A stretch of 64,000 nt of DNA from positions 6,944,001-7,008,000 of the forward strand of contig OU015569.1 in assembly GCA_907165135.1 (NCBI GenBank), written 5' to 3'. The stretch is from Oikopleura dioica. Its lineage: Eukaryota > Animalia > Chordata. Below the pieces are notes generated by a model, which was not told where the DNA came from, searched no databases, and saw nothing but the letters and a program-made list of their open reading frames with translations. The position numbers and the translations under genes are program-made. This document shows, in pieces, positions 1-64,000 of the stretch; the first letter of the stretch is position 1; each line of letters opens with the position of its first letter.

Positions 1-86
1 AAAAGCATCATCGATTTCTCCCTGGGTAAATGAAGTTCATTCTACGAACATTCCAAGTTCTCTGGTGTTTATCTGAATCCAAATCA

Positions 87-718
87 AGAATTTGTAGTGA
101 AGATAAAAGCTTGCAAAGGCACCATGAATAAAACAACAGAAAAGTCAGCAATAGACAAGGACCAAATAAGAAGATTCGTTGTATTTTTGCGCCACTTTCC
201 AGTTTTAAGAAGTACTAATAGAGTCAGTCCATTTCCAATGATTCCTTGTTTAGGTTACTAGCAGTGCTTGTAAGGATAAGTTTCGACTATTCCGCGTTCA
301 GATCGGGTTAGCTGCGGAGTTTAGTATGGCTCAGTGGAAAGTCTCCCAGGAAGGGAATCTGTTTTAAGTAACCATGTGCCTATGACGAAGATCGCCGCGC
401 AGACTGCGAGGATAGTGTACTCGACCCATCCGAACTTCTGAGCTCTTTTCTCGCGGTTAGCAAACATCATATATAATGCCGTTATTTCTTGCTGCGTGGA
501 AAATTATCCGTGTTTTGGTCGGAAAGAATGCCTTATACGAAATGTAATTCTCAAATATACATTTTTCGGTCAGACGATTGTAAAGAGTACGTTTCTTGAG
601 TTTGAGTTTGCAACCGCTCCCCAGTTAGAGGACATTCCTCGTACAGGCAGGCGCAGAGGAACTGCCAAACCTCGCACTTCTCGTTGTAAATGTCTTCGGC
701 TGTCCAGTTTGAAGGAAG
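87..718 (-). CDS. Class A (rhodopsin-like) peptide GPCR, galanin/allatostatin-receptor-like; N-terminus, TM1 and TM2 (partial; probably further exons to ~1057 and beyond the left edge)
   Basis: Exons 718-561, 444-380 and 244-87 splice to LPSNWTAEDIY...AQKFGWVEYTILAVCAAIFVIGIIGNGLTLLVLLKTGKWRKNTTNLLIWSLSIADFSVVLFMVPLQAFIFTT. The TM1 GN and TM2 TN..LS.AD..VP motifs are typical of peptide GPCRs, and there is an N-glycosylation sequon (NWT). Intron 245-379 is GC-AG. Confidence 0.8.
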
Positions 719-3700
719 CTAAAATCATTTATTAGGGAATTAGAGTCCTCGAAAGAGCTGCCCATAAGGAACGATGGCTGTCCAATTATCTGTCAATTTT
801 CAAATACTGTCAGAACCAGCTTTGTCATTGATTAAACACTTTTCCGTACCTTGTCCAACTGTTGGTTCCAAATATCACTGAAACTGGCCTCTACCTCGGA
901 GCGTTTGTCCAAGAATTTCTGAGCAGTTTGGCACACACATGTTTCATAGAAATCATCTCGGAGGTCATGATCGCCCATCAAACATCACTTGAGTCTGTCT
1001 CTCTCACGTTACGTTTTCAGTTTTGCTTCTTCGGCTTCACTGCTGTTCAGTTCGCCCGCTGAAATGGGCAAGTAGAGCACAGCCATAAAAAGTATTTTCA
1101 GTTAGGCTAAATGTACGCTCTATGTTAGCGCAAAATGCACCCGTGTCTTTACAGCAAATTAAGCCAACCAAATAGAGACTATTGAATTTGGGAAAGGTAT
1201 GAAAGGAATTCAAAAACAAGAATAAAATGTAATTATTCATGAGTCACAAACATGGATATCTTATCCTCTGAGTAACATTTCTTTTTCATTGGTGATAGAT
1301 TGGAAAAAATATCAGATGTAAAAATGCCAGTTCGAATTCACCAAGAAATTTATATTAATTTTTAAGCTCTTTATTTGATTAGAGATGCCTTCCTTTTTTC
1401 TCTTTGAGACTTTTTACGTTCGACTTACGATTCTCTCTTTACTAAACTTTTAATGATTAAAAATTATGAATAATGGTCAAAGGTGAAAGTTCCTCGAGCG
1501 AAAAACTGTCTGCCTTTGCGATTGTGTGCCTGAGTCGCCACTGAGCCTTGCTTTATCGCCAGTAGCGTGTGCGTCTAGATGCAGTGTGCCCTGGCCAGAG
1601 GTAGTAAATCACACTATGTGATAATTAATTCGTCATGTAAAGAGTCGACTGAGGACTGATGGATTAATTCCGAGCGCTAATAGAAAAAAACTGAAGCCAG
1701 TGTTTTGATCCATGGCTCCTTCAATTTTTGAACGAAAAGTAAATCTGGTTTACCAACAGAATATTTTCTACGTTTGAATCAACATCACATGCTTCTGGCT
1801 CTGATTTAGATTTTCTTAATCGAGATAGACGCAGTAAAGCCGAAAACAGGCAATTTAATCAAATTTACATGGATCTTGTGATCCAATCAGCCGAAAAGGT
1901 TTCATTTATGATCTTAACCATGGACAAATAAATTATATGGAATGAACCCCTAAAGCAAGCGGACATGGATGTACAGTGTAGATTAAAGATTATTAGCAGG
2001 CGGGAACTTCTGTCAGCTCGATATAAAATGTAAAAATAAACTTAAAAGGGTCGGCGTGCGGATTTATAGCGAGTAAGAATCTTAGTCCACGATTATAGGG
2101 CCGTTCGAAAGAAGGAGAATTCAATTATGCGAATGCAGTGCCAATACTCCCATATCAATAGCAACGGGCACATTAAAAACTGCTATATCTATAGACTAAA
2201 GCCTCCCTAGTGGAATTTTTTGGAAGGCATAGAATATTTTAAGAGTTAGCTTTCCAGTTCACTCTTGAGACTAGCAAAAACTTCTCGCGATAGAAGACTT
2301 TGCCTTTTTTCTACTAGAAAAACTATTTTAATGAAGAGCGTTTCATCCTGAAAATAAACATTAATTGACACGAAGAATAAGTGTTCTTTGGCATGTCGAG
2401 TTCAGATTTTAAGAAAAGAAGCTTACTTAAGTCGGTTTTCTCTAGGTTTGGGCAATTTATTTCTGGTGTATCTAAAAAGGAAAGTTTCACTGGATCATTG
2501 ATGACGAGGGGCGTCCGAAAGGGGTAATTAGTCAAAAAGACTTTTTATTTAATCAGCTTCTGTAACTGATTCTTTTGCCGGAAGGAAAAGCTCGCGTGGA
2601 CAAAGTCTTAGTCAAATAACATCCTTAGCACTTTTGTCTTACCAAAGCCAAGTTTTGAAAAATACGGTAGAAAAGAAAGAAAAGGCTCTTTCTCCGTCTC
2701 TGGATGATCTTGAATGCCAATACCTTCCTTTTGCTTGGAATATTTTGTGGAAAGGATCTGGTTAACATTTGACAGGCGAATCTGTCAGACATCTTTATAT
2801 AATAGAGCGATACCAAGCCTGTCAATTATCCGTCATGGAATCGCCGTAAGGACCAAATCGCTCCGATCTATTTTCCATCGAAACCTCAATATTATAACCT
2901 CGTTATTATTACCGTCGTGTTTAGTAATTGAAAGTGCAAAACAGGCACTTATACACGTTTGCATTTTCGACCTGGGGCCGCTAGCCGAGATTCTTATTTT
3001 ATTCAATTTCCCGCGAAAATGGATCACGGGGATCAATGGCTACATAATATTATTCCTCCTGCCTTTCTACCGCCGCGCGTATTATTTCTTATTCTTTCTA
3101 ATCAAAATTGTTCTTATAAACTAAAAAAGAAGGACTTGCTCGTTTTCGCTCTCTGGCTTCTCAGGTGAACTCTAGTGTCCTTTATCGCTTTTTGGAGCGT
3201 ACGGTATTCAAATTATTTTTGTGACACTTGAACAATGCGATGGAGGTCACGAATCGACGAACATTTTTTTCAGTGAGAAAATTGCTACTAACATAATATT
3301 CTAATAACTAACAGGCTTGCAATTTGGAATGGTTGGAATGCGAAGCAAACTCGCATTTGCGATTCACAACAAAATGATACGTATTTTTTTTATTTACGGC
3401 GATCTGCTTTTCTGTGCCTTGTTTTATATACCGCGGTTGGGACGTGCACGTTGTGGAAATCTGCAATTCAAAAACATTATTTGAATGAGTATATGCTCCT
3501 TTTTCGTTGCTGATTCTAATGACTGGCATAAATAAAACGTTTGTTTGGAGAAGAAGGTTATATGCAGCAAAAGACAAGCATACAGCGACGGTGATTATAG
3601 TAATTAGATGAAATAGGAAAGGATCTTTTCGCTTTCTCCCGAAAATTGACTCTTAAAAATCATCTCGAAATGCCGACACGATATCCCGAAGTACTGTTTT

Positions 3701-5049
3701 GGGTCGCTCAAGAGAGAACTAGCAGAGAAAACAAATGAAAGAGCTTGATAGACCTTTTCAAAGACATCAAGAGCAAAGATTCCTGACCCGACGTTTGGAG
3801 TAGTTCCTTTCGAGCGCGCGGTTTTTGTCTTGGTTCAATACTGATAAAAACACCGCTCAAAAGCAGTAATAGAGGACTGCGAATAGTTTAATTGTCGCAA
3901 CATCTCTTTGAACCCCCATCAAGCCTCAGTAATTATAATAATCCTTTTCATGTTCTACGTTATCATCAAACACTTGGTAACAAGCTTTTTATAAAACAAA
4001 AGAAAATGTGCTTCAGAAAGACTCGCACAAGCGCTGGAGAAGCCACGAACGACTGAGTTAGCGAATCCGCGAAATCAGCGGCGGTTGAATCACAAGTCAA
4101 TTTTAAGTCAGGTTTTAAGGAACTCAGCACAATCACGACTTGCCGCGTGGTCGATCGTTTTTAGACGGCATTCAGAACGTGGCCCAAAGTGATAGCATTC
4201 TCTGACCAGGAACTGCACTCTAATAAAACGGCCAATTGAATTGACACCTTAATCGAATACTGTTTTGCATGAAATAAAAATAGACTCAGTAAATGACTTT
4301 GACACTAACAAAAAACAATCATTGGCCGACTAAATACTGTTTTGGCAATCAGCAATTGATTTAATTAATTACTGTTTGCAATGGACACAAAATATTTCCA
4401 TTCATTTTTTGGCTCTCAAGTAAATGGCCATCCTAATTGGCTTGGATGCGAGCTCTGGACGAAAAATTGAATCATTCGCGTTCGCATTTTCATAACTTAT
4501 ACTTTTCATTTTTCGGAAATGTTAGATCTTTTCGCGAAATCACGTAAAATAGCCATTATAATCGATATTTGGTTCTTATCTTCAGGAAAAAGGGCAAATT
4601 AGAATAAATGAAAAGTAATATTGGATAAGATGCGGCTCGCGGTTTTCTCGTTGCTACGAAAATTATATATTTTTTCTTGCATATTTTCTTTGCGAAAATA
4701 ACTTCGAGTGTTTCACGTTTTCTGACCTGTGAAAATAAAGTTAGCTAATATAATATTACTAACATCCTATTAGTGTCGACATTCGCAACAACTACTTTAA
4801 TCGAGCTTCTTCCGCAGACCGCTAACAATTAGCACAAACGGCTCTTACCATCACCCACTTCATTCCAGGATATGAGCAAGCACTTGACACTAATAAGATC
4901 GCAATTATCGAAGCCTCGACAGTGGATACAACAATAGCACCTTATCATGAAATCACGTGTTCGAAATTTTACTAGAGATTACTAAGTGAAGAGACTGTAG
5001 TTTCAAAAGCAAAAGTTTTCGGAACAGCCTGCAGAGATTAATCTATAAT

Positions 5050-5870
5050 ATCGAACACTTGAGGAAGATCTCACTGTGGCTTTGGGTGTCATTCGCACTC
5101 GGCGACCAGAAGTTCACAAAACTGCCGCCGGAACTGGTAGACAGGTGGCCGACAATTGAGCTGAGCCGAGTTAACTCTGGTTAAGCTTATTCTCAGCTTC
5201 GTCGATGAAAACCGCGGCGGTCGATTTAACGAAGAAGGGTAAGTTTCGCGAGGCACATTTTTACAGGGCAGAGCCGAAATTCGCTGAGTTCGCGCGCCAG
5301 GCTGCTCCGTTGCTGAGGCATGGCATTTTTGGAAAGCTGAGGACGTGCATTCATGAATGCGCCTGGAAAGTAAATCTTCTGCGAGTAATTGTTTCAAGGC
5401 CCATTAACACATAGAATAGGCAAAGGATTTGCGATCCAACAGAAAGAAAAATCAGCAAAGATTGATGCTCGCGTCATCTGGATTTTCTGACGAGTTGGCT
5501 GCTGATCTCGTCGCTTTAATGTGGCAAAACTCGGTCGACATTCTTGATCGTGAAGATGATGACGAGGTCAACTTGAACCAATTCAAGTCTCTTCGTTTGT
5601 ACTCCAAAATTATTTTCGTCCCAGAATTAGGAAAAAGGTTCTGCGCCGAAAGTATTTCCGCTCTGGCTTCAGAAATGTTTGCCAAATATCTTTTGCTTTT
5701 CGCTTTCTAGAGCATTTAGAAAGCATGGGTCCAGGCGCAACAGTGCCGCCAAAGAGACAGGCACTCTTTGTTCTTATGTAAGCCTATAACACTTACATTT
5801 ACTCAAAAGGGTTCTGAAATCGTGGCTGACATGCCAAGCACAGCGCGGATAATGTGAACCTTTTTAAAGT
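5050..5870 (+). CDS. Uncharacterised multi-exon gene, weak resemblance to COMM-domain proteins
   Basis: Protein-like segments (AEPKFAEFARQAAPLLRHGIFGKLRTCIHECAWK; LASSGFSDELAADLVALMWQNSVDILDREDDDEVNLNQFKSLRLYSKIIF; EHLESMGPGATVPPKRQALFVL) separated by short GT-AG intervals. The family call is tentative. Confidence 0.35.
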
Positions 5871-5939
5871 TATGCTCGGTTTTCATGAGAACATCCTGTC
5901 GAGCCTTGACGAGTCATCTGGTAATCTACAGTAATGACC

Positions 5940-6187
5940 CATAATCAACCCTGTTTAGAGCACTTGATGAATAAGGAGATTCTGAATCTTTCGCCCACAG
6001 AGGAGTCCCTCGCATTTTTAGAGTTCGACCTTCCAACGGGAAATACTTCTTCAACGAGGTTCTAAGTTTGCCAAAAAATAATAAATAATATCAAATTTGA
6101 AGACTTGACTCTTCTTTTGAGTTCGTCAACCTCCTCGATTACGAAGTTTTTCAAGATGTTTCCGTCGAGTTTGGTGGCAATTTCCAT
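5940..6187 (-). CDS. Possible small uncharacterised spliced gene, convergent with the previous gene
   Basis: MEIATKLDGNILKNFVIEEVDELKRR followed by a GT...TTAG interval and a further open segment; downstream frame uncertain. Confidence 0.25.
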
Positions 6188-8245
6188 ATTTCTCTTGGAA
6201 TAGGACCGGATTTAACATAACAAAAATTGCTCTTTTTATTGTTCAAGGAAAAAAAGTAGAGCAATATCGTGAAAATCTGTAAAAAAGAACCAAGTTATGC
6301 CAGGAACGGTGTTTTTTCTCGACATATGGCCGAAAACGTAACAGAAAAGCGAAAATTTTGGGCAATTTGTTGTTTAGGGCTCGTGGTAGGGGTCGAAAGT
6401 TTTAGAGTCGATGTGGTGGTGACATAATGGGCGTTATTCGGTCGATCACATGGTTTTTGGTAAAACACGGTAAAAGCCATTTAGCAACAAGACAAGTGGT
6501 GCCTACGAGGCAAATGGTGGACGAAAAAATAAGACCCTGCTCGGAAACAGTTAAAATCATCACTCTCAAGCAGCGCTAACTATGACAAACTGTCGTGATT
6601 TTCATACAAGTCCTGTGAAGCTAACGTCGCCATCAAGGTGAAGAATCTCTCAATCCCAATTTTCGTCCTGATGCACTTTGGTGACGGGGTCATCCAACAG
6701 GTGAGCTCTCGCCTTTTTTATCGTCTATCCTAAATTTAGATTGACGGGGTTTGGACTGGAACCGGCGTTAGTGACCCAAAAGGAAAACGTTTTTAATATA
6801 TATCTAGTTTAATAGAAGAATGGAATTTTTGAAAACAGAGTCAGTTGAGATGCAATTCACTGATCTTTGGTTCTGCTAATTGCGATAAAGATTTTTCTTC
6901 TTCCGGCTTTAATAAATGCTTCGGCTTGAATCCGGTTTTTTAACTCCTATTGCATTTAATTCGTGTCAAACCAGGTAACACGTTCCGAATCTATTCCAAT
7001 GTGATTAAGCGAGTCCTAAAGATCTGAAAAGATCGACTTCCTTTGGATAGAACTAGGCATTGATAAAATGCAAGACGACGTCGGCATGTTCAAAACATTA
7101 ATTTAACATCAAACTACTCTTATCGGCAAAGCTTCTAAAACTGAACGCAAGTGTTAAACGTAAGCAAAATAATCATTCGAAATTGCGCTTCTCCAAATAC
7201 ATCAATCTACTTTTAGAAACTGTAAGTTGCGATTACAGCGAGTGAACAAATAGCTTTATTCTCGCTAATCCGGTAATTGTCTAAAATGCCTTATCTTTTG
7301 ATTTTCGCGTGTTTTTAATTATAATGATATCAAAATCGAATTGCTTTGCGAAAACAGCAGTTTGTTTTTAGGCGAAGCATGAAACGTTGCATTGATGGAG
7401 TTACTCTTTAATTGACCCTTGAATCAACAACATTAGAATTAGTAAAGGCGATCAGGCTCGTAAGCACGCGCTTACAAGTCTACCAAATTTGACCCTGCGG
7501 AAATGCAAATCAGAGCAATCAATATAAGCCAACGAAGTGAAAAGAACATAAACTTTATTAAAAGCAAGAGTTTACTTGTTAAGATCGGGTTAGAATATCA
7601 AAGATAGACGTTTTTATTATGCTTGTCTATTGATATCGTTTGTCAAGGGTCTTCAAATTATTTTTTGTATTGGGCTTATGAATTCTCTCTCGAGACTACT
7701 GCTGCTACTATTAATCTCAGCATTTTTATCTTGATTTATGCGCAAGCGAAAAAATTAAGCTATCGAGATTGGTAATTTGGAGACAAACAAAGCTCTTTTT
7801 CGAGTTTCAAAAGCAAAAGTGTCCAATAAAGCGCATATCGCGAAATGTTATAAAGATATCATGAAATCTACTCTGGCTATTAAATTCAAATTACTGATTA
7901 AAAATCGAAAATTTCAATAGGTGAGTCTAAACGAAGGGAGCATTTATACAGGGAAAAGTACGAATAAACATTTGAGCCAAATGGTGAGTTCCACGAGCCT
8001 GTGAAACTTGGCTAATCGTCAAAGTCAAAGAGTTAAAATTACAGAAAACGTAGAATAGTTTGTCTTTAGTTCCGAGGTAATATCGCAACTTTCGTCCATC
8101 AAGCAGCATGCGCGAATGGTCGCCAGCTTTGTTTGGTGCGATGAGTCATCATCATCATTATTTTACATCAATTTTCAACATATATGTACAATTTTGGGGT
8201 TGGTGAACACTACTCCATAGCGAAGCGTCAGACTCGTTGATTTTT

Positions 8246-9914
8246 CTACGCGTCAGACTGGCAATCAGATGTGGAGCGGTGTTCCACAGATTCGTTTCCG
8301 GAATCGGAACTGATCTCTGCGTTCTGCTGCTCTTTTTCGTCGGTGGACGAGCAAGTAGATCCCAAAATCAACTGATGTTGTCGCTGGAGCTCATCATAAG
8401 CTCCTGGTTTGAGTAAAACAACTCTAAAAAGTGGGTTATATCTTGAGATGACAAAGAAGCCTAGAAGTACCTGTATTTATTGCTGACGACGCGTTCCCTA
8501 AGAACTCCCACGGCAAATTTAGCGCATCGTGCAGTTGGATATTCGACAATAGCGCAATAAGTTCCCTGGAATTTGTAATTCAAAGATGGAATGAACTTGA
8601 TTCTCTAGTAGGACGTTTTGTTGCTGAAATATACACACCTGGAGTTCAACGCTGGGTACCCATCGAGTAATGTCATTTGGTAGCGTCTGGAAGGGAGGAA
8701 GCACTCGCGCAGAAACTACATCACCATATGGTCGGAAAATATCTAAAAGGCAGAATATAATAGAACGATGTAATCATCAAGCAGGAATGTATTATACAAA
8801 CCGACAACGTCAGGAAGACTTCTGTGGTTAGGGCCGAGTCCAACGATGAGAACTTTGTTGAATGGACCTTGTTTTTGTTTGTCAGCGTTGGAGTTAGATT
8901 TTTTTGCGTTGTTGTGCATCTTCTTTGGGGCGAATGGTTTTTGGAAGGATCTATAATTCCGCTTGCCAAGGAGGATGATTTTCGATGTTATACCTCTGTG
9001 CTTGATGTTGACGAGTGTCGATGAAATTCATGAATGGGGAAGCTCCTTGCTTGACAGGAGCGCCTTTTCTGGCGTTAGGAATCCAAGAAGAGTGCATATA
9101 ATTGTTTTTTGGGATGCCGCTGCCGATTGGAGAGATGTTCTTCTTTTGCTGTTCAAAATGGTTTCGCTCGAATTTGATGTCCTTATCATTCGAGAAGTTG
9201 ATGTTGTGTTTCTTGGGTACTCCAACATTGAACGCGTTCTGAAGGAGATGGACGGAGTTCATCTTAGCCAGGGTTGAGCATTACGTTGTTAGTTTTTCTG
9301 ATGAAATCATATCATAAAATCTAAATCGTGTAACCCTGAGCTGATTCTGTTGCTTTGGTAGGAAGGCAGCAAGACTAGCAGCAGCAGCAGCTTGCGGCCA
9401 TAGAGCGGCCGCAGCATTGAGCTGAGCGGAATAATGCTGAGCGGAGGCTGAAGAAACATCAGGGGAGAAGGATCTACAACATTTAATTAAGTAATCACTT
9501 TGGAAATCGAGCTCGTATGCGGTCAGACAGGCCCACTACTGCTCTCTGTAAAATACCGAATTGAACTGTTCCCAGAGTCTCGATCGACAGAAGATGCCGC
9601 AGAACCGGTTGAAGGTGGCCGAGTCGATCCACAGGCTGAGTCGGAGCTAGTCGACCAGATTGAGTTCAACGATGGCACCTGCTGGATTTTCTCTTGGTTC
9701 TTTAGTTGTTCCAGCTGAAAACCGTAGAACCGGGTCTTTGCAAGGTTATTTTACAGGTCTCAGTCCCCACCCAAAATTCTCATTTCCTCTTTTATCAGAG
9801 ATATCTCCAATGCCGGTCAAATTCAAGATTTTATCATGGTTGTAACCGTCCCTGGAGATCGTTGATGGCTTCCAAAATGTAGGGCAAGGACTCTTGGTTA
9901 TCGTAAGTCGCCAT
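8246..9914 (-). CDS. La-related protein 6 (LARP6/acheron)-type RRM protein
   Basis: Spliced C-terminal part reads KVLIVGLGPNHRSLPDVVDIFRPYGDVVSARVLPPFQTLPNDITRWVPSVELQGTYCAIVEYPTARCAKFAVGVL, matching the diagnostic LARP6 RRM pattern (FG.I.SVRILKPG..LP.DI...CAIVEF). Low-complexity Ser/Ala/Gln N-terminus; ATG at 9914, TAG at 8246-8248. Confidence 0.72.
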
Positions 9915-12900
9915 TTCTCGTCTGGTAGAGATCTAAAAATCCAGCTTAGAAGGTTTCATTCCCGCGTTTTCAGTTTTCTAACCCCTGGATGCGCTTTCTC
10001 AAAATATATCTCTCTTGAATAAATCCAACTTTTACAAATAAATTATGACTTCTGATTTTCACTGGTTGGAGTTTCTGGTTCTCCGCGTTGCTCTAAGACA
10101 GCTTTATCTCTCGTTCTTACAATATAGATAAGCGTCTAGCTCAGCTGGAGACCCCGGAGAAAAGAAAAACTACACTCTATCGCTTTCTTGTGAACAGCAG
10201 CTTCTCAACAACTTATTTCGTTCCCCCGACGAAATTGTCGAATTCGTGATTGTCGGAATCGCTCACGAGCGATGCAATTCATTCCAGAGAGAAGAGCGAG
10301 AACAATTGCTCCCTGTGCAAGGTTAATTGCTCTGAGCAGAAAACAATTAGTTTGGGCAAAATTCGCCGAACTGGCCTCAAAAAATATCTACTGTTGCTCA
10401 CACGCATTTGCTATTTGTCACGTGAGGTTTTTGTCGGATATTGAGTTGCCAAGTTGGAGCTGGGTAAGTTCGAGTTCCCGAAAATACTCACAAAGTGATT
10501 CAACAAGGCTTCACCACTGAGCCAGCCCAGATTATCTTTGTTCTGGAAAGTGTTTGTCGATATTATGTTTCAACTTTCCGCTCAACTCAAGACAAGGCGT
10601 CGGTCAGCTTTTCACTGATTTAACGTGGACTTTACCTTTAGTAGCGCGATCGCTTGTAGAGCTGGAAAGAGAGGAGGTCGCGTTCCTAAGAAGATAAAAA
10701 CATAGAAGCACGTGCCATACACTTTCTAGGGCATAGAAGCGATAACCTACCAGATAGAATAAGACTCTGGTGGGATTCGGAAGTCTTATCGCAAAAATTA
10801 TTCAAAAAAAAATCACTGAAAAAACTCTTAATCCTTATTTCAAAATGTCTTATTGTGAATCCCAAGATTTAGGGTTATATTAAATTTTTATATAAAAATT
10901 TATGCCTATTAGTATTCTTTAAGTATATCAAATGAAAACAAGAAACAAAATGAGTGGAGAAAGGAATTAAAGAGTTAGCCGAGTTGTTGTCAAAGATTTA
11001 ACCCGTTTGGTAAAAGCCAAGTTCAAAAATGCAGGTTCGTTTAAAAAATAATCGAAATTTAAAACAATTGATTTGTCGAAGAGCAAGTTGATAATCAACT
11101 ATATTCACGAAATGCTTTTGTACGGATGCATTTGCTGATCAGTGTTTGAGGATAAATGTATTGACATCAGCGTTGCAGTATCCGTTTCCTTGTTCAAGAC
11201 GTGTGTTGCTCAGTCGTTTAAATATATTTAAGAGCAATCGCTGCTCTGTCGTTACACCTGAAAGCAAAATCATCAATAAGGCGGTTCTAATTGAATAATT
11301 GGAATAAAACTGTTTTTTGAAGGTCGGTGGGATGCTTTTAGCGGCGCTCGGATTTCATCTCCATCTAAGCCGATGAAGCAAATAAGTTCTTATTCTTCAC
11401 GATATTATAACGCACAAAGCTCATTAACGCATTAAGAGTTCTTAACGAGGAGCAAGTATGAATCGCTCTATCGCTGATCTGCTCAGGTTCATGGATCAAC
11501 CAAGAACAATATTTACGAACTGTTTCTATAAACTTGGCGCTGTATATCTTCCTTGAAAGAACGTGCGGTTTCATCTCGAGTATCGAAACAAGAAAATTTT
11601 GTATTCAAGCGAAGGAGATCTCTTACGAAACAATGTTAAATTCAATCTAGCCCGTTAAAAAGAAGCCATTTCGCTGACCACTATATAAAGTAAATTTTCG
11701 AGTGCGATTACATGCTCCTGAAATGAGGCGATGATTATTCTGAGAAGATTAGACCGCATGATTTTTCAGTGCTCACGAGCTTGAAATCTCAAAACTGATC
11801 AAGCGACCGCTAAGACGCACCTTCCGTAATCGGTGAGAAAAAAACTCCGTTCAAAACAGTGATATATCCAAAATCTGAAACGTTCCGTTAACTTACCGTT
11901 AGTCACTCAAAAAAATATGTATGGAGATATCTCCAATCGTCAAGAGCCGTTTCAAAGTCTGAAAAAGATAAATCAGTAATAATAACAAGAGTAAAAAGAA
12001 TACAATCTCTCATGAATCCTTATCACTAAGGATAGTTGAAATTGTTTCAGAAAGGATTGATTATAAAAAAGGCAGTTTCTCTTATGATTGCTGGTTATTC
12101 TTTGATTTTCGTTTTTAATATAAGACCTTCATTCTCTGAAATATCTCTAGTTAAATCTTGCACTTTGGACAAGAGAGCATCCGGTTTCCGGGCTTCTGCC
12201 TCTCATTTTTTTATGATATTAAAAGGTTGGAGCGCACAGTTTGTGCTCCACCATGGTGCTCCTGCAGCGCCATCAGTAAGAACCGAACTGCGCAATCTTG
12301 TGGCTAATCGTGGTCTGGTGCTTACTATCGTAGAATTAATTATTAGGAGTAAACTTCTCGTTCTACCCTTGGTTCAATTAGATCTAATAATAACCAAACC
12401 CAATTAGAAAGTATTTATAATTTTGTTTTCACTCAAATCACAAAATAATAGATTCTCTCAATCAGTTGTGTACTTTTCATAATCGGTAACTTAGAACAAC
12501 TGACTTCAAAACGGTTGGCATCAAAATTACAACTATCCATAGCAATTTCCTAGTTTTTTTTTTTAATTTCGGTCTGTCAAGCCGATTAAAAGTTGTATGT
12601 GATTCTTAAATTGAGCAAGAAATGATAGGTTTTCTGAATTCTTGAGTAGAAGATCGCATTCTTTGAGAAAGAATCGTTCGGCAATATAAAGCTCGCTCGT
12701 TTTGAAAGCGACAATTAGTGAAGCCGCCTGATTTCATGATTGCCAGGTGATGCATTTTAGAGACACTGGAGCGGATTCGTGCTGCTAATCGAGATTGGAG
12801 CTGCCAGAGACCAAGCTCTTTTATGCTGGGACAAATTCTTGATGTGTCGATTTGAGAAGCAGCTCATTTTGCTTAGAGCAAAAAGCCGATGCGGTTCGCT

Positions 12901-13289
12901 GTCGCCACAAAAATTCAAATTTTGGGCTTAGAGCAACGTAGAACTTGACTTTATATGTATGGCCAACTAACAGTGGCTTCATACGATTACGGTAGAGACC
13001 CACGTTTTGGGGAAACAATTAGATTCCAACTAGTGCGCCAATCTCACAAGTCTAGCAGGAATAAGCTAGACAGTGTTCCAACAACTGTTTTTGGTGCAAC
13101 AAACATATTGTCAGCTTTGTCTTACAATATTTGTGAAAATTTCTAGTTGCCAAAATTAACGCTGTAAATCAAATATTTGAGCTTATTCTCCACCTCTTCC
13201 AGGGAGGCTTATCTTCGACTGTGCTCATCATCACTTGTTCCCAAAGTGGTTTCGTACGTTTTTATGGTTTATTTCTCCCCAGTAGGGGA

Positions 13290-13475
13290 GTGGGCCGAGC
13301 TCGCCGGTACTGCAATAGCGAGTCAACCCGTGGGAAGAGCGGAGCAAGCCCCTAACTACATCCCTAGTTCCAAAAATCAGGGTGACAATAGACGTCCCAG
13401 TAGGGACGGTCCCAGCTGTCACACTGAGAAGAACAGATACTACACTTGATCTTAGCCACAAAGGCCGGAAGCGAT
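13290..13475 (-). ncRNA. U2: U2 spliceosomal snRNA
   Basis: Minus strand begins ATCGCTTCCGGCCTTTGTGGCTAAGATCAAGTGTAGTATCTGTTCTT (branch-point recognition GTAGTA intact). It has stem IIa CTCAG/CTGGG whose loop GTGACAG pairs with downstream TTGTCAC (IIc), Sm site ATTTTTGG, stem IV loop ATTGCAGTAC, and a length of ~186 nt. Confidence 0.97.
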
Positions 13476-14125
13476 AACCCTGGCGGATTCGTAAAAATTC
13501 AGTTCTATAAAGTCAAGCGTCCCTTTATGGTGTTTTCCAAGGCCGCTGCGACTCGCGATTTTCGATCGATTTCATCAATTTTTTTGCTTCAGGAAATGAG
13601 TCGTATGGAAAAAATAATTTAAGCGTAAAACACGTTCTTATGTCGGATGCCGATAAATCTGGACAGTAATTTTGAGCTTTTTCGCTCAAAACTGGGGGAT
13701 AAAACGGCCCTACAATTGGGCTTTTCAATAATAGAACGATTTTTTCGAAGCTTAGTTGAACAAGATTTTGCACTTATCTTTTCAACTACTTCTTGATAAA
13801 TGAGTTCATTTTGGGAAAAATGAAGTCAATTATTGGATTTATTCAGACTTATTGAGTTTATTATACTAAATTTAAGTTTTTTTTTCAATAGAATAGGAAA
13901 AATAGCAAAGGGAATAAGATTGTCACGAGTGAAGGAGGAGAAAAGTCCGTAGATAGTTTGAGGGTGTCGAAAATTGCGATACAATGTACTAGTACTACTA
14001 GTAGTAGCTCATCGTTGAAATAAAAGCCGGAATTTGGTTAGGGCATGTCATCTGAGTCCACATATTTTTTTCTGGTTAACACTGTTTTTTTTCCAAAATC
14101 GTTTTTGACAGCCTCAAAATCGCAT

Positions 14126-14987
14126 CTATTTGAAGGGTGCCCATGAGGATTTGTCTTCTTCTTGGTAGTTTTTGATGTCTTCTGGTCCAAAGACACGAAC
14201 TTCGACGTTCGGCCCCTCTTTTCAATAACGTAAAATTATGTTGACAACAAAACTTACTCTCTTCCCGACAAACAGTTGCCGCTTCTTCATCAAGCTTTCT
14301 CCGTTTTGCCAGAGTAACTTCTCGTCGACGCAAGATATTTTGTCTAGTAGAATTTGCTTCCTTCTGGGCATCCTTGAGTTCCTCTTCCGCCCTCCTAAGT
14401 TTCATTTTTGCGCTGCTGACCCTCTTTTCAGCGTCAAAAAGCTCTAACGTAGCCTCGTCTTCTTCCAATCGCGAGTTTAGGTACGCTCTGTGTGCGTCAA
14501 TGACCAACGCCTTTCTCTCTAAAAATGAAAATTTGATGATTTGAAATGAAAAATGCCAGTAACGGTGTTTCTTTGCATCTTCGCAGCATTCTCCATTGAT
14601 GAACTGACGAGGAGATGACAATGCGTAGCATTTCGATGCAGGACATGTGAGCTTTGCATCACTCATTCTTGTTTCTTCGGCTTCATCTAGTTCTTCGTTC
14701 ACTTGTGGGCCAAGCATGCAGTGTTCGCAGACAAAACGACGAAAGGCGTTTGCTTTCTTCATTTTCTCGGTGACCCTTTCGATAAGTAAAACGTTGAAAT
14801 AACGAAAGAATTACCTGTAGCAGCTTGGCATCGCGCACTTTCCATATTTTCCGAAACTCTTGACGTACTTTCTGTCAACGTATCTTATCGCTTCGTTGCC
14901 TCGTCTGTAGGTTTCGTGAGACATTTCGAAATTCGACGCTTCCGGTGTTTTCGGAAGGCTTCTCTGCAATGAAAAAATCCCACTCTC
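14126..14987 (-). CDS. Uncharacterised Cys-rich (putative Zn-binding) plus coiled-coil protein
   Basis: Exons join to ...YGKCAMPSCYRVTEKMKKANAFRRFVCEHC...CPASKC...CCEDAKKH, then a long helical E/K/R-rich segment and a last exon KGPNVEVRVFGPEDIKNYQEEDKSSWAPFK*, using GT-AG introns. 5' end not resolved. Confidence 0.55.
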
Positions 14988-16389
14988 GATGCTTCTTTAT
15001 ATGTAAGATGAAAAAAATCACGAGCGAATCGTCAGTTTCAAGAGAAATCAGCCCAGACATCTGCTGGCGATTGAGTTTTTCAAACCTCTCCTGATCGAAA
15101 GGAAACAATCAAATTAACTATCATTGCAAATCACTAAAAATCAAGTGTCTATCCACTAATTTTGAGGACTTCCGCACAAATTCGTATTTTGGCTTGCCCA
15201 AGTATAATTGCAGCAAAGATCGTTCAACTAATCATATTGATATTTATACAAAATGAAAGTTTGTGTTTACAAAAAATAGACCTCTTTTGTTTTCATTCCA
15301 ATTCTCGGAGCCGGAGGCTGCTCTTTCTTGCTTCTTAAAGCAGTGTTTATGAAATAACATTATAGCTAGACAATTTAAATTATTTGGAGGAAGAAAAAGG
15401 GCCTGTTGGTGATATTTAGTTTACATCGCTTGTAAACTATTCGAACGAACTCTTGCAAACTACACGAGTAGACGATTTACTCAGCAGTAACCCGCCAGCT
15501 ATTTCTTATAAATATTTCTAATAAATACTGATTTCCCAAAATTACCCCTGGCAAGTTTGAAAAGTTAAATCAACTCGGCCTGTTTTTCTTGAATGAAATT
15601 CTTGTCCGGAATAAGAGGGCAACAATTTCTTCATTTCGACCCGCCCAGTTCCAGAACATATTGAGGGTGTTATTTTTATGCACGTTCCAAATGAAATGAG
15701 CGACTTGCAATCAGAGGAACTTTTGGAGAGTACAAAACTTGGCTCACTCTCTCGAGCGAAATTGTTTAGTTGCCAAGAGAAATAACTCTCGTGATTTCCT
15801 ATTCTAAAGGCATTTCTCTATTCGCATAATAGTTTATTTAAACTTCGATCAATTGCACAAGAATTCAAGCTCGCGTAGTTAAAATTCTTCCATATCTGGA
15901 TAAAACTTGGAGAAGAGGAAATGCCTCGTGAAACCGCGTATGTCCCCAATAACAACACATGACCTGATGTGTTGGGTTAGGGGAAATATCGAGAAGTAGA
16001 GACAGACATCAACATTCTGACGTACAAATGTATTTTCTGTAAGAGTTTCAGGAATTTTGTACAGTAAAATCATCGATAATATCGACGGGCGGAGAACAGC
16101 CCTCTCGATTCTGGCTCATCCATGTAGTATGTTGAGGTAAATCGGACATAGGGCTTCATAAGCTGGAGAATGTACCAAAGCATAACGCAAAATAGGAAAA
16201 ACAGCCGAGTCCCCATCATCAGTGTCTCCCAGTAACTGATTCCTGAAGTGTTCGTTCAGTCAATTGGAAAAAAGCAACAGTAAACATTCGAGTAGCCAAA
16301 TGAAGAATTCTCAGAGCAAGGCTTCAAGTAAGACTACCTCGAATTCTACCATGAATATAACCGCAAATTTATTTATTTGCCATGAACTT

Positions 16390-17007
16390 TGAGTAACTTA
16401 CCTCCAACTGAGCGCTTCAATTTAGTGACGTTTTCAATCTTCTCCGAGACAACTCCTTGGCTTCTCCCGTACATGTCCTCATGGAAATTAAGGCAGTATT
16501 CGTATGCGTTCCTTACTACAAAACCGTGATCAGAAGTAACTATCTTTTGCCAAGAAATTGATGTTCTTTTGCACTAGTGACAGCGCTACACAAATTTACA
16601 ACCCGAAAGTCTAAACAACGACTAACTAGAGCGAAATTCAACCTAAAAGAGAGCCTTACACTAAACACAATTACTACAGCGTAAATTTAAATGGTTAAAC
16701 GCAGAGCTCTCTCAAAGTGGCCTTATCCAGAGAAATAAAATACTATTACTTAATTTCACTAAAAACCTTCTTTACCTGAGACGTCGTCCAGCTCAACCTC
16801 TGCGTTCAGTTCAATGAACGCCTTCCTCAGATTTTCCTTCGAGTGAAAAAGGTTTCCTTCCAGACCCAGCCTGGATAAAGCCCTGAGATATTCTTCTGAC
16901 GCGAATCCATCACTTCTCATCGCCCCAGAAATCGTCAGGTCTCTCCGGCGCACGAGTTGCGCACAGCGCTGCGGAAAAAGAACTCGCCGTGCAAGTTGCG
17001 CTCTCAT
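16390..17007 (-). CDS. Putative mitochondrial J-domain-like protein (partial model)
   Basis: MRAQLARRVLFPQRCAQLVRRR resembles a mitochondrial presequence. ALSRLGL...SKENLRKAFIEL and the downstream exon GFVVRNAYEYCL resemble J-domain helices II and III, but no HPD motif is seen and splicing is unresolved. Confidence 0.35.
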
Positions 17008-17587
17008 CGGATAAAATTGAAAAGGGAACTCAGAAAGGGAAAAAGGAAATCTTTGCGAAAATTTAGAGCCATCGTCTAATTGGTCGGTTTTTGATTGCGC
17101 AATGTTTAAATCACCAGAAGCTTCGAAAGAAAAAGCCACCAACATGTTCTGACCTCCTTCGGGGTCACTTAGGGTAATTAGTGCATCGAACCAATTGGCA
17201 TTTGCAAATTAAAACTATCAATAATTGAATTGCTTTGTGAATTGCCTAATAGTTACAATAATAGTGACTTATTATCATTAATCCTACTGGACACATGGCA
17301 ATGCTCGAAAATTGTCGCAATTGCTATTAAAATTCACTCAAGATCATTAAAAATAATAATTATGTTTTGATGACTAAACTGCTCTGAGTTGCAATAAAGA
17401 AAAACACTTTGAAGCCGCCGAGTCGTGCAAATTGAAGCAAGACTCGAAGTTATTATTTGAAAAATATAGATTTATTTATAGAAAATTATACATTTTTGAG
17501 AGAGAGACGGTGATCGCTCTGCTCTTCTTGAGAAAGAGCACTAAATGGCGCATACTTTCATTCTGCTTATCCCTTTGGTTCTTGATC

Positions 17588-17852
17588 TTGCACAGAAATT
17601 TGGGAAAAGGAGGACAAAAGACAGAAAGAGTTAGCAGCCAACGCAAGGCGTAAAGTGGGTATCCGAAACATCAGTGATATTTTCATTGTAGAAGTGCTTA
17701 TTAAGAATTTCTGCGAAAGTGTAGAAAGAGAAAGCGCTAGTAGAAACAAAGTGACTTCAGTGTTCGACAACAAGGAAGAATACGTGACTCACTTTCTGTA
17801 TTTCAACCAAAATCGCTTCTTGGGTCCTGGATTTCACATGATTTCTCGATAA
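17588..17852 (+). CDS. Possible small uncharacterised spliced gene (3' part)
   Basis: EIWEKEDKRQKELAANARRKV joins via a 33-bp GT-AG intron to EVLIKNFCESVERES...FHMISR*. Confidence 0.3.
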
Positions 17853-18224
17853 GAGCGGAATGTTTAAGCATAACATAATGGTGGGAAAACTGTTCTCAAA
17901 TTTTGTTCGCTTCACTTAAAACTTGGGTAAACGAAGAAATATCTACCAGCGCATAACACTGCCCAACTGTGAGTCATCACTATTTTTGATGATGCGTGTA
18001 AATTGAATTACGTTCGAGGTCGGTCATGAGATGTAAAAATTAATCAAAAATAAGAAAGGAAATAAATAAAACGTAAATTAGTAGGCTGCGCTAGCAGAAG
18101 TTATAGTCGGAAACTTGGATCATAAGAAAGGGGACTGGAAATGCGAAGAGGACATCTCGCGGGAATGAAATGAAATTATAGAAATATGTAAAACGGGGAT
18201 AGAGAAAAGTGGAAATGGTTATCA

Positions 18225-20234
18225 TCAGTTGTGCTCGTTAAGCCATTTTGCAGTAACGGTGCCATACTGTTGGCTGTGACTGGAGCCGGTATTTCGGGCG
18301 GCGTTCCCGCTACTCGTCATATTCTAAAGAAAAACCTCCGTCCGACCGAGAGTCATTTTACCTTGTAAGTTCCGGAGGAAGATCGATGAGGCTGCGTGTT
18401 TTTCGCACCGGTAGTTCGAACGAAGTTTGACCGTGACTTGGTGCCAACCACTTTGCCAGTGACGCTCAAGTCGGCATCCTTCATGTTCCCGTTGTTGTTA
18501 TTTGAGTGACTGTTTTTGCGAATGATGTTACTGTTTTGTCTCTGCAATAATGAAAAGATTAAAATCAAGAATAAAGACTGTTTACTTACAAGGCGGTCCT
18601 GCTGCTTCGTAAATTCTCTCGTGTTTTGTCTGTGAAGCGGGGCAGAGCTGTGTCTGCTGTGGATCACGGGCGACTGGTGAGGCGCGAGATTTTGGGCACT
18701 GCGAGAATGACGAGATGGTTCGCCCTTATCCATAGCCACAACTTTCGACGATCGACGATAAGGGGCTGGCACTGATACTGGCTTCGATGCAGCGACAGAC
18801 GCAGCTGGGTAGACGGGAGCCGTCCCCGTGCTCGTCATTTGCTTAGTTGCGCTTCCTGACTCTGGGTAGCTGTTTGTTAGCGTCCTGTTGAGATCTTCCT
18901 GCAAAATAACGGTAAAATCATGCAAGAAAAGCCACACTACCTTTTTGGTTTTTTTTGCTTGCTCTTCGGCATAGCGACGCTCTCGCTCAAGATCTCTTGC
19001 AGCTTTTTTCTCCCTAATCATTTTGTACAATTTTGAGCGATATTCGTCCACGGAGAGCTGAACATCGTCATCGATCGGTGGAATGACCTGATAGCCAAGA
19101 TCAAGAGGTTCTTTTTTCGTGTTGAATCGAGCAACGTAAGGATGACTGAGGCAGGACTCGGCAGATGGGCGCTTCTCTGGGTTAAAAACGAGCAACTGTT
19201 TGATGAGATCGATTCCATCTTTGGGCGAGTCTTTCGGAAGAATTTGCTCGAGCGTCACTCGTTGTTTTCGTTGAGCGCGCTCGACCACTGACAAAGCATA
19301 CTGGGAGCCAATAACGTCAATGTCCAGTCGCGAAGGCTGTGGGATCACTCTGATGATCTTCTCGATTTGATCGAAAGTAGAATCGCCGGGGAATAGCGGC
19401 TTGCCGAGCAACATCTCGGCCAATATGCATCCTAAACTCCACATGTCCACGCCTTTTGTGTAGTGAGGGGACGAGAGCAAAATTTCCGGAGCACGGTACC
19501 ATCGAGTAGCCACGTATTCAGTCAGCGCTGGGACGCTGGTGTCGTCGCCTTGCCCTCGTTTTGGAATGGAAGATAGCGATCGGGCGAGGCCAAAATCGCA
19601 GATCTATTGAAAATTATTTCTATGAATTAATTTCTGATTGGAACCTTGACTGCGCAATCAGAATCAAGGAGGACGTTTGAAGGCTTATGATCTCGGTGGA
19701 TTACATTTCCAGAGTGAAGGAAGGCAGTTGCGCGCATCAGTTGGGCCATAATATATCTCTTTGGAAAACAGTTAAATCAAGTCCAGTTTATGGCTGCTTA
19801 CTTGATGTGCGTCTTGTAAAATGCCTCCCTTTCGAATGACCGCATGCAAGTCCGTTTCCATATATTCAAAAACTAGGTAGATATCTTTGTCATTCTTGGC
19901 TGCCACTACATTTAATAATCTAAACGAAAGTTAACTGCTGATTATGACAAAAGACTCACTTGATGATGTTTGGATGATCTGCGAATTCTTGAAGAAAGAG
20001 GATTTCCCGGAATGTTCTCTGAGCATCAGTTGGATTTCTAAAAGCGTCGAAAATCTTCTTCAACGCCACTACGCGGCCTGTTTTGCGCTCATTCGCCTTC
20101 CAGACGATACCATACGCACCCTTCCCTAATGGAAAAAATATACCTAACGCGAAACGAAGATTGGACTAACCTAATCTGCGTCTGATTTCGTACCGTTCAA
20201 TCAAATGAGATTCTACCTCATTTGTGTCTACCAT
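18225..20234 (-). CDS. MAPK15: Mitogen-activated protein kinase 15 (ERK7/8)
   Basis: [32 protein letters not shown]...[23 protein letters not shown]...[11 protein letters not shown]...DFGLAR...[17 protein letters not shown]: TEY activation loop and the MAPK15-type KKIFDAFR...DAQRTFREI signature. Long C-tail ends [18 protein letters not shown] introns. Confidence 0.95.
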
Positions 20235-20766
20235 TCTAGAATTTTTAGATTTAGCGTTGATTCGGAGCGACCTGAGTTTATTCTTCGCAGTAGGGATCGA
20301 AAATTGTTCCAACTAAACGAAAACACTACACGAGAATTGAAGCAATTAGGTACACAAATAAAGAAACTGGCGAAATTGAAAGCACCGCTCCGATTTTAGA
20401 TCCTGCTCTTCACGATTCTTGAGATCGTTCGAATGTTACTCAGGGCTAGTTTCTCCACTAGATCGTGCTCATTCATTCTAAAAATAAGATTATGTAGGCG
20501 AGAAGTCATTGAACTGGGTTTCTTATTAACTTGACAGCATTCCTCTGAAGCAAGAATAAACGAATGAAGCACCGTAACGTTGAAGAAGATAAATATACAG
20601 CATCAATATCATTTTAAGGAGAGTCGGTTAGGTAAATAGTACGAAGAGAGTCTCATCTCAACTTTGTCTAATCGACTGGTGTAACTTGAAGAAATTACTG
20701 GTGTTAGTTTGAGTAGAAGACTTTGAGGCTTTGAAACATTTTTTGGAGTCAATTAATAATTGACAA

Positions 20767-23484
20767 TTATGCAAAAAGATCTTCGTCGTCTATGTCGCCA
20801 CCAAGGTCTAAATTGTCGCTCTCTTCTACGCCCAGCAGCAACTCGGCATCCAAGTCGTCCATATCGTCAAGTGCACCTGAAGGCAAGAAATTGATAAACA
20901 AAAAACGCCTATTTGTTTAAATAAAAAATCGCATTTTCACTGCTGCTTGGATAAACAAAGAAAATTCCCAAGGTCAAGTTAGACTTACGTGAACTCAGAC
21001 GCCTGGACTTAACGGGGGACGTCGACGGCTTCCTGGCGAGTTGTTCTGGTGGACTAGAACTACGCATAATAAACAATGTCAATTAGTACGTTTGAACCTT
21101 TTGGTGGCTTCCTCTTCTGCATCAGGGTCAGGAATTACTGGCGTGATTTCTTTTTTCTCGGCTGTTTTATCTTCTTTACGCACTCCATTGCTAGATAAAA
21201 CGGGTTTGTTGGGAATTGTATCGTCGATATCTGGAACGTCGTACGAATGTTCAAAGGGGTTCACTTCCTTCAAAGCAGTCTTTGGTTGTTTCTCTTTGAC
21301 GATCGGCTCTTTCTCTGACGATAAACTGCGTTTTCTACGTAGCGGATTTACAGTCTTCTTTTTAGGCGACTCTTTTTCATTTCCATTAACCTTCTGCTCG
21401 CTTCTAGAGAAAACGCGTTTACGATTTGCTTTTGGAGACGAAGAAGAAATTATTTAAAATTTATTGAGCCGCGAATGTTAAATGAAGCACGATTTCACAC
21501 GCTCGAGCGCCTTTCAATGCTCATTTTTCGCAACATTACCAAAAATTCAGCAATGAATGCAGCTCATGCTAGAAATACCTTGGAGGGGCGGTCGCTTGTT
21601 CTCCGAGTCTGTTTTTGACGTTGATTGGCTTGCTGCTGGCTTGTTTGGCGGCGGCTTGGCATTCCTTGGTGAGAATAGCGGCAACGCCACCACCGAGGCG
21701 AGATTTTATTCCTCCACCAGTAGTAGAAAGCGTCAACCGTCTATTCACCGAGACCGATTCTTTCTTCGACACCTCTCCGCCGAAGCGATTGAGGCGCGCC
21801 TTCAAAATCTGTTTGCTCAGATCTTCTTCATTTTTATTTCCGAGGCGATTTCTTACGCTGATTTTTTTGTTGATTATCGTGCAGAAGCTATGAATAAACT
21901 TACTTTTTTTCGTCTTTTACGGAAGCCCAAGATGTATTTGGTTTTCTCCTTTTAGTCGATTTTCTGGGAGATTCATCTGAATCACACGAAGATGCTTCCG
22001 ATGAGTTTCCAGCGAAGACGTTGGTTACCACTCGAGTGACTAACGGATTTTTCGCCTTTTCTTTCTTCGGCTTCTTGAAAAAAGCATTTTAAAAAGAGAG
22101 TGATTCAAGATTACTTCACTAGCAAATTTCCTTCGTTTATTTGAACTTTATGATCTGCTAGTTTATTGTAAGCTAATGCTAAAATGCTCGATGCCCTTAC
22201 TCACACATAAAGGATATTTAAACAAAAGCTAGTTCATGCAGCAAGTGGCATTTTCTTACCTTGATAGTTATTTTTCGTTCGACCCATTCAGACGAGCTCT
22301 CCCGCTTCAGCTCAGGCGCGTTCTCGTTGCGGATAGAAATGATCCGGCCAGCATGCTACAATCGAAAAATAGAGCCCCGCACAAGAAACGAAGATACAAT
22401 GAAGCATTTCATTGGATGATCTCATGCGGACTCACCTTCACCGTCTTTTCAGATTTTTTCTCGGACTTCTTGGTTTCCACATTTCGAAACTGATCTTCGA
22501 CTCTACGAATAGTCTAAAAATCAAAGATTAAATAGGAAGTTCTCAAAGATTGAAAGACGCACCACTGGCTCTTTGTTTTTATTAAGCTGAGCTCGCAGGT
22601 CTTCCTGTTCTTCGTCAGTTAACTCGTCCAGCGAGATATCCGACTGATCATCGTCGCTAAAGCCCCTTAAGATTTTATGAATTCGACCAGAAGACAGAGA
22701 CGTACTTTTTGGTTGAGACGATCTTCCGACCGGATTTGAGGAAGCCCTTCGGCGGAGTGGCGACATTGAAGGTCGGTCTGAGTTCCTCTTCCGGCGATCG
22801 CGGTGGCGATTCTCGATTCACCGTTTTCTTGACGATGTTAGCGCGTGCCTAAATATCAACCATTCCATTTTCGTGAACAGTCGACGAAACAAACCCTGGC
22901 TTGAGATTGCAAGATCCGCGCCCTCATTGCCATAAGATCTTCTTCTTCATCAGAATCCGAGCTTGCTTTGTCAGATTTTAGCGGCGATTTCTTAAAATAA
23001 AAATTTACCTTGAAATCGAACTCGATTCCGTTGTTACCTTTTCGTCAGCTGGTGGCGATGACGACGTCTTGCCTCCTTCAAGTTCTGCAAGATACTTGGC
23101 TACCTAGAGAAACATGAAGATCGCGAAGATGGGAGAAAGGGAATATCTTACCTTTTCGTCCATCGCGTCTTTCTTCGGTGATGGTCGCGGCTTGACATGT
23201 TTGTAGCTACAGCTGAGATTGATGCAACCACTTGGCGTATTCTCAAAGTAACAAAGCATTTCGTTTTTCTGCTTGAGCACGAAGTGCTGAAAAATAAATT
23301 ATTTTCGAACGTTCTGTTGGAGTGTGGGTACCATGCTGTCACAGTCGAGTTTTTGGCATGTTCCAGAAGCCCACTTCGAACAGAGTTGGGCAGTCTTTGC
23401 GGGGAGGTGGTGTCTGTACATACAGTTCTTCCTGAGACATTCAGAGATGATGAAGTAGCGACAGTCATCCCACGGTCGGCTCAT
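20767..23484 (-). CDS. ZC3H11A: Zinc finger CCCH domain-containing protein 11A-like
   Basis: N-terminal triple CCCH (DDCRYFIISECLRKNCMYRH; LCSKWASGTCQKLDC..H; LCYFENTPSGCINLSCSYKH) matches the ZC3H11A layout, followed by a long basic/acidic disordered region and an acidic C-terminus (LDLGGDIDDEDLFA*). Confidence 0.8.
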
Positions 23485-24188
23485 TTTCCCTCAAACTATA
23501 TTCCACAGTCAGATACAGTAGGTGCTGGGGAAAGAAAGTCCTTATTCTAAAAACATAGCCATGGACGCGTTGAAAATATATTCGTAACTTACAGTTATAG
23601 TGTGTTTAACACGAGCGAATGGACAAATTGCTGGTCAAAGACATTGATCAGTGTCATCGAGTCATTTTCCGCTGCGGACCATGTGCTACTCAACCGCTTG
23701 GCTGACAGAACTACGCGAAAATTCCCTCCTACCCCCAATTCGATACATATTCCCACATGGCGGAACTTCCACCCCCTTTTTTTTTGCTGGGATAAACATT
23801 ATTTTCTAATTACTTTTTTTGCTTCTATTTTTTCGATGAAGATTTCGTCGAGCAAACACGCTTTCTGTCTGAATAAACCCGAGTCGTTTCCAGAAAAAAA
23901 CAAAGTGACAGTACTCTGAAAAGAAAACAATATCGGTCGTTCTAGAGATAGTCCTCGCGAATTCGTCGAACGAATGAGCGTTGATTCGACACAGCAAATA
24001 GTACTATTGAACTTTTATAGCTTCGACAGAATGGCTATTTGAATAAACAAACGATCTCTTAAATAATTTATTTAGTTTAATTTATTCTATTTTAAGTTAT
24101 TTTTTTTAACTTAACATCGTCTCTGCTGAATTAGGAAAGGAAGAAGAATGGAGGGAGAGAGGAGATTGTTGCTCAGAATTGAAGTTGT

Positions 24189-24446
24189 GATGGGGCGGGA
24201 GCGGGCGCGCCGCGCTGGTCTTTTAGCGCGTATAACGCGGGCGTGGGTTTCGAAAGTTGTGTGAGTGGATTGGGCGTCCCCGTCGCGCCCAAACGCCCAA
24301 TGACTCACTGGATGCATTTGTAGCGCGCTCTCGTCGGAGACTCCTCCCAGGAACCTACAGACTGGAGCCGATTGTAAGCCAGAACGGCGAGTTAGAGCCC
24401 AGCAGTGTGCGATAGTAGCCTGCACGCCCGAAGAACGCGCCCTATC
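24189..24446. other. GC-rich self-complementary intergenic segment (candidate structured RNA or 5' UTR exon)
   Basis: Nested complementary arms 24189-97/24438-46, 24202-07/24425-30, hairpin 24211-30 and hairpin 24261-77/24293-308, lying in AT-rich DNA between divergent ZC3H11A and KMT2. Confidence 0.35.
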
Positions 24447-25111
24447 CTGCTCAGAACCTTTCCCACTTGCCAACACAGAAACAAACTTTAAAAACTATTG
24501 AGAACGAAATAAACGAAAATTGAAAAATGGTGAATCCGAAACTGCATTAGAGACGGAGAAACCGTGAATGTCAACAGCCGCAATTTCACAGAATCCAAAT
24601 TATATAGGAAAACGAAACAATTTCAAGGTTTGAAATAAATCACCACTCCCGTCTTTCATTTTTATTGTTCACCGTTAATGCCATGACTTAAAACCTATCC
24701 AAAAGCAACTCTTGCAGCAGAAACCCGCTTTTATTTCTATTACCGTTCTCTTTTTTTAACTCTTATAAATATCCTTTACGAAAAGGCGTTAGTCTAATTG
24801 TTTTTTTTTATGTTTGTGGCTCAAAGCTAAAAATCCGATTTAGACGAACAATCAGGGATAATTGGTACTGAGATATATTTTTCGATCACTTAGATTTAAC
24901 CAAAATATAAGAACTTATCAAAGTAATTGATTAAATCTCGATTCATAAGTTGAAATGTTTTTTATAAAAAGGAGAAATAATTCTCAGAATTTCATTGGAC
25001 AAGCGCTGAAATTTTATTCTAGCGGCCCGGTCGTCTTCTCTCCTCGGTCTTCGACAGCGGAAGTGACTGCGATTCTTTCTTTGATAATTCTTATTCTTCT
25101 TCTCCACCTAG

Positions 25112-28100
25112 ATGCGCGCTCTGTTGCGTATCTAGCCACCTCGGCCAGGGTGAACTTATCCGTTATGCGCCTTCAGCCGGATTCGACCCATTTCAGGTAG
25201 AGAACTCCCTTCTAGCGACCGAAAACATTCAACATGTTTAGCAATCGTCAGAAAGAAACTCTCCATCTCCGAAAACTCCGCGACGCTCAACCCGCAGCGG
25301 CACCAAGCGCGCCCTCTCCCTTCATTCCGAAGACAGTCTCAGCAAAATCGGAAGGGCGGACGTTCTAGAGCCCATACACGTCTTCGAATCCACAGGCCAC
25401 GTCTTTGCCCACCACTGCTGCGCAGCCTGGAGTGAGGGTGTTGCCACAGCGCGGGGTTTCGAAAATAGCCACGAAAATCATCCTGCCAAAAAAAGTAAAT
25501 TCACGTTCATTAAACATAGCCTAATTATGAGAATTATAGTTCGTAGTCTGAAGAGTGAGTTCTCTGAAGATGTAACTCTTGTCGGCGTCGATCGCGCTGT
25601 TTTCTCGAGTTTACGTCAGAAGTGCTCCTACTGCCAAAACTACGGAGCCTCCGTGCGCTGTAAAGTCTCCAACTGCTCGTCATATTATCACTACCCGTGC
25701 GCGGTAGCTTCTGGCGCCTTCCAAGACGCCGAATCCTGTTCGGTTCTTTGCGCTCCAGAGCATCGTCACCAAGCGCGTCTTATCGACCCTTCTGGCTGTG
25801 AATTCTGTAGTCAAGTGGGTGAGCTCTCCGATCTCTTGTTTTGCACGACTTGCGGGGCCCACTCGCACGCGCGTTGCCTCAACGAAGGAATCATCGTTAC
25901 CGGCGAAGTGCGCGCCGGCTGGCAGTGCTACACTTGTAAAATTTGCCAGCAATGTCGAAAGTCGGATGACGACGCGCAGATGATTATATGTGAAACGTGC
26001 GACAAAGGCTGGCATACTTACTGTTTGAACCCTGTTATGGACTCCGTGCCTAAAGATGGCTGGAGCTGCAACAATTGCCGCAACTGCATCGATTGCGGCA
26101 ACAAAATACGAAACGGGCATCTGATTCCAACAAACACCCACTCGCCGGCGAAAGAGCAGCTGCTTTGCACCAACTGCAAGAACCACCGTCTCAAGACCGA
26201 GTGCATCGTTTGTCACGCCGAGTGTCTCGACGAAGATGAGCTCATAAAGTGTTCGGAATGTGGCTCTCGCTGTCACCTTGGGTGTGATCCTGACAAGACT
26301 TACCAATGTCCCAACTGTCGCCCGTTTGACATTCCCAAATCTCCCCAATCGTCGAAGTCGGACTCCTGCTTTACCGACGAAATCTCTGCAAAAGAATCTA
26401 TCGACTCTGACATGACAAAATCTACTGAAATAACGGACGTAGATTCACCCAAGCCCTTTTACAGTAACGATTCTCCTTCGCTTGAGCCAAAAGAAGAGCA
26501 GATATCATCTAACGATCAAATCACTAGCAGTTTACGCTGCTCGGCACAAACAACCACAAGCTCCAAAGCTGCGAGTAGCTCAAAGCCGACGAATAAGTCA
26601 TCGAATAAACCACCGAGTAGCAAGCCGCCAACGAAGAAATCGCAGAAAAAAGGCGCAAGGAAGGGGACGAAAATGAAAAAAGACCAACGCACGAAAAACT
26701 CGACTAGTGATGGCCAGCAATCGAACGCTCAAAAGCGCAACAAGCGAAAAGCAATCGACTCGTTGAAGGCTGGAACGGATGGGAGTCAAGGCTCGGCTGA
26801 TCGCGATTCTACTTTCGACGAGTTTAGATGTGTATTGCTCGGAGATGCGGAGGAAGATGAATTTGTAAGAAGTAGTGATTTGTGCGCTACATGCGGTGCC
26901 ATCGGCGATAGGGAGCACTTTGAATCAAAGATGCTTTTCTGTATCGTCTGCGCCCAAAGTTACCACGTTTACTGTGCTGAAGTAACGCTGAGCAAGGAAC
27001 TGTTAGAAAAGGGATGGACCTGTCCCCATTGCCGTATCTGTCCGAAATGCGATGAATCCGTGCAGCCTGCTGACTCGAGCGCTTCGACCTGCTCACAGTG
27101 CTATCAGACCTTTCATCACATCTGCCTGAATAGAAAACCAATCGCCAGTGCGGCGGAAACACCCAATCAATCCTCAATTCTTCAATCAGACGACGGCACA
27201 GCCACGACTCCTACAGACTGCAAAAACTCTCAATCGAAATGGAAGTGTGACGACTGCATTAAATGCAACTCATGTGGAACGACAACTCTCAACAATTCTA
27301 ATCTCGAGTGGCAAAACGATTACTCAAATTGTCCGGTTTGCTGGTCTAAGCAGGTCTGTTGTATCTGCAACAAGAACTACAAGGAAGATGACGTTTTACT
27401 AAAATGCTCTGATTGCCTCAGATGGCAACACGCATTGCATGAGCAGGTTTACTCAGAGAGTGATGCTGATTCAATGGCTGAGCAAAATTTCAAGTGCACG
27501 ATGTGCCGCCCTTCGAAAAAAGTTTACAAGCCCTTGCGTATCCACAATTCGAACGATATTGTGATAGATACCTTCAACTGGTCAAATGAACCGGATATTC
27601 AAAAGACACACGAAAAGGATGGAGTCGCATTCACAGATGAAGGCCTTCAAACATTCCAAAGCGAGCTGAGTCGACTTATTGGCTCTATGAGAAAACCTCG
27701 AACTCCGTCGCTGAAGTCAATGAATCCAAGTGAGCCTCCGAGTCCGACTCATCCAGAAATCGACGATGAGCCAAAGGATCTTAATCACACCAATGGAGCA
27801 TCGGCAAATGGGGAGCAACCGCGAAAACGCAAACCTTATCGACCTGGCATTGGCGGTTTTCTCGTCAGAACTCGTAATCGCGTAGCCAAGCCTAAAGCTG
27901 TTCTTGATACTGGGAACTCTTCTGACTCGAACAACCCTGTCAAAACTGAACCAAAAAAACAAAATAAAAAGAAGAAAAGCAAGATTATCGACAACTATCC
28001 TCAATACATCCAGGAAGCTTTTTTTGGGCAGCTCGCACATGATTCAAAAATGTGCGATTTGGCAAATATCAAAACAGAACCCGTTGATAGTAGTCTTGGA

Positions 28101-31100
28101 ACGTCAGTAGGAATTAACCAAGTCATCGTCAAGTCGGAGCCAGTGGATGTGTACAATGCAGAAACTGACTCTCAGTCAACTTCCGACAATATAAATGAGC
28201 TAGTGACGCCTATAGAAGATACCTCATTGATCATTCTAGATCAGCCACTTCCCGAAATGGCTGAAAGCTCTGGTGCCAATGATCCAGATATCTTCTTCGA
28301 TCTTACGAATTTTGAAAAAGACTTCGACGATGTTATAGATATGAGTCAGATTATCAATGACATCAAATCAGAAGCAGGGTGGCTATTTTGGACAAAATTT
28401 TGGGGTCTGGCCATCCAATTTCCATCCAATAAATTTTGAGCCGGAACTATCCATCCAAAATCCAATCCAACCCAATTATTACCCAATTACCCAAAAATCC
28501 CCAATTCCAATTAGATCCAATTGGATTTCCAATTTTTCCAAGGCTTTTATCTCTTTGAAAAGAAGGGAAACAGTAAGTTTTTATCCAAAAGGAGGGTCAA
28601 CATAGCCAAAACAATGATTTTTTTATCCGAAATTTCTCATTTTCATTATGAAAATGACCCTTCTTTGCATAGTTTAGCGATATATTTTTTATTGGATCCA
28701 ATTCCCCAATTTCCCCCAATTGCCCAATTTTCCCCAACAAAATCCGGTACCCTGGCCATCCAAATTCCATCCAAACCTTATTGGATTGGATCCAATCCAA
28801 TTCCAACTAACCCCCAAATCCAAAATAGCCACCCTGATCAGAAGAAGATAAACCGGAAGATACCCCGACAAGCTCTACTACATTGAAAGAAGACTCGAAG
28901 CCCAATGTAGTTCTTCCTGTTGGGTCTGTATCATCCCCCACGCCAGTTTCATCTGGTCAACACATTGGGGCCACTTCTGCAAATGTTGGAATAAACAGAG
29001 TGATTCCGAATGGCATTCTAGCACAAAATGTTCCTCCAGAAGGAGCTCATATTACCAGTCCGATGCCTACCCCAGTTATTTATCAACCACCCCAAGTTGT
29101 AGCGCAACCGATTGGTTCGCAACAAGTCGTCCAAGTAACTCAGAGTCATCATGGTCACATATCTCCTCAAATTCAGGTGCGGCAAGTCATGTCTGAGCAG
29201 GTGCGGCCGCGAATTCACCCGCAGAACTATCAACAAAACTACTTGTCAATGAACAATTGTACATTGCAGCGGCAAATGGCAGTTCCAATGTCTGGTCATG
29301 GTCCTCCACCTCCTCATGGCCACATCCCCAACCACGTTCAGCAAATGCAGAATTGGAATGGAACTCGCGATCAAATACAAAAAAGCCAGAATGAGCCTTC
29401 ATCAAGTAACAATCGTAATAACTCGGAAAAATGGCGGGAAGACGAAGCTCGTGGTGACAAAGCTACTATTTCACCAGTTCTTTATGCGAATACAATGCAC
29501 CCTCATTTGAAGACAGAATTCCCAGATTGGAATGATAGACACAAACAGATTCAGCGGCTTTGGCGAAAAGTTCCTGGAGAAGGGCGAAAATCCTATCTTT
29601 CTAAGGCAAGAGAGAACCGCGATAAAAAGACCGGAAATAAAAGCTCCTCTCGTTCCCGATCAACTTCTTTAAATAAGCCGCCAAAAACTCAGTCGCCCAA
29701 CGAACAATCGGACAAAACACCGGAGAAAGAGTCGAGTGATCAAGCCTGGAAGCAATTTATATGTGCTTCGAGTCCGAATTCGTCTGTGCCTTCGCCAAAA
29801 CCAGTACAAAGTCCTGCGGCCACCTCTTTTTCACCGAATCCCTCTGCTACACCTAGTCACCAAGTGAATCAAAGTCCTGTTCCTAGTCCCCAATCGGGAT
29901 CCCCTGCGCCTGCCATGTCAAATACAGATCCTATGTTCAGTCACATGAGTCCTGACTCTAGCTCGCCGCTGATTCCTCCATCCCGAAAAATGAGCTCTGA
30001 CTTTGGCTCATCCCAAGGCTCTCTTCCAGGGACTCCACGATCTCCTATGCCACCTCCTGCCATGTCTCCGTCCGTGGGCGACGTCTTCCCATCTCCTCGA
30101 CTTCAAAACCAACCTTCTTTGCGTTTCCCTTCTACAACACACACCTCCAGCACGAACTCACCCCCGACCACCGGTCTTCAACCTCAGCAAGCACCATCAG
30201 CTCAGCAGAATATTGTACAACTACAGATCCGTCCAAATCAACCACATCACTGTGAACGCTTATTCGATAATCTCGGACGTCAGCAGTCAGGCTCTCTAGC
30301 TCGTGAAATTATCAACAATAAGCTTCAACGAAAAGAGCGAATGCGAAGGACTGAAGAAGCCTCGAATCAGATATGGAATACAGCTACTGCGCAAAACCCG
30401 GGATCACTGATGTACAATCAGCAAGGCCAACCTATTCACATCGGCCAAAGATTTCCAATGCAACCAGGACCTGGTGGCTCTACCGCGGTTCAAGGGCTTC
30501 CTGGCGCATCTTTCAATCCAATAATTCAACATCGGCAGCCTATCCGACTTATTCCAAATAACCAAACAGCGCAGTCAGTTCGTTTCCAGCAGGCTCAAGT
30601 TATTACTCCTCAACATCCTCATCAACAAATTATTGGTTCTGATCCTATCAAGATCAATGGCGCTGTACAAATCGAGCTAAAAAATGGGAATTCGTCGCCT
30701 TCGAACGGCGTCGTTACTGTTGCACGTGCGCCGTTAAATCATAATTATAGTAATAATCAGCCGATAACTGCTCCGACCGGAAGTGACCAGAGCTCAACCG
30801 ATAAAATGTTTAGTCAAAGCTTAGAATCGACTCCTTCTCCCACTCAAATACCACAATTAGATGGTCAGAATGATTCTGAAGACGAAATCCCAGTTGCCCA
30901 ACGTCCTCCGAAGCCACCAGCTCCTAAAACGCCTCCTTTTGTCGTTCTTCCGCTTGGTACTACCTCACCGAAAGGCGAAAAAATGGCAGGGAAAGAGATG
31001 TCACCCAAGCAAAAGACAATCGTAGCAACAGCGAAAGTGCAAAAACCAGGTTCACCAGCTTCAAGTCCCACCAATCGTCAGATTCGAATGTCTCCCAGCC

Positions 31101-34100
31101 ACACTGGAAGCTATCGGCCTGTCGGTTTGAGCCCGCGTGCAATCTCTCCAGGACGTCCTCTTCAACACGGCCAGAGTGCGCCGACGCTTATCAAACTGAC
31201 CCAGCCTGTAACATTGGTAGTAAATACTTCGGTAAAAGTTAACACTCCGAGCTCAAGCACGCTACAAAAAGAAGTTGTGGTAACAGATAATGCTTCTGAA
31301 GATACTTCTAACTCTCGAACACCTACAGTAGAGCTTCCACCTCCACCAAAAGAAGAGAATCAGGTATATAAACCCAATTATTTCAGCGAACTTATTTTTA
31401 ATCGCTATAGAATAACGAGATCGAAGAAGCCAAGAAGCTTATCTATAATAAGCTAAAGAATTTGGGAGAACTTGGGCGGCAAAAGAAGAATTTATCCTCG
31501 GGTAGGAAAACAGTTCAAATTAAGAAGAAGTCTGATCCATCCTCATCTTCACCTACTCCGCAAGGATCAAACTCGCCAGGTTCATCCCGCCATCGAACGA
31601 AATCTGGAAATAACCGCACTGACGATAAGAAACCCGAGGTCAACAAAAAGAAGACTTTCGAAGTGTTGAGGCAAATTCAATCCCGCAAAAGTCCTAATGG
31701 CAGTCTTGCATCATTCAACGGCAAGACTGCGGATATTCGAGTTCAAATGCCTCATCAGACTGCAATGCAACCGAATTTAAATGGGTCTCCTTCGGCGAGC
31801 ACGCGATCTTTAAATCCTGACAGCAACAACTCTCCCCAGATTCATGGTATTCCCATCGTTGTTTCGTCTCACATTGATGCTACTGGAAAAGGGCAGTCGG
31901 ATGTTGTTACAACGAGCACAGCAGACCCTACTAAAGCTCAGCCAAGAGCACGGAAACCCCGCCCGAAGAAATCCAAGAAGAACAAAGAGGAACCAAAGGT
32001 CGACATACAAGCTGCTCAAAAATACAACCAGGGCACACAGAATAGCTTTCAACCTCGCCTCCCCGTACTTGGAGATATAAAATCTATGCCAAAGAAACCT
32101 GTTGGTCCTGTTTCATCATCTAGTATGGCGAAGAACATTGCAGTTACGCTCCCGCCCAATAGTTCTCTCTCTGGGACAACAAGCCAAAGGACGTCGTCTG
32201 CAGATTCGAAAGACGAAATTGTTAAACGGCAAGAACTGCTGAACAATCTTTTGAGCGCGGACGAATTGACAATCACAAGTCCAACGACAGACCCGTCTGC
32301 TCGTGGGACAAAAGTCTCCGAAGAACAACTTAAGATGCTTGGTATTTCGTTGAAACATCACTCCAAAAGTGACGAGACGCCGGTTTCTAGCGTGGAGTCT
32401 AATGGAACACCTAAAGTTGGTGTGAAAGTGAGTCAACCAGCTTCTGTCCCCTTCTCTACGGATTCACCGTCAATGGAAGTCAAAACTGAAGCTCAAGCAC
32501 CGGTTGTTGTTAAACAGGAACCAACTGATCAGCCGCTCGACAAATCAAATGACTCGGAAAAACTTGGTGAGCTCAACAAATCCCGCAAACGAAAGAAATC
32601 GCTCGAAAGCAAACCACAGAAAAAAAGAAAGCGCGATGCTGATTCTAACCAATATTCCGCAATGTCAGTCCAACTTGGACTCACAGAAGCGCCTGTTAGA
32701 ATTAATATCGATCCCTGTGTTCCGCTTGGAGGTGGTACTCTTGGTGCTGTTGCGAAAAAATCTTTAGAGTTAGAGGAAACGTGGGGAGGGCATTGGGCGT
32801 CAGGAGGTTGGAGTAACACTTCTGCAAGCTTCTATGATATGATCGTGAATTTCCAACACTTTGTGGAGATGCCCAAAGGAAACGATATTCAAACGATACT
32901 AGATCTATCATCCAAGTTCGGTCAAACGAAATCATTCTTTTCTGTGTCACTAACAGACGAAGAAAATTCTTCTGATGAGGAATCTTCTGTGCCCGACTTG
33001 TCGCTCAAGTAAGTTATTACAAAATAACTACATATACAATAAGAGCTGATCTATTTAATCCGAGAAATCATTTGTAAACATAATTTCAGTGAAATGGGCA
33101 AGATCGGCTCGTTAGAAGAAATTGCACCAAGAATGTCACACGACTTTCCAGTTGCCCCAGCGTCTCCGGAAGTTCAGGAGCGAAATGTCTATACCTTTCT
33201 TGACAAGGAAGGAATCTTCGAAGCTAACTCGGGCGACGGAAAGGAACGCACTTGTCCTAGTCCTGAATTGCCGATGCCAAGCGATAATCCGAGGGACCCG
33301 GTGACGGTGACACTCACCTTCAGACCTGACCAGGCAGGACAGCCCGGTGACAGAAGTAATATTGAAAACGCTTTGAAAGCGATTTCGAATATTATCGGCA
33401 TCAAGATCGAAGGTTATCGAGTGTCTCAAAGCGGTTCACCCGCTCAACAGCACAAAACATCAACGTCGGAGGTGCCAGCTAAGGAAGAAACTCGCCGTTG
33501 CTCCAAATGTGGCGAACACATTATTGGAGAAGCAAGCAAAAAGCCAATTACATCAAAACAGCATCCCGACTCTTTCTATTGCACCGTTAGCTGTCGAGTG
33601 GTAAGCTTGTAATATTTTTGTAAAAGATAAAAATCTGCTATAAGATCGATCAGACGTTCAAGGAAGAAGCCTCAAAGCTAAAGATCGATTCCTCTGCGGC
33701 TGACAAAAAACAAAAGGTATCAAGTTGACGTCAACCGACTTAACAATTATGTTCAGGTTAATGCTTACAAACGACGAAACTACAGAATTTGTCTGGCAGA
33801 TTTGCTCGATGCCGACACAACCGTTTTCTCTGATGATTTACCCGACATCGCCCCTCAAAAAATCAGCTCTCGCGGACGTCGCCAAGCGTCGGAGACCCAT
33901 CTTGTTAATTTTGGGCGCTCTCTTATGCACAAAAATGTTCTTTGGAACGTCTGGAACAGTAAATTTGCACCAGTACCGAAGGTAACCGTAGCGACAGCAA
34001 AAATGTTTCTAACAAGAGTGAATTTAGTTCCCATCCCAAGATCAAGGAAGTTATTCTCGTTCATTGAGCGTCAAATACGAGCAAAACTTTGGGAAGAGCT

Positions 34101-35595
34101 TAGACAAGCGATCTTGTCTTCTTTGCAAAATTAGAGGAGACGGGAAAGCCGACACTCTTGGCCGGCTTCTCAACGTCGGTATCGGGCGCTGGGTTCATGT
34201 CAACTGTATATTATGGGCAGCCGATGTTCGTGAAGACCCTTCCGGTGCCCTCATCAACGTACTCAAGGGTTAAGCAAGTGCCAACCAATGACCTGCGCCA
34301 CTTGCGGCGGTTTTGGAGCTTCTGTTTCTTGCTCACGCCTCCGCTGCGATCTTCACTTCCACATTGAATGTGCCTTTAAATCTGGAGGCACCTTCCTAAG
34401 ACAACAACAGTTTTATTGCTCTTCACATTTACCGAAGGCACAGTCTTGCGACGCTCTAAAGTCGCTTGCTTGTTGTCGACGTTTATTTATAGACGGCTGC
34501 GATATCGAAGCGGTGAGTCTTTGTTAAATTAATTTTCATAAGAGAATCTTCAGTTATCAAAGCCTTTATCACTTGCGAAGCCGTCAGCCCATCTGCGAGT
34601 GGGTTCACTCAAGATCTTCAGTCTTGGCGAGATCGACCCCGCAATGCAGCTTCTATACAAAGAAATTAAGGGCTTCATCGCGCCCGTGGGCCTGAGCTGG
34701 TCGCGATATTTTTGGACTTCACCGCGTGAGAGATCCAACTATAACTTTTGCATATCGCGTGGAAGCTCAGGGCGCGCCGAATTTAAAGTTCAAACAATGG
34801 CTGCTTCTCATACTTATTACATGGACTCAAATCTTAACTCCATCTTCGAGCCTATTGGAATGTCCTTTCCAAAACAGGCGATGACCGTTGCTGCGTTTAT
34901 TCTAAATTTCTCTGCTCCACAGATCCAGCTTTTGCTTCAGAAAATGCCGCTCGCTTCCTTCCTAGGAAAAGATTTCCTGGGAAAATTTGAGAAACTAGCG
35001 CAGGCGCTAGCTCCGGAAGCCAAGCGGCACTGTCCTGCACATAAAAACTCGTCAAAAAGTCAAAGTCATCACAATCACCCCAAGCAAAATAATGTCTATC
35101 TTCAAGCTTCACCTATTCATGAAATCGGTCTTTTCTCTTCCTTAACAGTCGAGCCCGGACAAGTTATTATTGAGCTATCGCGAGCCATTCCAAAAGAACT
35201 AGCCGATCGCATGTCTTTCAGCATTCGGTAAATGATAAACCACCGGAAATGTGCTTTCAATAATTTTTCTAGCTTCAAGCAAGCCCCTTCGGAGCAATTC
35301 ATTGAAAACGTTCAAATGGCACCCTGTCGATTTGTAAATCATTCGAAGACGCCGAACTGCGAATTCCGACTTCTCGATTATTTTTCAACTTCTGACAGCG
35401 CACTGAAAATAAACGACGGTAACTCAGTGCTCAAGGCTGTGCTCATCTCAACAAAACTCGTTAAAAAGGGCGAGGAAATAACAGTTGATTACGCTCGTCA
35501 CTCGATAGTAAGTAAATTTCCTCCTCCCACGGACTTTAATCCTTCTATTTCAGGAAAGCCGTAAGCACAAGTTCTTCTCGCTACAACCATCTTAA
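25112..35595 (+). CDS. KMT2C/KMT2D: Histone H3K4 methyltransferase KMT2C/KMT2D (MLL3/4, trithorax-related) family protein; start codon not located
   Basis: N-terminal ePHD (CALC...LGQGEL; AHHCCAAWSEGV; CSYC...GASVRC...YHYPC), tandem PHD fingers, HMG box (ATISPVLYANTMHPHLKTEFPDWNDRHKQIQRLWRK...ARENR), C-terminal ePHD (GRLLNVGIGRWVHVNCILW...GALINV), FYRN (RVGSLKIFSLGEI), weak FYRC, and SET (NVYL..S.IH.IGLF; RFVNHS; GEEITVDY). Confidence 0.93.
28375..28836. mobile_element. Non-autonomous hAT-like DNA transposon (MITE), 462 bp
   Basis: Perfect 18-bp TIRs CAGGGTGGCTATTTTGGA (28375-92) / TCCAAAATAGCCACCCTG (28819-36) and a perfect 8-bp TSD ATCAGAAG (28367-74, 28837-44). Dense subterminal CCAAT/ATCCAA repeats and a 23-bp direct repeat at 28407-29/28752-74 (1 mismatch). 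No coding capacity evident. An 8-bp TSD with a CAGG.. terminus is characteristic of hAT. Confidence 0.93.
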
Positions 35596-35835
35596 TGCTT
35601 TCAACTGCTTACTTAACATTTTACTATTCTATTTACTATACTTTTTCAACTTATTACGATCCTTTCCGATTCCTTATTCTAGATATATGTTCAGATGAAT
35701 TGAAATACATTCAACCATGCATTCGATAAATATTTTTTTTTCTGCAGGCTCTCGGAGTTTTAAAGCAGGCATTTTTTATCGGAGATAGGATTCATTCAGC
35801 GTGTGTTTAAGAAATGAAGATGGACACTTTTAAGA

Positions 35836-36798
35836 ATGGTCAAAGTGTTAGACTTACCCATCTACGATCCGCCAGGGTCGGCAATCAAGCCTATTCCTAT
35901 GGACGTGGCGAATATGGAAGTCGTGCTCACAAATTGCTTTCGGGATTTCGTTAAGACTCCAAGCTTGAGCTTTTGTGCTGATAGAAACCGTGATCTTCTC
36001 AGTGCACGGGAGTTTCTTTTTACTCCTATCGGTGCGGCCCAGGTTGCTACTGATTATTATTATTATTAATATAATTATTATTAATAATATTATTAATAAT
36101 ATAATAGGTGGCTACTCTGGCGGGTTCTTTTGTTGTGGGCAGGAAGTTTGCGAATAGACTCCTTCCTGTTAGGAAAAGCGATTTAAAAAATATTTCAAAA
36201 CGGATCAAATTTCCCAAGTACTCGCTCTTGAGGGTTTTAAATCAGATCAAGACAGCATGGGAGCATGTACACTCGCCCCTTTCTAGCAGCAAACTACGCC
36301 CTTCAAGTTGCTGTACCCTTAGGAACCACGTGTGCTTGGTACGAGACACCCAGAGAATGGACGATCTGGGCTCTCAAAAATTCTGTTATATACAGGTCCT
36401 AAATTTGAATTTCCCCCATTTAAAAGAGTGTTCAGTGCAAACGCTGTTTACTATACGGTTTACTATAGTTTCTGGCTGGTCGGCAAGTTTTTTGGACTCA
36501 TATGGAGTGCCATCGCGGGCTTTTTTGGAATGATTTGGGCTGCCATAAAAGGTATCCGATCAAGTCTGATCTGGTGACGATTGTGTGTGTTTTAGGAGTT
36601 TTCATGGGTGCTTGGTGGGTTGTGAAAACCACTGGAAATGGAATCATGGCTATAGGAAGCCTTTTCGGGTCGAGTGAGGAGGAAGCACCTGCTATTGAAG
36701 TCACCAAGGAAGAACCAGTCGAAGAGGAAGGCGTGAACCCTACCGAGGTTGAGCTCGAACTGAAATCCGCTAAACGACACGCCCAAGAAGAACGTTAG
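35836..36798 (+). CDS. MICOS subunit MIC26/MIC27 (APOO/APOOL)-like
   Basis: MVKVLDLPIYDPP resembles the APOO/APOOL N-terminal VK..LPIY..P. AQVATLAGSFVVGRK and ALQVAVPLGTTCAWYETP resemble the two hydrophobic segments. Requires introns 36043-36107 (GT-AG) and 36173-36245 (GA-AG) plus two GT-AG introns. Confidence 0.55.
36052..36105. repeat. AT-only (TTA/AAT) low-complexity tract containing a perfect 26-bp palindrome
   Basis: After G36052, 53 consecutive A/T bases; 36076-36101 TATTATTAATAATATTATTAATAATA is its own reverse complement. Confidence 0.9.
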
Positions 36799-36990
36799 TG
36801 CTCGAAAATTTGTTTATTCGCAGGAAACATACAAGTCAGCAAAGAAACGAGCATTCAAGGGCGCATTTTTCCATTTCGAGAGTCTTCATATTCTGCCAAC
36901 ATAACACGATATCGCAGCTGGTCAAGTTGCCAGACTAACTGTGCCCTTCGACTTGGGGTCCGCATCTAGCCACGAATAGGCACGGGCAGT

Positions 36991-37239
36991 TCATATGCCT
37001 TGTACTACAGGGCTTATAGTTAAGCTAGATACTGACCCCGACCTTCTAGGATTCCCATCTCGAATTATGATGTATTCTCTCTTTTCACCCCGGCATATAG
37101 GACATCTGTCGACCTTCTCCACGCAGGTTTTACAAATTCGGGAATGGCCACAAGGGACTATAACGATGTCCGGATTGCTTTCTTCGCACATCGAAAATGC
37201 ACAAATCCGGCAAAATAAGCGGGAGTCATCACGGGGCAT
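36991..37239 (-). CDS. Small C3HC4 RING-finger protein (IAP/MDM2/RNF34-type RING)
   Basis: MPRDDSRLFCRICAFSMCEESNPDIVIVPCGHSRICKTCVEKVDRCPICR has the C-x2-C...PCGH...C-x2-C...CPICR pattern; ATG directly follows TTTCTTAAG. 3' end uncertain. Confidence 0.78.
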   Translation of the reverse strand: MPRDDSRLFCRICAFSMCEESNPDIVIVPCGHSRICKTCVEKVDRCPICRGEKREYIIIRDGNPRRSGSVSSLTISPVVQGI

Positions 37240-37857
37240 CTTAAGAAAATTACAGTCAGGGCTTGCTATTTTGTTGAAAAATGCAAAAATTTTCGGGATT
37301 TTCGCCAAAAACCACGCAGTTACAAGCCCCGTACAGTGTTGCAGTGTTACAGTATATGTTCAAAAATTTAAAGTGGAAAAATTATGTTTTGGAAATGGCC
37401 CGCAGGCTCCGAGCTCTAGAAAACACGATAAGAAACCAATTTATTTTTAGATTACATTCCCCTGCCGCCTTGCAAAGAAAACTGCGACGATGTCGCCTCG
37501 ATTGGCGAAGATCTTGGCCAATCCGAAGAAGACGACAAGGAACTTTACCCCTCTCGAAGAAGATAACTATCCGTTCATTGTCACCAATGAAAGACATCGA
37601 TAAGCGATTCTTCAATCTTCAAAATATTTATTGATGTCAAGCTGACTTGATTATTTTCAAATATAAGCCGGTCTTGATTGTTTCATATGAGTTGATTTGA
37701 TTTGCCCAAAAGAATCCTCTATCCAACTAAAATTCGCTTATTTTCGGAAAGAAATTAAAATAAACATGTATCTAAAATGATTTGTTTACTGAACATATTC
37801 AGCTAGCGACACTCGTTAAATTTCAGTAATAATAAGGCAATTTTTCAGAAGAAAAGC

Positions 37858-39426
37858 ATGAGTGGAAAGTACTCTGAGCTTGGATTGATTCTATCGCGTA
37901 AATCTACGTTCGTTTTCGACTGTGACGGTGTGCTCTGGCGTGGAAACGAGCTTCGGGTTTCAGAAAATCAAAAGAGCATTAATTACGAGCAGTATTGATT
38001 AATTTTGTGAAGCTTGGCATAGATCCTTCCCGGAGTCAAGGACTTCTTTGCCTTGCTCAGAGAACAAAATAAGAACGTCTTTTTCGCCAGGGGTCAACTT
38101 TGAATAAAGAGTTTTACAATTTCAGTAATGATTAGCGATAGCGATCCATCTCACTTCTGAGTAATTTGATATAGCTTTCATTTTGGCGCAGTTCCGACCG
38201 TGAAATAATTTACACGCACTTTAGACCCCGCAATCAGTCACTAATAACTCTAGCAAAACAAGAGAAGAGTATGTCAAGAAGTTCGCAAAGTACGGGATCG
38301 AAGCATCTGTCGATGAGGTAGAGAATCAATTTTATACCAGTTAGAATGACTCCACTTGTTTTCACGGACTTGCTTGCGAACTCAATTTTGACTCTGCCTT
38401 GTTGAAGTTGAGGATTTTAAAAGCAGATGAAAGGCTACGCTAGCTTCGTAGTATTTTGAATAAATTAATTAGATGAGCGCTACTAATTAGTAATTCTCTA
38501 TGAGAGGAACTCTCCTGGGAGTTGATCTTTCCAATTTCCATCTGGAGCGGGCAGTGGCCCTTCTTGGAAATGATTTTTCGAAGTTAAGAGGAAATTTTCA
38601 GGTTTTTGGAACTGCTTACTTGGCCAGCTATTATTTTACCAAGAATCCACCTAATGGAAAGCTTTATGTAATGGGAAACAGTGGCATTCAAGGGGAACTA
38701 GCCAATGTGAAAGGACTCGAAATAGTCACAGAGGAAACAGGTAAATCTGGTTCAAACAACTGCTAAGCTCAAACTTACTGTGCGGGGCTGAGATTTATTT
38801 TATAGCTTTTAAATCAACGTCTATTAGACTACTCACTCGATAAAATCGATGTTGACGCTTGGAGTTCGGCGCGATTGGACGAGAGAGTCGACGCCGTACT
38901 CGTCGGCTTTGATCCCCATTTCAATTTCACAAAAGTACTCAAAGCGGCCAGTTACATCAAGCAAGGGGCCAAGTTTATCGTCACCAACGAAGATGCTGAG
39001 CTGCCTTTGAGAAGGGATGATCTCTGTGTGCCAGGCGTAGGCTGCATTGTGGCCGCAGTAAGGAAAGCAGTCCTGCCGAGAGAGCCTCATCAAGTTTGTG
39101 GATAATACGGATTTCAAATTATTGCTTAACCTTTTCTCTAAATGCATCTTCTTTGTCTGCATTCTTGGGAGTTTCCATATTTGAAATCGACTAACAGAAA
39201 GCCGTCGACTCTCGCCTTTGAGCTTATCCAAGATCGCCTGGGAAAATTGGACCCTTCGGAATTCGTCATGTTCGGCGACCGACTAGATACGGACATTGTC
39301 TTCGGTAAAAACTGTGGCATCGATACCGTCCTGACCCTCACTGGAGTGACTACGCAGTCGATCTTAGAGAAAGCGGATATAAAGCCAACGCATGTTATTA
39401 AAAACTTCACTGATTTACTGGCTTAG
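37858..39426 (+). CDS. PGP: HAD class IIA phosphatase, phosphoglycolate/pyridoxal phosphatase family
   Basis: Motif I FVFDCDGVLWRG, motif II TNNSSKTREEY, AVLVGFDPHFNFTK, TNED, PGVGCIV, motif III VCG/KPS, motif IV MFGDRLDTDIVFG...LTLTGV. Confidence 0.9.
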
Positions 39427-39552
39427 ACTCAATTAAATATTGACTCTACGTGATTATATGCTCAATTTTCCTTCTTATCCGTCGACTTGAGATATATGTG
39501 ATTCTATTTCTACCTTAATTTTTAAAATCTCAGCTCATTAAGAATATGTGTT

Positions 39553-42500
39553 ATGTCGTTCCGGCCTGTACCACGTGACTGGACCACAAATGAAGTCACT
39601 TCTTGGATAAACGGGCTCGAAGATGGACTCATAGAATATAAAGTAAGCTTTTGAATTGCAAAAATATCGGTAAATATATATTTAGCGAAATCTGGGCAAA
39701 CTCAACGGAGCAGAACTTTTCGATCTCGACAGTACTCAACTCGAAACTCTTGGAGTTTTCAAATGTGGTCACCAGGAAGCGATTCTGGACTCGATTTCGC
39801 TTCTCCTTGAAACGTTCAATGCTGAAAGTGGCCAGAGCAGCGAGAATAATACTGGAAAGAGGACGAATATCGGCTCGCTTAAATATGCGACGCAACAGCT
39901 GGCCTCGAAGTGCTCCGCTCTGCAAACAATAAGGCCAACGAATCAGCCTCTTCCAATCGGTCACCAGCAAGGCGTCAATGCTATTAATTCCAATAAACTG
40001 AGCAATCAGGTGGATGAAAAATATCATTTTGAAAATGGAATGAGTATTCAGCAACTGGAACTGGTGATTGCTGTCCTTACTCAGGTTCGACAAGTATGCT
40101 GTTTCCTTGCAGGAGTGCTAGACCAAAGCCACGCGGACTACTCGAAATTTGTAAAAATCGCGCTTGAACTCTCTCAAACAGCGCTTCAGCCTCTTCCGGC
40201 ATGGTTAGGCATTGAACCCATCACTTCTTGCTGCGTAGAGGTATGTACTACATACTATGCAGTGCTATCGCTTACTCCTGTGAATTTAATGGCGTTTTTC
40301 CAGCTCTGCCAAATCGCTGATAAAATCCAGCGCAATCAAGCCGCGCAGCATTATCCAACTACTGAGACGGTGACAATAAAGCGCGATAGTAACAACTCAC
40401 TGGGTCTTTTTCTTCGGCAAAGGCCAGTGGACGGAACATTGGAGATCACCGGCGCAAAAGGTTCTATTTTTATAGGAACCAAACGAGATTTATATCTTTC
40501 AGAACAATCACATGCTTTCGGGCTTGTCAGGACCGGCGACGAATTAATTGCCATCAATAATCAAGTCATCGTTGGATGGAGCCTCTCAAATGTTGTTCAG
40601 CTGTTGAAAAATTGGTGAGTAAAATGAAAGTTAATCAGTTATTTATTTATCTTCAGTGGCGAATGCGCAGAACTTATGCTCAAGAGAAAAGGAAATGTGA
40701 GAATGACGATTCACTCGCGGTCACAGTCGACTCCGGAAGTCTGGCTTCCTTCTGATTCAGGTATTTTGTAAAATTGAACAAAGAGAATAACACTTGGGCA
40801 GATCGCCTATCAATCAATCGACGACGCTCTGCAGGACCGAACGTCAATTCTGGACCAAACGGAGCATCGAGTCACCATCGCCGAAAGCCTATTCTGTCAC
40901 TTCCACCACCACCTCCTGAACCTTATCGACCCAAACGTCCGCACAGTATGGACATGCGTGCGCATTCTGTTGGAAATTTAACGGGAAGGTATGCCGTCTT
41001 TCTTACTGTCAAAAGAAGCTGAAACTGATTTATAAGCGAATCGCCAAACTCACTGATGGACGCGGCGGTTTCAATGTCTCAAGTCTCCCTGCCAACTTCT
41101 AGTGGTTCGGACATGTACTTCAAAGTAGTGTACGAAGATCCAGAGCGACCTAAAGTTGAGGGCACGCAATCCACTGCCGGTCCTGGCGGCGCCTTCTCTA
41201 GTTCTGTGGATAAGCTCATCGATGAGCAAGAAAAAAACCTGATCAAGCAGTTGGAATCCACGTCCTTATCTCAGTCTCAAAGGTTGCCAATGTTCAGAAC
41301 TAATAGTCTTTAATATTGACAGGAGCAGTCAAGTCCCGCTAAATGATGAACCTTCACGCTATTCGCACAACTACCACAGTCGACAAGGTTCCGTTGCTTC
41401 TGGTCGCACTGGTATGTCCAAAAATTACCTCTAACTCACTAATTACCTTGTTCAGGATACTCAACGTCGCATTCTAACTTATCGGCCTCGTCAATGGACA
41501 ACCTTGAAGGCAGTGTTCACAATAGTGTCATCAGCGCGGCTGTAATCATCTAACACCTGTAACTGTATTTTTTCCACGTTCCGCGCCATTTTTGAGCACT
41601 TAATGAGGAAGCCACCACGTTTTATCGAACCCCCCTCCTGTAAATTCGCAAATAACCAGTCAAAAAGCTGTCACAGACTCCATGGACTCAATCCCACCCA
41701 TTCCAGACCATAAAGATTCCAGTTTGCGTGAACAAATTGTTACGTACTTATAGAAATGCTCTCAGTACATCTATTTCAAAGAAAATAAATAAGGAAATAA
41801 ACACTCATCGATTTATATTTCATGTCTTGCAGATATTATCGAGTCTTTTCTACAAAACCGCAGTCAGCTTACAGTATAAAATTTGGGAAAACGGAAGTTT
41901 AAATCATCAGACGGTCATATAATCATATGATATATGCGGTTTTTTTAAAAGAGCAGACTAAAGTCTTAGTCCAATATGCTTATTTTGTTCACGCAATATA
42001 CAGTTACCATCGTCAAAGTAACAGTGCGTTTAACAGTAAGCTGAACCAAAACCACAACAACAGTAGCCATCAGCAGCATCATCTTACTGCAATGATGCGT
42101 ACGACGTCTGAACCACGTCTTCTTTCAAACTCGACCGACTCGCTCTCAGTCCTAGCCAACTCTTCAATAGGAAACACCCCTTCCATCGTTCTAAGAGACG
42201 TGCTTTATCGCAAGAGCGAGCACAAATCAAATATTTTACAAAATAAGTGGACAAAAGTATGGGCAGTGTTGCAGGAAACGCTTCATAGAAATTGACCAAC
42301 CAAAAAAGTGTCTTGAACTAGTTATGAAGCGGACTTAGAATAATACTTTGTACATTTACAACGATAGCAAGGAAACAGACTCTGTGATTGACCCAATTAT
42401 TTTATATGGTAATAATGATTTATATTTTAAGTTATTTTTACAATGCGGAAATTAAGGGCAGACAGCGAGCATCCCCGATAGCTGCAAAAGAAAATATTCT

Positions 42501-43115
42501 TTCCAGTTGTCAGGGTCGCGATGTAATGTCCTGCTTGCAGCGGAAAGCTACGAGAAGCAACGTCGATGGATGAGCGCATTGTCCACTGCGTCTGGAGCTT
42601 ACCAAGCTATTCCCGGAAATATCAGCGTCCCAAAAGATTCGCCAAAAAAGTAATGACAATTTTTGCAATTCCTTCATTGTTTATCCGTCGTAGAAACTTG
42701 AACACACGGCGAGACGTTCTCCCAGTCGCTAAGCGTTCAATGTCAGTCGAGAATATTTCGCGCAAGATGAATGCGATCAATATTGACGTGCTTCGATCTT
42801 CAAGTACCTCTACGCCACCCGCAACAGTAAGTTAAAATTTCAGTTTGTCTTCTTTTACTTGAGCGTTTGTAGAGCGAGGTGGTTCTTCGTCCCAAATCTT
42901 TTGAAGAGCAAAAAGTACTCCGCCCTAAGAGTCTTCTGTCGACAGCCAGCAGCTCTAGCCAGCCCATGTCGAGTGGCAACATCGAGAAGCAAACAACTGG
43001 CGAAAGCGTTCAAACTCGCCACAACTCGTTTCCAAAGCGCGAGAATTCCCTCGAAACGCGGAAGATTGCAGAGGATAAGGAATGGGGCGACGCTCTTCAC
43101 CCTTCGTACGTCTAA
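39553..43115 (+). CDS. CNKSR: Connector enhancer of kinase suppressor of Ras (SAM-CRIC-PDZ-PH scaffold)
   Basis: SAM (WTTNEVTSWINGLEDGL...GHQEAILDSI), CRIC-like helical region, PDZ (SLGLFLR...GDELIAINNQVIVGWSLSNVV), PH (KWTKVWAVLQNNTLYIY...CKRKYSF...AAES...RWM), C-terminal PDZ-ligand-like SYV*. Confidence 0.88.
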
Positions 43116-43661
43116 CTGCAACGTTCTCATTCGAATCCCCACAAGAAAGACAATCGCCGTAGTTTTTACCGGGAAACCGACTTTTAAAGTTCATTATAAC
43201 CAATAAGTTCCATATTTCTGTAAAACAAAGGAAACGAAATGAAATAACTCTTTTTACTATAAGTTTTCTTGTCTTCGCTCATTTCGTCTGCTATTCGAAA
43301 TCATTTATACAAAAATGCCGGATACTTCATGTAAACTCAGTCTTGTTTAAAACACTGCTGCTTGTACTACTTTCGGCTCGTTCTGCCGCATCTTTATCTC
43401 GCAACAGATATTCTCCGTTTACCATCTATATTTATTTCGCTCGTAATTGATGTGTCTTCCTGTAGGAATGTATCCGCGTGATATTCTGAAAACTCACACA
43501 ACTGTCTAAAAATATTCCAGCCATTTCTCTTTCTTCTTTGCTTTCAACCTTTCCCCCAAAAAACCAACAAATTTCTATGTACTTTTGTCCAAAATGCATT
43601 CCGCGTAAAAATATCTCAGCCTCCAAGCACCGGCTCATTTTTGATATTTTTAGATTGTCTC

Positions 43662-46600
43662 ATGTCAAGTGCTCAGAGGATATTTTCGCCAATATACACG
43701 CATCTTGACAATGACAATCCCTCGCGTGCACTCAAGGAATGCGAGCAAGTCCTCAAGAAGATCACCAAGAAAGGCGCTATCGACAAGGAGGGCGAAGTAT
43801 GGCTGACGACGAATGTGCTGAAGGCAATTGCTTTCCAGCGCTTGAATAGAGTCGAAGAAGCTTTGCAAGCTGCAGCTATTGTCTGCGAAGCCCAGCCCAG
43901 TGATGAGACCATCTTGCAGGAGCAGTTTCTATCTTCTCTTATATAGTGAATAATGACTACGTTTTCATCAATCTGCTAAAAGATGCTAGCAAACGTTTAT
44001 CGTGACCTGGACCGTCCTGAAATGATGTGTCCAGTCTATGAAAACGCATTGAAGACGAACGAAAGCGAAGAGGTCTACACGTATGTTCATCATTACTTAT
44101 TCTTAGTGTTTTACATTAACAAGACTACTTTAGTCATACTTTCATGGCATTTTTGCGAAGCTCTGATTACGGAAAACTTAAACAGATTGGCGGTAAACTC
44201 TTTCAAAAGGTAACAATGGATTTATATTTCGTAGAGGCTACTTTGTATTCGTTTAGTACCAAAAATACCCGTATCTTTACTGGACAGCGATGGCGGGATT
44301 CTTACAGGCGAAGGGCTGTTCTGACGAGCGCATGAAGAAGATGAACCTCGAAATTGCAAAAAGAACGATCCAAAAGAATTTAGAGGGTATCGAAACGGAG
44401 CGACAGGTCAAGCTCTATTTGATGATTCTCCAGGAACTCGAGGACTGGGAGACGATGTCTGCTGCAGTTGAAAAGTACGAAAAGCTCTTCACCGAGACTC
44501 TGTTTTGTTTTGATCAGTTCCAGATGAGGCAGGGTGAAAAAACTGATTTAGTTGTAATTAGATTCATATATTCATTTGATTAATAGAAAATAAAGCAAAT
44601 CTTATCGTCACATATTTTTGCACCGTTTAAAAGGGCATGGGAAGCAACTTCACAGCCGAAAATGATATGCAGAAGAGCTATGGAGAGAGTCGAAGCCGAC
44701 CCTGACGACATTGGAGCATGGAAGTTGCTTATAAAAACATGGTTCCGGAATCAAAAAGCTGTGGAAGATGAACTGGACATAGTTGGTCTTTTTACAAAGT
44801 TAATGGGGACCGAGAAACAAAATACATTTCAATTCAGAGGGCCCGATTTAGCTAAATTTATGGTACGGTTTATGATAAAACTTTTATCAAATCATAAGTT
44901 AACAAATATCTGGTTATTGATTATTTATTATTTGATTATTAAGAAATACTTTGAAATTAAATAACTAAAGCTATTTATAGTTTTCTGAATCCTCTTGTTA
45001 TGTTTATTGGGGCAGCTGTCAGCAAATGATCGAAGATTACTGTTTAAAATGGAAGAAAAAGAGCTCGACTGTATTTGATATGGAGTTATATGCCGAAGGC
45101 CTGATGACCAAAGAAAAAGCAGCAATCATTGAAAAACTCATCGAAGAAGATGATGAAGTTCCATTTTTATTTGCTAGCAAGCTTCCCAAAACACTCAAAG
45201 AGCTTGACGCTTACTGCGCCGCTCACCTTTTACCCTATCAACTCGCGGTAAGCCGAACAACACAGTTAGAAAAATGAATTATTTAGTTGTCTTGGGGAGT
45301 AGATAAATACATTACAAAAAACAATTCAAAGATGCTTGAATCAATGGGAAGCAGTCTCTACGAAATGGGAAAGGAAACGCCAATCATTCAAGAGCTCATG
45401 GACACAGAAGGGCGACCCTGGGATCGCCACTTTCTCGTCGCCGCGCTAATGGTGCTCAGAAAAGACCAAAGTCGCTCGTCAATTATTAGAGCACTCGCCA
45501 TTCTCGATCGTGGAATAAAGTCCACTGGAACTTGCCCCGATCTACTTTTGCTATCCCTGAATCTTTATGCTCGACTTGACTGCATCAATGAAGCCATCAA
45601 GCTTTTCAGGACTCATTTGGACATGAAGTCCATACAAAACGACTCACTTGGATACGTTATCTTTCCTCATGTGTTTCAGCTCAACCCAGGTAGGCCACAC
45701 GATCAAAAATCATGGTCAAACATATTTCGATGAAGAAGCTGCTTCGGATCTTTTGGACAACCCGCTCACATTTTTCGCGAATTCCAAGAAGGACACAACG
45801 GAAGCTGTTATAAAATGTTTCAGGTAGTCCACGACAATCAGTTGATTCTTGATAAAAAACCGATTCAGAGAAGGAAACTTCGCTCAAGTTGAAGACATTT
45901 CTAAGTTCCGAGACGCCTTGAAGAACTCAATCATGAGAAAACTTCTTCAAGTCGAAAACCTTGTTACTAGCGGTTACTATGGGAAGAAACTCCTGTCCGA
46001 GTTGTCAGACTCCAAGTAAGAACAAAAAATAGATAATTATCAAGACGACATGATTCTAGCGCCTCTGATAATAGAGACTTTGATGCACTGAATTGGTGGG
46101 GGCCAGACCGAAAAAGCCGAATCCGGGAGCTGAAAAAGCGATCTTTCGACGACTTAGAACACTACATCCGTTTCCGAACTGGCTGCCTGGAGTTTCTCCA
46201 AGGTTCGGAGAAGGATCTCGATGAGCTTGAGAAACTCGCTGTAGTTAAACCCTTCGAAGATTCGGAAATATCACTTATCAGTGGCTATCATAAGATGTAA
46301 GAGCTTGATAGGTTGAGAAGTTTTAGCAATATTTCAGGCCTTCAACATTGCCTCGAAAGGTGACCATTATGACCCTAAAGTTGCTGAAATATTTCCGCAA
46401 TCGGCTCGTCGAGAAAACTGGTGTAAGGCCCGAAGTGGCACAACTCGAGAAGTATAGAAGATGCTTGCGTGAATGTGTAGCAGGCGACGAGCTGCGTTCC
46501 CGATGGTTTATTATTGAAAGTGTTATGTTCCTGCTCAACTTTGTTAAATCAAACGAACAGAGCCTGATGGAAATTAAGAAGGGAGGAAAGAAGATTCCAA

Positions 46601-46878
46601 AAGCGACTAAGGAAGTTTTTGCTCAATTCGTTGACCTAAGTGATTACTTATGTTGCGACCAAATCAGAGATGGGTTTATGGGAGACGCAGTTGGACTAGG
46701 TATGCCTCTTTCTAAGACGAACTCTAAATTTATTTCTCTAGACTCTCTCTCCCTAGACGAGGATGTATCTGAAATTGCTTCCAGGGTCAAAAATGACCAA
46801 GAAGAAGTGCGATTGACGCTGAATGAGATGTTTACAAAGTACAGTTCAAATTTATCCCGGCAGCTCGCCAAAAAATAA
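43662..46878 (+). CDS. NAA25: N-alpha-acetyltransferase 25, NatB auxiliary subunit
   Basis: IFSPIYTHLDNDN...VLKAIAFQR...QPSDETILQ|MLANVYRDL.RPE; YPYLYWTAM; HLDMKSIQNDSLGY; FFANSKKDTTE; DNRDFDALNWW all align in register with recalled NAA25/Mdm20 motifs. Confidence 0.92.
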
Positions 46879-47012
46879 GCTTTTTTGCCGCGACACTGGT
46901 TTGAAATTCCTGACTGTTGAAATATTTAATAACTATTAAACCCTTCAAATCATCTCCGATTTTTTTCTAACTTATTAAAGCGTTTAGAATTCCAGTCGGC
47001 TTGTGATTCGAA

Positions 47013-49275
47013 ATGAGCTCCAAGAAGCCGAAGCAACGTGATGACGACGTTCAGGTAATGGATGGATGATCCTTTCCGATTTGAAATCGTTTTTAGGCGA
47101 AGCAAACGCGTATCGCCATTGTCAACCTTGACAAATGTAAACCGAAGAAGTGTCGCCAAGAGTGCAAAAAAACGTGCCCAGTCGTTCGAATGGGAAAGCT
47201 GTGTATCGAAGTGACTCCAACTGATAAGTCGGCGCAAATTTACGAAACGCTCTGCATTGGTTGCGGTATTTGCGTGAAGAAATGCCCGTTTGAAGCGATT
47301 CAAATCATTAATTTGCCATCAAACTTGGAGTCTGAAACTGTCCATCGTTATCACGCCAACTCTTTCAAGCTTCACCGGCTGCCAACACCACGACCCGGTG
47401 AAGTTCTTGGTCTTGTAGGAACCAACGGTAATTCAACTGTCCACTTGTTCATTCGCTTATCCTCTCTGTAGGTATCGGAAAATCTACAGCATTGAAGATT
47501 CTTCAGTCAAAGCTCAAGCCAAACCTTGGTCGATTTGATGATCCTCCAGATTGGCAGGAGATTCTCACCTATTTCCGAGGTTCTGAACTTCAGAACTACT
47601 TCACCAGAATTTTGGAGGACAATATTGAATGCAAAATGAAGCCTCAGTTCGTCGACAAACTTGCGCAGGCTCTTTCGAAGCAGCCTGACATGACTGTCCA
47701 GAAACTAATGGATAGGAAAGATACGACTGATTCTCAGGATTTCTTCTGTGGCTTGTTGGATCTGAACCACTTGCGTGATCGTGGCGTCGACAAACTATCT
47801 GGTGGCGAGCTTCAGCGATTGGCCATTGGCATTGTATGCGTTGCAGGTGCTGATGTGTACATGTTCGACGAACCCTCTTCTTACCTTGACGTAAAACAGC
47901 GACTGAACGCCGCCCGAGCGATCCGCAAGCTCCTTGCCACTGAAACATACGTCGTTGTAGTTGAACACGACTTGGCCGTCCTTGATTACCTGTCCGATTT
48001 CGTTTGCTGCCTTTATGGGAAGCCTGGTGTTTATGGCGTGGTAACTATGCCTTTCTCTGTCCGTGAAGGTACTTTGAAAAAGCATCCATAAAAATTTCAA
48101 AATTTCAAGGAATCAACATTTTCCTCGATGGATTTATTCCTACCGAAAATATGAAGTTCCGTGAAGAGAAACTTCAATTCAAGGTTTCCGAAACCGCTGA
48201 CCACGAGACACTCAAGCATGCTTACCGAACCGAATATCCAACAATGGTCAAGGTACACTCTCTTCCTCTGTATAAGGTCTATTGATATTTTAAAGAAAGC
48301 GGGCAGCTTCGAGCTTACCGCAATGGCTGGATCCTTCGTTGAATCGCAAATTGTTGTCATGTTGGGCGAGAACGGTACCGGAAAAACTACCTTTATCCGT
48401 ATGCTCGCTGGTTCGAAGGGCTGCGATCCTGACAATGGCGCCGAGGTCCCCTCCATGAACGTGAGCCGTCATTAAAGTAACTTTGCTTCTAATGTCGTTA
48501 AGATCTCGTACAAGCCCCAGACAATCAAGCCAAAGTTTGCTGGTTCCGTTCGACAATTACTGCACACCAAAATTCAGCGAGCGTACGTTCATCCACAGGT
48601 ATTCCATCAAGTTTTTATCAAATTATTAAGTCTTTTAGTTCATCACGGATGTTATGAAGCCACTCAACATGGAAGCTCTCATGGATCTTGAAGTACAGAC
48701 TCTCTCTGGTGGTGAATTGCAGCGTGTTGCCATTACTCTTGCTCTTGGAAAGCCAGCTGATGTAAATTAAAAATTGTTCTCCCGTTTTTAACTATTTTAG
48801 GTTTACCTTATCGATGAGCCGTCGGCTTACCTTGATTCCGAACAACGTCTCCACGCTGCCAAAGTTATTAAACGGTCTGTAAAAATGAGGATTTCTTTAA
48901 TAATAATTATTTAACAGATTCATTCTCCACGCCAAAAAGACTGCGTTTGTCGTGGAGCACGATTTTATCATGGCAACTTATCTCGCAGACATGGTCATTG
49001 TCTTTGAAGGACAGCCTGGCATCAAGACTACTGCCAATTCTCCGGTCGGTCTCCTAGAAGGAATGAATAAGTTCCTCGAATCGCTTGAAATCACATTCCG
49101 ACGAGACCCTACAAATTACAGACCCAGGTAATATTTTAGTCTATATGTATCGGAAATATTTACTCTCTTCAGAATCAACAAGATGGACTCTGTGAAAGAT
49201 GTTGAACAGAAGACATCTGGAAACTACTTCTTTATCGACGATGACGACTCCTCCGGTGGTGGACGCAAGAAATGA
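47013..49275 (+). CDS. ABCE1: ABCE1 / RLI1 ribosome-recycling ATPase
   Basis: Fe-S domain ([26 protein letters not shown]...[13 protein letters not shown]), two NBDs ([33 protein letters not shown]; [23 protein letters not shown]), [14 protein letters not shown]; all introns GT-AG. Confidence 0.98.
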
Positions 49276-49452
49276 GACACATATGCGTGGGGCTTCTTTT
49301 CTAGAGAGATTTCTGCATTTATCAGTGCAAAACAGCGCAACACCAACTTTTGTATCAAAAACGTAAAATCCTACCTTTCTTTGGAGCATTTTTGCCCTCC
49401 TTTTTTGTCCAAGTGCGTTCCATTTTCTGTTCAAAATCGCAATCTAACCCAT

Positions 49453-49613
49453 TTGCGTGATGCTCGATTATGGATAGTTTCCGATGCGGGCTTTGGCTTC
49501 AAGCACGTAGGAGCAGCGAATCCGGAATCTTTTGTTATTCTGTGTAATCTTGGTAAATCCGTTAAAATTGTCACCGCGATTCTTAAAGCCATCCATCGCC
49601 GAGCATGATGCAA
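49453..49613 (-). other. Intergenic fold-back segment (candidate small structured RNA or decayed MITE)
   Basis: Nested inverted arms: ATGCTCG/CGAGCAT, ATGGAT/ATCCAT and GGCUUUAAG/CUUGAAGCC (9 bp with a G-U pair on the minus strand). Confidence 0.3.
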
Positions 49614-49801
49614 AATGTAGTGTTAGGTTAATTAAATCTGCTCGGGCTCAAGAATTCTTGAAACTGCTAAAAAATTGTAGAGCTCCTCCAAGTAGAGCTC
49701 CAATTTCTAGGTATATCTTTAAATAAATTATTAAACTCATCCCATTGCTCTTCTTTGTGACCTTGTGTGTGATTTCCAGCATTAACAACCGCATTTTTCA
49801 G

Positions 49802-50728
49802 ATGACTACGTTATCCTCACTTCTGAAAGAAAGGATCACGGTTCATCTTGAAAAGACAATTGGAAAAGGACTTTTTGATAAAGAACTTCCAGACTACGTG
49901 ATTCTACTCCTTACAAACGGCAAAGCCAAAAAGGAAATAACAAATGAACTATCTGAGTTTATTGCTGAAGGTACAGGTAGTTTTTGATGCGTTATTTGTT
50001 CTATGAAAACATTTTAGCAACAAAGCTCGTGGAATGGGTATTCAACGAAATTGATGTTATCAAAAAGGAAAAACTGAAAGAGTCCACTGAAAAGAGGAAG
50101 AAAAAAGAGGAGGAAAAACGTTTAAAGCGCGAACAAAAAAGGTTACAAATAGAAAAAGCAGAGAGGGAAAAAGCGGAAAAGAAAAAGGCAGTTGCCCGTC
50201 CTCCGGCCCCGATCGCAGTTTCGTCCGACGAAGATATCCTTAAGCCGCCTCCGTTGATCAGAGGAAGAAGGGAACGTATACGATCCCACGAAAAGCCAAG
50301 AAGTCGCAGCTCATCGTCTTCAAGCTCGTCTTCATCATCGACATCATCTTCAAGTTCTTCATCGAGTTCGTCTCCTACAAGAAGACGTAAATATTCCCGC
50401 TCAAGAAGCCGCTCTAAGAAAATAAGCCGGAAAAACAGAAAAAAGAAGTCAAGAAGTCGTAGTAGAAGTACTCGTTCCCGCAGCCCAGCAAAAATACAAA
50501 AGCGAGTTGTCCAGAAAACGCAGAAAGCCTTCGCTGAAGTAGCGATTACCCGAACGATCAAGCGAGATCGTGGAGTTGTCGATCCTGATTCTTCCGTTCA
50601 AAGGATCGACTTAATCGAAGAAAAGTCACCGCCAAGACGCAGGCGGAAAAAGTCAATCGAAAGAATGGAGAAACTGAAAACTACACCTGCTCACATGCTC
50701 ATCATGCCGGATACGAATCCCTTCTCAG
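49802..50728 (+). CDS. PWI-like (ZC3H14/Nab2 N-terminal type) domain, coiled-coil, poly-Ser and RS-rich protein; 3' end unresolved
   Basis: FDKELPDYVILLLTNGKAKKEITNELSEFIAE|ATKLVEWV resembles ZC3H14 DEELPDYIMVMVANKKS...DLSLFLG...FTVWL, followed by a K/E coiled coil, a ~24-residue Ser/Thr run and RSRSRS repeats. Confidence 0.65.
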
Positions 50729-51038
50729 GTAAAGATCAGCACAGAATAATACGAACTGTAATTGGTTCGGATAGACAGCGATCTATACTTACTGTTCACC
50801 CTCTAGAGTCTAGACTTATGTTCTATTTCCAGCTGAGAATTATCTTTGACGATCTCAATCCGATTACGATCTATCGTAACCCTAGATACTAGTAGCACTG
50901 TCCCGCTGAGTAAGTCAGCGCTCTCCCGCCCTCCTTCGGCCAGTTAAATGGCATATAACCAGCGCGAAACAAGCTTATCATCAGAAAATACAAACAAGAA
51001 ATAGCAATACTCCAAAAGAAAACAATCAAAAGACCGCA

Positions 51039-51365
51039 ATGGCAGTTACACGCTCTGCTACGAAAGCAGGACGAGCAAAGCTTACCATGGTACTACCGAA
51101 CAGTCCCATGAAAACTGCGAAACTCCGCTTCAAAATGAACGCTCAGAAAAAATCCGTTACGCCGAAATCCGCTACGCCGAAATCCACTACGCCGAAATCC
51201 ACTACGCCGAAATCAACTACGCCGAAATCCGCTACGACAAAATCCGCTCGACGATCACTGTTTTTCTCCCCAACAAAACCGGTGAAGAAGGACAAACCTA
51301 AGTCCGCCAGCAATCCAGCTGCGTTGCCCTTCTCGGTTAAAACAGAAGCTTTGGATATCTACTAG
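51039..51365 (+). CDS. Small intronless basic protein with TPKS repeats (108 aa)
   Basis: Clean ATG-to-stop ORF after an A-rich leader; K/R/S/T/P-rich with five TPKS units. Confidence 0.6.
   Translation: MAVTRSATKAGRAKLTMVLPNSPMKTAKLRFKMNAQKKSVTPKSATPKSTTPKSTTPKSTTPKSATTKSARRSLFFSPTKPVKKDKPKSASNPAALPFSVKTEALDIY
51150..51239 (+). repeat. 15-bp coding tandem repeat x6 (AAATCC[G/A]CTACGCCG)
   Basis: Units start at 51150, 51165, 51180, 51195, 51210 and 51225 and encode KS(V/A/T)TP. Confidence 0.95.
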
Positions 51366-51476
51366 AAGCACGACAACCAAGAAGAAAGCAGAATCGACCC
51401 TAGAAAACTTTCTTATAACGGAAAAATCTATCTCCTTCTCACTGTTAACAAAAATAAAAGAAAAAAGTTCGAATTA

Positions 51477-53733
51477 ATGACTTTATTTTTCGATGAGACC
51501 GATCATAACTCACTCAAAGAGCATTTCATTAATTTATCGGTAGATAATGCTGAATCGAGCGAAGAAAACGAGTGGGCTCCGAAATCGCCTCCATCAACCA
51601 AATCCTCTAGTTCAGACAACGCGAAATTAAGAGGACTGGAGAGCACAATGAAAGAGCGCATAGCTGCCAAACTAACGAAAAGTAAAGCCCCAAATAACGT
51701 GTCGCCGAGCAAAAACCAGACTTCCAACAACGTCGATTTAATAAAGCAGTTCGAGCGAAAAATTAACAATAACTCTGATGAATTCGGTCCTCCATTACCC
51801 CCAAAAGTCATTGATAATAATGTTTCGGAATCTGCTGACCTCCGTCGATCCGTGATTATTAATCAGGGTAACAAGAACAATGATGATTCGTCGTCTCCTG
51901 TCCCAACCGACGGGGAAGAAGAATATGAGGATGAAGTTGACACCTCCAAAGAAGCTTCAAAGCGTGAAGTCGTCCCAATCGTCACGAGCTCAGTACGCCA
52001 ACCTGAATATGTACCAGAACCTACTATTTCTGACAAAAAAGAATCTACTTCTACAAAAGAGTTGCCGAACAAAAAATCTCTCTTGGAGAAAACTGAAAAG
52101 AGCTCTGCCGAGGTAGTACTTTGAAAAATCATCCTTATCTTCTTAATAATATAGTCAACTTATGTGATAACTGATGAGTTCTTAGTCTTCTAAAAGAGTA
52201 TTTAGGCTGTAACAAATGTCATGGCAGACTTTAGAAAGTCCAACAAAAATGGGTGGACGAAAATGCATACTCTAGCTGGCACTGGAAAGTTGTATAAAAT
52301 CAGAAGCTTCTTAAAAAGGGACGACTTGGCATTAATCGATCAATCGGGGACAAGGTAATCCTCATTTCAAGTCTAATGAACTATAGGTTTCAAGTGTTCT
52401 CCATGAAGCGACGAAAAAGGGATTTCTCTGGCAAGTTTCAAACTTGCTGGATGGCAAATTGTTAATGTTGACGGACAAACTTGGCATTACTCCGTTTCAT
52501 TTGGCTACTGAGCGAAAAGAGCTCTACATTTTGTCTTCGATAGCAGGGTAAACCAACGCAATCTGAACACAATTTAATATGCGTGACTGCCTGTTCACGG
52601 GTAGTATAAGTTCTAAGATTGTGCTGGTTAACCATGCGTAAGACTTTTCTGAGCTTGATGTCAATGTCGTGGACAAGTCGGGACGTACATCGTTGCATAT
52701 TGCTGCCCAAGGCAATTATGTCGATGGTATCAAAAAACTGATGGCAGAAGGCGCTTCGTCCAGTTTCCCATAATTGGTGAATTTATTTTATAAAGAACTC
52801 TTGAATTATTTTTTATGAGGCTTTTACGTTTCGAATAATACGGTATTTTTACTTAACTTAATTAAATAATAAATGTCATTAATTTTGTATTATTTCTCAT
52901 AGACTCTCAGTAGATGCCTAGTTTAACACAATAACTAGAGGAACATACTGTACTGTTTAGTTCAACCTTTTATGGGAAACCGGAACTAGACCACAATCAA
53001 AGACGCTAAAGGTAGGCAAGCGCATGAGTTTGCCACGGACCCAGCGTTGGTAACGTTACTCGGCGGGACGCCTCTTCCTGCCGATAAGAAGGTGATCCGA
53101 ATCAATCCAAAAATGATAAATATGGTTCCACCAAATATGCTTCAACATGCGAATACCGTGGCACAGCAGCAAGCCCCTCCAACAAATGGAACTCTTCACC
53201 AAAGTGTCCCGGTGAGAGTGCATCATCAGCATGTGGCTCCTCATCAACATGTTGCGCCTCATCACCACACTGCTCTAATGCCTGAGCAGATTCCAAACTT
53301 CCAGAAGACGCGCCACACTATTAACAGACATGTACCGCGAATGAGCTTACCTCCTGATGTGTCCATGAGGAAGATTTCTTCGGAGACGAGCAACACAACC
53401 TTAGATGTGACAGCTAAGCCTCCTGCAAAACATATAAATGAACCGAAGAAGAATGAGCTCGACCCAACAACGAAGGCAAAATCTAAGGAAGAAGGACCGA
53501 AACTGCAATTACCTCAAGATAAAACATATCTAGATAAAATCAACGATGAGAAATCTGAATCTGATGAAAGTGATAATGACGAGAGGTATGCTTTCGGTCT
53601 GATGGAAAATAGTAAACACTCATTTTAGTTGTAGAAGATATAAAGGAGGCCGAAGCTGGTAAAAAATCTGCAATATCTTTTAATAAAATTCACCTGACTC
53701 ACGAACAGTTAGTTCATCGTAAACTTTTATGAA
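51477..53733 (+). CDS. Ankyrin-repeat protein with long disordered N- and C-termini
   Basis: The 51477 ORF splices (GT at 52114, acceptor TTTAG at 52205) into exons with ankyrin motifs GWTKMHTLA, SSVLHEAT, DKLGITPFHLA, DKSGRTSLHIAAQGN, KDAKGRQAHEFA. One apparent frameshift near 52296; last exon uncertain. Confidence 0.7.
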
Positions 53734-54179
53734 TGATAACTCCTATATCAAGGGATTATCATGCGCTATTTATCATTTAAGCTTTCTTTGGATTACCGCA
53801 GGTTACTCAATTGATTGACTTAAAGGCGTTCAAATGTGCAAGGCAACAAAGGGATAATAATTCACAAGTTGTGAAATCACAACAAGGAAGTTAAAAATTA
53901 AGAAAGCTGAATCCTATTCTGCACCCTCCTGGAGAGAAGCTTTCTCTGAAAATCTACGCAGAATATATTGCAATCTCGTAAGGTGTTATTTCACGGAAAT
54001 AAAGTAAATCATTTTTGCAATAAAATTATTCTCAATTCCACTAGAGTTGATCGATTATTATTATTTGTCTGCTGGAGGGTGTCGTTCGTGATAAATGGGC
54101 GTTGCGCCTTCACTGGGCATTCAGACTACCTCAAGACTTATCACTATTCCAGAGGGCGAACAGAGATCAGCGGAAGAAC

Positions 54180-56848
54180 AGTGAGTAACATTTTATTTTC
54201 ATAGAGGTTTATGCGACTGAATGACGGAAAATATTAAGTCAGACCTTACCCTCAGGCCTTGGCTATAATTTGGCTTATTTTTAATATCGAAAAATTATTA
54301 TTATAATTTTAACGAAATCGCAAAAAAATATTTTTAGTGAGTGGGAAACTTCCCTGGCTTCAGGGGCGCTGGTTCCATTTCTCCGAAAATGTACAAGAGG
54401 AGGCGACGATGCTCGCATTCAAATCCTCAAAGTTTGCTAAAGACGCTGAGTGGTGGGATATCGTGAAGCAAAGCTCAACAACCATGGGTTGGGGAGATTG
54501 GCTTGTTTTCGTTTTTTGTCTTGGATTTCCCATGGCAGTGGGCGTCTTCTTCATGATGCAGTTTGAGTTCCGAATGCCGTATCGGCGTTTTCGTCATTAA
54601 TATTCGAGGGTTATCTCGACTTTTTCTCAGATATTATGATATTTACCTTTTTTACGACCTTTTTTAACTCAAGTGAAAGGCAAAACAGGCGGCAAAAAAT
54701 AACCCTGGTGGAGCCATGGAAGAGTATATGATGGCTAGTAAGTCTGCAAAAGTGCTTCCATTAGCGCTCTCCATTGTGACGTCTTTCATGTCAGCGATCA
54801 CTGTCTTGGGCGTACCTGGTGATGTTCCAGCTTCCAACACCATGTATATATGGTTTCTCATCACATTTACAAGTGTTTGCGCCTTAACCGCATTAGTATA
54901 TGTTCCCGTATTTTACAAAATGGAGATCAAGTCCACTTATGAATACCTGAACAGGAACAGAGTAGCAGCATCGTAATCATAATCAAATCCAATGAGAGGA
55001 TCTTCAATTCAATGTATCAAATTGACTAAACTCTGGTCTAAGACGCTTTGGAAACGCCACTCGACTCATGGCTGTTCTCGCTTTCATCATTCAAACAGCT
55101 TTATACCTCGGGATCGTTATCTATGCACCCGCACTCGCCCTTTCTAAGACCACTGGACTTAACCTTTGGGGCGTCGTAGTTGGAACTGGCATTGTTTGCA
55201 TCATTTACACTACTCTTGGAGGAATGAAGGCAGTTATTTGGACTGGTGTGTTCCAGGCTCTCGTTATGTTTGGTGGCTTCTTCGCGGTTATCATTTTTGG
55301 CTGTTACGATCTTGGCTGGGGTGAAATTTGGAGGATCAACCAGGAGGAGCATCGTCTCGACTTATGGGATTTTAGTACCGATATTCGCCAAAAGCACACT
55401 TTTTGGACGATTCTTTTCGCCGGTCAAATGGTCTGGCTGAGTCTTTATGCCACTTCTCAAGCACAAGTGCAGCGATATATGTCCTCTAAAACGTTGAAAG
55501 ACGCACAGTTAGCGATCGGAATAAATGTTATTGGTCTTTGGTTTATTAACGCCGCCGCAATAGCATGTGGAATGGTTATTTTCGGGAATAGGGGCGAACT
55601 CTATAAACGTAAAATAATCAGGTGCGCGTGGAGTCTTTAAATTTTATTTCTTTGTCAAAAGATTATGAGTTCACGAAAGCTTTCTGGTACAGGTGTGATC
55701 CAATCGCCATGGGTCGAATTACTGGCACTGATCAGTATTTCCCTTATTTTGTTGTTTCCAAGCTATCACATCTTTGGGGAGTCGCTGGCCTTCATGTGTC
55801 CTCAGTATATGCTGGTTCACTTTCGACAGTTTCTTCTGGAATCAACGCAATGGCTATGGTGCATTATTTTTTTAATTCATGGAATCATTCTTTCTAGTGC
55901 ACGATGGAGGACTTTATCAAGCCTTACAAAACGCTCACAGACGCACAACAGAAAAATCTCTCGATGATTCTCGTAATCATTTATGGAAGTCTCTCGATTT
56001 TAATCGCATGGCTTGCTTCTGTTCTTGGCCCAGTTCTTCAGGCGGCATTGTCCATTTTGGGTAACTCCGAAGAGCTAAATTTATAATATCTATTATTAGG
56101 TATTCTTGGTGGACCTCTTGTGGCCATCTTTACCATGGGAATCGTTTTTCCTTTTGCCAATCAAAAAGGTGCAATTTTCGGTTCTGTGTGCGGTGTGGCT
56201 TTCGGCTGGGTGATCTTTGCATTTTCAAAAGCCGACCCCAAGTCGTCCATTCTCAAATCATATATACCTCCTACTATCGAATTCGATCAGTGTAATTCAA
56301 ATTGGACAGGTATTATTTGAAATTTTTCTTAGACCATCAAATATATTTTTTAGCTGATATCGATAGCTATTTGACTATCAAGGAAGTAAGACAATACGAA
56401 TTTCTTAAGCATGCGAGAGGAGCAGAAGCTGCATGTGAAGCAGATATAACTGACGAAAGGTTTCTTTATTGCCTATTTTTTTTAATTGTAAAATTTGAAA
56501 TAGTTACTATTGCGGAGAATATGAACGGGAAATCACTTCAATCGACGGAGAAGGCGTGTGGGAGCGATTCTATCACATGTCATATTTGTATATGTCAATG
56601 ATCTGCTTCATAATCTCTATGGTTGTTGGATTAACCGTCTCTGCCCTTACTGGAGGACTTTCAGAAGAATATAGAAAATCTCATTCCAAGGAAATGTTCA
56701 ACACGTTTTTCCCGAGCTCTTACTACAGGTTTTCGATAGATTCGTCAGCAATACTAAAATCATTTGAAGCCGCGAGGAAGATGAGAAGTCACAAGACAGG
56801 AGAGACGGGGAAGACATTGAATTTATCCAAACTTCGAATCCGTACTAG
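54180..56848 (+). CDS. Sodium:solute symporter, SLC5A6/A8/A12 (SMVT/SMCT) subgroup
   Basis: PLALSIVTSFMSAITVLGVP, STYEYLNRRF, YLGIVIYAPALAL, YTTLGGMKAVIWT, SQAQVQRY, CDP...DQYFPY, AGSLSTVSSGINAMA, GGPLVAIFTMG are hallmark SSS motifs; multi-TM. Confidence 0.92.
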
Positions 56849-59800
56849 AATTTTAAAAAATATTTCTTTACAGCCTTGCAAATACAAAGTAATAAATTAT
56901 GAAAAAATGAGTCTGCAATGCCTTTATACAAGTCCTCTCCGATTTCAAAGATCTAAAAATAATTCTAATTTGGGACAGATTCTAGCCTATTTGTGAAGAT
57001 GGGATGAACGGGTTCGGCATAAATAATCCGGACCTATCCAAAATCAAAGAGGATCATCCACCCTTAGTTCAATTAATAACCGAGAATGCGGGCGCTCTTT
57101 CTCACTTCATATTTTCATTATTTTGATTGAGCGATTTCGAATTCTGTCTAAGAGCCACAAATTGAAGCTTATCCCAAAGCTGCGTATTATTGATAAGTTC
57201 ACCCACGATTGAACTACATGGCGAAACAATGATAACAGTAATAAAATATTCTTTTTGGAAGATCATTATTAATGCTACAAAAGCGAATCTGCTTTTTAGG
57301 AAGCCCCTGAGGTTTGTCTGTATCAACCTTAAGCAAGGATAAAAGAAGAATGGCCAAAGCATCTTAAAATTTTAGGAAGAGAGGTAGAACGCAAGCCAAA
57401 CAAGTGTGCACAGTTGTAGTCGAAACCGGCATCGAACTAGTTTTAAGGGTTCAGGAAAAACTCTTTCTTTCAATTTGACATGAATTCTTAATATCGTGTC
57501 ATCGGTTTCATAGTTTGTTAATTCTTTGATCTGTCCTGTGAACTTGAGCCCACACAAACAGGCAGATGCTCATAATCTATGAAACATCAATACTTTCAAT
57601 ATTGTGAATGCAGCCCACTATTCTAATCAATCGTAGTCTGCACCAGCAAAGTATTTAGTAACACCTTTTTCTCCAAATTGAACATTTCAAAATTACCCGT
57701 AGTGCAGCCGCAAGTACTAGCGGTCTTTCGCGGTCAACCCATTTCATACTCTACTTGCAATTATGAATTATAAACGCAGCAACAGTCCAAAGCAAGAAGA
57801 AGATTTCTACGCTCATTATTACTGACTTGCTCGATTATTGGCTTATGATTTGGGCTTTTTCTGAACTGGCAGCTTCATCAAAAATTTAAATGCTGTAACT
57901 GAGTTGTTTGAATTGTGTACCCGGAAAAAGTGGTACAAATTATAGCTTGAAATTTTCAAAGCAAATAGCATTTATACTAGGTTTGAATAAACGATGAATC
58001 TACCGGTGAAATTAAAGCTTTTGGAAGAGTAAATAGTGTATCTATTTCCAAGATTAAAATCTTGGCCTCGTCCATTACGTCCAAACAGTTAAATGTAAAA
58101 AAAAACGACTGGCAAGTATCGAATTGAAAGTCAGGAGAGCGCTAGTGGTTTGATGAAGTAATTACATCTTTTTCCTCATCTACTAAAATAAAAGAAAGAA
58201 GATAAGTCAGCTGAGATCCGCTTGAATTGGAAATGAGTAGAAGCCCAATTGGGTCCGTGCATTAGAACCCCTCATTTTTTATAAATGATTCGCGATGCCT
58301 CTCACTGGACACTGTCACGCTGTGTGCCCAACAGCATCATCGTCTCCTATCTCGGGTAGAAGCAGGTGGAAGAAGCCCTCTCTGTTTCTTCTTTTTATAC
58401 TTCTCGGCAGCGGCGAATAAAAAGAGAAGCAGTCACTATTTTATCCGAGAAACCGCCTTTCCAAGGAGACAAAATAACGACATTCAAAAAGCGAGTACTT
58501 TGACCAGAGAAATTATATGAAATAGAGAACCAGGCAGCGAAACTGGAAAAGATCATTAAGACAAGGTAATTTGATTTATTATTTCGAATTTAGACTATGT
58601 ACTTGTTATTTTTGTTCTTGAAGTGATTTAGTAAATCAACATTATTAAAAGACGCCAGTTTAGAGGCATAAATTGGTGATTCAGATAGCTGTGAAAGGCT
58701 TCAATTCTTCCAGACAACACCAGGGAAAATTCTGATTAAAATAATTGTAGAATGTTAATTTGTCTATATTCGGCTGCGCGCAATTAAAATTTAAGACGGC
58801 TGATTTTTCTAAAAGCCCGAATGCAAGAGCTCTACTGAGAGCTCTCGAGAGCGCCGCTTTTTGAAAGTTGCTAAAAAGGATTTCCTTATTTGATAAAAAG
58901 AATTCTTTATAAGGAAAAAACGGAAAAGTAAACAAAATGCAAAATACCAATTTAACGCTCAATGGGTTTGCATTAGTCTTGAGATTTACTCCGGGTTGTG
59001 CGATGATTTGTAACAAATTAATTATCCCTCAGACAAATAAATCAAAAAATCGCGATTGGGCCGATGCCGCAGCACGCTCCTCCAGTTATTAGAATTGCAG
59101 TGATGATCGGGACGAAGTCTTTTTTACATTGCTTGAATATGAATACCTTAGAGAAATCTTAAGAAAAGCATCAAGAAGTACCACCCACAACAAGTAAAGC
59201 AAGCTTAGTCGATGTGGTCGATTCTCCTTCTTTTTTTCTTGGAAAAAATGATGCCGATGAGAGGAGACGGCCCTTCTTTTTTCGTTTTTTACGAAGGTGC
59301 GTGTGTCTGGCCCTTTGATCCCGATATCGAGTGACAGACTTTGACTTAGAAGAGTTTCGTTTCGCATGATGTCCGCATTCGATAGCGAGTAACATTTTAT
59401 CGAATATTAGATGTAGAAGAAAAAGAAGTGTAAGGCGTGCGAGAACAAAATTAATATTCTTCCCAGGCGACTGATTAACCCCCTGAACTGCGTTCGTCCC
59501 GATTTATAATCGGAATCAAAATAAAAAGCAGCTTTTATTGTTAAGGGGTCACTATGATTAGAATTCTGTGTCGATTGAATTCTTTATCTCGCGAAATTAT
59601 TGATAAGAGCTAAGTACCTCTGCGCGCTCAGATATCCTCGAAATTAATCGTTGTTTGCCACAAACTTAATTCTAGCAGAAGCTTATAAAATGTGTAATAC
59701 ACGCTTTTTATAAAAATAAATATGACGTCAGAAAACCTTTTTATTGCCAACGCTAGTTACGAGATAGTATATTTAATTTATGATGGCGAAAAACCATGAC

Positions 59801-60421
59801 AGAAACGATAGAACAGACTTCTATTTGACAGAAATGAGAATTATTATTGATGGAGAATCGGGTTATGACTGGGTCAAGGGGTAGAACAAAGGAGGACATC
59901 ATGTCATCTGAGGACATTGTCTCAGAGAGGGTTGAGCGTTGAATATTCATGCTTGCATCTTTCTAGCCCGGTCAATAGATTCGTAATTATTGATTGCGAT
60001 AGTTATGATTTCTGATGGCTCAATTTCGAGAAAGGATGGCCGTGAATTAAAATTGAGGAGATAAGTGAGCCCTTCGATAGAATGCGACGAGCTACAGTTA
60101 GAAGACTCCTCTGCAGGGGCTTATTAATAATTCAGAAGAAAGCGGAGACAACCAAATGCTATTTAACTCGGCTTAAATTAATTTAAATAAGCTATTACCA
60201 TCAATTCGCCCAGGAGAAAATCCTCACAATAAACTAAAACTGCATTTTGATATCAACGAGGAGAGCGGCAAGTCCATAAATAAGGAGAATGTTTTTGCTC
60301 AAGGTACGCTTCAAATAAAGGTAGAAATAGTTAGGAAGGGTGCACATAAAAAAGATGAGCTTGTTTTGGAAGATGATCGGGGCGGAAAGAAGCGCGAAAT
60401 TTTCGTCGCAAAATTTTCGTA

Positions 60422-60652
60422 GGCGCGGAGCCGGGCCATGAGTTGGCTCGGGCCCCCCACCGCCTCCGTGGTGGCCTCTCGTCGGCCTGGCTCCAACGCG
60501 GCCCTTCACCTCCAGTGACCCCATTCCCCCAAGCAAAGTTAGATAGCTACAAGAATGCTCTCTCTGAAGAAGAAATAAGGGTGGAAGAGAAGTCAAAAAA
60601 TTTTAATTTTATAAAGAGATTAATTGAAGACAAGCCTGTAGAAGAAATATAA
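60422..60652 (+). CDS. Possible isolated exon or small ORF (GC-rich island)
   Basis: Open frame GAEPGHELARAPHRLRGGLSSAWLQRGPSPPVTPFPQAKLDSYK...EEI* after TTTTCGTAG; locally high GC in AT-rich DNA; no family recognised. Confidence 0.25.
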   Translation, partial: GAEPGHELARAPHRLRGGLSSAWLQRGPSPPVTPFPQAKLDSYKNALSEEEIRVEEKSKNFNFIKRLIEDKPVEEI

Positions 60653-63326
60653 CATTCGAGAATTTGCCGGTTCGGAAATATCTCTTGAATTATCTTGTAA
60701 GTTTGCAATTAAATTGAATGGTCGTTTATCAAATAGAAACTTTGATATTATGGATGCCGGGAAATTTGAACAAGACTTTACTGGTAGGATTCCTACCGTA
60801 GGAAGCCAAATTAGTCTGGGCGATATAAGTTTATGGGTTTTACGCATCGATAGTCGTTATTCATCAACTTTATATAGAATTAGTGGGGCGAGATCGAAGT
60901 GGAATTTCAACAGAGGTGTGCATATTACAGTACTCTTCAGCGCTGTGATTTATGTAACTCGACTTTTCGGCCTTTATCTCGAGCTGATCCTTTTGAGCGC
61001 GCGGCGAGCTTGAATGCAACAGTAATCTTGTAATTTTCCGTCAGAGTGCGCAGATAAATCACCCGGCCTGCGAAGTAGACTTATTCTGGTAGATTTAAGT
61101 ACTGCACATCGAGAGAACTTTTTTCTGCATGAAGATCTATCGCGAAATGGTGAGTACCGGTGATTCGCTGAATAAATCATGCGAAACTAATGTCACCTTC
61201 TTCTTTCTCTCGGGGCACTGTAAAGCGAAAGATCGCGGCCAGAGACACCAGCTTAACATGCTTTTGATTGCATGTTCTATGAGATATCTTGAACCGTTCC
61301 AGTGATGGCAAGCGGGTTTGATAAGGTGAATTGCGAATCTATATTTATGCGGGGATTTAAAGGTGATAGCGTTTCCTCGTTGAAAAGCCATTGCGCCTTT
61401 TTAATCGATAGGATGGATGATGGCTTGATTGGTAATATGCAGGGCTGCTAATGATATCAAAAGTATTAATGTCCTGGGATGACCAGGCGAGCAGATTATC
61501 CGGCATCACAGTCGCTCTCGAACAGTGACAACGTCCCTTTTAGAAAAATCAACCATTCCAAATAACTGAGAAGCGCTATGAAAGGCAAAAAAAGAGATTC
61601 CGAATAGCCAAGAAGTAGGTAAATCCTAGAAGTAGGAGCTTGCTGAAATTATCAATTTTGAAAGTGTATTTTGGCTGCAAATGCGATCACTACACCCTTA
61701 ATCGCTCGTTAGTGTCGAGAGCATCCTTTATCGCCATAAATTATTGAATAATTTAAGCAGTCCTCGAGTTCAGACTGACTTGCGCTATTTTTGTGGGACT
61801 AATTTTATGCAACAGATTTTATTGAACAGAAAATAATTCTGATATGAGATAAGCAATTTTTTTCGTTGAGTCGATTATTGCGTAAAGAAAAAACAGTGTA
61901 TTCGAGCCTGTAGTTCATTCATCGCGGAGCGAAAATTATGCACCTGTTTTATAATTGATACGATAATGACAAAGGGTCATTATAGTGAAACGCGGTGTAA
62001 GGTCTTCTATTCCGAAAATATTCAGAATCCCGTCATCTCAGTTTTCTAGCCACTTCTATCGAAAGAGAGTTGCATGAAGCACGCAGCGCTTTGTCCCTTC
62101 TTCGCTTGATTAGTAAGTCACGAGAAAAGTACAATTAAGAAATTAATGGTTGAAATAGATGCAACATTTTAGGATGGCAAAAGATAGGGGTCAACGGTAA
62201 CTCGGCTAGATTTATCACTTTTGAAACGAAACAATATTTAGGTCTCTATTTAGTTCTTCTATTCTTGAGAAATTTCGAAATTGCACTAGTGATTTAATAG
62301 TTCCCTCTTTTGGAACATGGCTGTTACAATTACAAGATAATAGATAGATAAATTTAGATCATCCTTAGGCATTTGCAGTATAAAGTTATTTCTTTGATTG
62401 ATTTGATGAAATGTGCCGCGCCCGGAATCCCCCGGGACTACTTTCAAACGATAACAAAATTATTTGTGTATTAGAGATTTTCGAAAAGTTTAAACACCAC
62501 AGTGAACAGTCGAATCGCGCTTATGAATTAAAAGACAGAGGTAATTTTTTTTACAGTTAATAGATCATCATCCCGTTTGATTTGGTCAGTGCGTATGATG
62601 GGGAAAAACAACCATATAAAAAGAAGTCGACTTTCTTATGAAATCCGTAATAATTTAGCGCATTATAAAAGTGAATCGCTTCCCGGCATCATCTCGATTT
62701 TCATTCATAACAGTTGTTTTCAGATATGCTTCAAAGGAATTGAAACTAAGTTATGGTGAACAACCCCCTCAATGGGTCGACAAAGCACAAGTCTATCCCG
62801 TAAGTATTTATATTTATTTGAGCTGGGAGATGTTTTTGTTTCCAAAAATCGGGATTAAACAAAACGAGTTTTTCATTAATACTATATGATCTTAATTTAA
62901 TCATTCAACAAAGGAAAAGTAATGCGTACATAATATTCCCTTTCGTTGAATTTTTAACTCAAGCGTTGTCTGCCTTTTACCATCTGTCCGAGTGGGAGCT
63001 TCTGCCCACGAGTCACGATAATCCCATGGTCCCCATACATTCTTGCAGGACGAAAAATACGGAACCAGTTTTATGGAGTGGGTCCATAATTTTTAGAGAT
63101 CATTATTATCCACCCATAGATTCGGGGGTCTGACACAATGTGCCTAAATGGCGATGGCGCTCGAGGGCTGCTCAAATTATCAACTTTGTCGAGGGAATTT
63201 TTGTTTTGAAATACATATACTCCTCCCATCATTACCTCTTATCCTCAAAACAGTATATAAATATGAATCGGTACTGTTAAAACGAAGACTCTTTGAATTC
63301 CTCCGTGAAAGAACTAGAGATAAAAT

Positions 63327-63780
63327 ATGACGACATCGGACGAAGACGAAGAACTACCTCGCAGGGGCTCGGATGTCCACCTGACAAGATCAGGCTCGGT
63401 GTCCTGCCGTCGACCCTCAAGACCTCGTCTCTCTTTGTATAATGTCCAGTACAACGCTCGTACTGGCCGACAAAGTATTCCAACGCCCTCGGCGCATATC
63501 GGTGTCGGCGACATTCGAGAAAACGCCATGGGTTTTATGGAGAGTCTTTTTTACGGTCAATACGTGCCTCAGGAAGAGTTCCGATTGCTTTTGGGTCAAT
63601 TAATTTTTCTCTGCAATTAATATTTTTCCGCTTTCAAGATCAGAAAAAATTAATGCCCTGCCCTGCGAAACTTGGCCGAACTCTTAGAAAAGTCAAGGAG
63701 AGAATCAAAAGCGACCCTTCAACAGCGAGTATCGAGGACTTCCCATTCCATAGACACAGAAAATCTAGTCAATACCATAT
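63327..63780 (+). CDS. Uncharacterised spliced gene, 5' part
   Basis: MTTSDEDEELPRRGSDVHLTRSGSVSCRRPS...FMESLFY joins via a GT-AG intron (~63557-63639) to DQKKLMPCPAKLGRTLRKVKERIK...QYHM|GTAAAT. Confidence 0.5.
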
Positions 63781-64000
63781 GGTAAATACCCGCCGTTTAG
63801 ACCCGAGGGAAAACCATACTATTCCCACCATTTAATTATGTTTATATAGAATAATAATATAATTAGAATGACATGCACGCATACTCTTTGAGAGCATCAT
63901 TTATTTATGATCAGAAAAAACACTGTGGACTTTGTGTATCGTCAAAGAATCTATTAAAGCCGGACGCTCCGTTTCCCAGATTAGCGAGCCCAAAAATACC

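What the first reader, a model, noticed from the sequence alone, without database searches (positions are those of the whole stretch)
35080..35595. KMT2C/D SET domain has lost all four Zn ligands (NHSK, no post-SET) and the WIN motif: a probable pseudo-methyltransferase
Seen: SET reads NNVYLQASPIHEIGLF...VIIELSR...RFVNHSKTPNC...GEEITVDYARHS|IESRKHKFFSLQPS*. Established: in SET1/MLL enzymes the Cys of NHSC plus the post-SET CxCx4C bind a Zn that completes the active site, GxG contributes to SAM binding, EYxG is conserved, and a WIN motif (ARxE) between FYRC and SET recruits WDR5. Here NHSC is NHSK, no CxC occurs in any frame after the last intron, GxG is EIG, EYIG is ELSR, and no ARxE lies in the shortened FYRC-SET linker, while PHD and HMG modules remain well conserved. 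Inference: coordinated loss points to selection for a non-catalytic scaffold/reader role, predicting altered enhancer H3K4me1 biology in this lineage.
Basis: partly seen in the sequence, partly recalled or inferred. Interest (0 to 1): 0.72.

Follow-up and report, generated by a model that had tools for sequence, protein, structure and literature searches.

The report
Oikopleura KMT2C/D with degenerate SET domain
In the tunicate Oikopleura dioica, the one MLL3/4-type enhancer-regulator gene reported by a published survey ends in a methyltransferase domain that has lost its zinc site, its WDR5-docking motif and several active-site residues in every lineage sampled, yet selection still keeps its core, so it probably works without its usual enzyme activity; nobody has assayed it, and this genome copy carries an unexplained one-base frameshift upstream.

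Summary
The + strand gene at about 25.5-35.6 kb is an O. dioica KMT2C/D (MLL3/4, Trr) orthologue. Its SET domain reads NHSK and ends 18 residues after the catalytic Tyr, with no Cys-rich post-SET and no WIN motif.

A spliced transcript contig and the public Norwegian model (CBY36241.1) confirm both introns, the stop and the 3'UTR. The NHSC cysteine is K, S, A or L in four lineages or species, so the loss is old.

The gene is not decaying. The SET core blocks evolve as slowly as the PHD, HMG and ePHD modules. The SET-I remnant and two other blocks (52 codons) are indistinguishable from neutral. Also lost are the EY lysine-channel Tyr, the F/Y-switch Tyr, the hydroxyl of the SAM-contact Tyr and 8 residues of SET-I. 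Kept are the SAM loop, R..NHS, PNC and the catalytic Tyr.

"HMG well conserved" holds between lineages but not against the Pfam model.

Loss of canonical H3K4 activity is probable (about 0.55) but unproven. A zinc-free active enzyme remains possible.

New caveat: the window has a 1-nt deletion at 34260/34261 in the ePHD exon.

The parts
25527..28436 (+). Large exon/ORF with the N-terminal PHD-finger cluster of the KMT2C/D gene
   Evidence: Pfam PHD E 1.4e-21 in 3 stretches, plus zf-HC5HC2H. Against Norway: 82-92% aa identity, dN 0.06-0.12.
28883..31453 (+). Large exon/ORF with a weak HMG-box match
   Evidence: Pfam HMG_box E 0.0094, 16.8 bits, below the 25.4 cut-off. Well conserved between lineages: dN about 0.11.
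34028..34512 (+). ePHD exon. It carries a 1-nt deletion at 34260/34261 relative to two other lineages; the upstream frame then meets TAA at 34271-34273.
   Evidence: Pfam zf-HC5HC2H on the pieces. Sequence read. DNA alignment with L003 and L009.
34554..35227 (+). Exon holding FYRN (about 34593-34760), an FYRC-like stretch, the linker and the N-terminal half of SET
   Evidence: Pfam FYRN E 1.3e-4. Relatives P0001-P0006. dN/dS 0.12-0.55.
34989..35039 (+). Invariant linker motif EKLAQALAPEAKRHCPA, about 30 residues before SET, at the place where a WIN motif would be expected. It is not a canonical WIN.
   Evidence: Identical in all lineages aligned. dN 0.057 for the 20-codon block 34986-35045 that contains it. 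No AR[ASTC]E in the gene.
35088..35177 (+). SET-N core NNVYLQASPIHEIGLFSS..VIIEL. The SAM loop S.IH..GL is kept. The first Gly of GxG is Glu. The EY tyrosine (KMT2C Y4800) is Leu at 35175-35177.
   Evidence: dN 0.10. Residue roles from PMC10715303.
35178..35227 (+). SET-I remnant with an 8-residue deletion (7 in the HMMER alignment); hypervariable
   Evidence: The deletion removes the conserved xGExxR columns. 35% aa identity to Norway, dN 0.78.
35228..35272 (+). Intron 1 (45 nt, GTAAAT..TTCTAG, phase 2)
   Evidence: Sequence. The homologous intron is removed in transcript contig L001 relative to genome L009.
35273..35507 (+). SET-C exon. It contains NHSK at 35337-35348 (Lys 35346-35348 replaces the Zn-ligand Cys), a lineage-variable insert at 35378-35435, the F/Y-switch position as Val at 35484-35486, and the retained catalytic Tyr at 35490-35492.
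   Evidence: Pfam SET E 6.8e-9. Alignments A2 and to canonical proteins. dN/dS about 0.2.
35508..35553 (+). Intron 2 (46 nt, GTAAGT..TTTCAG, phase 0)
   Evidence: Sequence. The intron sits at the same position in L002, L006, L008 and L010, and is removed in L001.
35554..35595 (+). Last exon ESRKHKFFSLQPS plus the TAA stop: a Cys-free 13-residue tail in place of the post-SET
   Evidence: The tail reads ASRKHKLQLFS in two other lineages.
35596..35729 (+). 3'UTR block more conserved than the coding sequence
   Evidence: 86.7% identity to Norway, against 76-79% in the CDS. Alignment A4. No Rfam family and no stable fold, z +1.08.

Best explanation
This is the Oikopleura dioica orthologue of KMT2C/D (MLL3/4, fly Lpt+Trr); the published survey of the Norwegian genome lists only one. 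It is an intact, expressed gene. Its C-terminal SET domain has been remodelled into a form that very probably no longer carries out canonical WRAD-assisted H3K4 methylation.

Shown:
- The Zn4 cluster is gone. The NHSC Cys is K, S, A or L depending on lineage, and all three post-SET Cys are absent.
- The WIN motif is absent.
- The lysine-channel Tyr of the EY motif is Leu, and the F/Y-switch Tyr is Val.
- The SAM-contacting Tyr of the CYMF motif has lost its hydroxyl.
- 8 residues at the start of SET-I are deleted.
- The SET-I remnant and a hairpin insert evolve at a near-neutral rate.
- The beta-core and the NHS pseudoknot are as constrained as the PHD, HMG and ePHD modules.

Inferred:
- The substrate groove and the closing lid of the active site are no longer used.
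- The domain persists as a folded structural or docking module, for example for protein stability or COMPASS-core contacts.
- The protein's essential work is non-catalytic (enhancer co-activation, UTX stabilisation), as shown experimentally for fly Trr lacking its SET domain.
- H3K4me1 in this animal would then be written mainly by SETD1B or other enzymes.
For: - Gene identity: PHD cluster, weak HMG, ePHD, FYRN and SET. The best solved relatives are KMT2D and KMT2C (profile E 4.8e-11 to 1e-8).
- Losses relative to 47 canonical SET1/MLL proteins: EY Tyr (96% conserved) is Leu; xGExxR is deleted; CYMF Tyr is Phe and its Phe is Ile; NHSC Cys (96%) is Lys; the switch Tyr (91%) is Val; the KF after YDY is lost; the three post-SET Cys (98-100%) are absent.
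- Of the four residues PMC10715303 calls critical in KMT2C (Y4825, L4783, Y4800, Y4886), two have lost their hydroxyls.
- Age of the loss: the same losses occur in the Norwegian lineage (NHSS), a Pacific-type metagenome lineage (NHSA) and a more distant Tara contig (NHSL, no Cys in the 18 residues after the shared intron).
- 3' end: confirmed by a spliced transcript contig. No CxC motif downstream.
- Selection (Okinawa against Norway): SET pN is 0.259 against 0.104 for PHD+HMG+ePHD (p 9e-13). SET core blocks have pN 0.086. The variable blocks have pN 0.497 against pS 0.629, not significantly different.
- Divergence: only 7 hits at E<=1e-3 among 1.84 billion representatives.
- Literature: a survey of the Norwegian genome lists a single MLL3/4 and finds no MLL1 (PMC5240408). 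Trr C2398A is catalytic-defective, and Trr without its SET domain still rescues viability (PMC7608747).
Against: - The motifs that bind SAM and catalyse transfer are kept and strongly constrained: S.IH..GL, R..NHS, PNC, GEE.T.DY with the catalytic Tyr (NHS block dN 0.07).
- The short tail (RHSI.SRKHK plus hydrophobics) is conserved and could act as a zinc-free lid.
- Active SET enzymes with zinc-free post-SET motifs exist, for example SETD8 (PMC6579520).
- H3K4me1 peaks exist in O. dioica (PMC5240408).
- dS is saturated (1-2.6), and the blocks were chosen after inspecting the alignment.
- The AlphaFold model is confident only for the core (mean pLDDT 58.7).
- There is no biochemical data.
- Oikopleura proteins are generally very divergent.
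Confidence: 0.55

Rival explanations
1. The domain is still a working SAM-dependent methyltransferase that has replaced the zinc-bound post-SET by a short zinc-free tail, as SETD8 and SET7/9 do. Its lysine channel would be remodelled, giving a different product state or a new substrate, and it would no longer depend on WDR5.
For: - The SAM loop, R..NHS, PNC and the catalytic Tyr are retained and under strong purifying selection.
- The tail is conserved: dN/dS 0.06 between window and Norway over 9 codons, and identical between two other lineages.
- Foldseek also recovers vSET and SETD8 among matches to the modelled core.
- SETD8's post-SET is a zinc-free loop-helix-helix that binds SAM and substrate (PMC6579520).
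- H3K4me1 exists in O. dioica (PMC5240408).
Against: - In the SET1/MLL family a mutation of Trr C2398 makes the enzyme catalytic-defective (PMC7608747). By my residue arithmetic this is the first post-SET Cys.
- The EY Tyr, the switch Tyr, the CYMF hydroxyl and part of SET-I are all lost together.
- The region that should form the substrate groove evolves at a near-neutral rate and varies in length between lineages. That is hard to reconcile with a conserved substrate.
Confidence: 0.3
2. It is a gene-model artefact: the real protein has a normal post-SET supplied by a missed downstream exon or an alternative isoform.
For: Rare isoforms cannot be excluded.
Against: - Transcript contig L001 runs from SET through the stop into at least 170 nt of colinear 3'UTR.
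- The stop is at the same place in three lineages.
- No CxCx(2-8)C occurs in any + frame for 1 kb downstream, and the next ORFs belong to another gene with no Pfam family.
- The NHSC Cys, which lies inside a confirmed exon, is also lost.
Confidence: 0.03
3. The locus is a decaying copy: either a pseudogene, given the 1-nt frameshift at 34260/34261, or a degenerate duplicate of an intact KMT2C/D elsewhere in the genome.
For: As assembled, the frame breaks in the ePHD exon and meets a stop at 34271. This genome could not be searched for paralogues with the tools at hand.
Against: - About 7 kb of upstream ORF and all downstream exons are open.
- dN/dS is 0.12 against a same-lineage contig (dS 0.15) and about 0.2 against other lineages.
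- The degenerate SET is shared by lineages whose gene is intact and transcribed.
- The published survey lists only one MLL3/4 in O. dioica (PMC5240408).
- The two Norwegian entries are 98-99% identical, as expected for haplotype copies.
Confidence: 0.05

Closest known systems
Human KMT2D/KMT2C (MLL4/MLL3) SET domains (PDB 4Z4P, 5F59, 5F6K, 6KIW)
   Same: They are the best sequence and profile matches. The flanking HSKSSQ..NNVYL segment, the S/I..GL loop, R.(I/V)NHS, PNC and GEE.T.DY are shared. The overall gene architecture is the same: PHD clusters, HMG, ePHD, FYRN, SET.
   Different: No Zn ligands (KMT2C C4851, C4899, C4901 and C4906 all lack counterparts). No WIN motif. Y4800 is Leu, Y4884 is Val, and Y4825 has lost its hydroxyl. 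There is a 7-8 residue deletion in SET-I and a 13-19 residue insert in the SET-C hairpin. Only 18 residues follow the catalytic Tyr, against 25.
Engineered catalytic-dead or SET-deleted Trr/MLL3/MLL4 (Trr C2398A, Trr del4; Rickels et al., PMC7608747)
   Same: They are KMT2C/D-type proteins without working methyltransferase chemistry that still support development. This is the functional state proposed here.
   Different: Those are laboratory alleles. This is a naturally evolved state shared by several lineages, and its inactivity is inferred, not measured.
Zinc-free SET lysine methyltransferases (SETD8/PR-Set7, SET7/9, viral vSET)
   Same: They have no Cys-rich post-SET. SETD8 and vSET appear among the structural matches to the modelled core. 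From memory and untested, SETD8 also reads NHSK.
   Different: Those enzymes keep the EY-type Tyr, an ordered SET-I and a defined C-flank helix that closes the SAM and lysine sites (PMC6579520). Here SET-I is truncated and hypervariable, and the tail is 18 residues long and modelled with low confidence.
KMT2E (MLL5)/SETD5-type SET domains reported as inactive (from memory, not tested here)
   Same: They are KMT2-named proteins whose SET domain is thought to be non-catalytic and to serve chromatin-reader or scaffold roles.
   Different: They belong to a different, non-orthologous SET subfamily. The Oikopleura protein is a KMT2C/D orthologue and keeps the NH and catalytic Tyr.

Membership tests
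KMT2C/D (MLL3/4, Lpt+Trr) orthologue | N-terminal clusters of PHD fingers | tested here: met
   Pfam PHD E 1.4e-21 in 3 stretches, plus zf-HC5HC2H, in exon 25527-28436.
KMT2C/D (MLL3/4, Lpt+Trr) orthologue | HMG box between the PHD clusters and the C-terminal module | tested here: inconclusive
   Pfam HMG_box 16.8 bits, E 0.0094, below the 25.4 cut-off.
KMT2C/D (MLL3/4, Lpt+Trr) orthologue | ePHD followed by adjacent FYRN and FYRC just before SET | tested here: inconclusive
   The ePHD scores 36.7-40.8 bits on the Norwegian model. FYRN is sub-threshold at 21.9 bits against a cut-off of 24. FYRC is not detected by Pfam, although an FYRC-like conserved stretch is present.
KMT2C/D (MLL3/4, Lpt+Trr) orthologue | SET domain closest to KMT2C/D among SET families | tested here: met
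   The top solved matches are KMT2D and KMT2C, ahead of KMT2A/B and SETD2. PMC5240408 lists it as MLL3/4.
Catalytically competent SET1/MLL methyltransferase | Zn cluster formed by the NHSC Cys plus post-SET CxCx4C | tested here: not met
   The window reads NHSK; relatives read S, A or L. No Cys in the tail and no CxC in any + frame downstream. Ligand identities from PMC10715303.
Catalytically competent SET1/MLL methyltransferase | Active-site tyrosines (KMT2C Y4800 in EY, Y4886 in YDY) and the SAM-contact Y4825 | tested here: not met
   Y4800 is Leu and Y4825 is Phe (or Ser in the HMMER alignment). Only Y4886 is kept.
Catalytically competent SET1/MLL methyltransferase | SAM loop (S.IH..GL) and NH of the pseudoknot | tested here: met
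   All are retained in every lineage.
Catalytically competent SET1/MLL methyltransferase | WIN motif (G[SC]AR[AST]E) upstream of SET for WDR5 docking | tested here: not met
   There is no AR[ASTC]E in P0014 or in any open frame of 25000-35700. As a positive control, 5 of 9 canonical FYRC+SET proteins have it.
Catalytically competent SET1/MLL methyltransferase | Measured methyl transfer to H3K4 | not testable with these tools
   This needs a biochemical assay.
Zinc-free active SET enzymes (SETD8/SET7/9-like) | Ordered C-flank (post-SET) helix that closes the SAM and lysine sites | tested here: inconclusive
   The tail is conserved in sequence, but AlphaFold gives pLDDT 34-43 for residues 144-156.

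The most novel reading that the evidence does not exclude
The domain is not dead but re-engineered. It would be a KMT2C/D SET that has dispensed with zinc, WDR5 docking and the canonical H3 groove while keeping a selected SAM pocket and catalytic Tyr. It would then act either on a different substrate or as a SAM-binding regulatory module. That would make it the first zinc-free member of the SET1/MLL clade.
Probability: 0.2. Interest if true: 0.75.

Novelty: new variant of a known kind. Interest (0 to 1): 0.58.

Why it matters
Whether MLL3/4-type proteins act at enhancers through H3K4me1 or through non-catalytic scaffolding is actively debated. The debate rests on engineered catalytic-dead alleles in flies, worms and mouse cells.

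A chordate lineage whose only reported KMT2C/D has naturally lost the zinc cluster, the WIN motif and the lysine-channel tyrosines, yet keeps the gene under selection and still shows H3K4me1 on chromatin, would be an evolutionary counterpart of those alleles. It makes two questions directly testable in a tractable animal:
- Which enzyme writes enhancer H3K4me1 when KMT2C/D cannot?
- What does a SET fold do once catalysis is gone?

It also warns that automatic names such as '[histone H3]-lysine(4) N-methyltransferase' for this protein are unverified.

Tried and rejected
- Word search with the SET-C exon found no candidates.
With A2 it returned only another Norwegian-type contig.
- Exact look-ups of the window's ORFs were blank.
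- The first AlphaFold run, with a 13-row alignment, failed (pLDDT 29.7). The second, with 54 rows, is confident only for the core, so no conclusions about the pocket were drawn from it.
- P0009 (an intact SET1-like protein) was considered as a possible Oikopleura SETD1, but its contig looks like an unrelated compact eukaryote. It was used only as a canonical comparator.
- The conserved 3'UTR block was considered as a hidden exon. It has no AG acceptor in phase and no CxC.
- The same block was considered as a structured RNA. There was no Rfam hit and z was +1.08.
- Scan notes searched by words or by sequence gave no other SET1/MLL gene in this genome. That blank is uninformative.
- The window's own exons were never joined. 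Spliced natural relatives (P0005, P0014, P0015) stood in for the whole SET domain.
Full report
WHAT IS THERE

The + strand of the window carries one long gene from about 25.5 kb to 35.6 kb.
- Its large exons encode a PHD-finger cluster (Pfam PHD E 1.4e-21, three stretches).
- A second large exon holds a weak HMG-box match (16.8 bits, below the cut-off).
- A low-complexity exon follows, then an extended PHD finger.
- Next come a sub-threshold FYRN and a SET domain.
- Profile comparison with all solved structures puts KMT2D and KMT2C first (E 4.8e-11 to 1e-8), ahead of KMT2A/B and SETD2.

The organism is Oikopleura dioica. The 90% cluster of a close relative contains GenBank CBY36241.1 and CBY13435.1 of that species. 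Notes by other agents of this scan call this genome the Okinawan type; I did not test that. A published survey of the Norwegian genome lists one MLL3/4, one SETD1B and one MLL5, and finds no MLL1 (PMC5240408).

THE OBSERVATION

The exon structure is:
- SET-N ends at 35227.
- Intron 1 is 35228-35272, 45 nt, phase 2.
- The SET-C exon is 35273-35507.
- Intron 2 is 35508-35553, 46 nt, phase 0.
- The last exon is 35554-35595 and encodes 13 residues and a stop.

The model is confirmed in a sister lineage.
- Contig L001 (Logan, ERR9850614) matches the Norwegian genomic scaffold L009 at 99% in three blocks.
- A 459-nt intron and a 46-nt intron are removed exactly, and at least 170 nt of 3'UTR is colinear.
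- Genomic contigs of the same lineage keep both introns.
- The public model CBY36241.1 has the same C-terminus.

No C-x-C-x(2-8)-C occurs in any + frame for 1 kb after 35200. The following ORFs have no Pfam family. No AR[ASTC]E exists anywhere in the gene, whereas five of nine canonical FYRC+SET proteins carry G[CS]AR[AS]E 71-87 residues before SET.

WHAT HAS CHANGED AND WHAT HAS NOT

I aligned the C-termini of 47 canonical SET1/MLL-family proteins and added the Norwegian spliced protein and the window's exons one by one.

Lost in Oikopleura:
- The Tyr of the EY motif (96% conserved; KMT2C Y4800) is Leu.
- The following xGExxR columns are removed by an 8-residue deletion (7 in the HMMER alignment).
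- The Tyr and Phe of CYMF (Y4825) are Phe and Ile.
- The NHSC Cys (C4851) is Lys.
- The F/Y-switch Tyr (Y4884) is Val.
- The KF after YDY is lost.
- All three post-SET Cys (C4899, C4901, C4906) and the CRKYLN end are absent.

Kept in Oikopleura:
- S.IH..GL, the loop between beta1 and beta2 that contacts SAM.
- The Glu of EY.
- R.(F/Y)VNHS and PNC.
- GEE.T.DY with the catalytic Tyr (Y4886).

Residue roles and numbering come from PMC10715303.

The first Gly is G18/S17/D6/A3/N2 in the canonical set, and the invariant second Gly is retained. The tail after the catalytic Tyr is 18 residues, against 25 in KMT2C, so it is better described as a cysteine-free post-SET remnant than as a missing one.

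AGE OF THE LOSS

The position of the zinc-ligand Cys varies by lineage:
- Lys in the window.
- Ser in the Norwegian lineage.
- Ala in a metagenome lineage (L002, P0018, P0019).
- Leu in a much more divergent Tara Oceans contig (L006, 44-50% identity).

L006 shares the intron after ..SI and shows no Cys in the 18 residues that follow. The switch Tyr is Val and the KF is lost in all of them. The degenerate state therefore predates the O. dioica species complex.

SELECTION

Counts are Nei-Gojobori, window against the Norwegian genome. Synonymous sites are saturated (dS 1-2.6), so non-synonymous rates are the safer measure.
- PHD+HMG+ePHD (1698 codons): pN 0.104.
- SET as a whole (125 codons): pN 0.259, Fisher p 9e-13 against the reference.
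- Three SET core blocks (SET-N core, NHS knot, SET-C core; 73 codons): pN 0.086. This is no different from the reference and far below pS (p 2e-11).
- The SET-I remnant, the pre-NHS stretch and the hairpin insert (52 codons): pN 0.497 against pS 0.629, not distinguishable from neutral.

The blocks were chosen after seeing the alignment, so these tests are descriptive. Pairwise dN/dS for the SET-C exon is 0.19-0.21 in three comparisons, and the short tail is conserved. The domain is therefore not decaying. The fold is kept, but the part that forms the substrate groove in active enzymes is free to drift and to change length.

Canonical KMT2 SET domains no longer reach E 1e-3 against this protein in a 1.84-billion-protein library; only 7 hits do, and 4 of those are orthologues.

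STRUCTURE

A 13-row alignment gave a useless model (pLDDT 29.7). With 54 rows the beta-core, the knot and SET-C reach pLDDT 82-90. The SET-I region (residues 45-79), the insert (98-119) and the tail (144-156) stay below 50. Foldseek returns MLL1, MLL3 and MLL4 SET domains first, and also vSET and SETD8. I draw no pocket-level conclusion from this model.

INTERPRETATION

The most likely reading (about 0.55) is that canonical, WRAD-assisted H3K4 methylation has been lost and the SET fold persists as a structural or docking module. The protein's essential role would then be non-catalytic.
- In the fly orthologue, the C2398A change makes the enzyme catalytic-defective. By my residue arithmetic C2398 is the first post-SET Cys; this mapping is an inference.
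- Deletion of the whole SET-containing C-terminus still rescues viability there. The essential function maps to a UTX-stabilising region (PMC7608747).

The main rival (about 0.3) is a still-active, zinc-free enzyme with a remodelled lysine channel.
- The SAM-binding and catalytic motifs and the tail are all under strong constraint.
- SETD8 shows that a zinc-free post-SET can bind SAM and substrate (PMC6579520).
- H3K4me1 is present in O. dioica chromatin (PMC5240408).

Against that rival, the hypervariable, truncated SET-I is hard to square with a conserved substrate.

A missed exon (0.03) and a decaying copy (0.05) are unlikely for the reasons given above.

The WIN motif is literally absent. 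However, a 17-residue motif about 30 residues before SET, EKLAQALAPEAKRHCPA, is invariant in all lineages. It is a candidate replacement docking site. This is inference only.

In the window, the ePHD exon (34028-34512) lacks one base at 34260/34261 relative to both L003 and L009. The upstream frame therefore meets TAA at 34271, while the rest of the gene stays open in the -1 frame.
- About 7 kb of upstream ORF is intact.
- The downstream exons are open.
- dN/dS against a same-lineage contig is 0.12 at dS 0.15.

The break is therefore recent, haplotype-specific or an assembly error.

NOVELTY

I found no paper that notes the degenerate SET domain. Searches combining Oikopleura with KMT2, MLL3/4, Trr, SET domain or COMPASS returned only the 2017 survey, which lists the gene as the H3K4me1/2 writer, and an annelid study that mentions Oikopleura once. 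UniRef names the protein an H3K4 methyltransferase.

I file this as a new variant of a known kind: a KMT2C/D orthologue by architecture and best match that fails the defining features of a competent SET1/MLL catalytic module.

Noticed in passing
window 34260-34273: There is a one-base deletion in the ePHD exon relative to two other O. dioica lineages. The upstream frame stops at 34271-34273, while everything downstream stays open in the -1 frame. This could be an assembly indel, a recent loss-of-function allele or a real truncation.
   Followed up: partly
window 35596-35729: A 3'UTR block of about 130 nt just after the KMT2C/D stop is more conserved between lineages (86.7%) than the coding sequence (76-79%). 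It is AG-poor, has no Rfam match and no stable fold. It ends just before a TTTTTCTGCAG acceptor-like site at about 35747 that may serve the downstream gene, as in an operon.
   Followed up: partly
L002 1028-1475 and L009 12982-13440: The first SET intron is 45 nt in the window but about 450 nt in two other lineages. In L002 it contains terminal-inverted-repeat-like sequence, suggesting a MITE insertion.
   Followed up: no
window 34989-35039: The linker motif EKLAQALAPEAKRHCPA is invariant across all lineages and is flanked by variable sequence. It is a candidate short linear docking motif at the position where a WIN motif would be expected.
   Followed up: partly
window 35836-36800: The downstream same-strand gene starts about 240 nt after the KMT2C/D stop. 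Its ORFs have no Pfam family. Another note of this scan describes its odd AT-rich intron at 36041-36116.
   Followed up: no
L007 1754-3499 and 5160-5723: A compact intron-poor eukaryotic metagenome contig carries a tandemly duplicated block: a SET1-like gene, an unknown 365-residue gene and a calcipressin gene. The organism is unknown.
   Followed up: no
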